Source of the DNA: Nitrosopumilaceae archaeon
GTDB taxonomy: Archaea; Thermoproteota; Nitrososphaeria; Nitrososphaerales; Nitrosopumilaceae
Direction: 5' to 3'
Assembly (NCBI GenBank): GCA_035631875.1
Contig: DASQHX010000010.1
Location: 248,708 to 280,707 of the forward strand
Length of the DNA: 32,000 nucleotides
Shown here: positions 1 to 32,000 of the stretch, piece by piece
Numbering within the stretch: position 1 is the stretch's first letter
Layout of the letters: every line of letters begins with the position of its first letter
The notes under the pieces: generated by a model
Database searches by the model: none
What the model was told of the DNA's origin: nothing
Seen by the model: only the letters and a program-made list of their open reading frames with translations
Position numbers and translations under genes: made by a program

Positions 1-75
1 AACATATACGGATCTTGCACGACTTGTTAGTCTATATGGACTAGGAAATGAAATTGGATCAAGAGAGGTGCTAGG

Positions 76-1596
76 ATGACAATAGGAGTTGTAATAGGAG
101 AATCAAAGCCAACTGAGGTTACCGCACAGTCATCTAAACCACTTGCAGTAGGAGAATATGTTATCATTGATTCACAAAATGGAAAGCTACTCGGATTAGT
201 AGAAAGATCAATTGTTTCAAGTGATGCACTCACAGATGTACGAAACTTTGACGAAGCTATAGAAAGCAAAGAGGTAGCATCTCTTAATTCTCGCGATAAA
301 AACTATAAAGTAAAAATAGGAATTCTTGGATTTTTAGACAAGTTACAAAAAGGACAAGCTGTTTTACCTGCAATTCCTCCATTACCAGGATCTTCAATAC
401 TTGATGCAACCGAAAATGATTTGGGAATAATATTTGCCCCAAAGGAAAATGAATGGATTAGAATAGGTGCACTTCTTAGAAATTCGGAAACTGAAGCCAA
501 AGTAAACCTGAACAAAATTGTCTCAAGACACATAGGCATACTTGCTATGACGGGTATGGGAAAAAGTAACCTAGTATCGCTCATCGCAAAACAGATAGCA
601 ACTCTTCAAGGGACACTAATAATTTTTGATTATCACAATGATTATGAAAATCTCAATCTGCCAAAAATCAACATAATGACAGCTAAAATAAATCCAAGAT
701 TATTACAAGCAGACAAGCTTGCTGAAGTAATAGAGATTAGAGAAAATGCAGACAAGCAACAACGAGCATTACGCGAGGCATTTACTGATTCGGTCAAACA
801 GGCAAAAGATTTCTGGACAGCACTAGAAGACAGCGTTTCATCATTTGGACATACAACAAAAGGATATGCAGATAGTGCAAGTAGAGTTCTTGACAAGATT
901 GATGATGCAAAACATAGATTTTCTGATATTTTAGATCCAGATTGTGGAGATCCTGTTGATTTGATAAAAGATGGAAGAGTTAACATTCTAAGTGTTGCGG
1001 AGCTAAGTGAAAGACAGGCAAATGCAGGTCTAGCATACTATTTGCAAGAGTTGCTAACAGATAGAAAAGACGCATGCTGGGCAAAAAGAGGAAAGGAATC
1101 TTCAAGAAAGAATAATAAATTTTCTGCCCCTATTTTTGTAATAATTGAAGAAGCACATGTTTTTATTCCAAAAGGAGAGCACACTGACACAAAATATTGG
1201 GCATCCAAAGTTGCAAGAGAAGGAAGAAAGTTTGGAATTGGACTGGGTATTGTATCTCAAAGACCTAGAAATATTGATCCAAATGTACTAAGCCAGATGG
1301 GTTCTCTTGCCATAATGAAAATTGTACAAGATGATGATCAACAACAAATTGCCTCAGCTGCAGAATCACTCAGCAAGGATCTGCTTTCTCAGTTACCGTC
1401 TTTGAACATAGGTGATGCTGTTCTCATAGGACAATGGGTCAATCTACCAGCAATTGTACACATAGATGAAGTAAAAGGAAAGACGGCGGGTTCCGATTTA
1501 AATGCAGTATCAGAATGGTCAGAATCTATAAAGTTCAAAGAAATTGGCATTGAGTCAACAAGGGGACTAATCCAAAAAGATCTATTGATGGACTAA
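76..1596 (+). CDS. herA: HerA-type FtsK/HerA-superfamily ATPase (DNA translocase/helicase of the archaeal double-strand-break end-resection operon)
   Basis: 506-aa ORF with ATG at 76, preceded by GAGAGGTG. Walker A 'MTGMGKSN' and Walker B-like 'IFVIIEEAHVFIP' are present. The stop overlaps the mre11 ATG (TAATG, 1594-1598). It sits directly upstream of mre11 and rad50. Confidence 0.85.
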   Translation: MTIGVVIGESKPTEVTAQSSKPLAVGEYVIIDSQNGKLLGLVERSIVSSDALTDVRNFDEAIESKEVASLNSRDKNYKVKIGILGFLDKLQKGQAVLPAIPPLPGSSILDATENDLGIIFAPKENEWIRIGALLRNSETEAKVNLNKIVSRHIGILAMTGMGKSNLVSLIAKQIATLQGTLIIFDYHNDYENLNLPKINIMTAKINPRLLQADKLAEVIEIRENADKQQRALREAFTDSVKQAKDFWTALEDSVSSFGHTTKGYADSASRVLDKIDDAKHRFSDILDPDCGDPVDLIKDGRVNILSVAELSERQANAGLAYYLQELLTDRKDACWAKRGKESSRKNNKFSAPIFVIIEEAHVFIPKGEHTDTKYWASKVAREGRKFGIGLGIVSQRPRNIDPNVLSQMGSLAIMKIVQDDDQQQIASAAESLSKDLLSQLPSLNIGDAVLIGQWVNLPAIVHIDEVKGKTAGSDLNAVSEWSESIKFKEIGIESTRGLIQKDLLMD

Positions 1597-2741
1597 TGAT
1601 TTTCTCTCATATCTCAGACACACATTTAGGATTTGTACAATATCATTCAGAGGAAAGAGAAGACGATGTATATTCTGCATTTAATCAAGCAATTGATATT
1701 TCAATAAATGATCATGTAGATTTTGTAATTTTTGCAGGAGATATATTTCATGTACCCACTCCCAGTGGAAAGGCGATATTGGTTTTAGCAAATGCATTAA
1801 AGCGTTTAAAACAAAATAATATTGATTCTTTTTTCATTCTTGGTGATCATGACATCAGTAGGATACGTGCAACACCAATCCCATTTGTTTATCATAATTT
1901 GGAATTTTCTAAATATATTGGAAATGGAAAACCGTTCCAATACAAAGACATCATGATTTTAGGATATGATAAACGAAGAAAAAATGAGATTCATACCTTT
2001 GAACAAGATTTTGTAATGGCTGATGCCGAAGCAAAGAATCACACAGGTCATAAAATTCTTGTATTACATCAAGGAATTACAGAGATCAACAAGTTTGCAG
2101 GAGAATTAAATTCTACAGATCTTCCAAAGAACTTTACCTATTATGGCATGGGACATCTTCACGAGAGGGAATTAAAAAAATTCAATCATTTAGGAGGTCC
2201 TATAGCATATCCAGGCTCCATAGAACTTACTTCAAGTGAAGGAATCAAGGAAACAGAGAAGGGGTTTTACGAAGTAGATATCTCGTCATCTGAAGCAAAA
2301 CCAAATTGGATAAGACTTGATACCAGACCTCAATATTCAGTTAGAACTAGTTTTGAAAACCTGACAAATGAAGTAAACAACTTGTCAGAAAAAATACAAT
2401 CATTTTCAAGAAAACCAATAGTTGAAATAAAAATTCATGGAAACAACATAGAGACTGACCTTGTCCAATCTCAAATTGCGAAACTAGTTCCTCTTACACT
2501 ACGATGTTTTTGGAAAACAATAATGTCAGAAGAAAATAATGGTTCAGTGTTTATTGACAAGCCTGCAAAAATTGATGATGAAATGTTAAAACTTGCAAAA
2601 GATATACTGAACTCTGAAAGTCTAGCAAATTTTGCAATTAATGATCTACTTCCACTTCTTTCAAAAAACCAGATTGACGATGCAAATCATTTGGTAATTG
2701 AAAACTTTAACCAATTCAAAAAGGGTGTGAAAAAATGTTAA
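1596..2741 (+). CDS. mre11: Mre11 DNA double-strand-break repair nuclease (calcineurin-like metallophosphoesterase)
   Basis: 381-aa ORF with phosphoesterase motifs 'SDTHLG', 'GDIFH', 'GDHD' and 'GHLH'. It overlaps herA by 1 nt and rad50 by 7 nt. Confidence 0.85.
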   Translation: MIFSHISDTHLGFVQYHSEEREDDVYSAFNQAIDISINDHVDFVIFAGDIFHVPTPSGKAILVLANALKRLKQNNIDSFFILGDHDISRIRATPIPFVYHNLEFSKYIGNGKPFQYKDIMILGYDKRRKNEIHTFEQDFVMADAEAKNHTGHKILVLHQGITEINKFAGELNSTDLPKNFTYYGMGHLHERELKKFNHLGGPIAYPGSIELTSSEGIKETEKGFYEVDISSSEAKPNWIRLDTRPQYSVRTSFENLTNEVNNLSEKIQSFSRKPIVEIKIHGNNIETDLVQSQIAKLVPLTLRCFWKTIMSEENNGSVFIDKPAKIDDEMLKLAKDILNSESLANFAINDLLPLLSKNQIDDANHLVIENFNQFKKGVKKC

Positions 2742-4813
2742 ACGAAATAGAGCTTGGTAATTTTCTTTCCCATTCTAATACAAAACTAGGATTTAACAAG
2801 GGTGTAACAGTCTTTGTCGGTCAGAATGGGGCAGGCAAATCAAGCATCATAGATGGAATAACATTTGCACTGTTTGGTCAGCATACTAGAAATTCTAACA
2901 AGGGGCTGGTTCGCCGAGGTGCAAATCAGGCGTATGCTAAGGTAAATTTCTCCATTTTAGATAGACAGTTTGAGGCAATACGCAAAATTGATTCAAAAGG
3001 AACAGTTTCCTCCCAGTTTTTTGAGAAAAAAAATGGCACTCTCATACCGCTTGCAGCAGGGGAAAGAAAACAGTTTGGCGAATCTATGACAAAGACAATC
3101 GAGTCTTTGATAGGAATGGATTTTGATAAGCTTAAGGTGGCATCAATTGTTCAACAAGGTGAACTTAATTCCATAATTAATGCAGACCCAAAAAAATTCA
3201 AGGAATTAGTGAATGCCATCATCGGAATTGATAAACTTGATACAGCATTTGAAATAATGAAATATGTTATAGAAAACTTTCGTGTTTCTATAAAAGAGAA
3301 ATTAGAATATGATGACAGGGATATTGAAAGTCTAAAAATTAAGATTGATCTTCTTACAAAAGAGATCAATCTAGCAAGGCCACAAAAAGAAGAGATGATC
3401 ACAAGGAAGAAAATGCAAGAAAATGAACTTGTTCAATTACAAAATAAGATAGATTCAGAATCTGCAAAAGAAATTAAGATAAAAGAATTAGAAACAAGAA
3501 AGTCTGAACTCATTCAATATGTAAAAACTGCAATCGCTTCTCTAAAAAAAGAAATACAGGAAAAAGAGAAAAAATTTTCCGACTGTGATGGATGTTTTAA
3601 CCACATATCATCTAAAAAAGAAACTGAGTCGCAACTAATAAAAATAGAAACAGAGTTAGAATCATCAAGAAAAGAGATTCAAGAATTTGTAGAAAAGATA
3701 GGCAAACTTGATGGCCAAGAAGAACTTGCAGGTAAGCTAAAACTACAAGATGGGAAATGTCCAGTCTGCGACTCCAAAGTAGAAACGCTCAACCCTCTTT
3801 TTGAAGAAGAACATCTTCGCAGTGAGATTACAAAAATACGAAATGAAATAGACTTGTTAACAAAACTAGAAAAAGAAAATCGTGAGAAAAAACACGTTCT
3901 TGAGCAAAATCTGCAAAAGGCTCTCAATGCGGAAAGAACACTCTCAATACATGGAATAAGACAGCCTCAAGAATTATCACATCTAAAAGAAGAAATATTT
4001 ATGTTAAAAAATAACATTCAAAAAATCCCATCAGAGTTGAATACATCCAAAAATCTGATACATTTAGCAATAGATCCTCATTCCGAAGCACTATGTAAAA
4101 CAATACTAACACTTCAAAAAGAAACAGATGGGTTTGATCTAATTGAATTTAAAAATCTAAAAATCTCTTTTGATCAAAAACGTAAATCACTTAGTACAAC
4201 TGAACAAGAAATCGGTGCATTAACACAAAAGATAGAGACTGCAGAAGTATACCAAGAAAAAATTTTCCAAGCATTAGAAGAACTTGTTTTAGTAAAAAAA
4301 TATGTTTTGCAATTAGAAGAAATTCGGGGTCATATTTTTAACAGGGACGGACCTGTTGCAACTAGTTTACGTTCATGGGCATTAAACCTGATATCGCAAA
4401 AAGCATCAGAATATTTGTCCGCATTTAACGTGAAGATTCAAAGAGTTTTGTTGCGGGAAAAGGCACGAGATGTGGGAATTTTATGTTATTCTGGAAATAC
4501 AGTTTTGGAACTTGATTCTCTAAGTGGCGGTGAAAAAGTTAGCATAGCATTAGCTCTGCGACTTGGAATGGCACACATTCTAGGTTCCTCTAATCTTAAT
4601 TTCATTATACTTGATGAACCAACTACACATTTAGATGAAGAGCGTAGAAAATCATTAGTAGGAATTCTTTCTAATGCGTTTGAAGCTAATCTAGCTGCAA
4701 TATCTCAGTTTATTATAATCACGCATGATTCTGAAATATTTGAAAACTCTAATGTTGATACAATATACAATTTTGAAGCTACTCCTGAAGGAACAAAAGT
4801 AATACCGTTCTAA
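2735..4813 (+). CDS. rad50: Rad50 SMC-like ATPase
   Basis: 692-aa ORF with Walker A 'GQNGAGKSS' and a long Lys/Glu-rich coiled-coil middle. It has a central zinc hook 'CPVC', ABC signature 'LSGGE', Walker B 'FIILDEPT' and 'ITHD'. Confidence 0.9.
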   Translation: MLNEIELGNFLSHSNTKLGFNKGVTVFVGQNGAGKSSIIDGITFALFGQHTRNSNKGLVRRGANQAYAKVNFSILDRQFEAIRKIDSKGTVSSQFFEKKNGTLIPLAAGERKQFGESMTKTIESLIGMDFDKLKVASIVQQGELNSIINADPKKFKELVNAIIGIDKLDTAFEIMKYVIENFRVSIKEKLEYDDRDIESLKIKIDLLTKEINLARPQKEEMITRKKMQENELVQLQNKIDSESAKEIKIKELETRKSELIQYVKTAIASLKKEIQEKEKKFSDCDGCFNHISSKKETESQLIKIETELESSRKEIQEFVEKIGKLDGQEELAGKLKLQDGKCPVCDSKVETLNPLFEEEHLRSEITKIRNEIDLLTKLEKENREKKHVLEQNLQKALNAERTLSIHGIRQPQELSHLKEEIFMLKNNIQKIPSELNTSKNLIHLAIDPHSEALCKTILTLQKETDGFDLIEFKNLKISFDQKRKSLSTTEQEIGALTQKIETAEVYQEKIFQALEELVLVKKYVLQLEEIRGHIFNRDGPVATSLRSWALNLISQKASEYLSAFNVKIQRVLLREKARDVGILCYSGNTVLELDSLSGGEKVSIALALRLGMAHILGSSNLNFIILDEPTTHLDEERRKSLVGILSNAFEANLAAISQFIIITHDSEIFENSNVDTIYNFEATPEGTKVIPF

Positions 4814-5304
4814 CCGCCAGTTAGCTTGGCAAATCTTTCGTTTTTACTTAATTTTTCCATAAATTGCAAATTAGAAAGAGCCACAACTGCAGATTCTCGT
4901 ACTGGCTCGCTTGAATCTTCAAGAGCCTTTTGTAGTGTTTCTTTTGCTTCCTGAGAACCTATCACACCAAGTGCAATTGCAGCTTCATGTCTTACAAAGA
5001 AACTAGGGTCATTTTTGACTGCATCTTCAAGCGGCTTTATTCCACTACGATAACACATTTGACCGAGCGAAAATGCTGCTTCATGTCTTACAAGCTCGTT
5101 TGAATCATTTTTTAATACAGTAGCAACATGTGAAACCATTTCCTCTCCTCCAAAATCTACTAGAATGCATACTGCTCTTGTTCTTATGACAAAGTCTTTG
5201 TGATCTAAAAGATGCATAAAATACTCTTTGTCTTTTTTTTCATACCTTTCTTCCATTTCAGATAATAATTCTAAGCGTATGTTAGGAATAACTTCCATGC
5301 ACAC
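4810..5304 (-). CDS. Small HEAT-repeat (PBS-lyase HEAT-like) protein with two His-Glu motifs, resembling half of a deoxyhypusine hydroxylase
   Basis: 164-aa ORF. The track start at 5304 is GTG; the first ATG is at 5298. Repeats are 'VRHEAAFSLGQ', 'VRHEAAIALGVIG' and 'VRESAVVALS'. The two HE dipeptides lie 32 residues apart. The 3' end overlaps the rad50 stop convergently. Confidence 0.7.
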   Translation of the reverse strand: MCMEVIPNIRLELLSEMEERYEKKDKEYFMHLLDHKDFVIRTRAVCILVDFGGEEMVSHVATVLKNDSNELVRHEAAFSLGQMCYRSGIKPLEDAVKNDPSFFVRHEAAIALGVIGSQEAKETLQKALEDSSEPVRESAVVALSNLQFMEKLSKNERFAKLTGG

Positions 5305-5473
5305 AATTTTATAAGCGAATATTTAGCATTTTGTGAATAGATATAAGCAATTTTAGGCACGAAAGTGATCGCTTGCAATGAATAGATTAGAAACCATAAT
5401 TGCTTATCTTTGATTAAAATTAATTTTTAAAATCAGAAAGGATTTTTTGTGTTTTAAAAAAAAGAAGGCGTGC

Positions 5474-6241
5474 TTAAGTTAAAGCTACGCAGATGTTTTG
5501 TACTGTATGTGTCGCTATTGTTCCTGAATTAACTATCTTTCCACCACATAGGTTGAAAATGCTACCATCATTGGCAATTGTATTGCTGTTGGTAAGCAGA
5601 CCTTGGTTTGTGATGACGCCGCTGTTCATAACTGGGCCACTATTAGTAAAGGTGCCACTTGTCATGACCGTGCCGTGGTTAACCAGATTCAACGTATTGG
5701 TAAGTGTGCCACCATTGTTGATTAGCATACCAGTTTCTTTTACTAGTATGGTACCAGATGATGTGATTACACCGCTGCTAGTTATTTTACCGTCACTTTG
5801 TATAACACCTGTTGGACCGTTAGTTATTGTGCCAGATGAGGTGATAACGCCAAAGTTATTGAATGGACCACTGTTCGTTATTGTGCCGCCATTGCTAGCA
5901 ATGATACCGTTATTGGTAACAATACCAGAGGTTGTCATGACGCCGCCGGTTGCGATGTTAATTGTTCCATCATTTGTGATGGTGCCGCTGCTAGTTACTG
6001 TTCCTATGTTGAAAACAACATTTGATGCTATAACTAGTGTGTCAGCAGGACCAATTACAAGAGTAGTGATTTTACATGTGGAAGTTGCGTTGTTCCACAC
6101 TCCACCTACTGATGGAGATTGGCATGATAGTAGATCAGATACTGTAAAGGTTTCTGCCATTGCATTTTGTGCAGAAATTCCTAGAACAGAAATCATCACT
6201 GCAAATACAGGAAGTACGAGTGTTTTTTTCATGTTTGTCAT
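5474..6241 (-). CDS. Secreted Thr/Gly/Asn-rich repeat protein (short paralog of the 7185-9077 protein)
   Basis: 255-aa ORF with signal peptide 'MTNMKKTLVLPVFAVMISVLGISAQNAMA'. A Cys-flanked entry segment 'CQSPSVGGVWNNATSTCKITTL...TLVIASNVV' is followed by dozens of degenerate G-x-(I/V)-T-N/S-x units. The C-terminus has a Cys pair 'CGGKIVNSGTIATHTVQNIC'. Signal peptide, entry segment and repeats are all homologous to the 630-aa neighbour. Confidence 0.8.
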   Translation of the reverse strand: MTNMKKTLVLPVFAVMISVLGISAQNAMAETFTVSDLLSCQSPSVGGVWNNATSTCKITTLVIGPADTLVIASNVVFNIGTVTSSGTITNDGTINIATGGVMTTSGIVTNNGIIASNGGTITNSGPFNNFGVITSSGTITNGPTGVIQSDGKITSSGVITSSGTILVKETGMLINNGGTLTNTLNLVNHGTVMTSGTFTNSGPVMNSGVITNQGLLTNSNTIANDGSIFNLCGGKIVNSGTIATHTVQNICVALT

Positions 6242-6264
6242 TATCAGTCTAATTGTTGATAATG

Positions 6265-6332
6265 CTAATAGGTCGCGCTAACATTTGTGTTAGTATCATG
6301 TACGTATGTGTAGTATCATGGACAAGTTTGTC
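6265..6332 (-). promoter_or_regulatory. Shared double-dyad + TATA module, copy 1 (upstream of secreted protein gene, start 6241)
   Basis: In gene orientation: GACAAACTTGTC (6321-6332), a 20-nt internal duplication (tagtatcatg at 6291-6300 and 6311-6320), CTAACACAAATGTTAG (6278-6293), GCGC, then CCTATTAG (6265-6272). 23 nt separate the box from the ATG. Confidence 0.6.
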
Positions 6333-6348
6333 AGTGTAATGTACTAGA

Positions 6349-6645
6349 TCAGATAATTTTTGAAATCATTGAGGCAAATTCTCGGCCACTTTTAGTCAAG
6401 ACAACATTAATTTTGTTATCTTTAATTTTTGATTCAACAAGACCAATTTTCTCCATCCAAACAATATGTTTTGCAAGTCTTGCATAGTTTACATTGGTAT
6501 CAAGTGATAGCTGGGTCTTGCCTTTAGAGCCGTTTTCTGTCATGACTTTCATGATACGCGACAAAGTTTTCATGCTTGGTTTAAAGTCAGTATCCAATTT
6601 TTTATTCTTTAAAATTTTGGTTATTTTTTTTATTTTTCTAGTCAA
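6349..6645 (-). CDS. Small winged-helix DNA-binding protein, family A paralog 1
   Basis: 98-aa ORF with TTG at 6645, lying 25 nt downstream of a TATA-like box. An alternative ATG is at 6573. The core 'PSMKTLSRIMKVMTENGSKGKTQLSLDTNVNYARLAKHIVWMEKIGLVESK...LTKSGREFA' has the helix-turn-helix + wing pattern. It is a close paralog of 9211-9525 and 10528-10833. Confidence 0.7.
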   Translation of the reverse strand: MTRKIKKITKILKNKKLDTDFKPSMKTLSRIMKVMTENGSKGKTQLSLDTNVNYARLAKHIVWMEKIGLVESKIKDNKINVVLTKSGREFASMISKII

Positions 6646-6670
6646 CAGTTTTATCTAATGATTAAAATGG

Positions 6671-6718
6671 CATTTAGGTCGCGCTAACATTTGTGTTAGT
6701 ATCATAGACAAGTTTGTC
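6671..6718 (-). promoter_or_regulatory. Shared double-dyad + TATA module, copy 2 (upstream of wHTH A1, start 6645)
   Basis: In gene orientation: GACAAACTTGTC (6707-6718), CTAACACAAATGTTAG (6684-6699), GCGC, then CCTAAATG (6671-6678). Dyad centres are 21 nt apart, and 25 nt separate the box from the TTG start. Confidence 0.6.
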
Positions 6719-6734
6719 GATGTTATGTACTAAA

Positions 6735-6881
6735 TCAGGTAATTTTTGAAATCATTGGCGCAAATTTTCTGCCATTTTCAGTCAAAGCAATTTTAATTTT
6801 GTTTTCTTTCATTGTTGATTCAACTTAATTCCTACTGTTTTAGAACATCATGGTACAGAACCTTGTTTTTGTACGGGACAA
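6735..6881 (-). pseudogene. Decayed family-A wHTH gene (3' end and 5' end retained, middle deleted)
   Basis: 6735-6824 translates on the minus strand to 'VESTMKENKIKIALTENGRKFAPMISKIT*', matching the C-terminus of the 9211-9525 paralog ('...ENKIKIALTASGRKFASMIS'). 6870-6883 (tgtacgggacaatc) is identical to 9514-9527, which spans that paralog's TTG start. The central ~200 nt encoding the HTH is absent. Confidence 0.55.
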
Positions 6882-6908
6882 TCACACATTAATTTATTTA
6901 TTTCTAAA

Positions 6909-7136
6909 ATGACAAAAATAATATCAATAGGAACAAATGTTTCAAGATTCATACCAAGGACTTAATACATAACAGGACAACGCTATATCCTGCCTAGAAA
7001 AGAATACAAAACAATTAGCGTAAAACTGAAAACTTTTATGAGATTTATCAAAGCTGTAAAAGATGCGCGCAAAAAAAATTCTGCCATGACTAATACTGAA
7101 TTCCTTGATTATCTTCTTGATCTTGGGTCTGCATGA
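6909..7136 (+). pseudogene. Possible small ribbon-helix-helix-like ORF interrupted by one in-frame TAA
   Basis: ATG at 6909, in-frame TAA at 6963-6965, then 56 further open codons to TGA at 7134-7136. That is unusually long for this AT-rich DNA. The second part, 'YKTISVKLKTFMRFIKAVKDARKKNSAMTNTEFLDYLLDLGSA', reads like a strand-helix-helix. No homolog was recognised, so this is weak. Confidence 0.25.
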
Positions 7137-7184
7137 TTTGCGTTAAATGAATACTACATTACAGAAACTATTCAAGTATTGTTT

Positions 7185-9077
7185 TTAAACAACTGGACAG
7201 GTATTTTTTATTGGATTACCTACAATTATCCCGCTAATAGAGCCACCACATGAATCTGTGATGCTACCAGAATTGGTGATCGGAGCGCTGTTGATGACTA
7301 GCGCAGAGTTGGTCATTATTCCGCTGTTAGTAATAGGACCGCTGTTAGTAATAGGACCGCTGTTAGTAACAGTACCAGAGGTAGTCAAGATACCAGAATT
7401 AGTGACAAGACCTGTTGCTGTGTTGACTATGACACCTGTAGCACTGTTGTCAATAGGACCGCTGCTTACAAGTGCACCAGAGTTGGTGATTGTACCACTG
7501 TTGATTATATTGAGACTGTTTGTAACTGTGCCTCCTAGTGCATTGGTTAGTTTACCAGAGGTTGGTAACGTGATGGCACCAGATGTGGTGATTATACCTG
7601 CATTGTTATTTGTTATAATGCCATTGTCTGTAATGACACCTGTTGGACCGTTGGTGAGTGTGCCACTATTTGTCATAGTGCCAGAGTTGGTTACAGGTCC
7701 GCTGTTGGTGATTGTGCCCAAGTTTGTTATTGTACCAGTAAGAGTGTTTGTGATAAGTCCACTGCTTGTAATAGTACCTGTTAGACCGTTTGTTACAGGA
7801 CCGTTATTTGTTATAGTACCAGATGATGTAATGGTTCCAGTGTTGCTAAATGTATTTGTTGTAGTTAAAATGCCAGTTGGACCAACTGTAATGGTACCAG
7901 TGTTGATTATAGGTCCGCTGTTGGTGATTGTACCCAAGTCTGTGATAAGTCCCGTGTTGCTAAGAACAACATTAGATGCAATAACTAGTGTGTTACCAGA
8001 ATTAATTGTCAATGTAGAGACTGTACATGTTGTAGTTGCAACAGTCCAAACTCCGCCTAATGTTTGACATGATGTTTGATCAGATAGTGTAATAATTCCT
8101 GGAGTAATTGTTGGTGGTGGTATCACGGCAACTACGTTGACAGTTCTAGTTACTTGAATTGCATGATTTCCTGCAGGGTCTACTGCGTTATAGGTTACCA
8201 AGTATGAACCTACTATACTCGTATTAACTGCACTTGAGTTTATTGTTGCAACTAGTCCGACATTGTCTGGATCAGATACAGTAGCACCCAACTCGGTATA
8301 GACGCCTCCGACTACAATAATTTGAGGATTAGCACCTATCAAAGTGATTACAGGTGGTGTGGTATCTGGTGGTGTGATAGCTGCTGGAGCTGTGATTATA
8401 GCAGAAGCTCCTGTAGTAACTGCACCGTTTGACAAGATTCTTCCATTCATAGTGACTAGTGTACCTACGGAAGTAGCTGCATTACTTAGTACATTTCCTA
8501 CGAAATGACTGTTTGCTCCAAGTGTTGTAGCTCCTACTGGTACCCAAAATACATTGCCAGCTAGTGCACCTCCGTGTAAGTGAATAGATGAGCCAGCTAC
8601 GGTATTAAGTGCGCCGCCCAGTCTGAAAATGTAAACTCCATTACCGTTAAGAGTAGCTACATCGTTTATTGAAACAGCACCCGTAATACAATAGACTCCT
8701 GGTGTTATGTCGCCGAGAGTGTCTAAGACAGTTGCTGGAGTAAGTGTTGTTGTACAAGCTCCAGTTTGTGTTGGATCGTTTGCGTTTGCAATGAGCTTGG
8801 CTTGAACTGTTTCTGCGTTAATATAAGTAGGATCGGTAGCTATGAAAGTTGTACCATGAACTATTGGAAGAGCTGCTGGTGGTACGGTATATCCAAGATC
8901 TCCGTTTATAGTAGTTCCTGCGCCTGCGGTAAATGTATTAGCAAGAAGAGCAAAGTTGCTGACACCTGTTAGGTCTAGTGGACCTGCTGCAGTGACACCT
9001 TGGATAGAAAAAAATATAACAGAAATCATGGCGACCACTATAGGAAGAATGAGAATTTTTTTCATTGTAGTTGCCAT
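7185..9077 (-). CDS. Large secreted multidomain surface protein: ice-binding-like (DUF3494) domain + Ig-like (DUF5011-type) domain + Thr/Gly/Asn repeat domain
   Basis: 630-aa ORF with signal peptide '[30 protein letters not shown]'. Residues ~30-230 follow the DUF3494 pattern ('SNFALLAN...TINGDLGY...PGVYCI...[12 protein letters not shown]...[25 protein letters not shown]...MNGRILS'). Residues ~238-315 follow the DUF5011 pattern ('[30 protein letters not shown]...[15 protein letters not shown]...RTVNV'). The C-terminal ~310 aa are homologous to the 255-aa neighbour. Confidence 0.85.
7321..7374. repeat. 18-bp tandem repeat inside the repeat domain (two perfect copies plus one diverged)
   Basis: ccgctgttagtaatagga occurs at 7321-7338 and 7339-7356, followed by ccgctgttagtaacagta at 7357-7374. 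On the minus strand this encodes the run '[15 protein letters not shown]'. Confidence 0.9.
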
Positions 9078-9100
9078 TAAGATTTTGATTGTTGATAATG

Positions 9101-9190
9101 CTATTAAGCCGCGCTTACATTTTTGTTAGTTTCATGTACTAGTTTGTCAGTATGATGTATTATTCTGTCAGCATTACTGACAAATCTGTC
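9101..9190 (-). promoter_or_regulatory. Shared double-dyad + TATA module, copy 3 (upstream of large secreted protein, start 9077), with an extra distal dyad
   Basis: In gene orientation: GACAGATTTGTC (9179-9190, within CTGACAGATTTGTCAG), a degenerate dyad (9137-9148), CTAACAAAAATGTAAG (9114-9129), GCGC, then CTTAATAG (9101-9108). 23 nt separate the box from the ATG. The leader 'gcattatcaacaat' is shared with copy 1. Confidence 0.6.
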
Positions 9191-9210
9191 AGTAATTATA
9201 AATTGAATTG

Positions 9211-9525
9211 TTATTTGGTAGTTGAGATCATTGACGCAAATTTTCTGCCACTTGCGGTCAAAGCAATTTTAATTTTGTTTTCTTCAATTGTTGATGCAAC
9301 AAGATCATTTTTCTCCATCCAAACAATATGTTTTGCAAGTCTTGCATAGTTTACATTGGTATCAAGTGATAGCTGGGTCTTGCCTTCAGAACCGTTTTCT
9401 GTCATGGATTTCATGATACGAGATAGAACTTTCATGCTTGGCTCAAAGTTAGGCTCTATTTTTTTGTTCTTGACAATCTCGATTATTTGAGAATTAATTA
9501 CCAACCTGGCATATGTACGGGACAA
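9211..9525 (-). CDS. Small winged-helix DNA-binding protein, family A paralog 2
   Basis: 104-aa ORF with TTG at 9525 and an alternative ATG at 9435. 'EPNFEPSMKVLSRIMKSMTENGSEGKTQLSLDTNVNYARLAKHIVWMEKNDLV' is near-identical to the paralogs over the HTH region. Confidence 0.7.
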   Translation of the reverse strand: MSRTYARLVINSQIIEIVKNKKIEPNFEPSMKVLSRIMKSMTENGSEGKTQLSLDTNVNYARLAKHIVWMEKNDLVASTIEENKIKIALTASGRKFASMISTTK

Positions 9526-9717
9526 TCCTATATAACTGGATCCTAAATACGATAAATAATATTAATAAAAAGAAATATCATTTCATAAAATGATTCTGAT
9601 TATCCTGATTAAAGAATTCTAGTGAGAAATGTTACTTACTCCTGCAGTGAGTGCATCTTATTAGTTGGTATGAGAGATGATGAATATTTTTAGAGTTTTC
9701 AATTTTTCTATCATGTT

Positions 9718-9765
9718 GACAGATTAGTCCATAAAACGGACAAAGATGTGAGTGTGGTTTAATAG
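9718..9765 (+). promoter_or_regulatory. Shared double-dyad + TATA module, copy 6 (degenerate; upstream of the DUF922-like gene)
   Basis: GACAGATTAGTC (9718-9729), GACAAAGATGTG (9739-9750, centres 21 nt apart), then TTTAATAG (9758-9765). 18 nt separate the box from the ATG at 9784. It lies in a divergent intergenic region, so it cannot be a terminator of an upstream gene. Confidence 0.5.
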
Positions 9766-9783
9766 CTCTACCGACCGTAAACT

Positions 9784-10374
9784 ATGGTTGATAAATGTAT
9801 GCAAATCTTCGTCAATAACACATCTACAAACCCAGAACTTCCGGTAATTATTTGGAATAAGACTCAAATCTTAAAATGGAATGATTTCAAAAAAAGATCT
9901 GATCCTAAAGCTAAAGCATCAGCTAGCTCAGCAATAGGATTCGAATCAAAGCCACTTATTGAGCATATTAAGACTGGAAGCAAATTCAAATTTAAGATTA
10001 GAGATATGCAACTCCAAGCAGTTTTTATCCCTGATTTCTCTTGGGTAATGAAAAAAAATAGTAAGAAAGGTAGTACATTGCTTCTAAAACACGAACAAGG
10101 GCATTTTGATCTGGCAGAAGAAATCACTAGAAAAACTAGAATTAGAACAACCAATCGTTTTCAGAATAGAGCCTTTATTGTAAAAGGTGCAAATGATGCC
10201 AAGGCAAAAAAAGATGCGATATTACAAGTAACTAAAATAAGAAAAGAAATCGATAGTAAATTACTAAAGGAACTCAAACGCCAACAAACAAAATATGATG
10301 ATAAAACTAATCACGGATTAATCACAGAGAATCAAGAGAAATACAACAAAAGATTCGAAAAGTTAAGAGAATGA
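9784..10374 (+). CDS. DUF922-like protein, putative Zn-dependent peptidase ('HEQGH' motif)
   Basis: 196-aa ORF. 'LKWNDFKKRSDPKAKASASSAIGF' and 'LLLKHEQGHFDLAEE' match my recollection of the DUF922 / COG5661 signature. The C-terminal third is Lys-rich and helical. No signal peptide is evident. Confidence 0.55.
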   Translation: MVDKCMQIFVNNTSTNPELPVIIWNKTQILKWNDFKKRSDPKAKASASSAIGFESKPLIEHIKTGSKFKFKIRDMQLQAVFIPDFSWVMKKNSKKGSTLLLKHEQGHFDLAEEITRKTRIRTTNRFQNRAFIVKGANDAKAKKDAILQVTKIRKEIDSKLLKELKRQQTKYDDKTNHGLITENQEKYNKRFEKLRE

Positions 10375-10525
10375 ATCAATTTTTTATTTTAATTTTTAAC
10401 AGACAAGCGAACGAGTTTATCAATAAGGAATAGTGCAAAACCATTGTCAACTTCTTTTTGTTATGGATCTTAGATTTTAGTGAAAATAATTTATATTAGA
10501 TTGTACCGCACAAATGTGGTACAAA

Positions 10526-10565
10526 GTATGGTAGAGTATGGTATGGTATGGTATGGTATGGTATC
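10526..10565. repeat. Pentanucleotide microsatellite (GTATG)n at the 5' end of a wHTH gene
   Basis: Unit order: gtatg (10526-30), gtaga, five perfect gtatg (10536-10560), gtatc. ATGs fall at 10528, 10538, 10543, 10548, 10553 and 10558, covering all three frames. Confidence 0.9.
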
Positions 10566-10833
10566 AAAAGACATTAAAGACATAAAATTAGAGCCTAACT
10601 TTGAGCCTAGCATGAAAACTTTAATGCGTATATTCAAAACCATGACAGAAAAAGGTCCTGAGGGAAAGACCATTTTATCACTTGATACCAATCTACAATA
10701 TAGCAGACTTGCAAAACATATTGTTTGGATGGAGAAAAAAGGTCTTGTTGAATCAAGAGTTGAAAAATCCAAGATTAATGTTGGTTTGACCGAGAAAGGC
10801 AGAATATTTGCATCAACGCTTTCAAATGACTAG
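10528..10833 (+). CDS. Small winged-helix DNA-binding protein, family A paralog 3
   Basis: The ORF is open from 10480 (GTG). In-frame ATGs lie at 10528, 10543, 10558 and 10612, and the true start is uncertain. 'LEPNFEPSMKTLMRIFKTMTEKGPEGKTILSLDTNLQYSRLAKHIVWMEKKGLVESR' is paralogous to 6349-6645 and 9211-9525. TATA-like tttatatta lies at 10490-10498, and a degenerate dyad CGCACAAATGTG at 10507-10518 sits between it and the first ATG. Confidence 0.7.
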   Translation: MVEYGMVWYGMVSKDIKDIKLEPNFEPSMKTLMRIFKTMTEKGPEGKTILSLDTNLQYSRLAKHIVWMEKKGLVESRVEKSKINVGLTEKGRIFASTLSND

Positions 10834-10852
10834 TAACAGACATCCACATACT

Positions 10853-10900
10853 GACAGATTTGTCCCTAAAATTGACACCAATGTCAGCGCGGCTTAAATC
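10853..10900 (+). promoter_or_regulatory. Shared double-dyad + TATA module, copy 4 (upstream of HTH_45-type gene, start 10924)
   Basis: GACAGATTTGTC (10853-10864), GACACCAATGTC (10874-10885), GCGC, then CTTAAATC (10893-10900). Dyad centres are 21 nt apart, and 23 nt separate the box from the ATG. Confidence 0.6.
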
Positions 10901-10923
10901 AAATAAAATATTCATTTATTTAT

Positions 10924-11202
10924 ATGATGCAAAACCGTAGCAAACCAGAAATTACTGCTATGATTTTAGAATCTGCAAGAACGGGGGCTACAAAAACAAA
11001 GATGATGTATAATGCGTATCTCTCTCATACTCAAGTACAGGAATATGTGAAATTTCTACAAAAAAGCGATCTATTAACATACGAGAACAATACAGAGCTT
11101 TACAGACCAACTGAAAAGGGATTGAAATTCTTGGATCTCTTATATGTGCTGGGTAAAATTGTTCCCTTGTCCAATTCAGAGAATTATAACATAGAATCCT
11201 AA
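10924..11202 (+). CDS. Small archaeal winged-helix protein, family B (PF14947/HTH_45-like), paralog 1
   Basis: 92-aa ORF. 'RSKPEITAMILESARTGATKTKMMYNAYLSHTQVQEYVKFLQKSDLL...YRPTEKGLKFL' matches the HTH_45 pattern (R-x-x-x-E-I...K-T-x-I-M-Y-x-A-x-L-S...Y-x-x-T-x-K-G-x-x-F-L). Confidence 0.75.
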   Translation: MMQNRSKPEITAMILESARTGATKTKMMYNAYLSHTQVQEYVKFLQKSDLLTYENNTELYRPTEKGLKFLDLLYVLGKIVPLSNSENYNIES

Positions 11203-11297
11203 ACCTAGAAATTGAATGCATGGAATTTCTAAACAACTGATCCAGATCATCTTTTTCATCTTTTACAAATCTTAAGTTTTCAATTCTACAACATGTA

Positions 11298-11345
11298 GAC
11301 AGATTTGTCCCTAATACTGACACCAATGTCAGCGCATCTTAAATC
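11298..11345 (+). promoter_or_regulatory. Shared double-dyad + TATA module, copy 5 (upstream of HTH_45-type gene, start 11367)
   Basis: GACAGATTTGTC (11298-11309), CTGACACCAATGTCAG (11317-11332, perfect 6-nt arms), GCGC, then CTTAAATC (11338-11345). Dyad centres are 21 nt apart, and 21 nt separate the box from the GTG. Confidence 0.6.
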
Positions 11346-11366
11346 ATAAAGAAGATTCTTCTATGT

Positions 11367-11642
11367 GTGGTACTATACCGTGGTAGAACTGAAATTCTCA
11401 ATGAGATGCTAGAGGCTGCAAAAAGAGGTGCAGGAAAGACAAGGATAATGTACAAGGCAAGTCTCTCTTACAGTCAACTCACGGGATATCTGTATTATTT
11501 ACAGCAAAATGGTTTGATAACACATGAAAAAGATACACTGGTTTACAGATCAACTAAAAAGGGATTGAAATTCTTGAACCTGTCGAATGATTTGAGTAAA
11601 TTGGCACGAACACAAACTCAACCAGTCCCACAAATACGCTAA
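11367..11642 (+). CDS. Small archaeal winged-helix protein, family B (PF14947/HTH_45-like), paralog 2
   Basis: 91-aa ORF with a GTG start. 'RGRTEILNEMLEAAKRGAGKTRIMYKASLSYSQLTGYLYYLQQNGLI...YRSTKKGLKFL' aligns end to end with 10924-11202. Confidence 0.75.
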   Translation: MVLYRGRTEILNEMLEAAKRGAGKTRIMYKASLSYSQLTGYLYYLQQNGLITHEKDTLVYRSTKKGLKFLNLSNDLSKLARTQTQPVPQIR

Positions 11643-11779
11643 TCTTCTCAAGGTATGATTCTCTAGTGCGAGCTCTGTCTAGTATAGACAATTTCAGATC
11701 TATGCGTGGTGATAATAATAAAGTCTCGAAATCTATTCAGAAAAGCACTATTATAATCGAATATTTATTCATTGATAAC

Positions 11780-12238
11780 ATGACACGCTTACGATATTGG
11801 AAGCTTTCCACAGATGAGTTTAGACAAGCACAATACGATCCAAAAAAAGTACTAGTATGGGAAATAAAATGTACAAAGGACGATAAAGGGACGCACTTTG
11901 GAGTATTTTGTTATAGAAATGGAACACCTTGGGAATATACTTCAGTTCATGGAATAGTATTCCATTATAACATGATAAAGCGCGATGAAGTGGAAAAGTT
12001 AGCCAAATTCCTAAAGGACAAATTTGGTGGCGAACAGGCAGAAAAAGGAGAACGTATATTTTTGAAAGGTTCTCGTGAAATATACTTACCAAAAGATATT
12101 GCTGAACTTGCTGCAGAGCTTGAAAAAACATTTGAAGTAAGTATTGAGATCACTGTAGAGCTTGAGAACTTTTCAGTACCAGAACAGGAAAAAAGTAATC
12201 TGCCTGCAAATAAAATATTGCCTATCCCAGGAAAATAA
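11780..12238 (+). CDS. Hypothetical protein
   Basis: The ORF is open from 11666 (GTG) and the first ATG is at 11780 ('MTRLRYWKLSTDEF...'). No family was recognised. It is the last gene of the accessory cluster. Confidence 0.5.
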   Translation: MTRLRYWKLSTDEFRQAQYDPKKVLVWEIKCTKDDKGTHFGVFCYRNGTPWEYTSVHGIVFHYNMIKRDEVEKLAKFLKDKFGGEQAEKGERIFLKGSREIYLPKDIAELAAELEKTFEVSIEITVELENFSVPEQEKSNLPANKILPIPGK

Positions 12239-12248
12239 ATATAGAAAA

Positions 12249-12437
12249 TTAATTCTTTTTAGGAGTAATCTTAAACAATATCCAACCACCAGACATGATT
12301 ACTATACCAATTACCCATGTAGAGTTTGTGTCATATCCTTGAATCAATCCTATAATTACAATTATTAGTCCAATTATCATGAGAGGAATCGCTATCCATA
12401 GAAGCTTGTTTGCTTTCTTTGGCGTTTTTTTAACCAT
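12249..12437 (-). CDS. Small membrane protein (two predicted TM helices)
   Basis: 62-aa ORF with an ATG start. It has Lys-rich termini and two hydrophobic stretches, 'LLWIAIPLMIIGLIIVIIGLI' and 'WVIGIVIMSGGWILF'. Confidence 0.5.
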   Translation of the reverse strand: MVKKTPKKANKLLWIAIPLMIIGLIIVIIGLIQGYDTNSTWVIGIVIMSGGWILFKITPKKN

Positions 12438-12557
12438 TTCTTACATATTTCGCTCCTAGGGACACATTATAAGATTTGTCAACTGGTAACAAACTGAACA
12501 TATAGCCTGACATGATAAAAGAGAATTAATATGGTTTTGCGCATTTTCTAATATCCA

Positions 12558-13355
12558 ATGGATGAACTAAAACAAATAGGCGAACATCTGGATGAGCTTA
12601 GAAAGCGTGTACTTAGAATGGTCATTGCGGTTGGCATAATCACGTTTTTCATACTTGGTTTTCATCTGACACCTTTTGTTTACAATGGAACAACATTGTA
12701 TTATCCAAACCCAAATCCGTTTGACAACATGGCAGCACAAGTTACTGTAGCAATGAAACATCAATTGTTACCATCAACAGTACAATTAATCCAAACAGCA
12801 CCAGGTCAGGCATTTTTTGCTCAATTTTATGTTGCCGTTGTACTTGGCATAGCAATAGGAATGCCAATAATTGTAAAAGAATTTATTGGATTTTTAGCTC
12901 CAGCGTTTGACAGAAAAGAAGTTAAGATAATTAGATCCATGACAATCCCAGCTGTTTGTCTTTTCATTGCTGGATGCATTTTTTCATATATTTTTGTCAC
13001 GCCTTATATTCTAGAATTTCTTTACAAGTATGGTCAATCATCGGAGCTATTGACTTTTCTTAATGTTGTTGACTTTATTACATTTGTATTACAATTTCTT
13101 TTATCATTTGGTGTTTCATTTCAACTGCCGTTGATAATGTATGTAGTTTCGGCATCAGGACTAGTAAGCGAAAAGTTCTGGAGAAAAAATATCAGATATG
13201 CTGTAATAATTATAGTGATTCTGGGTGCAGCCATAACTCCAGATGGGAGCGGCGTCACCATGTGGTTTGTTTCAGGCCCAATGATGGCACTATATCTCAT
13301 AGGTATGTTTTTTGCCGAACGTCGTGCAAAACATATTGCAACACTTAAATCTTAA
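12558..13355 (+). CDS. tatC: Twin-arginine translocase subunit TatC
   Basis: 265-aa polytopic membrane ORF. The N-terminus 'HLDELRKRVLRMVIAV' and overall TM layout are typical of TatC, and a tatA-like gene follows directly. Confidence 0.85.
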   Translation: MDELKQIGEHLDELRKRVLRMVIAVGIITFFILGFHLTPFVYNGTTLYYPNPNPFDNMAAQVTVAMKHQLLPSTVQLIQTAPGQAFFAQFYVAVVLGIAIGMPIIVKEFIGFLAPAFDRKEVKIIRSMTIPAVCLFIAGCIFSYIFVTPYILEFLYKYGQSSELLTFLNVVDFITFVLQFLLSFGVSFQLPLIMYVVSASGLVSEKFWRKNIRYAVIIIVILGAAITPDGSGVTMWFVSGPMMALYLIGMFFAERRAKHIATLKS

Positions 13356-13375
13356 GCTGTCCAAATAATACACAT

Positions 13376-13552
13376 ATGGGTTATGAACAAATCCTAATAG
13401 TAGTAATAGTTATAGGTGCATTAATTTTTGGTGCAAAAAAGATCCCAGAGCTTGCTCGCACATTTGGTAAAGCAAAAGGTGAGTTTGAGAAGGGGAGATT
13501 AGAGTCTGAAAAAGAACTAAAGGACTTTAAAGATAAAGAAGATTTAAAATAA
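13376..13552 (+). CDS. tatA: Twin-arginine translocase subunit TatA/E (58 aa, below the ORF-track cutoff)
   Basis: My translation is 'MGYEQILIVVIVIGALIFGAKKIPELARTFGKAKGEFEKGRLESEKELKDFKDKEDLK'. It has a single TM helix, the 'FG..K.PEL.R..GKA..EF' hinge and amphipathic helix, and an acidic/basic tail. It starts 20 nt after tatC. Confidence 0.85.
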   Translation: MGYEQILIVVIVIGALIFGAKKIPELARTFGKAKGEFEKGRLESEKELKDFKDKEDLK

Positions 13553-13588
13553 AAAACGCTTTTTTATCCACAAAAAAGAGATTACCAT

Positions 13589-14680
13589 ATGATAAAAAGA
13601 TCAGATATTCAGAAAATTGTCAACGAATATTCTGATCTTACCATAGGCACACTTGGTAGTCATTCTGCACTTGAAATAATGGATGGTGCAAAAGACGAAA
13701 ATTTGCAAACTGTAGTTGTGTGCCAAAAAGGACGTGAGGTTCCATACAAAAGATTTTCCAGACTTGCAGATGAGATCATAATTCTAAATAAATTCAAGGA
13801 GATGCTATCTCCAAAAATTCAAGATCGTCTGCGTGCTTCAAACACCGTAATTGTACCACACAGAGCACTTACTGCTTATCTTGGATATCATAATGTTGAA
13901 AATAATTTCAAAGTACCAATATTTGGAAATAGATCATTGTTTCAAGCAGAAGAACGTTCACACCCAAAGAATCAATACTATCTGCTTGAAAAAGCCAAGA
14001 TAAAACATCCCAAACTTTTCAAAAACCCAAAGGACATAGACAGACCTGTTATTGTTAAGGTACAGGAGAAATCTCGTAAACTGGAGAGAGCTTTCTTTAA
14101 TGTTTCATCGTATTCGGAATACAAAGACAAGGCAGAAATCAAGATTGGACGCGGACTTGTTTCAAGGGATGCGTTAAAAAGTGCAAGCATTGAGGAACAT
14201 GTGATAGGGACATATTTTAATTTCAATTACTTTTACACGCCAATCTCAGATGAAGTTGACTTTCTAGGCATAGAGAGAAGATTGCAGACAAACATACATG
14301 ATTTTACTTCTCTTCCTGCTAGACAACAACTTGAAACAAACATAGAACTACAAAATATAGAAGTGGGTCACACTCCCGCAAGCATAAGAGAATCACTTTT
14401 GGAAAAAGTTTTGGCTGCAGGTGATAAATTTGTCAATGCCGTCAAAAAGGAATATGCACCTGGAATCATAGGTCCATTTTCATTGCAAAGTGTAATCACA
14501 CGAGATTTGGAAATTGTAGTGTATGATGTGTCACTTCGAGTTCCTGGAAATCCAATTCTTGCCACAACTAGTCCATACACAAAATACAAGTACGGAACTA
14601 CATTTGGAGTTGGAAGAAGAATTGCAATGGAGCTCAAACGAGCTCAACAAGAAGGAAGATTAGACGAAATAATTACCTAG
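13589..14680 (+). CDS. purP: 5-formaminoimidazole-4-carboxamide ribonucleotide (FAICAR) synthetase, archaeal PurP type (ATP-grasp)
   Basis: 363-aa ORF. The N-terminus 'IGTLGSHSALEIMDGAKDENLQTVVVCQKGREVPYKRF' is the characteristic PurP (DUF1246/DUF1297) signature. Confidence 0.85.
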   Translation: MIKRSDIQKIVNEYSDLTIGTLGSHSALEIMDGAKDENLQTVVVCQKGREVPYKRFSRLADEIIILNKFKEMLSPKIQDRLRASNTVIVPHRALTAYLGYHNVENNFKVPIFGNRSLFQAEERSHPKNQYYLLEKAKIKHPKLFKNPKDIDRPVIVKVQEKSRKLERAFFNVSSYSEYKDKAEIKIGRGLVSRDALKSASIEEHVIGTYFNFNYFYTPISDEVDFLGIERRLQTNIHDFTSLPARQQLETNIELQNIEVGHTPASIRESLLEKVLAAGDKFVNAVKKEYAPGIIGPFSLQSVITRDLEIVVYDVSLRVPGNPILATTSPYTKYKYGTTFGVGRRIAMELKRAQQEGRLDEIIT

Positions 14681-15102
14681 GCTTCCGTCTTTTCTTTTAG
14701 AAGATTTTTTCTTACTAGTATTGGGATATTATAAAATGATGCAAGCGCTATTGCGTCAGAAGCACGATAGTTTCTCATAACAAATTCATTTTTTCCAGTA
14801 AAGTACAAGTTTGCACGCAATACGTTTCCACTTTCATAGACTTTAATTCTAACCAAGAGCAATTCGTTTAATTCAGAAATTTCTTCAATCATGTTGTAAA
14901 TTGTCGGTATTGAATCCCTTTGCCCTTCAACAAAATTGGTTATGTGTCTAGCTACTTCACCCGAAAAGGCTCTCATGTGAAACTCCTTTCCGTCGTCTGA
15001 TCTTAGAATCAGTAGACCCTCTACGCCATAGGGATCAACAAACCCTACATACGTTATTTTCGTGTCGACATAATCGGAGTCTTGAATCTCATTGATCTTC
15101 AC
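14677..15102 (-). CDS. Bifunctional-nuclease-domain (DUF151/BFN) protein
   Basis: 141-aa ORF with a GTG start. 'FHMRAFSGEVARHI...IPTIYNMIEEI...RIKVYESGNVLRANLYF...RASDAIALASFYNIPILV' aligns with the BFN-domain pattern ('I.IG..EA.AI...RP.THDL...D.RPSDAIALA.R...PI.V'). Confidence 0.65.
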   Translation of the reverse strand: MKINEIQDSDYVDTKITYVGFVDPYGVEGLLILRSDDGKEFHMRAFSGEVARHITNFVEGQRDSIPTIYNMIEEISELNELLLVRIKVYESGNVLRANLYFTGKNEFVMRNYRASDAIALASFYNIPILVRKNLLKEKTEA

Positions 15103-15189
15103 GATTAATTTCTATCACTCAATCATTGCAGATAAATCCTTTGGAAAAAACAGATACAATTTAATGTCAGCAAGGGTCGCATCGAAATA

Positions 15190-16029
15190 TTGGAAAAACA
15201 GGCCATATTGCATCGCTCTTATCGCACTTTGATAATTGTAGGTCTTGTAGCAATAGCTGTTTCGTTTTTAGTTTATGCAAGAAATGATGCAATCTCAGTC
15301 ACACCTGCGGCAATGCCCTCACTAGAAAGACTTGCCATAGCTACATATGTTATTCTTTTCATGTCATTTGGCGCAATAGGTTGGGGATTGTACAGATTCT
15401 ACAAGATCAAAATAGCAGATAGTAACAACTCTATCTCTTCAATTATTGCAAATACCATAAATAATAAACGAGCAAAGCAAATCTTTGTTGCAAGTGCAAT
15501 AGGCTATGGAATTTTTTTTGCATTTGCTTCTGGAATAATATTATACAAACCAGAACTAAACGCTACCGATTATGGATTTCCAGTTCCACATGCTGAGATT
15601 GCATCATGCTGTGATCTTCCAGGATACATGCCAATGATTCTAGCCTTTTTTACAGAACATGTTGGTTTACAGATAATTCCTTTGAATTTTGTTTTGCTAA
15701 TAGTGGTTTCTTTTCTCGTAGGTCTGAATTTTACCATATCTTCAAAAACATTTACCATGTCAAGAAAAGGAAAAAGTCTTGGAACTTTTGGTGCCATAAC
15801 TGGACTCTTTGTAGGGTGTCCAACATGCGCAGGTACCGCATTTACAATGCTTTTTGGTCTAGGGGCCGGGGCTACTGGGGTCACATTATTTTTGACAAGC
15901 TATGAGGCACAACTCCAAACTATTTTTATTTCCATATCAATTCCAATATTGCTTCTCACTCCTTTTATCATGGCAAGAAACATCAGAAAAGCCAGTTTAG
16001 GTAATTGTGCAATAGATTCTAAACAGTGA
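15190..16029 (+). CDS. Polytopic membrane protein with intramembrane Cys motifs (function unknown)
   Basis: 279-aa ORF with a TTG start and several hydrophobic helices. It carries 'SCCDLPGY' and 'GCPTCAG' motifs. No family was recognised. Confidence 0.55.
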   Translation: MEKQAILHRSYRTLIIVGLVAIAVSFLVYARNDAISVTPAAMPSLERLAIATYVILFMSFGAIGWGLYRFYKIKIADSNNSISSIIANTINNKRAKQIFVASAIGYGIFFAFASGIILYKPELNATDYGFPVPHAEIASCCDLPGYMPMILAFFTEHVGLQIIPLNFVLLIVVSFLVGLNFTISSKTFTMSRKGKSLGTFGAITGLFVGCPTCAGTAFTMLFGLGAGATGVTLFLTSYEAQLQTIFISISIPILLLTPFIMARNIRKASLGNCAIDSKQ

Positions 16030-16306
16030 TCTTTGTAACTTGAGGAGTCTTCCAGTCTCCAATGTTATAACCATCACGCCTGAGATATTTTAGAGTAAGC
16101 TTGTAGACTAGCTCATCGTGATCAACAGTTTCCAAAATTTCGGTCCATAAAACAACTCCTGTTTTGTTAATTTTTTTTGCAATCTGTGAAGAAACTGTTT
16201 CAGCAATCTGCTTGCACTGATCAAAAGTCTTTCCATTTTTGTATGCACGTGTTCTTGTGTCACAGCTGTCCATGTCATTGTTTATACATGGTTCAATAAA
16301 AAACAT
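16019..16306 (-). CDS. Hypothetical small protein
   Basis: 95-aa ORF with an ATG start. Its 3' end overlaps the membrane-protein gene by 11 nt, convergently. No family was recognised. Confidence 0.4.
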   Translation of the reverse strand: MFFIEPCINNDMDSCDTRTRAYKNGKTFDQCKQIAETVSSQIAKKINKTGVVLWTEILETVDHDELVYKLTLKYLRRDGYNIGDWKTPQVTKITV

Positions 16307-16360
16307 CTTTTACGTATAGAATAATAATTAGAGACAATACAAATTATTAGTTTAGATAAT

Positions 16361-17275
16361 ATGATTTCAATAAATCCGCTACAAGTTTTTTTATGGGCAT
16401 TCAGACGCAGAGAGCGTGATGTTGTGAATCTTTACAATTCATTATCTCCGCTAATGCAACTTGCTACCGATAACAATATGCTTAATTTTGGGTATTGGAA
16501 AAACAATCCAGCAGATCCACTTGGAGCACAAAATGAACTGTGTAAACTAATTGGTGAGATTTCAGATTTGGCTTCTGCAAGTATTGTCATAGATGTAGGA
16601 AGTGGTTTTTCTGCACCCGCAACATATTGGAAATCACAATATGGAAATATCAACATCACATGCATAAACACCAATTTTCAACAATTAGTGTTATCAACAA
16701 AATTAATTGGTAACAATATTTCAGATATGAAAGAGAACTCTTATGCTCTTTTACAGACAAACGATATTAGATTTGTAAATGCAACTTCTACCTCCTTGCC
16801 TATTTCTAACAGTTATGCAGATAGAGTAATTGCCTTAGAGTCTGCACAGCATTTTAGGCCACTAAGTCAATTTATCAGAGAATCTAGAAAAATTCTAAAA
16901 AATAATGGCATACTAATAATTGCAATACCAGTTACTAAAGTTCCATCAAAACTAGCATCATTTATGAAACTTGGGATTCTTTCACTAACATGGGCATCTG
17001 AACACTACAGTTTGGATCATGTCAAAACCACAATAATTAACGAGGGGTTTCATATAGACGAAATTCAATCAATTGGTCATTACGTGTATGAACCCTTGGC
17101 TGATTATTATATAAAAAATAGAAAATATCTTAGAGAAAGAATTTTGAAGAAATATTCTCCATATCTTGAAAATATTCTCTACAAATCATTATTAAAAATG
17201 AAACAAGTATCCCAAAATGGAATCATTGATTATGTATTGATAAAATGTAGACCAAACTCCATCAATCAGGAATAG
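16361..17275 (+). CDS. Class I SAM-dependent methyltransferase
   Basis: 304-aa ORF. 'NFGYW' precedes motif I 'VIDVGSGFSAPA', and the post-I/II region 'ADRVIALESAQHF' and 'GILIIAIP' follows. This layout is typical of type-11/12 small-molecule methyltransferases. Confidence 0.7.
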   Translation: MISINPLQVFLWAFRRRERDVVNLYNSLSPLMQLATDNNMLNFGYWKNNPADPLGAQNELCKLIGEISDLASASIVIDVGSGFSAPATYWKSQYGNINITCINTNFQQLVLSTKLIGNNISDMKENSYALLQTNDIRFVNATSTSLPISNSYADRVIALESAQHFRPLSQFIRESRKILKNNGILIIAIPVTKVPSKLASFMKLGILSLTWASEHYSLDHVKTTIINEGFHIDEIQSIGHYVYEPLADYYIKNRKYLRERILKKYSPYLENILYKSLLKMKQVSQNGIIDYVLIKCRPNSINQE

Positions 17276-17349
17276 ATTTGATAGAATGCCTTGTAAGTGT
17301 GATAAAATACTCACGAACGTATAAGGACTCGGGATAGTTCCACAATACT

Positions 17350-17907
17350 ATGAATGACAAGACAATCTACATGTTATTGGCAATATCCATGCTTCTTATT
17401 CCAACATATATCTACCAAAATTCAGAGGCAACATCAAAGGGAGTGAGTATCTTTACAATTAGAGGGTATGAGAATCTAAAAATTCAAAATGGTTTAACAA
17501 TACAAGGCAATAACTATACTTTGACTGGGCCAATAAACAATGTTAAAACAATTACAGTTACCACATTTGAACAAGTGAACATAAAACTACACATGTGGGA
17601 CAAGTTGGGTGCTAATCAAAAAAAACACGTTACGTTATACATGAATCTAAATGGGGCATCAAGAGAAATCAAAGATAGCGACACGTACATCATATTTGAT
17701 TCTGATAAACCACTACAAATTGTTGATCCACACAAGTATTTTGTAGAAACAACCATTTCCACATCAAACAATGGCAATTATATCACTCTAAATTATGACA
17801 TTGTTTTTGTAAAATCAATGCAAAAATCTGATCTTATAATAAGTGCGTGGGATCAAAGCAAATATGTTGAAAACACCAAAGTGGTAAATGCCCTTCAAGT
17901 AAGATAG
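17350..17907 (+). CDS. Hypothetical exported protein
   Basis: 185-aa ORF with an N-terminal hydrophobic signal/anchor 'IYMLLAISMLLIPTYIY'. No family was recognised. Confidence 0.5.
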   Translation: MNDKTIYMLLAISMLLIPTYIYQNSEATSKGVSIFTIRGYENLKIQNGLTIQGNNYTLTGPINNVKTITVTTFEQVNIKLHMWDKLGANQKKHVTLYMNLNGASREIKDSDTYIIFDSDKPLQIVDPHKYFVETTISTSNNGNYITLNYDIVFVKSMQKSDLIISAWDQSKYVENTKVVNALQVR

Positions 17908-18007
17908 TCATGCCATTGATTTTTTCAGTTTAATTTGTTTATTATATAAAAAGCATGCACTCATAAAAGAATAAAAATTAATATTTTCAATAATACAGGT
18001 GTTAAAG

Positions 18008-18169
18008 ATGGGTCTTTTTAAGAAAAAAGAAGTTGTTGAAACAAAATGTAAAGAATGTGGTTTGGAGTTAAACGATTCTGAGAGATTAGAAAGGCATATG
18101 AAAAAAGCTCATCGCCATCCTTCCCAAAAAAACTTTGATGAACCAAGCAGTGGTGGAGGAATGTGGTAA
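18008..18169 (+). CDS. C2H2 zinc-finger microprotein (53 aa, below the ORF-track cutoff)
   Basis: My translation is 'MGLFKKKEVVETKCKECGLELNDSERLERHMKKAHRHPSQKNFDEPSSGGGMW'. It has exact C-X2-C-X12-H-X4-H spacing. It ends 6 nt before the DedA start. Confidence 0.45.
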   Translation: MGLFKKKEVVETKCKECGLELNDSERLERHMKKAHRHPSQKNFDEPSSGGGMW

Positions 18170-18175
18170 AAATAA

Positions 18176-18802
18176 TTGGTCACCCTCGAGATATTAAATA
18201 ATCTGATAGAATTTATAATTTCAACAATTTCTGGTTCTGGATATATTGGTATATTTCTGCTTATGATTGCAGAAAGTGCGTTAATACCAATTCCAAGTGA
18301 GGTTGTCATGCCATTTTCTGGGTATCTTGTTGTCTCTGGCAAGTTCAATGTAGCAGGTGTAATCATTGCAGGCTCTATAGGAAATCTAATTGGTTCACTT
18401 ATTGCATACTACATAGGTCTTAGACTAGGAAGAGAATTTATTTTGAGATATGGAAAATATGTTTTACTTCGAAAAAGCCATCTTGAACTTACAGAATCAT
18501 ATTTCAAAAAATATGGAGATAGATCAACTTTCATAAGCAGGATGTTACCAGCTGTTCGAACTTACATTTCATTGCCAGCAGGAGTAGCAAAGATGAACCT
18601 CAAGAAGTTCATCATATACACTCTGATTGGCTCTATAATTTGGAATTCAGCTTTAACATACATAGGAATGCAACTTGGCCAGGAATGGAAAAATATTCTA
18701 CACTATTCAAATTACTTTGATGGAATTGTAATAATTGGTGTAATAATTACCATTGTGATCTTTTTGCGAAGTAGAAGAAATAAACCTACGGACACATCTT
18801 GA
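18176..18802 (+). CDS. DedA-family (SNARE-associated/VTT-domain) membrane protein
   Basis: 208-aa ORF with a TTG start. 'GYIGIFLLMIAESALIPIPSEVVMPFSGYLV' and 'FISRMLPAVRTYISLPAG' are the two DedA signature regions. Confidence 0.8.
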   Translation: MVTLEILNNLIEFIISTISGSGYIGIFLLMIAESALIPIPSEVVMPFSGYLVVSGKFNVAGVIIAGSIGNLIGSLIAYYIGLRLGREFILRYGKYVLLRKSHLELTESYFKKYGDRSTFISRMLPAVRTYISLPAGVAKMNLKKFIIYTLIGSIIWNSALTYIGMQLGQEWKNILHYSNYFDGIVIIGVIITIVIFLRSRRNKPTDTS

Positions 18803-18803
18803 A

Positions 18804-19085
18804 TTAACGTTCCTTTAATCGCTTTAGTTCTTCCAGAATAATTTTCAAAACTTTATCATTATCAAGCAACACATATGGAATTTCATTTTCTTTGCAGCCA
18901 TTACCAACTTCGGTATCTTCTGTTACCACAATCATACCATTTGTTTCTGCATATTTTATAATAGAATAATCACTTTGTAATTTCTTTCCTTCTGCAATTA
19001 ATTTTTTAACACTATATGCTTCATAACCAAATTCTTTTAATTTGATATCAAATCCATCATACATTGCATCTACAAGTATTTTCAT
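18804..19085 (-). CDS. Small PIN-like / Mut7-C-type (DUF5615-like) putative ribonuclease-domain protein
   Basis: 93-aa ORF. 'MKILVDAMYDGFDIKLKEFGYEA' and 'DYSIIKYAETNGMIVVTEDTE' resemble the N-terminal Asp and the 'D..I...A......I.T.D' segment of Mut7-C/DUF5615 domains. This is a recollection-level match only. Confidence 0.4.
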   Translation of the reverse strand: MKILVDAMYDGFDIKLKEFGYEAYSVKKLIAEGKKLQSDYSIIKYAETNGMIVVTEDTEVGNGCKENEIPYVLLDNDKVLKIILEELKRLKER

Positions 19086-19325
19086 TTCTTTATACCATAG
19101 ATTTGAAAATTACTATTTGTACGCTTTGTTTGTATGATCAATCCTAGAAGAATAAAGAAATTAAAAAGAGCAGAAATATAGTTTTAGAGAATGAATTTTT
19201 ATAATTGAGTTGAACGTGTAAAATCATCATAATACTATTGATGATATATAGCTAAATGAAAGTTACAAAAACTCTCATATCGTTCACAAATAAGTGTATA
19301 TAAGTGAGATTTTTTCTATTGCCAC

Positions 19326-20378
19326 ATGATAAAAGCTCTAAGTGTAGCAGGTTTACAAACAGATGGTACTCCTTTTAAAAAACCAAGCATTCAGCTTGAA
19401 GAAGCAATCAGAGAAATATCACATGGTCATTTAACGTGGATTGAATGTGTCGTAGATAGTATTGTTAGCGATACTCCTACTGTTCTTCAAAACCTTGGCA
19501 TTACAATGGATCCTTCAGTTCTTCTTTCAGGATATGTTTCAAGCTATGAAGACAAAGAAGATACACTTGGTTTGATGCTTCCGTTTGTCATAACTAGTGC
19601 AAATAAAACCCAAACATCGCCTCTCTTGATCTTTTTAAAAAAAGATCTTGTTGTTACAATCCATGACGATTATGGAGGAAAGATAACAAGACTATACAAC
19701 TATTCAGGAACATTATTAAGAAAACTTCCAAAGGAGCCGGAGCAATGGGCGGATAGACAGACAATACTTTTAGCAAGAATAATTGATGAGCTAAGTGAAA
19801 CAAATTTTTCTATTTTGCGTTTAATAGTAGAAAGGGCAGAACAATTTGAAATTGATCTTGCCGGTTCTAGACAAGTAACTCGTGACATCCCACTTGAACT
19901 ATCAGATATGAAGACATCGCTTCTAACTTTCCTTAATGCTGTCTGGGCTACATATGATACTGTTCACAATTTGAAATACGGTGATGCTGAAATGGTTTCA
20001 GATGATGAACCTATTCTTGCCAAGTTTGAAGTCATTCTTGGAAGGTTAGACAGACAGATCCAAATGTCAGAAAATGTCATGCAGATGGTTGCTACTGGAG
20101 TTAATGTAATTCAAACCGAAGTGACAAACAAAGTAACCATTCTTATCATTTGGTGGACAGTAGCTGGAACTGCTGAATTGGTGCCTAATACAATTGCAAC
20201 TGTTTTTGGTCTTTTACCAGGTCATGAGCAATTTTTCCCCTGGATAATTAGTACAATAGTCATTTCAGCTGGACTTGCGACAGTTGTAGCATATCTGTAT
20301 GTGAGACGCTTCTTTGGGGGGACTCTTAGTATGAACAAGTTAAGAAATCTAAGAAAAAGACTAGTAAGATTCCATTAG
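19326..20378 (+). CDS. CorA-like divalent-cation transporter family protein lacking the canonical GMN motif
   Basis: 350-aa ORF with a large soluble N-terminal domain and two C-terminal TM helices. The position of 'YGMNF' is occupied by 'VFGLLPG', and the tail 'RRFFGG...LRKRLVRFH' is basic. Confidence 0.6.
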   Translation: MIKALSVAGLQTDGTPFKKPSIQLEEAIREISHGHLTWIECVVDSIVSDTPTVLQNLGITMDPSVLLSGYVSSYEDKEDTLGLMLPFVITSANKTQTSPLLIFLKKDLVVTIHDDYGGKITRLYNYSGTLLRKLPKEPEQWADRQTILLARIIDELSETNFSILRLIVERAEQFEIDLAGSRQVTRDIPLELSDMKTSLLTFLNAVWATYDTVHNLKYGDAEMVSDDEPILAKFEVILGRLDRQIQMSENVMQMVATGVNVIQTEVTNKVTILIIWWTVAGTAELVPNTIATVFGLLPGHEQFFPWIISTIVISAGLATVVAYLYVRRFFGGTLSMNKLRNLRKRLVRFH

Positions 20379-20450
20379 GTTAAAAAATTATAATTATATT
20401 TAGGATCGGATTTATCAAAATTTTACATTAATCAAATTTAGATTAATGTA

Positions 20451-20843
20451 TTAAGTCGTTGTTCCCCAACCTCGTGCAACTAGTGCTTGTGCAATCTGAG
20501 ATGTCACACAGGCAGGTGAACCATCCTCTATCTTTATAACTAAAGAAAATCCTTGATCACATTGCACCGTTTTTGCAGGAGTACCTGACTTGAATTGCTG
20601 CAACGGAGATAGTATTTTTTGTACTGGTGGTGGAACATTAGTCATATTTCCAGTCATATTTCCAGTCATATTTCCAGTCATATTTTTATTCGCAGCAACA
20701 GTTGTGTTCGTCTGTACATTAGTAGTCATATTCGCATTGTCAGCATATGCATTATTCAAAAAACCAATTACGCCAAGAGCAGTTACCACAGATAAACTTG
20801 CAAACAAAATCACGTAAGACAAAGATCGAGTGGCATTATCCAT
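20451..20843 (-). CDS. Exported or membrane-anchored protein with an N-X-T sequon array and a Cys-containing C-terminal domain
   Basis: The ORF is open to 20858 (GTG), and the ATG at 20843 gives 'MDNATRSLSYVILFASLSVVTALGVIGFL'. The sequon-rich stretch is 'NMTTNVQTNTTVAANKNMTGNMTGNMTGNMTN'. The C-terminus is 'VQCDQGFSLVIKIEDGSPACV...ARGWG'. Confidence 0.65.
   Translation of the reverse strand: MDNATRSLSYVILFASLSVVTALGVIGFLNNAYADNANMTTNVQTNTTVAANKNMTGNMTGNMTGNMTNVPPPVQKILSPLQQFKSGTPAKTVQCDQGFSLVIKIEDGSPACVTSQIAQALVARGWGTTT
20641..20688. repeat. 12-bp in-frame tandem repeat (three perfect copies plus one diverged)
   Basis: gtcatatttcca occurs at 20641-52, 20653-64 and 20665-76, then gtcatattttta at 20677-88. 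On the minus strand it encodes (NMTG)n. Confidence 0.9.
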
Positions 20844-20925
20844 AAAAGCGTGATGCACATATGACTATTAAAAGAGTTTCTATAATATCGATTGAGTATT
20901 TTGACAAATATATAAAGAAAAAGAG

Positions 20926-21150
20926 CTACAGATCTTTCTGTTTTATTCCACTTGTTTCGATCTCATACCTAAGTGGTGGTGGCAATTCAGGATAAGTCTT
21001 GTCAACCAGAACCTTAATTTGATCATCTGGGACCTTTACCAACCGAAGTAAGTTACCACGTTGATGTGCATATGCATTCTTCCAGAATCCAGCACCATCA
21101 AACGTGCCTATTTTTGGCAAATATTTAGAAGATTTCAAGTGCTCTAGCAT
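20926..21150 (-). CDS. Hypothetical small protein
   Basis: 74-aa ORF with an ATG start. No family was recognised. Confidence 0.4.
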   Translation of the reverse strand: MLEHLKSSKYLPKIGTFDGAGFWKNAYAHQRGNLLRLVKVPDDQIKVLVDKTYPELPPPLRYEIETSGIKQKDL

Positions 21151-21267
21151 CAGTATGCTTCTACATCAACTTTTTGCCAACAAAAAAACCTGATCTCTTC
21201 TCAAATTGGCAAAAATCAAGATTCATAAACAGAATCATCTACTATACGAAGAATTACGGAGAAATGT

Positions 21268-22980
21268 ATGAAAAATTTTGGTACCCTAGAATATGTTCTT
21301 GATAGGTTTTCAAGAGAATGGAGCTGGAAAGTAGCCGGTTCTCGTGCAGTTATAATGGTATCAAGAGTAATACCGCAATCATGGTATGGAGACGGCCCTA
21401 ATGAAGCAATAATTCCAGATACTAGTCAAAATGTACAAAAGATAAAATGGATTAATGATAGATATCCATTAGAGATTCTTTCAAAGTCAACGTGGAATAA
21501 AAAGATCGCACATTTTCGTGAAAAAAAGAAAAAGCCAAAAAAAATTGAAAAATTGCGCCAAGTAAATCCAGGAAAACAATTCAAAGGAAAGCTTCTTAAT
21601 TTCCAAAAAGAGGGACTAGACTTTCTATTAAAATCATCAGGAAACGCATTACTCGCAGATGAAATGGGTCTTGGAAAAACGGTTCAAACACTTGCGTATC
21701 TTGCCACCGAGAATCAAACTTTTCCCGCACTTGTAATAGCGCCTCTGGTCACTTTGAATAACTGGCAACGTGAGGTTGGAAAATTCTTGAAAAAAAAGAG
21801 TAAAAATGGACGATTGCTAGAAAATCAGGTACCAACTTCTACATTGATACGAAATGGCAAGTCCCAAGATTTGGGTAAGTTTGATCTCTATATCATCAAC
21901 TATGATTTACTACACAAAAGAATAGATGATTTATCAAAACTGAACTTGAAAACAATCATCTGTGATGAAGTTCAGCATCTTCGTTCAAAATCTACAAAAA
22001 AATATTCAGCTGTTAAAAAATTAACTGCGTTAAAATCTATCAAATATAGAATAGGTCTTTCCGGTACTCCAATTTATAACCGCGGTTCTGAGATCTGGCC
22101 CATAGTTGACATACTAAGACCCGGTTTACTTGGTAGCTTTAAGGAGTTTTGTGAGTACTTTTGTTATGTAAACGAAAAAGGAAAAGCCATAGTTCTTGAA
22201 AATAAACGTGAAAGTTTAGGAGAAGAGTTAAGAAAGCATGTTATGTTAAGGAGAAAAAAATCAGATGTTCTAAAAGAGCTAAAGGACAAAGTGCGTTACA
22301 AGGAAGTAATTGATGCCGATATTAACTACTACCAAAAAGAGCTTGACAAGATATGGAAAAAATTAGAAGAAGATCAAAAAAATGCTGAAACTGCATTTGA
22401 CAAATTCACTTCATACAAGAGAGCTATACAAAGTGAAAGACAGGCAGCTGGAATTGCAAAACTTCCTCATGTAATAGAATTTGTAAAAAACATTATGGAG
22501 ATTGAAGAGAGTGTCATAGTATTTTGCCACCACAGAGCAATTCACCAGCTTCTTCACAAGAGTCTTGGAGAATATGCTCCTGCATCTATAATTGGAGGTC
22601 AGACAGACAAGGAAAGACAGAAACACATAGACATGTTCCAAGCAGGTGAGACAAAACTAATGGTTGCAGGTCTTAGAGCTGGAAATGTAGGAATTAATTT
22701 GAGTCGTGCAAGATATGTTATTTTTGCAGAACTGGATTGGAGTCCTGCCATTCATAGGCAGGCAGAAGACAGACTTCACAGGATTGGGCAAAAAAATACA
22801 GTTTTTGCATATTATTTGATAGGCAATGGAACACTTGATGATCATGTGGCCAATGTCTTGGTGGACAAAAGCTATGAAATAGATGCCATAATGGATGAAA
22901 AAATAGAATCGTTTGAAAACAAGGAAAAAGCAGAATTAATCCTGGCACAAATTCATGACAAGATAGCCTCAAAGCGGTAA
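21268..22980 (+). CDS. SNF2/SWI2-family helicase-like ATPase
   Basis: 570-aa ORF with motif I 'LLADEMGLGKTVQ', motif II 'IICDEVQHLRS', motif III 'LSGTPIYN' and motif VI 'QAEDRLHRIGQ'. A ~100-aa N-terminal extension of unknown type precedes them. Confidence 0.85.
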   Translation: MKNFGTLEYVLDRFSREWSWKVAGSRAVIMVSRVIPQSWYGDGPNEAIIPDTSQNVQKIKWINDRYPLEILSKSTWNKKIAHFREKKKKPKKIEKLRQVNPGKQFKGKLLNFQKEGLDFLLKSSGNALLADEMGLGKTVQTLAYLATENQTFPALVIAPLVTLNNWQREVGKFLKKKSKNGRLLENQVPTSTLIRNGKSQDLGKFDLYIINYDLLHKRIDDLSKLNLKTIICDEVQHLRSKSTKKYSAVKKLTALKSIKYRIGLSGTPIYNRGSEIWPIVDILRPGLLGSFKEFCEYFCYVNEKGKAIVLENKRESLGEELRKHVMLRRKKSDVLKELKDKVRYKEVIDADINYYQKELDKIWKKLEEDQKNAETAFDKFTSYKRAIQSERQAAGIAKLPHVIEFVKNIMEIEESVIVFCHHRAIHQLLHKSLGEYAPASIIGGQTDKERQKHIDMFQAGETKLMVAGLRAGNVGINLSRARYVIFAELDWSPAIHRQAEDRLHRIGQKNTVFAYYLIGNGTLDDHVANVLVDKSYEIDAIMDEKIESFENKEKAELILAQIHDKIASKR

Positions 22981-22988
22981 AGATGTTT

Positions 22989-23150
22989 TCAGTCTTCTTT
23001 TACTTTATTTTTATCAAAGAAATCCTCTGGTTCTCCTAGCCTTTGCGTTAACCAGTTTTCAAGCTGTTTTATGATCTCCGCCTTTGTAAATCTGCCATCT
23101 TTTGTGACAAAGTGATCTTTTTTAGATTCTCTAAAGTTTTTATAATTCAT
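22989..23150 (-). CDS. Possible small protein (53 aa, below the ORF-track cutoff)
   Basis: My translation is 'MNYKNFRESKKDHFVTKDGRFTKAEIIKQLENWLTQRLGEPEDFFDKNKVKED'. It is the only sizeable ORF in the 350-nt gap between the SNF2 gene and tbp. No homolog was recognised. Confidence 0.3.
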   Translation of the reverse strand: MNYKNFRESKKDHFVTKDGRFTKAEIIKQLENWLTQRLGEPEDFFDKNKVKED

Positions 23151-23298
23151 GTCTGAGACATGTTTTTTACCATACCCTAACAGATGTAGTTTTTGTTTAA
23201 TTTATGACATATTCTAATAAATGGCATATCATAGAAAATTCTAAATTCAGAGTTTATATCTAAAAATTAGATCATTTGTATAACAAATACTTTCCGAG

Positions 23299-23318
23299 TA
23301 TATATAACGGGTATATAT
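23299..23318 (+). promoter_or_regulatory. Tandem TATA boxes upstream of tbp
   Basis: TATATATAA (23299-23307) and TATATAT (23312-23318) lie within the direct repeat 'gTATATATaacggGTATATATcg'. The upstream box ends 24 nt before the ATG at 23332, which is the spacing expected for a leaderless mRNA. Confidence 0.45.
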
Positions 23319-23331
23319 CGAAGAAGTAGAC

Positions 23332-23889
23332 ATGCCTCAAACTAAACCAATGGTAAGCATTGAAAATGTTGTGGCTTCAGCATCTGTAGATCAAAGACTT
23401 GATCTCAATGAAATCACAAAAAAATTCCCTGATACTGAATATCATCCTGAACAATTCCCAGGACTAGTATTTAGAATAAAATTGCCAAAGACTGCAACAC
23501 TCATCTTTAGTTCTGGAAAAATGGTTTGCACGGGTGCAAAATCTACAGAACAGTCAATTAGTGCAGTAAGAAACGTAGTACAAAAGCTTCGAAAAGGCAA
23601 AGTAAAAGTAAAAAATGATCCTGTCATAACAATTCAAAACATCGTAGCTTCTGTAAATCTTAATGGTAAAGTACACTTGGAAAGAGCAGCAAGAAGTTTG
23701 CCGCGAAGTATGTATGAACCAGAGCAGTTTCCCGGACTAATACACAGAATGCTTGATCCAAAAACGGTTATTCTGATTTTTGCATCAGGAAAGCTTGTTT
23801 GTACAGGTGCAAAAAAAGAATCAGATGTTTACAGATCGGTAAACAATCTGCACACTATGCTTGAAGAAAAAGAATTAATGATATATTAG
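23332..23889 (+). CDS. tbp: TATA-box-binding protein
   Basis: 185-aa ORF with the two internal TBP repeats: 'IENVVASASVDQRLDLNEI...PEQFPGLVFR...LIFSSGKMVCTGAKS' and 'IQNIVASVNLNGKVHLE...PEQFPGLIHR...LIFASGKLVCTGAKK'. Confidence 0.95.
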   Translation: MPQTKPMVSIENVVASASVDQRLDLNEITKKFPDTEYHPEQFPGLVFRIKLPKTATLIFSSGKMVCTGAKSTEQSISAVRNVVQKLRKGKVKVKNDPVITIQNIVASVNLNGKVHLERAARSLPRSMYEPEQFPGLIHRMLDPKTVILIFASGKLVCTGAKKESDVYRSVNNLHTMLEEKELMIY

Positions 23890-24134
23890 ATAAAAAAAAT
23901 TCTTGATTTCTAAAAGCATCATCACATTTATAGACAAAAAACACATGTAAAAATTCTAATTTTGTTCTTATTTTGATTGTAAACAAAACGATTCGATTAA
24001 TTATTGGTAAGAACATTTCTACTCTACGAAAAAAATATGCAAACCACATATTATGAAATTAAAAATAAAATTAAACCCATATTGAAAGATAATACAGTGT
24101 TATCATTTCCAATAAAATTAACAGTGAATCTTGT

Positions 24135-25211
24135 ATGACCGACCTTTACCGCGTGTTACCAGAAGAGATGGACAAGCTTGTTACAGAAATGGGTCAGCCC
24201 CGCTATCGTGCAGACCAGTTACTTCATGCATTGTATCATGATTCGCCTAAGGGCATGTCTGATCTTCGTCAGATTCCCGCAGCTTTGCGAGATGCACTAG
24301 TTGCAGCAGGATATACAATTGGCTCTGCAAGCGAAGCTCATCGTGTTGCAAGTGAAGACATGCAAACAACAAAGTTGCTCCTCAAGTATGGCGATGGAAC
24401 TATGATTGAGACTGTGCTTATGCAATATCCATCAAAGACCAAAATTCATCCTAGGTCTACTGTCTGCGTTTCTACTCAAGTTGGTTGTGCCATGGGCTGT
24501 GTATTTTGTGCAACAGGACAGATGGGTTTTAAACGTAACCTGCAAGCAGAAGAAATTGTTGCACAGGTGTTACACTTTGCTTATGTCCTACGCGAACGAG
24601 ATGAGCATGTAACAAATCTTGTCTTCATGGGCATGGGTGAACCGCTTGCAAATTATGCCGAAACTATACGGGCTGTCAGACTATTAACACATGCACGAGC
24701 TTTTGGCTTGGGACAACGAAGCATAACTATTTCCACAGTTGGAGTAATTCCGTTTATAGACCGCCTTGCCGACGAGCAACTCCAGATTGGACTAGCTATT
24801 TCTCTTCATGCACCAAATGATGAGCTGCGTCGCAGGTTAGTGCCAACAGCTGGACCACATTCTGTAGAGGAACTGTTTTTAGCATCAAAGCGCTACTTCA
24901 AAAAAACAGGGCGTCGCATTACTTTTGAATATGCACTTATCGATGGCATCAATGATTCACCAGAGGTTGCAGCTGAATTGGCTCTGCTCTTGAAAGGCAA
25001 CGGAGCTCATGTAAATTTGATTCCCGTGAATTCTACTGCAGGTGGTTTTCAGCGACCAGAACGACGACGCGTACATGAATTCCAGCGAATTTTACGCAGG
25101 GGCGGTGTAAATTGTACGGTGCGTGTGGAGAAGGGATCAGAGATCTCGGCAGCTTGCGGTCAGTTGCGGACAGATGCGATGGAAAAGATTACAAATTCAA
25201 ACAAGGATTAA
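24135..25211 (+). CDS. rlmN: Radical-SAM RNA adenine C2/C8 methyltransferase of the RlmN/Cfr family
   Basis: 358-aa ORF with radical-SAM cluster motif 'GCAMGCVFCATG', 'FMGMGEPLAN' and C-terminal catalytic-Cys region 'SAACGQL'. The N-terminal 'PRYRADQLLHALY' domain is present. G+C and Arg codon usage (CGT/CGC) clearly differ from neighbouring genes. Confidence 0.85.
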   Translation: MTDLYRVLPEEMDKLVTEMGQPRYRADQLLHALYHDSPKGMSDLRQIPAALRDALVAAGYTIGSASEAHRVASEDMQTTKLLLKYGDGTMIETVLMQYPSKTKIHPRSTVCVSTQVGCAMGCVFCATGQMGFKRNLQAEEIVAQVLHFAYVLRERDEHVTNLVFMGMGEPLANYAETIRAVRLLTHARAFGLGQRSITISTVGVIPFIDRLADEQLQIGLAISLHAPNDELRRRLVPTAGPHSVEELFLASKRYFKKTGRRITFEYALIDGINDSPEVAAELALLLKGNGAHVNLIPVNSTAGGFQRPERRRVHEFQRILRRGGVNCTVRVEKGSEISAACGQLRTDAMEKITNSNKD

Positions 25212-25503
25212 AAACAGTTAGAAATCTGTTCAAGAAATTGCTATTGCTAAGGTTATGTTCAAAGTCTAATCTATTTCTATTTAAGAAAGGTTAGTTGCCG
25301 TTTCTTTTTCTAGTTCTTGCACCTTTTTTGCCTGCTGCTACATAAGATGCGTGTGATCTCTTTTTCATACCTGAATTATAATATGTAGAGTTCATTATAG
25401 TGAGCTAGTCGCCAATAGTTGCTTTGTTAATGGATTTAAGCTGATAAGATACAGAACTAAAAAAGTAGAGACACATGCTGGTTTAGATGCGGATTTCCAT
25501 TTC

Positions 25504-25698
25504 TTATCTATGTCTTGTTGTAAATTGATCGTTTTTTCTTATTTTCAATTTTGTTCTTTCTTTATTTGCAATCATAATTTCAGATTCTAAAATCCTTTTT
25601 GCTTCTTGACTAAGATTCAGATCTTTGAGTTGTTCATTCTTTTCATTAATTTTCTTTGTGCAACGTTCAATCTCACTGTCTATTCCTTCTAAACTCAT
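25504..25698 (-). CDS. Hypothetical small coiled-coil protein
   Basis: 64-aa ORF with an ATG start. It is Glu/Lys-rich and heptad-like ('IERCTKKINEKNEQLKDLNLSQEAKRILESEIMIANKERTKLKI'). Confidence 0.4.
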   Translation of the reverse strand: MSLEGIDSEIERCTKKINEKNEQLKDLNLSQEAKRILESEIMIANKERTKLKIRKNDQFTTRHR

Positions 25699-25789
25699 TA
25701 TTTTTCTTGGTTAGACTAATTATTTAGCAATTCCTATTAGTTTGATTCGTTCTTAGAATCTTAGCTGATTTTTAGACATGTTTTGGATT

Positions 25790-26434
25790 CTAACAATAGA
25801 TCTGGCTTTGTATATGCCCACTGTACACGGCTCGAATTCCAGCTAGAGCACATGATGAGATGTAAGAATTTCCCATACTAATATCAGGATTCATCAAATC
25901 ATGAGGGTCAGTTGAATGTCCCAAGCCCAGGGCATGTCCAAATTCATGACGAACGATTTGCGAGATCTCATTATTATCTAGATTGTTTATATCATAAATG
26001 GTTATGCTGGATTGTAATACATCTTCGTTGGTTTTGATTATCGGAATTGTATATCCATTGTATCCATTGGGATTTATTTTGTCTGTGAGTCTTATGATTA
26101 TCTTATCAAATTTATCCTCGGACTCACTTATATCAAATTTTTGTGGTACTACAAGACCAGGTTGATTTCCTAAATTGCTTAATGCTCCTTGCCAACCTTT
26201 GTAAAGTCTTTGACCATCATTAGTAAAATAGTCGTTAGATATGATAGCACTTTTAACAGCTTCTACTTTTGCAGAAGGAATGGTTGTATCCAAAATTAGT
26301 CCTACATGAATTATTTCTGTACTTCTAAGAGATAATGGTAAAATGGTCTGTAATGTATAAGGGGATTCTTGAGCGATGGCAATGTTTGGAATAATAAATA
26401 GCATGAATGCCACAGGTATCCACGAAATTCGCAC
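25790..26434 (-). CDS. Secreted matrixin-like (M10 metzincin) zinc metalloprotease
   Basis: 214-aa ORF. A GTG start gives signal peptide 'MRISWIPVAFMLFIIPNIAIA'. The extended zinc motif 'HEFGHALGLGHSTDPHDLM' (HExxHxxGxxH plus a Met-turn candidate) is present. Confidence 0.75.
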   Translation of the reverse strand: MRISWIPVAFMLFIIPNIAIAQESPYTLQTILPLSLRSTEIIHVGLILDTTIPSAKVEAVKSAIISNDYFTNDGQRLYKGWQGALSNLGNQPGLVVPQKFDISESEDKFDKIIIRLTDKINPNGYNGYTIPIIKTNEDVLQSSITIYDINNLDNNEISQIVRHEFGHALGLGHSTDPHDLMNPDISMGNSYISSCALAGIRAVYSGHIQSQIYC

Positions 26435-26641
26435 AAAGTCTTTAGTTTGTTAGATTAAAATCTACCTGTATGTAATATTTTGTATGTACGCAATTTCTAA
26501 AAGTGGAATTATTTTCTTCAACAAATCATAATAAATGATATTATTAGATAGCTGGAATTTTTGTGTCTGGAGGTATTCCTTTTTATTCACTATCGTTAAA
26601 CTTGTTTGCTGGTAAAAAATAAGAAGTTTTTATAAATCAGA

Positions 26642-27796
26642 TCATGATAACATGTTTTTATCATGAAGATAGATTATGATATCTGCAAGATCGTTTCTAC
26701 TTATCTGCCCGTTTATGGTCCACAAGGCAGGGTTTTCAACCCATAGCGGAATATACTTTCCATCAATATCTAAATCTTGCAGGAATGTATGTGTTGAATT
26801 ATACTGTGTCGGATACGTTAACCAGTTTGACATGTCTTCTAACAGGTTTGAAGGATCTGCCTTCTTCAACGTTCTTAGTAATTCTGCATCTTGAAGTAAT
26901 CTGTACTCTGGATAGCAATTAAGAAATGTGTAATTTTCCCTAGTGGAAAAATTCCAATTGGAGCAATCAAAGTTATATTCGAATCTAGAGTTATCATACT
27001 TCCAATCAAAACCGTTACGAAGGCCCAAGTCTGGATATCCGTGTCCTCTCAGAAGGGTAATAGTATTTTTATCATAATCAACACTCACTTTAGCATAGAG
27101 TGCATTAGGATACAAAAAAACTACATTAGGATGTTTAATTATCGCATCATATTCTTTTTGTGTGACATATTCGTTATGCATCATAATTACTCTGTCATAG
27201 TTTTTCAAGATGTCTGGATTCTTGTCAATATCAATATCAGTGATAAAATGATAGTTTAACAATAGTAGTACATTTGAACCCTTGGCACTTGATGAATATG
27301 ATGCATGTATTTTATCTGGAATAGGAACGGTAAGGCACTCAGAACCACATGTCTTATTGTAATAATAATAAAATCCATTTTCTCCATATGCTGCCTGTGT
27401 AAATATAGGGTAAACAAAAACTGTTTTCAAATTGTCGTTTCCAATTTGTTGATACAAATTGCTATTCTCTGGAATTGCTACAAAATTGATAGAAACAGAT
27501 TTTGCAACACCTGCAACTTTGTTAACATTTACAATTGGTTTGAAAAGTAATTTATCTATTGGTAACTCTATGATGAAATGCTTACCATGCCCAACGTCAG
27601 CGTCAAAACGAAAAACCTTGTTTTGAACTGTGGGCACTATTACGTTTGCTGATCCAGAATCTTGATACGATAATGGAATAAAAGAAAGGCATGCTAGACA
27701 GATTGTAATAGATAACAAGAGACTGAATATCTTTGATCTATTAAATAATGTGTTAAATGTGAAAATACCAACTATTTGTAAATTTGAAAACACCAT
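26642..27796 (-). CDS. Hypothetical exported or membrane-anchored protein
   Basis: 384-aa ORF with an ATG start and N-terminal hydrophobic anchor 'IFSLLLSITICLACLSFIPL'. No family was recognised. Confidence 0.55.
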   Translation of the reverse strand: MVFSNLQIVGIFTFNTLFNRSKIFSLLLSITICLACLSFIPLSYQDSGSANVIVPTVQNKVFRFDADVGHGKHFIIELPIDKLLFKPIVNVNKVAGVAKSVSINFVAIPENSNLYQQIGNDNLKTVFVYPIFTQAAYGENGFYYYYNKTCGSECLTVPIPDKIHASYSSSAKGSNVLLLLNYHFITDIDIDKNPDILKNYDRVIMMHNEYVTQKEYDAIIKHPNVVFLYPNALYAKVSVDYDKNTITLLRGHGYPDLGLRNGFDWKYDNSRFEYNFDCSNWNFSTRENYTFLNCYPEYRLLQDAELLRTLKKADPSNLLEDMSNWLTYPTQYNSTHTFLQDLDIDGKYIPLWVENPALWTINGQISRNDLADIIIYLHDKNMLS

Positions 27797-27877
27797 TTAA
27801 ATATTTTATATATCCTATTATAAATTAATTATATTCCTCCTATGCATATTCGTTATTTCAAGGACTAGATTATGACA

Positions 27878-29035
27878 TTATAGACCAGGTAGCAGATGTA
27901 AAATGGAATTAATTGAGTAAACATCTCCTCCAAAGAGGCTCACGGGGCTTTTTGTTGATGCAAGCTCAATTCCATTAGAATCATACACTTTGATGTATGC
28001 GCTTAGTGGCATCGCAAAATTTTCTATATTAAGAGTTGCTGTACCGGATGAATCTACAGGTGCTGACGCAACTACCTGACCGGTAGTTGACGATGTTGGT
28101 TCTACCAGATCTACCTTGGCTGCAAGAGTAGGATTGTTAGTTACTTTGACGTTTACATCAGATGTTACAAAGAAATTCTTGAATGTTCCACTTAGCAGCT
28201 GGCCAGCATAATTGGTTTGTGGTTCTAGGAATGTGACCGGTAGATGAGTCATCCCCAGATTTAGAGTATTATTTTCATATACTTGGGTTCCGTCAAGAAT
28301 TACTTTTAGATAGTTGTTACCATTTGTGATTATAGTGCAATCTCTGGTACGTGGTTCAGTCAGAGTCATAGCCGACGCCCATAATGGAGTAAAACTGGTA
28401 ATTGTATTGGAATTGCCTTTTGTTTCTGCTACTACCCACTGGGTCCCAACTATACTTGTGTTTGAGCTACAATCAATATAGGTTACATTTCCAGTTCCAT
28501 TCTGGACATACATTCCATTTTCATACCAGTTATTTGTTGACGGTATTGTTTGAACTGGGGTGGTTATTGTAGAATGGAACAACATTGCTTTGGTGTCTTG
28601 TGTGACGGCATAATATCCAGCCCAAGTGCCATTAGCTGGTGCCTGGGCACCAATGTGGAAACCCTGCATATCCCTTGAAATTGCATATGGTGCATTTTCT
28701 AATGGCGCGTCACCACCATATCTCCAGTAGCCTGGATTTGCCTGCAGCTGTTGTTGCGTTCTAGTTTCATTAGTTAATGAATCTGATACAACTAGCCCAG
28801 AATTGACCTGATTAATTGAATAAGGAGAAATAGGTAAGGACGATATAGAAACTATCCCAAGGTTGGGTGTCACTAGAGGGATAACTGGCGTATTAGTACC
28901 AGTCTGTGGTATAAGATTTCCTGGGATAGGAGGAGGACCAGTTAAGGGATCAGATCTTACTGGAACAATAGTTGATGGTATTAACAATACTAATAAAATC
29001 ACGGTTGTCGCTAGAATTGATTTGAGCTTCTTCAT
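27878..29035 (-). CDS. Hypothetical secreted protein
   Basis: The ORF is open to 29104. The ATG at 29035 gives a typical signal peptide, 'MKKLKSILATTVILLVLLIPSTIVPVRS'. A Pro-rich linker 'PLTGPPPIPGNLIPQTGTNTPVIP' is followed by a beta-rich body. No family was recognised. Confidence 0.6.
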   Translation of the reverse strand: MKKLKSILATTVILLVLLIPSTIVPVRSDPLTGPPPIPGNLIPQTGTNTPVIPLVTPNLGIVSISSLPISPYSINQVNSGLVVSDSLTNETRTQQQLQANPGYWRYGGDAPLENAPYAISRDMQGFHIGAQAPANGTWAGYYAVTQDTKAMLFHSTITTPVQTIPSTNNWYENGMYVQNGTGNVTYIDCSSNTSIVGTQWVVAETKGNSNTITSFTPLWASAMTLTEPRTRDCTIITNGNNYLKVILDGTQVYENNTLNLGMTHLPVTFLEPQTNYAGQLLSGTFKNFFVTSDVNVKVTNNPTLAAKVDLVEPTSSTTGQVVASAPVDSSGTATLNIENFAMPLSAYIKVYDSNGIELASTKSPVSLFGGDVYSINSILHLLPGL

Positions 29036-29268
29036 TGTTATTAAAACATACAATTCAATGTTTATCTTACTTTGCGTAGAAAATACTAGAAAACATGCAT
29101 GCATTAATTTTGTTTAAAAATTTTAGCGAAGATTATTCTATTAAAAAAATTCACATATTCTTAATATTTATTGTCTTTACGAATATTCCTATTGATTTTT
29201 TACATTGATTGAGAATCCATACCCTTTGAGAAATTTTATGTTGTAATGATTACACTTTCCTCTTAGAG

Positions 29269-29889
29269 TCATAAATTAGTTTTAGAGCATCTTCCACAAA
29301 TCCAATTAAAATGGCGAATGATTTCATCTAGTTCTTCTTTTTTATTACTATAATCAGGAAATTCCCGCATTATTTTCAATAAATCTTTTCTCGTTTTGTT
29401 CTTTCCAAGCATATATTGAATCCACCCTTTTTGATTTTTAGCTACTTTGAATGGCGTTCTTATAATGTAGAAATTGTCGTATTTTTTAGACATTATTGGG
29501 TAGGTAGCAAAATATTGTGATACAAAAACAAACTTTTTTGGTTTCAAGAATTCCTCAAGTCTTTGAAATTCATCTGGGAAAAACCCATTTGTACAAAAGA
29601 ATATAGTACATTTCTTCAATTCAGGAATTTTTTCAAGATCATCATAATTTTTGAAGATAAAGCGTACGTTAGACCTTAGTTTTGTTCGTTTGTTTTCTTG
29701 GGATTTAGAATAATTTTTCTTGTAGTTTTCAATACCGTAAGCATACTTCAATCGTTCTGATGCCCATATACACAGCATACCTTCTCCACATCCTAAATCA
29801 CAAAAGACATCGTTTGGTTTTGCATTAACAATATCTAGAATCTGATTTAGTTCACGTTTAGTTGTAAGTCTTGGATTACCACGTCCCAT
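29269..29889 (-). CDS. Putative class I SAM-dependent methyltransferase
   Basis: 206-aa ORF with motif I 'VFCDLGCGEGMLCIWA' followed by 'AYGIE'. The rest was not assigned, and the C-terminus has a 'CGRC' pair. Confidence 0.5.
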   Translation of the reverse strand: MGRGNPRLTTKRELNQILDIVNAKPNDVFCDLGCGEGMLCIWASERLKYAYGIENYKKNYSKSQENKRTKLRSNVRFIFKNYDDLEKIPELKKCTIFFCTNGFFPDEFQRLEEFLKPKKFVFVSQYFATYPIMSKKYDNFYIIRTPFKVAKNQKGWIQYMLGKNKTRKDLLKIMREFPDYSNKKEELDEIIRHFNWICGRCSKTNL

Positions 29890-30000
29890 TTCATACGTTA
29901 TGATGAAAATTATGATTTAAAGAATCTCCAACAAATCACACCTACATCATAACGCTAGTTAGTACACCGTTTTTGTGCGTGAGCGGGGGGCTTTCCTTTT

Positions 30001-32000
30001 TTACTCGTTATCGATAAACTCGTTTGCTGTTGGAGGATCTGGACTTAGTCCCTTTCTCTTTCTGATTTCTGCCAGTATGGTAGGCAATACAGAGTTTGGA
30101 ACTGGCGTCCAAGCTTTAAAGTGAGTGTTCCACATTGCCTTTCCTGCAGTTTGTCCTCGCATTACTTCAGAAAGATCAAAAGTTTCAGATGCCGGCATTT
30201 CTCCAGTCAAAATATGTACAACTCCTTTTTGTTCCATGTTTAGTACCTTGCCTCTTTTACCAGAAATTACTCCTGCAACGTTTCCAATCATTTCCTGTGG
30301 AACTCTAACTTCAATTCCAAGTGTTGGTTCTAGTAGTACTGGATTTGCCAAAAGCATTGAGCCCATACAAGCACGTCTAGAAGCAGGACCAAGTTGTGAT
30401 AGACCTCTATGAGCTGGGTCCTCGTGTGGTACAAAGTGATGGAACGTAAATTTACATCCCCTGACTTGTTCTCTTGCAAGAGGGCCTTCTTTCATGGTGT
30501 CTTCAAAGCCAGACAAGATAGAGTCTGTTGATTCCTGAACAAATTGTACACCTTTTGTACCATCTACAAAGACATTTCCTCTTGGATCAAATCGCATGAC
30601 ACGCTTTGCCTCGTCCCTTTCCCAGCCAGCATTTCGTAAAATTTCTGCAACTTCCTTTGTGTCCTTGTACTCGTTTAGTGTTCCATTTCTGATTAGTTCA
30701 GCAACTTTTTCGTCAAGCGGTTCTACTTTCAAAAAGATCTTGTTGTGTCTGTTTGGAGACTTTGCCATGATAGGACCAGCTGCAGTCCTAATTGTTTCAC
30801 GATAATTGATCAATGGTTGTGAAGTTACAACTTGGACTCCTGCATCTGCAATAAGCGAGGTTGCAATCTCAAGGTGCAATACACCCATTCCTGCAATTAC
30901 GGTTTCTCCGCTTTCCTCGTTGATTTTCACCACAAGGTTGGGGTCTTCTATTGTAATACGACGTAAAGCTTCAACAAGTTTTGGAAGATCCTTTGGGTGT
31001 TTTGGTTCCACAGCAATTTGTACAACAGGTTCTGAAACATATTGAATTCCTTCAAAGGTATGGATTCCAGCTACACTTGAAAGTGTCTGACCTGCTCTTG
31101 CATGTTCTAATCCTAAAAGTGCTGGAATATTTCCTGCAGCAAGTTCTCCTACCATTTCACGTTGGTTTCCCATGAAAAAGTTAACCGATTGTATTCTTCC
31201 TTCTCGTTTAGTATCTATAAGATGTATTCTGTCACCGTCTTTTATTCTACCAGAAAATAATCTACCAATAGCTACAGGCCCTGCAGCAGGATCCACTGTC
31301 ATGTTTACAATCATCATTACGGTAGGACCATTGTCATCACAATTCAAAAGTGCCTTACCTAAATCAGAGTCAAGATCACCTTTCCAAATTTTTGGAATTC
31401 TGTATTTTTGCGCAACATCAGGTGATGGATGATGTTTTACCACCATTCCAAGTACTGCATCATAAAGCGGTGCTTTTTCTGCAAGCGCTTTGATGTCGCC
31501 ACCTTCAGAATATGCTGTATAGATATCTTTGAATGAGATTCCTTTTTTCTTCATCACGTCTGCATTAAATCCCCATTTGTCCTTTGCAGAACCAAATGAA
31601 ACGCTTCCGTCTTGAATACTAACCTTCCATTTTTCCTTGTATTCTGGTTCCGCATAGATGTCAATTAATCTGTTAAAGTTTGTAATAATATCTAAAAGCC
31701 ACTCTTGCATTTTTTCTGGAGGGAGTCTGAGTTCTTTTATGAGACGATCTATTTTATTGATGTAAAGCACTGGTCTGACTCTTTCTTCAAGAGCTTGTCT
31801 TGTTACAGTCTCTGTCTGAGTCATGATTCCTTCAACAGAGTCTGAAACTACTACTGCCCCATCAATTGCCCTAAGGCTACGGGTAACACGCCCAGTAAAA
31901 TCAATGTGTCCGGGAGTATCAATCATGTTGATTACATATTCCTGATCTCCTTGTTCATAAAGTAAAGTAACATTTGCTTGAACAATTGTCATCTGTCTGT
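30001..32000 (-). CDS. fusA: Translation elongation factor 2 (aEF-2), 5' end outside the window
   Basis: The reading frame is open to the window edge. It has GTPase motifs 'DTPGHIDF' and 'NKIDR', EF-G/EF-2 domains II-V, and the diphthamide-site segment 'HEDPAHRG'. The G1 P-loop must lie beyond 32000. Confidence 0.95.
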   Translation of the reverse strand, partial: RQMTIVQANVTLLYEQGDQEYVINMIDTPGHIDFTGRVTRSLRAIDGAVVVSDSVEGIMTQTETVTRQALEERVRPVLYINKIDRLIKELRLPPEKMQEWLLDIITNFNRLIDIYAEPEYKEKWKVSIQDGSVSFGSAKDKWGFNADVMKKKGISFKDIYTAYSEGGDIKALAEKAPLYDAVLGMVVKHHPSPDVAQKYRIPKIWKGDLDSDLGKALLNCDDNGPTVMMIVNMTVDPAAGPVAIGRLFSGRIKDGDRIHLIDTKREGRIQSVNFFMGNQREMVGELAAGNIPALLGLEHARAGQTLSSVAGIHTFEGIQYVSEPVVQIAVEPKHPKDLPKLVEALRRITIEDPNLVVKINEESGETVIAGMGVLHLEIATSLIADAGVQVVTSQPLINYRETIRTAAGPIMAKSPNRHNKIFLKVEPLDEKVAELIRNGTLNEYKDTKEVAEILRNAGWERDEAKRVMRFDPRGNVFVDGTKGVQFVQESTDSILSGFEDTMKEGPLAREQVRGCKFTFHHFVPHEDPAHRGLSQLGPASRRACMGSMLLANPVLLEPTLGIEVRVPQEMIGNVAGVISGKRGKVLNMEQKGVVHILTGEMPASETFDLSEVMRGQTAGKAMWNTHFKAWTPVPNSVLPTILAEIRKRKGLSPDPPTANEFIDNE

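Follow-up and report, generated by a model that had tools for sequence, protein, structure and literature searches.

A probable phased-box promoter module of Nitrosopumilales, linked to genes for small HTH_45 winged-helix proteins

The window, the whole 32,000-nucleotide stretch of Nitrosopumilaceae DNA analyzed here, holds six copies of a module that we interpret as a regulated promoter specific to Nitrosopumilales, with an array of operator boxes of the activator type to which HTH_45 proteins would bind (probability about 0.7). Across genomes the module keeps its architecture and phasing, is conserved in sequence, stands in a fixed relation to start codons, is linked to genes of one winged-helix family (family A), and precedes a recurrent set of target genes.

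Modules and genes in the window

The dyad GACA-N4-TGTC occurs seven times in the window, always within 6321-11330; 0.48 copies are expected by chance, and none of 100 shuffles reached seven. The first-pass annotation had described six shared modules upstream of six start codons, and its coordinates were right. A position weight matrix trained on 96 modules from other genomes, with the window left out, matched the same six sites and no others in the 32 kb (6265-6293, 6671-6699, and 9101-9129 on the reverse strand; 9737-9765, 10872-10900, and 11317-11345 on the forward strand), at 25 to 45 bits against a best score of 10.5 in 30 shuffles. The dyads and TATA-like octamers of what had been called a double dyad are also real, but the layout is a tandem array of 21-nt units, with two units at the A1, DUF922-like, B1, and B2 promoters, three at the 255-aa gene, and four at the 630-aa gene (9192 to 9109). 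Tandem Repeats Finder independently reported period 21 at 9122-9171. The octamer-to-start distances of the six modules are, in order, 23, 25, 23, 18, 23, and 21 nt.

Module 1 (6265-6335, reverse strand) has three units, the middle one degenerate and 20 nt long, followed by GCGCGA and the octamer CCTATTAG; an ATG lies 23 nt on, and the last unit plus octamer scores 31.7 bits. Its target gene (5474-6241, reverse) encodes a 255-aa secreted protein with a signal peptide, 6-residue repeats, and a weak Fil_haemagg match, and orthologues of 252 to 253 aa are found behind modules in N. koreensis, Nitrosotenuis DW1, Nitrosopumilus S4, and others. Module 2 (6671-6720, reverse; two units, GCGCGA, octamer CCTAAATG; 28.7 bits, or 47.7 bits for two units plus octamer) is upstream of A1 (6349-6645, reverse), a family-A HTH_45 winged helix-turn-helix (wHTH) gene whose TTG start is 25 nt after the octamer (Pfam HTH_45, 30.1 bits). 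A1 represents a module-driven "DFKPSM" subtype, and homologues with the same N terminus also lie behind modules (L005 583, L026, L060). Beside it is A0 (6745-6881, reverse), an internally deleted family-A remnant that has kept its 3' end (6745-6824) and its 5' end with a TTGTCCCGTACA box (6870-6881).

Module 3 (9101-9192, reverse) comprises units at 9192-9172, 9171-9151, 9150-9130, and 9129-9109 and the octamer CTTAATAG at 9108-9101, with an ATG 23 nt on; it scores 44.5 bits, or 81.7 bits with the full 71-nt model. The 630-aa secreted protein encoded behind it (7185-9077, reverse) has Ice_binding-like (PF11999, 1e-23) and Ig-like (PF16403, 1e-11) matches and 6-residue repeats at its C terminus. 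The family-A gene A2 (9211-9525, reverse; Pfam HTH_45) probably starts at TTG 9504. Its N terminus is conserved in alignments, database protein P0003 is 100% identical to it, and the gene's own TATA-like TTATATAGG is separated from the likely start by a TTGTCCCGTACA box at 9514-9525. Module 4 (9716-9765, forward) occupies the region from which A2 and the DUF922-like gene diverge; its two units are more diverged (AGTG for AGCG), the octamer is TTTAATAG, the ATG is 18 nt on, and the scores are 25.2 bits and, for two units plus octamer, 43.8 bits. The DUF922-like protein of 196 aa (9784-10374, forward) has an HEQGH (HExxH) motif and a Pfam DUF922 match (E 1.9e-4) that falls under the curated cut-off.

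The third family-A gene, A3 (10516-10833, forward; Pfam HTH_45), begins at GTG 10516 or ATG 10528, and directly downstream of TTTATATTAG, upstream of its start, is a variant of the A-promoter box, TTGTACCGCACA (10501-10512, forward). Tandem Repeats Finder also reports a (GTATG)x7.8 microsatellite at 10526-10564 in this gene. About 18 nt past the A3 stop comes module 5 (10851-10900, forward; two units, GCGCGG, octamer CTTAAATC, ATG 23 nt on; 36.3 / 62.2 bits), followed by B1 (10924-11202, forward), an Sso10a-like family-B HTH_45 wHTH gene (Pfam, 65 bits; PDB 1r7j Sso10a, E 3.4e-7). Module 6 (11296-11345, forward; two units, GCGCAT, octamer CTTAAATC, GTG 21 nt on; 33.3 / 49.1 bits) precedes the second family-B wHTH gene, B2 (11367-11642, forward; Pfam HTH_45, 68 bits). 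The first-pass annotation had counted five paralogous wHTH genes. All five match HTH_45; BLASTP of family A against family B found no similarity between them. The deleted family-A remnant at about 6745-6881 makes a sixth. Modeling predicts family A to be a wHTH with extra N- and C-terminal helices on either side.

Four of the six window modules follow immediately on the 3' end of a family-A gene or remnant, and segmental duplication therefore accounts for some of the similarity among them; the A-gene-plus-module segment is duplicated in the window at 83-85% identity, in coding sequence and module alike. The B1 and B2 modules, however, are 44/50 identical (88%), more alike than the genes (66% in nucleotides, 39% in amino acids) and the flanks (55-61%), and constraint on the module is thus still visible.

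Conservation, start codons, and linkage to family A

In a GTDB-wide pattern scan the module was found in 72 Nitrosopumilales stretches, with several dispersed copies per genome; the 13 bacterial matches were singletons, consistent with chance and scattered relative to starts. The chromosome of Nitrosotenuis chungbukensis alone holds seven strict copies in four regions spanning about 660 kb. The earlier picture of a compact, self-contained 6-kb regulon therefore has to give way to an order-wide, multi-locus one.

The enrichment at start codons that the first-pass annotation proposed to look for in related genomes is present: an ORF starts 19-30 nt past the pattern in 74 of 98 modules from other genomes (mode exactly 25), compared with 15.5% of random positions, and the same relation holds in 76 of 119 module-agnostic loci. 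This distance and the fixed orientation bear out its view of a promoter or operator rather than a terminator or generic repeat. The leaderless geometry that it suggested also fits; judged by the TATA-to-start-codon distance, the mRNAs would be leaderless, with initiation expected at the start codon itself.

The collecting pattern itself prescribes 14 positions, whose conservation is therefore not independent evidence. Among the positions that it leaves open, a logo of 99 unique modules nonetheless shows conservation at CTGACA of unit 2 and GGC at -32 to -30, with a weaker unit 1 exactly 21 nt upstream of unit 2 and flanks below 0.1 bit. Across the family the units, two to five per array, share an ACA-N4-TGT core and a 21-nt pitch. 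The last passes into a G+C-rich element, AGCG(Y)GG, followed by an octamer resembling CTTAATAG; the start codon is about 22-25 nt on. Box centers are at about -43.5, -64.5, and -85.5, all upstream of the TFB-recognition element (BRE)/TATA position; the last box extends to about -38, leaving 2-3 bp to the BRE position, and abuts AGCG(Y)GG.

The proposed link to co-located wHTH genes proved strong for family A: of 68 independently sampled genes of this family, 57 (84%) have a co-oriented module from the stop codon on, against 0 of 68 on the reverse strand. Offsets from the A-gene stop to the last box cluster at 20-25, 40-46, 62-66, and 84-92 nt, that is, in 21-nt steps. Conversely, 28 of 96 pattern-found modules (~30%) abut an A gene, and ~70% have none upstream. 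The family-A recognition helix, NYARLAKHIVW, is nearly invariant; box flanks differ from genus to genus. Modules stand before genes of non-homologous kinds, most of them for secreted surface proteins, the recurrent targets being secreted Ice-binding-like or repeat proteins, the DUF922-like HExxH protein (5 homologues behind modules in one tally, 9 in another), and HTH_45 genes. The box that had been noted in a repressor-like position at A3 is real, and it belongs to the TTGTCCCGTACA box conserved in many A-gene promoters. In most A genes' own promoters this box lies between TATA and start, a repressor-type position that suggests autoregulation of family A.

Proposed mechanism and alternatives

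The module, as we read it, has four parts in order: two to five 21-bp units arrayed at intervals of two helical turns, with a CTGACA-N4-TGT(C/A) core and centers at about -43.5, -64.5, -85.5, and onward; the conserved AGCG(Y)GG element, which occupies the BRE position; a TATA-like octamer at -30 to -23; and a start codon that would itself be the initiation site of a leaderless mRNA. We propose that dimers of a small HTH_45 protein occupy the phased boxes cooperatively, all from one side of the helix, and assist TBP/TFB assembly on a BRE/TATA that is non-canonical. The genes turned on in this way would be those for secreted surface proteins, the DUF922-like HExxH protein, and additional HTH_45 regulators, among them family B and one A subtype. 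Family A is the likeliest binder, as in most cases the A gene ends at the first box. Since only ~30% of modules abut an A gene, another binder is possible, either family B or an unlinked protein. In addition, because the A recognition helix is nearly invariant, the many A paralogues of a genome would all see the same boxes, and a family-A binder leaves unexplained why every target should have an A gene to itself.

The same boxes could instead be operators of a cooperative repressor, from family A or the Sso10a-like family B, that coats the DNA up to the BRE and silences surface-protein genes until relieved. We regard this as unlikely but worth serious attention, as a dimer on the last box could occlude TFB, and the box in a clear repressor position in A-gene promoters indicates that HTH_45 proteins here may act as repressors. 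Sso10a-type proteins, too, can be architectural or coating DNA binders (PMC4941522). Against repression, box centers wholly upstream of TATA are typical of activators such as ArnR, EarA, and Ptr2 (PMC6396743, PMC5512572), and the core promoter, with its non-purine BRE position, looks weak and in need of help. It is distinctly less probable that the AGCG(Y)GG-CTTAATAG core is a specialized BRE/TATA for one of the many TFB/TBP paralogues of ammonia-oxidizing archaea, which would read it much as an alternative sigma factor reads its promoters, with the boxes secondary. The BRE-position element is indeed conserved and atypically G+C-rich, and TFB genes lie near modules at L002, L007, and L048. Yet if these genomes have, as we estimate, roughly 8-10 TFB genes per 1.6 Mb, three loci in 542 kb of module-bearing DNA would be about background; no TFB gene was among the window ORFs scanned, and the phased boxes, their variable number, and their fusion to A-gene ends would go unexplained.

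That the dyads act in RNA, as hairpins at the 3' end of the transcript of a preceding A gene (terminator, stabilizer, or processing site), is very improbable, even though most A genes end at an array and the palindromes can fold into 4-10-bp hairpins (z-scores of -1.3 to -2.4). The paired change between CTGACA/TGTCAG and CTAACA/TGTTAG arms noted earlier is real in the window, but compensation fails across the family: arm symmetry among the 99 modules is confined to the ACA/TGT core, and at positions 3/14 of the last, proximal box 23% of modules have complementary bases, where column composition predicts 27%, which leaves a hairpin unsupported. The ~70% of modules without an upstream A gene also speak against it, nothing about an RNA element would call for 21-nt phasing or a constant distance to the following start codon, and Rfam gave no match. 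There is only the slightest chance that the module is a nonregulatory mobile or recombinogenic repeat (a MITE, cassette recombination site, or iteron-like origin) spread with duplicated cassettes. Its many copies per genome, its place at cassette boundaries, and the duplicated window segment would suit such a repeat. Strict orientation and start-codon distance, position-specific conservation amid randomized flanks, and the non-homologous genes behind it would not; moreover, 2.9 million viral contigs gave zero matches, and the window ORFs scanned included no integrase or transposase.

Comparison with known systems

The earlier statement that no described system has this layout was too strong, as ArnR/ArnR1 (PMC6396743) and EarA (PMC5512572) are close analogues. 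ArnR and ArnR1 have an HTH_45 ("ArnR1-like") winged helix and act at the flaB (archaellum) promoter of Sulfolobus acidocaldarius through two inverted repeats, TCGAC-N5-GTCGA, both needed and lying at -43 to -84, upstream of BRE/TATA (PMC6396743). They resemble the present system in their HTH_45 regulators, in box centers that fall in the same stretch, and in their surface-structure targets. However, they are large membrane-anchored one-component proteins with HAMP, a sensor, and two transmembrane segments, whereas those here are single-domain wHTH proteins of 74-105 aa. The half-site and spacing also differ (GACA-N4-TGTC, in two to five boxes spaced strictly 21 bp apart), the regulator gene here is physically fused to the array, and an archaellum or pilus operon is absent.

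EarA, described as homologous to ArnR (PMC6396743), uses four boxes (4 x TACATA) directly upstream of a weak BRE, with TFB recruitment proposed (PMC5512572). By promoter layout, EarA-dependent fla promoters of Methanococcus maripaludis and Pyrococcus are similar in having several short boxes just upstream of BRE, and GTACAT and TACATA strings recur within the units here. EarA targets a single fla operon, in contrast to the multi-locus regulon of secreted proteins proposed here, and neither 21-bp phasing nor a dyad core is described for its promoters.

Family B matches Sso10a (Sul10a) of Sulfolobales by sequence, both being HTH_45 proteins, and Sso10a proteins are abundant architectural or chromatin proteins without a defined operator (PMC4941522). 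B1 and B2, in contrast, are themselves module-driven. Ptr2/Lrp-type activators and Ss-LrpB-type arrays involve dimers on imperfect palindromes, in phased arrays upstream of BRE/TATA, that recruit TBP. The module shares such phased palindrome arrays; the Lrp-type proteins are of another family, Lrp/AsnC, which has a ligand-binding RAM domain, and are not fused to target promoters in multiplied cassettes.

Architecture of the module within the cluster

Read in gene orientation, the six upstream regions in the cluster (5474-11642) align without gaps. They are built from tandem 21-nt units that open with (C/T)T(G/A)ACA, with TGT placed ten nucleotides further on; the last unit passes into GCGCG(G/A) and then into an octamer (CTTAATAG, CTTAAATC, CCTAAATG, CCTATTAG, or TTTAATAG) located 18 to 25 nt before the start codon. 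Two units precede the family-A winged helix-turn-helix (wHTH) gene A1, the DUF922-like gene, and the family-B wHTH genes B1 and B2. Three are found upstream of the gene for the 255-aa secreted protein, the middle one being degenerate, and four upstream of that for the 630-aa secreted protein (9192 to 9109), where Tandem Repeats Finder also called the 21-nt period. The motif GACA-N4-TGTC occurs seven times in the window, every time within the cluster, against an expectation of 0.48. The first-pass annotation had placed the module at six sites, and a matrix trained without the window recovered all of these and no others in 32 kb.

That annotation missed one aspect of the structure, namely that four of the six modules directly follow the 3' end of a family-A gene: the family-A remnant A0 leads into the module of A1, A1 into that of the 255-aa gene, A2 into that of the 630-aa gene, and A3 into that of B1. 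A0 (6745-6881, minus strand) is a family-A gene with an internal deletion, in which the promoter-proximal 5' end and the 3' end are kept and the middle is gone; the module downstream of it is still predicted to drive A1.

Among the proteins encoded here, the 630-aa protein possesses an Ice_binding-like domain, an Ig-like domain, and repeats, the repeats being common to it and the 255-aa protein, and the DUF922-like protein contains an HExxH motif. HerA/Mre11/Rad50/HEAT genes flank the cluster on one side and TatC/PurP-type core genes on the other. The former are core genes in tandem at 76-4813 (plus strand), encoding a HerA-like helicase, an Mre11-like phosphoesterase, and an SMC/Rad50-like ATPase (assigned by eye from Walker A motif and coiled coil in the translation, not from Pfam), followed by the HEAT-repeat gene, which runs on the opposite strand. 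In L008, a locus from another genome, this HEAT gene is 5 kb away from an A gene. A 32-aa ORF (7038-7136, plus strand; MRFIKAVKDARKKNSAMTNTEFLDYLLDLGSA), located in the interval that separates the 630-aa gene from the A0 promoter and on the strand opposite to both, has the appearance of a ribbon-helix-helix mini-protein; its frame continues open upstream as KTISVKLKTF.... Long P/L/V-rich ORFs opposite the two secreted-protein genes (5493-6281, plus strand, 262 aa; 7258-8067, plus strand, 269 aa) are most likely artefacts of an 18-nt (6-codon) repeat structure; a perfect 18-nt x 2.7 repeat is present at 7321-7369.

Distribution and promoter geometry

Starting from family-A homologues, we reached loci on an ENA contig and in Nitrosopumilus koreensis, Nitrosopumilus sp. 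S4, and Nitrosotenuis sp. DW1, all of which display an A gene, then the same module architecture, then a target gene, encoding an orthologous 252-aa secreted protein, an Ice_binding protein, an fn3 protein, or another HTH_45 protein. N. koreensis AR1, which is in culture, has the cassette at L001, 6343-6405, and at L002, 6732-6795. We scanned 185,579 species genomes with a 37-nt degenerate pattern that ran from one upstream box through the last box to the octamer. Of the 85 stretches that matched, 72 belonged to the Nitrosopumilales (Nitrosotenuis, Nitrosarchaeum, Nitrosotalea, and Nitrosopumilaceae MAGs), frequently with several per genome. The 13 bacterial matches were singletons, about the chance expectation for a pattern of ~35 bits, and their distances to start codons were scattered. 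The complete chromosome of Nitrosotenuis chungbukensis had 7 strict matches in four regions spread over ~660 kb. Beyond the window, the matrix was applied to fetched 8-kb stretches of other genomes and found 30 additional copies there that are more diverged, 24 of 29 of them with a start codon where the geometry predicts it; on bacterial control DNA it matched once in 175 kb. The initial description of a compact, self-contained regulon is thus wrong, as the module is found far beyond the cluster and Nitrosopumilales-wide. Marine Nitrosopumilus has a module "dialect" of its own (…TGTACATCAAACCAACATTCATGTCAGCGTGAGTTAATAC…), invariably located after an A gene and ahead of the orthologous 252-aa secreted repeat protein (L001, 6343-6405; L007, 8514-8576; L008, 5441-5503; L094, about 4351; L035; and L086).

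Enrichment of the module at start codons, which the first-pass annotation had named as a check, is seen in the matched stretches: in 74 of 98 archaeal matches an ORF (30 aa or longer) opens 19 to 30 nt past the pattern, compared with 15.5% for random positions in the same loci. The mode of this distance is exactly 25 nt, and the start is mostly ATG. In most modules the octamer covers positions -30 to -23 relative to the start codon; the archaeal TATA box lies ~-26/-27 from the transcription start (PMC5512572). As the octamer is placed from the start codon where a TATA box would be placed from a transcription start, module-driven mRNAs are predicted to be leaderless. With the start codon taken as the transcription start, the box centres fall at -43.5, -64.5, and -85.5.

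The logo of 99 unique modules, gathered with a pattern that fixes 14 positions and from related sequences that are not phylogenetically independent, reads cTgAcAaATttGTccATaATA in unit 1, CTGACAaAttTGTa.ATgAAA in unit 2, and Ct.ACACAAATGTaAGCGCGG in unit 3, then CTTAATAg. Conservation at pattern-free positions comprises CTGACA of unit 2, unit 1, which is weaker and lies exactly 21 nt further upstream, and GGC at -32 to -30 (G 65%, G 67%, and C 84%). Positions -22 to -1 are weakly conserved (about 0.1-0.6 bit), and those upstream of -95 are uninformative (<0.1 bit). The position of the TFB-recognition element (BRE) reads AGCG(Y)GG(C), which differs from a canonical purine/A-rich BRE.

Family-A linkage, targets, and protein classes

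An A-family ORF or fragment ends at the first box in 28 of 96 pattern-found modules. For the reverse test, eighty metagenome loci were drawn by A-protein similarity alone, independent of the pattern, and yielded 68 non-redundant A genes whose downstream sequence was long enough for the test. A co-oriented module was present just past the A stop codon in 57 of the 68 (84%), and one on the opposite strand in 0 of 68. Distances from the A stop to the last box cluster at 20-25, 40-46, 62-66, and 84-92 nt, from which we infer that the first box starts at the A stop codon and that arrays contain roughly two to five boxes.

The targets were recurrent. Members of the secreted Ice_binding-like/repeat superfamily made up 54 of 98 targets in the pattern sample and 29 of 76 in the A-gene sample, DUF922-like proteins 5 and 9, and HTH_45 genes 9 and 9, respectively; mini Cys-rich ORFs and further signal-peptide proteins recurred in both. 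The mini-ORFs behind modules are 30-46 aa long, unannotated, and without a Pfam match, and have paired, zinc-ribbon-like cysteines (L065, about 1643, minus strand; L036, 1356; L053, 2863; L105/L106/L122, MTQQMQQHEHRWVVTSDHHWKCITCGKTFG). In Nitrosotalea MAGs, module-like promoters precede genes for Usp, Dps/ferritin-like, and 2x[4Fe-4S] ferredoxin proteins (L013, minus strand; L085, minus strand; L066, plus strand), and these sequences hint that the Nitrosotalea regulon may include stress genes.

Many A genes also have another conserved box, TTGTCCCGTACA, positioned past their own TATA-like element and ahead of the start. In the window it is found at A2 and the A0 remnant (9514-9525 and 6870-6881, both minus strand) and as the variant TTGTACCGCACA at A3 (10501-10512, plus strand); other occurrences are in L005 (about 3180 and 4960), L010, L044, L050, L064, L083, and L089. 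The exact pattern TGTNCCGNACA is present in 11 of 42 A genes, and several others have near-variants. The degenerate dyad previously described at A3 sits at a repressor-type position and is part of this box. Since this is the classical archaeal repressor position, the box suggests that family A may be autoregulated. A1 represents a different A subtype (N-terminal ...DFKPSM), seen behind modules in several genera. At the extreme 5' end of the A3 frame (MVEYGMVWYGMV...) is a (GTATG)x7.8 microsatellite (10526-10564); as gain or loss of a unit shifts the frame, it is conceivable that this regulator is turned on and off by slipped-strand switching.

All five small wHTH proteins (91-105 aa, with no further domains in a Pfam scan) exceed the Pfam gathering threshold of 25.5 bits for HTH_45, the ArnR1-like winged helix, with scores of 30.1 (A1), 30.7 (A2), 29.2 (A3), 65.0 (B1), and 68.4 (B2) bits. 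No BLASTP similarity was found between families A and B. B1 matched the Sso10a structures 1r7j (E 3.4e-7) and 4hw0 (E 0.05), and by sequence similarity family B can be placed in the Sso10a family. For family A, a PDB sequence search gave no match, and the structure model of A2 predicts a wHTH plus two short helices. No finer structural class could be assigned to family A, as the AlphaFold model (pLDDT 78) matched only generic wHTH folds (MarR, ArsR, and AF1382-type), all at E of at least 0.01. In a population genomics study, an HTH_45 gene is listed among those showing strong differentiation between Atlantic and Pacific populations (PMC9239043).

Regulatory interpretation and known systems

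Several explanations other than promoter control deserve consideration. A segment comprising an A-gene 3' end plus module is duplicated in the window at 83-85% identity, so the likeness of modules 1-3 could reflect duplication recency alone, and for these three that explanation is partly true. As the whole cause of module similarity it is rejected: the modules of B1 and B2 are identical at 44/50 positions, compared with 66% (nt) and 39% (aa) for the coding regions and 55-61% for the flanks on either side, and the module is conserved across genera with randomised flanks and with non-homologous genes behind it. The dyads might also be taken for an RNA hairpin or terminator, and the first-pass annotation had read a paired change in their arms as compensatory. 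This does not hold generally. Family-wide symmetry is confined to the ACA-N4-TGT core, and complementarity at arm positions 1-3/14-16 does not exceed the frequency expected from column composition; for the 3/14 pair of the last box, where the usual combinations are A/C, G/A, and T/A, it is 23% versus 27% expected on that basis (99 modules), so that the paired change in the window is not evidence of selection for symmetry. Together with weak to modest fold z-scores and no match in Rfam, the absent covariation leaves the RNA explanation without support. A MITE, virus, or other mobile repeat is likewise rejected on the grounds of fixed orientation, strict spacing to starts, the lack of reverse-strand sites past A genes (0/68), and the absence of the 37-nt pattern from 2.9 million viral contigs.

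The best-supported reading is that a dimeric HTH_45 protein would bind an operator array whose boxes, spaced by two helical turns, share one face of the DNA and immediately precede a non-canonical G+C-rich BRE position and the TATA-like octamer. By analogy, activation via TFB/TBP recruitment is favoured; repression by cooperative coating is a less probable alternative, suggested by the last box adjoining the BRE position. The leading candidate for the binder is family A, because of its near-obligatory linkage to the module, which is association and not proof. A dedicated TFB paralogue, prompted by TFB genes near the modules of loci L002 and L007, was considered and is not supported, since TFB genes are not enriched: they occur near modules in 3 loci in 542 kb, about the background frequency, which is itself an estimate.

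A more speculative extension, which we consider improbable, is that the A gene, box array, and leaderless target constitute a self-contained, duplicable switch, private to each surface-protein gene and feedback-controlled. Protein bound to the array, which starts right at the stop codon of the A gene, would act on both transcripts, ending or roadblocking its own A transcript and firing the downstream promoter. If this were true, multiplied cassettes would allow variable, possibly mutually exclusive expression of secreted/adhesin-like proteins, and one way to switch stochastically would be through the 5-nt microsatellite of A3.

In oceans and soils, ammonia-oxidising archaea rank with the most abundant microbes, and we know of no routine genetic system for them. 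The interest of the module is mainly that it makes a regulon directly testable in such a lineage: it is a sharply defined cis-element with a candidate regulator family and a conserved target set (secreted Ice-binding-like/repeat proteins, a DUF922-like HExxH protein, and secondary wHTH regulators), and it makes exact transcription-start predictions available. In the literature searched, we found no described regulon in ammonia-oxidising archaea and no Nitrosopumilus promoter motif, transcription-start map, or HTH_45 regulon. Nor did we find descriptions there of the module and its order-wide conservation in these archaea, of a strict 21-bp pitch with variable box number, of a regulator stop codon fused to the first box, or of such a cassette being multiplied within genomes. 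A regulator gene fused to a variable-length box array in many copies per genome is an unusual arrangement.

The kind of system is nevertheless already known: regulated archaeal promoters that control surface proteins and carry boxes for a wHTH factor upstream. The initial statement that no described system has this layout was too strong, as ArnR/ArnR1 and EarA are comparable. ArnR/ArnR1 are of HTH_45 type and act at the flaB promoter through two inverted repeats (-43 to -84), neither of which is dispensable (PMC6396743). EarA has four boxes just upstream of a weak BRE, and a BRE mutation bypasses the activator (PMC5512572). Judging from its sequence, the module shares this layout of several short boxes at ~-40 to -90, and its logic, with boxes immediately upstream of BRE/TATA, appears to match. 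The proteins differ, in that the one-component regulators ArnR/ArnR1 possess HAMP-like and sensor domains plus two C-terminal transmembrane helices, whereas the wHTH proteins of the cluster lack these. If our reading is true, the ArnR/EarA pattern of HTH_45 control of surface genes through boxes above a weak BRE would reach a third major archaeal lineage.
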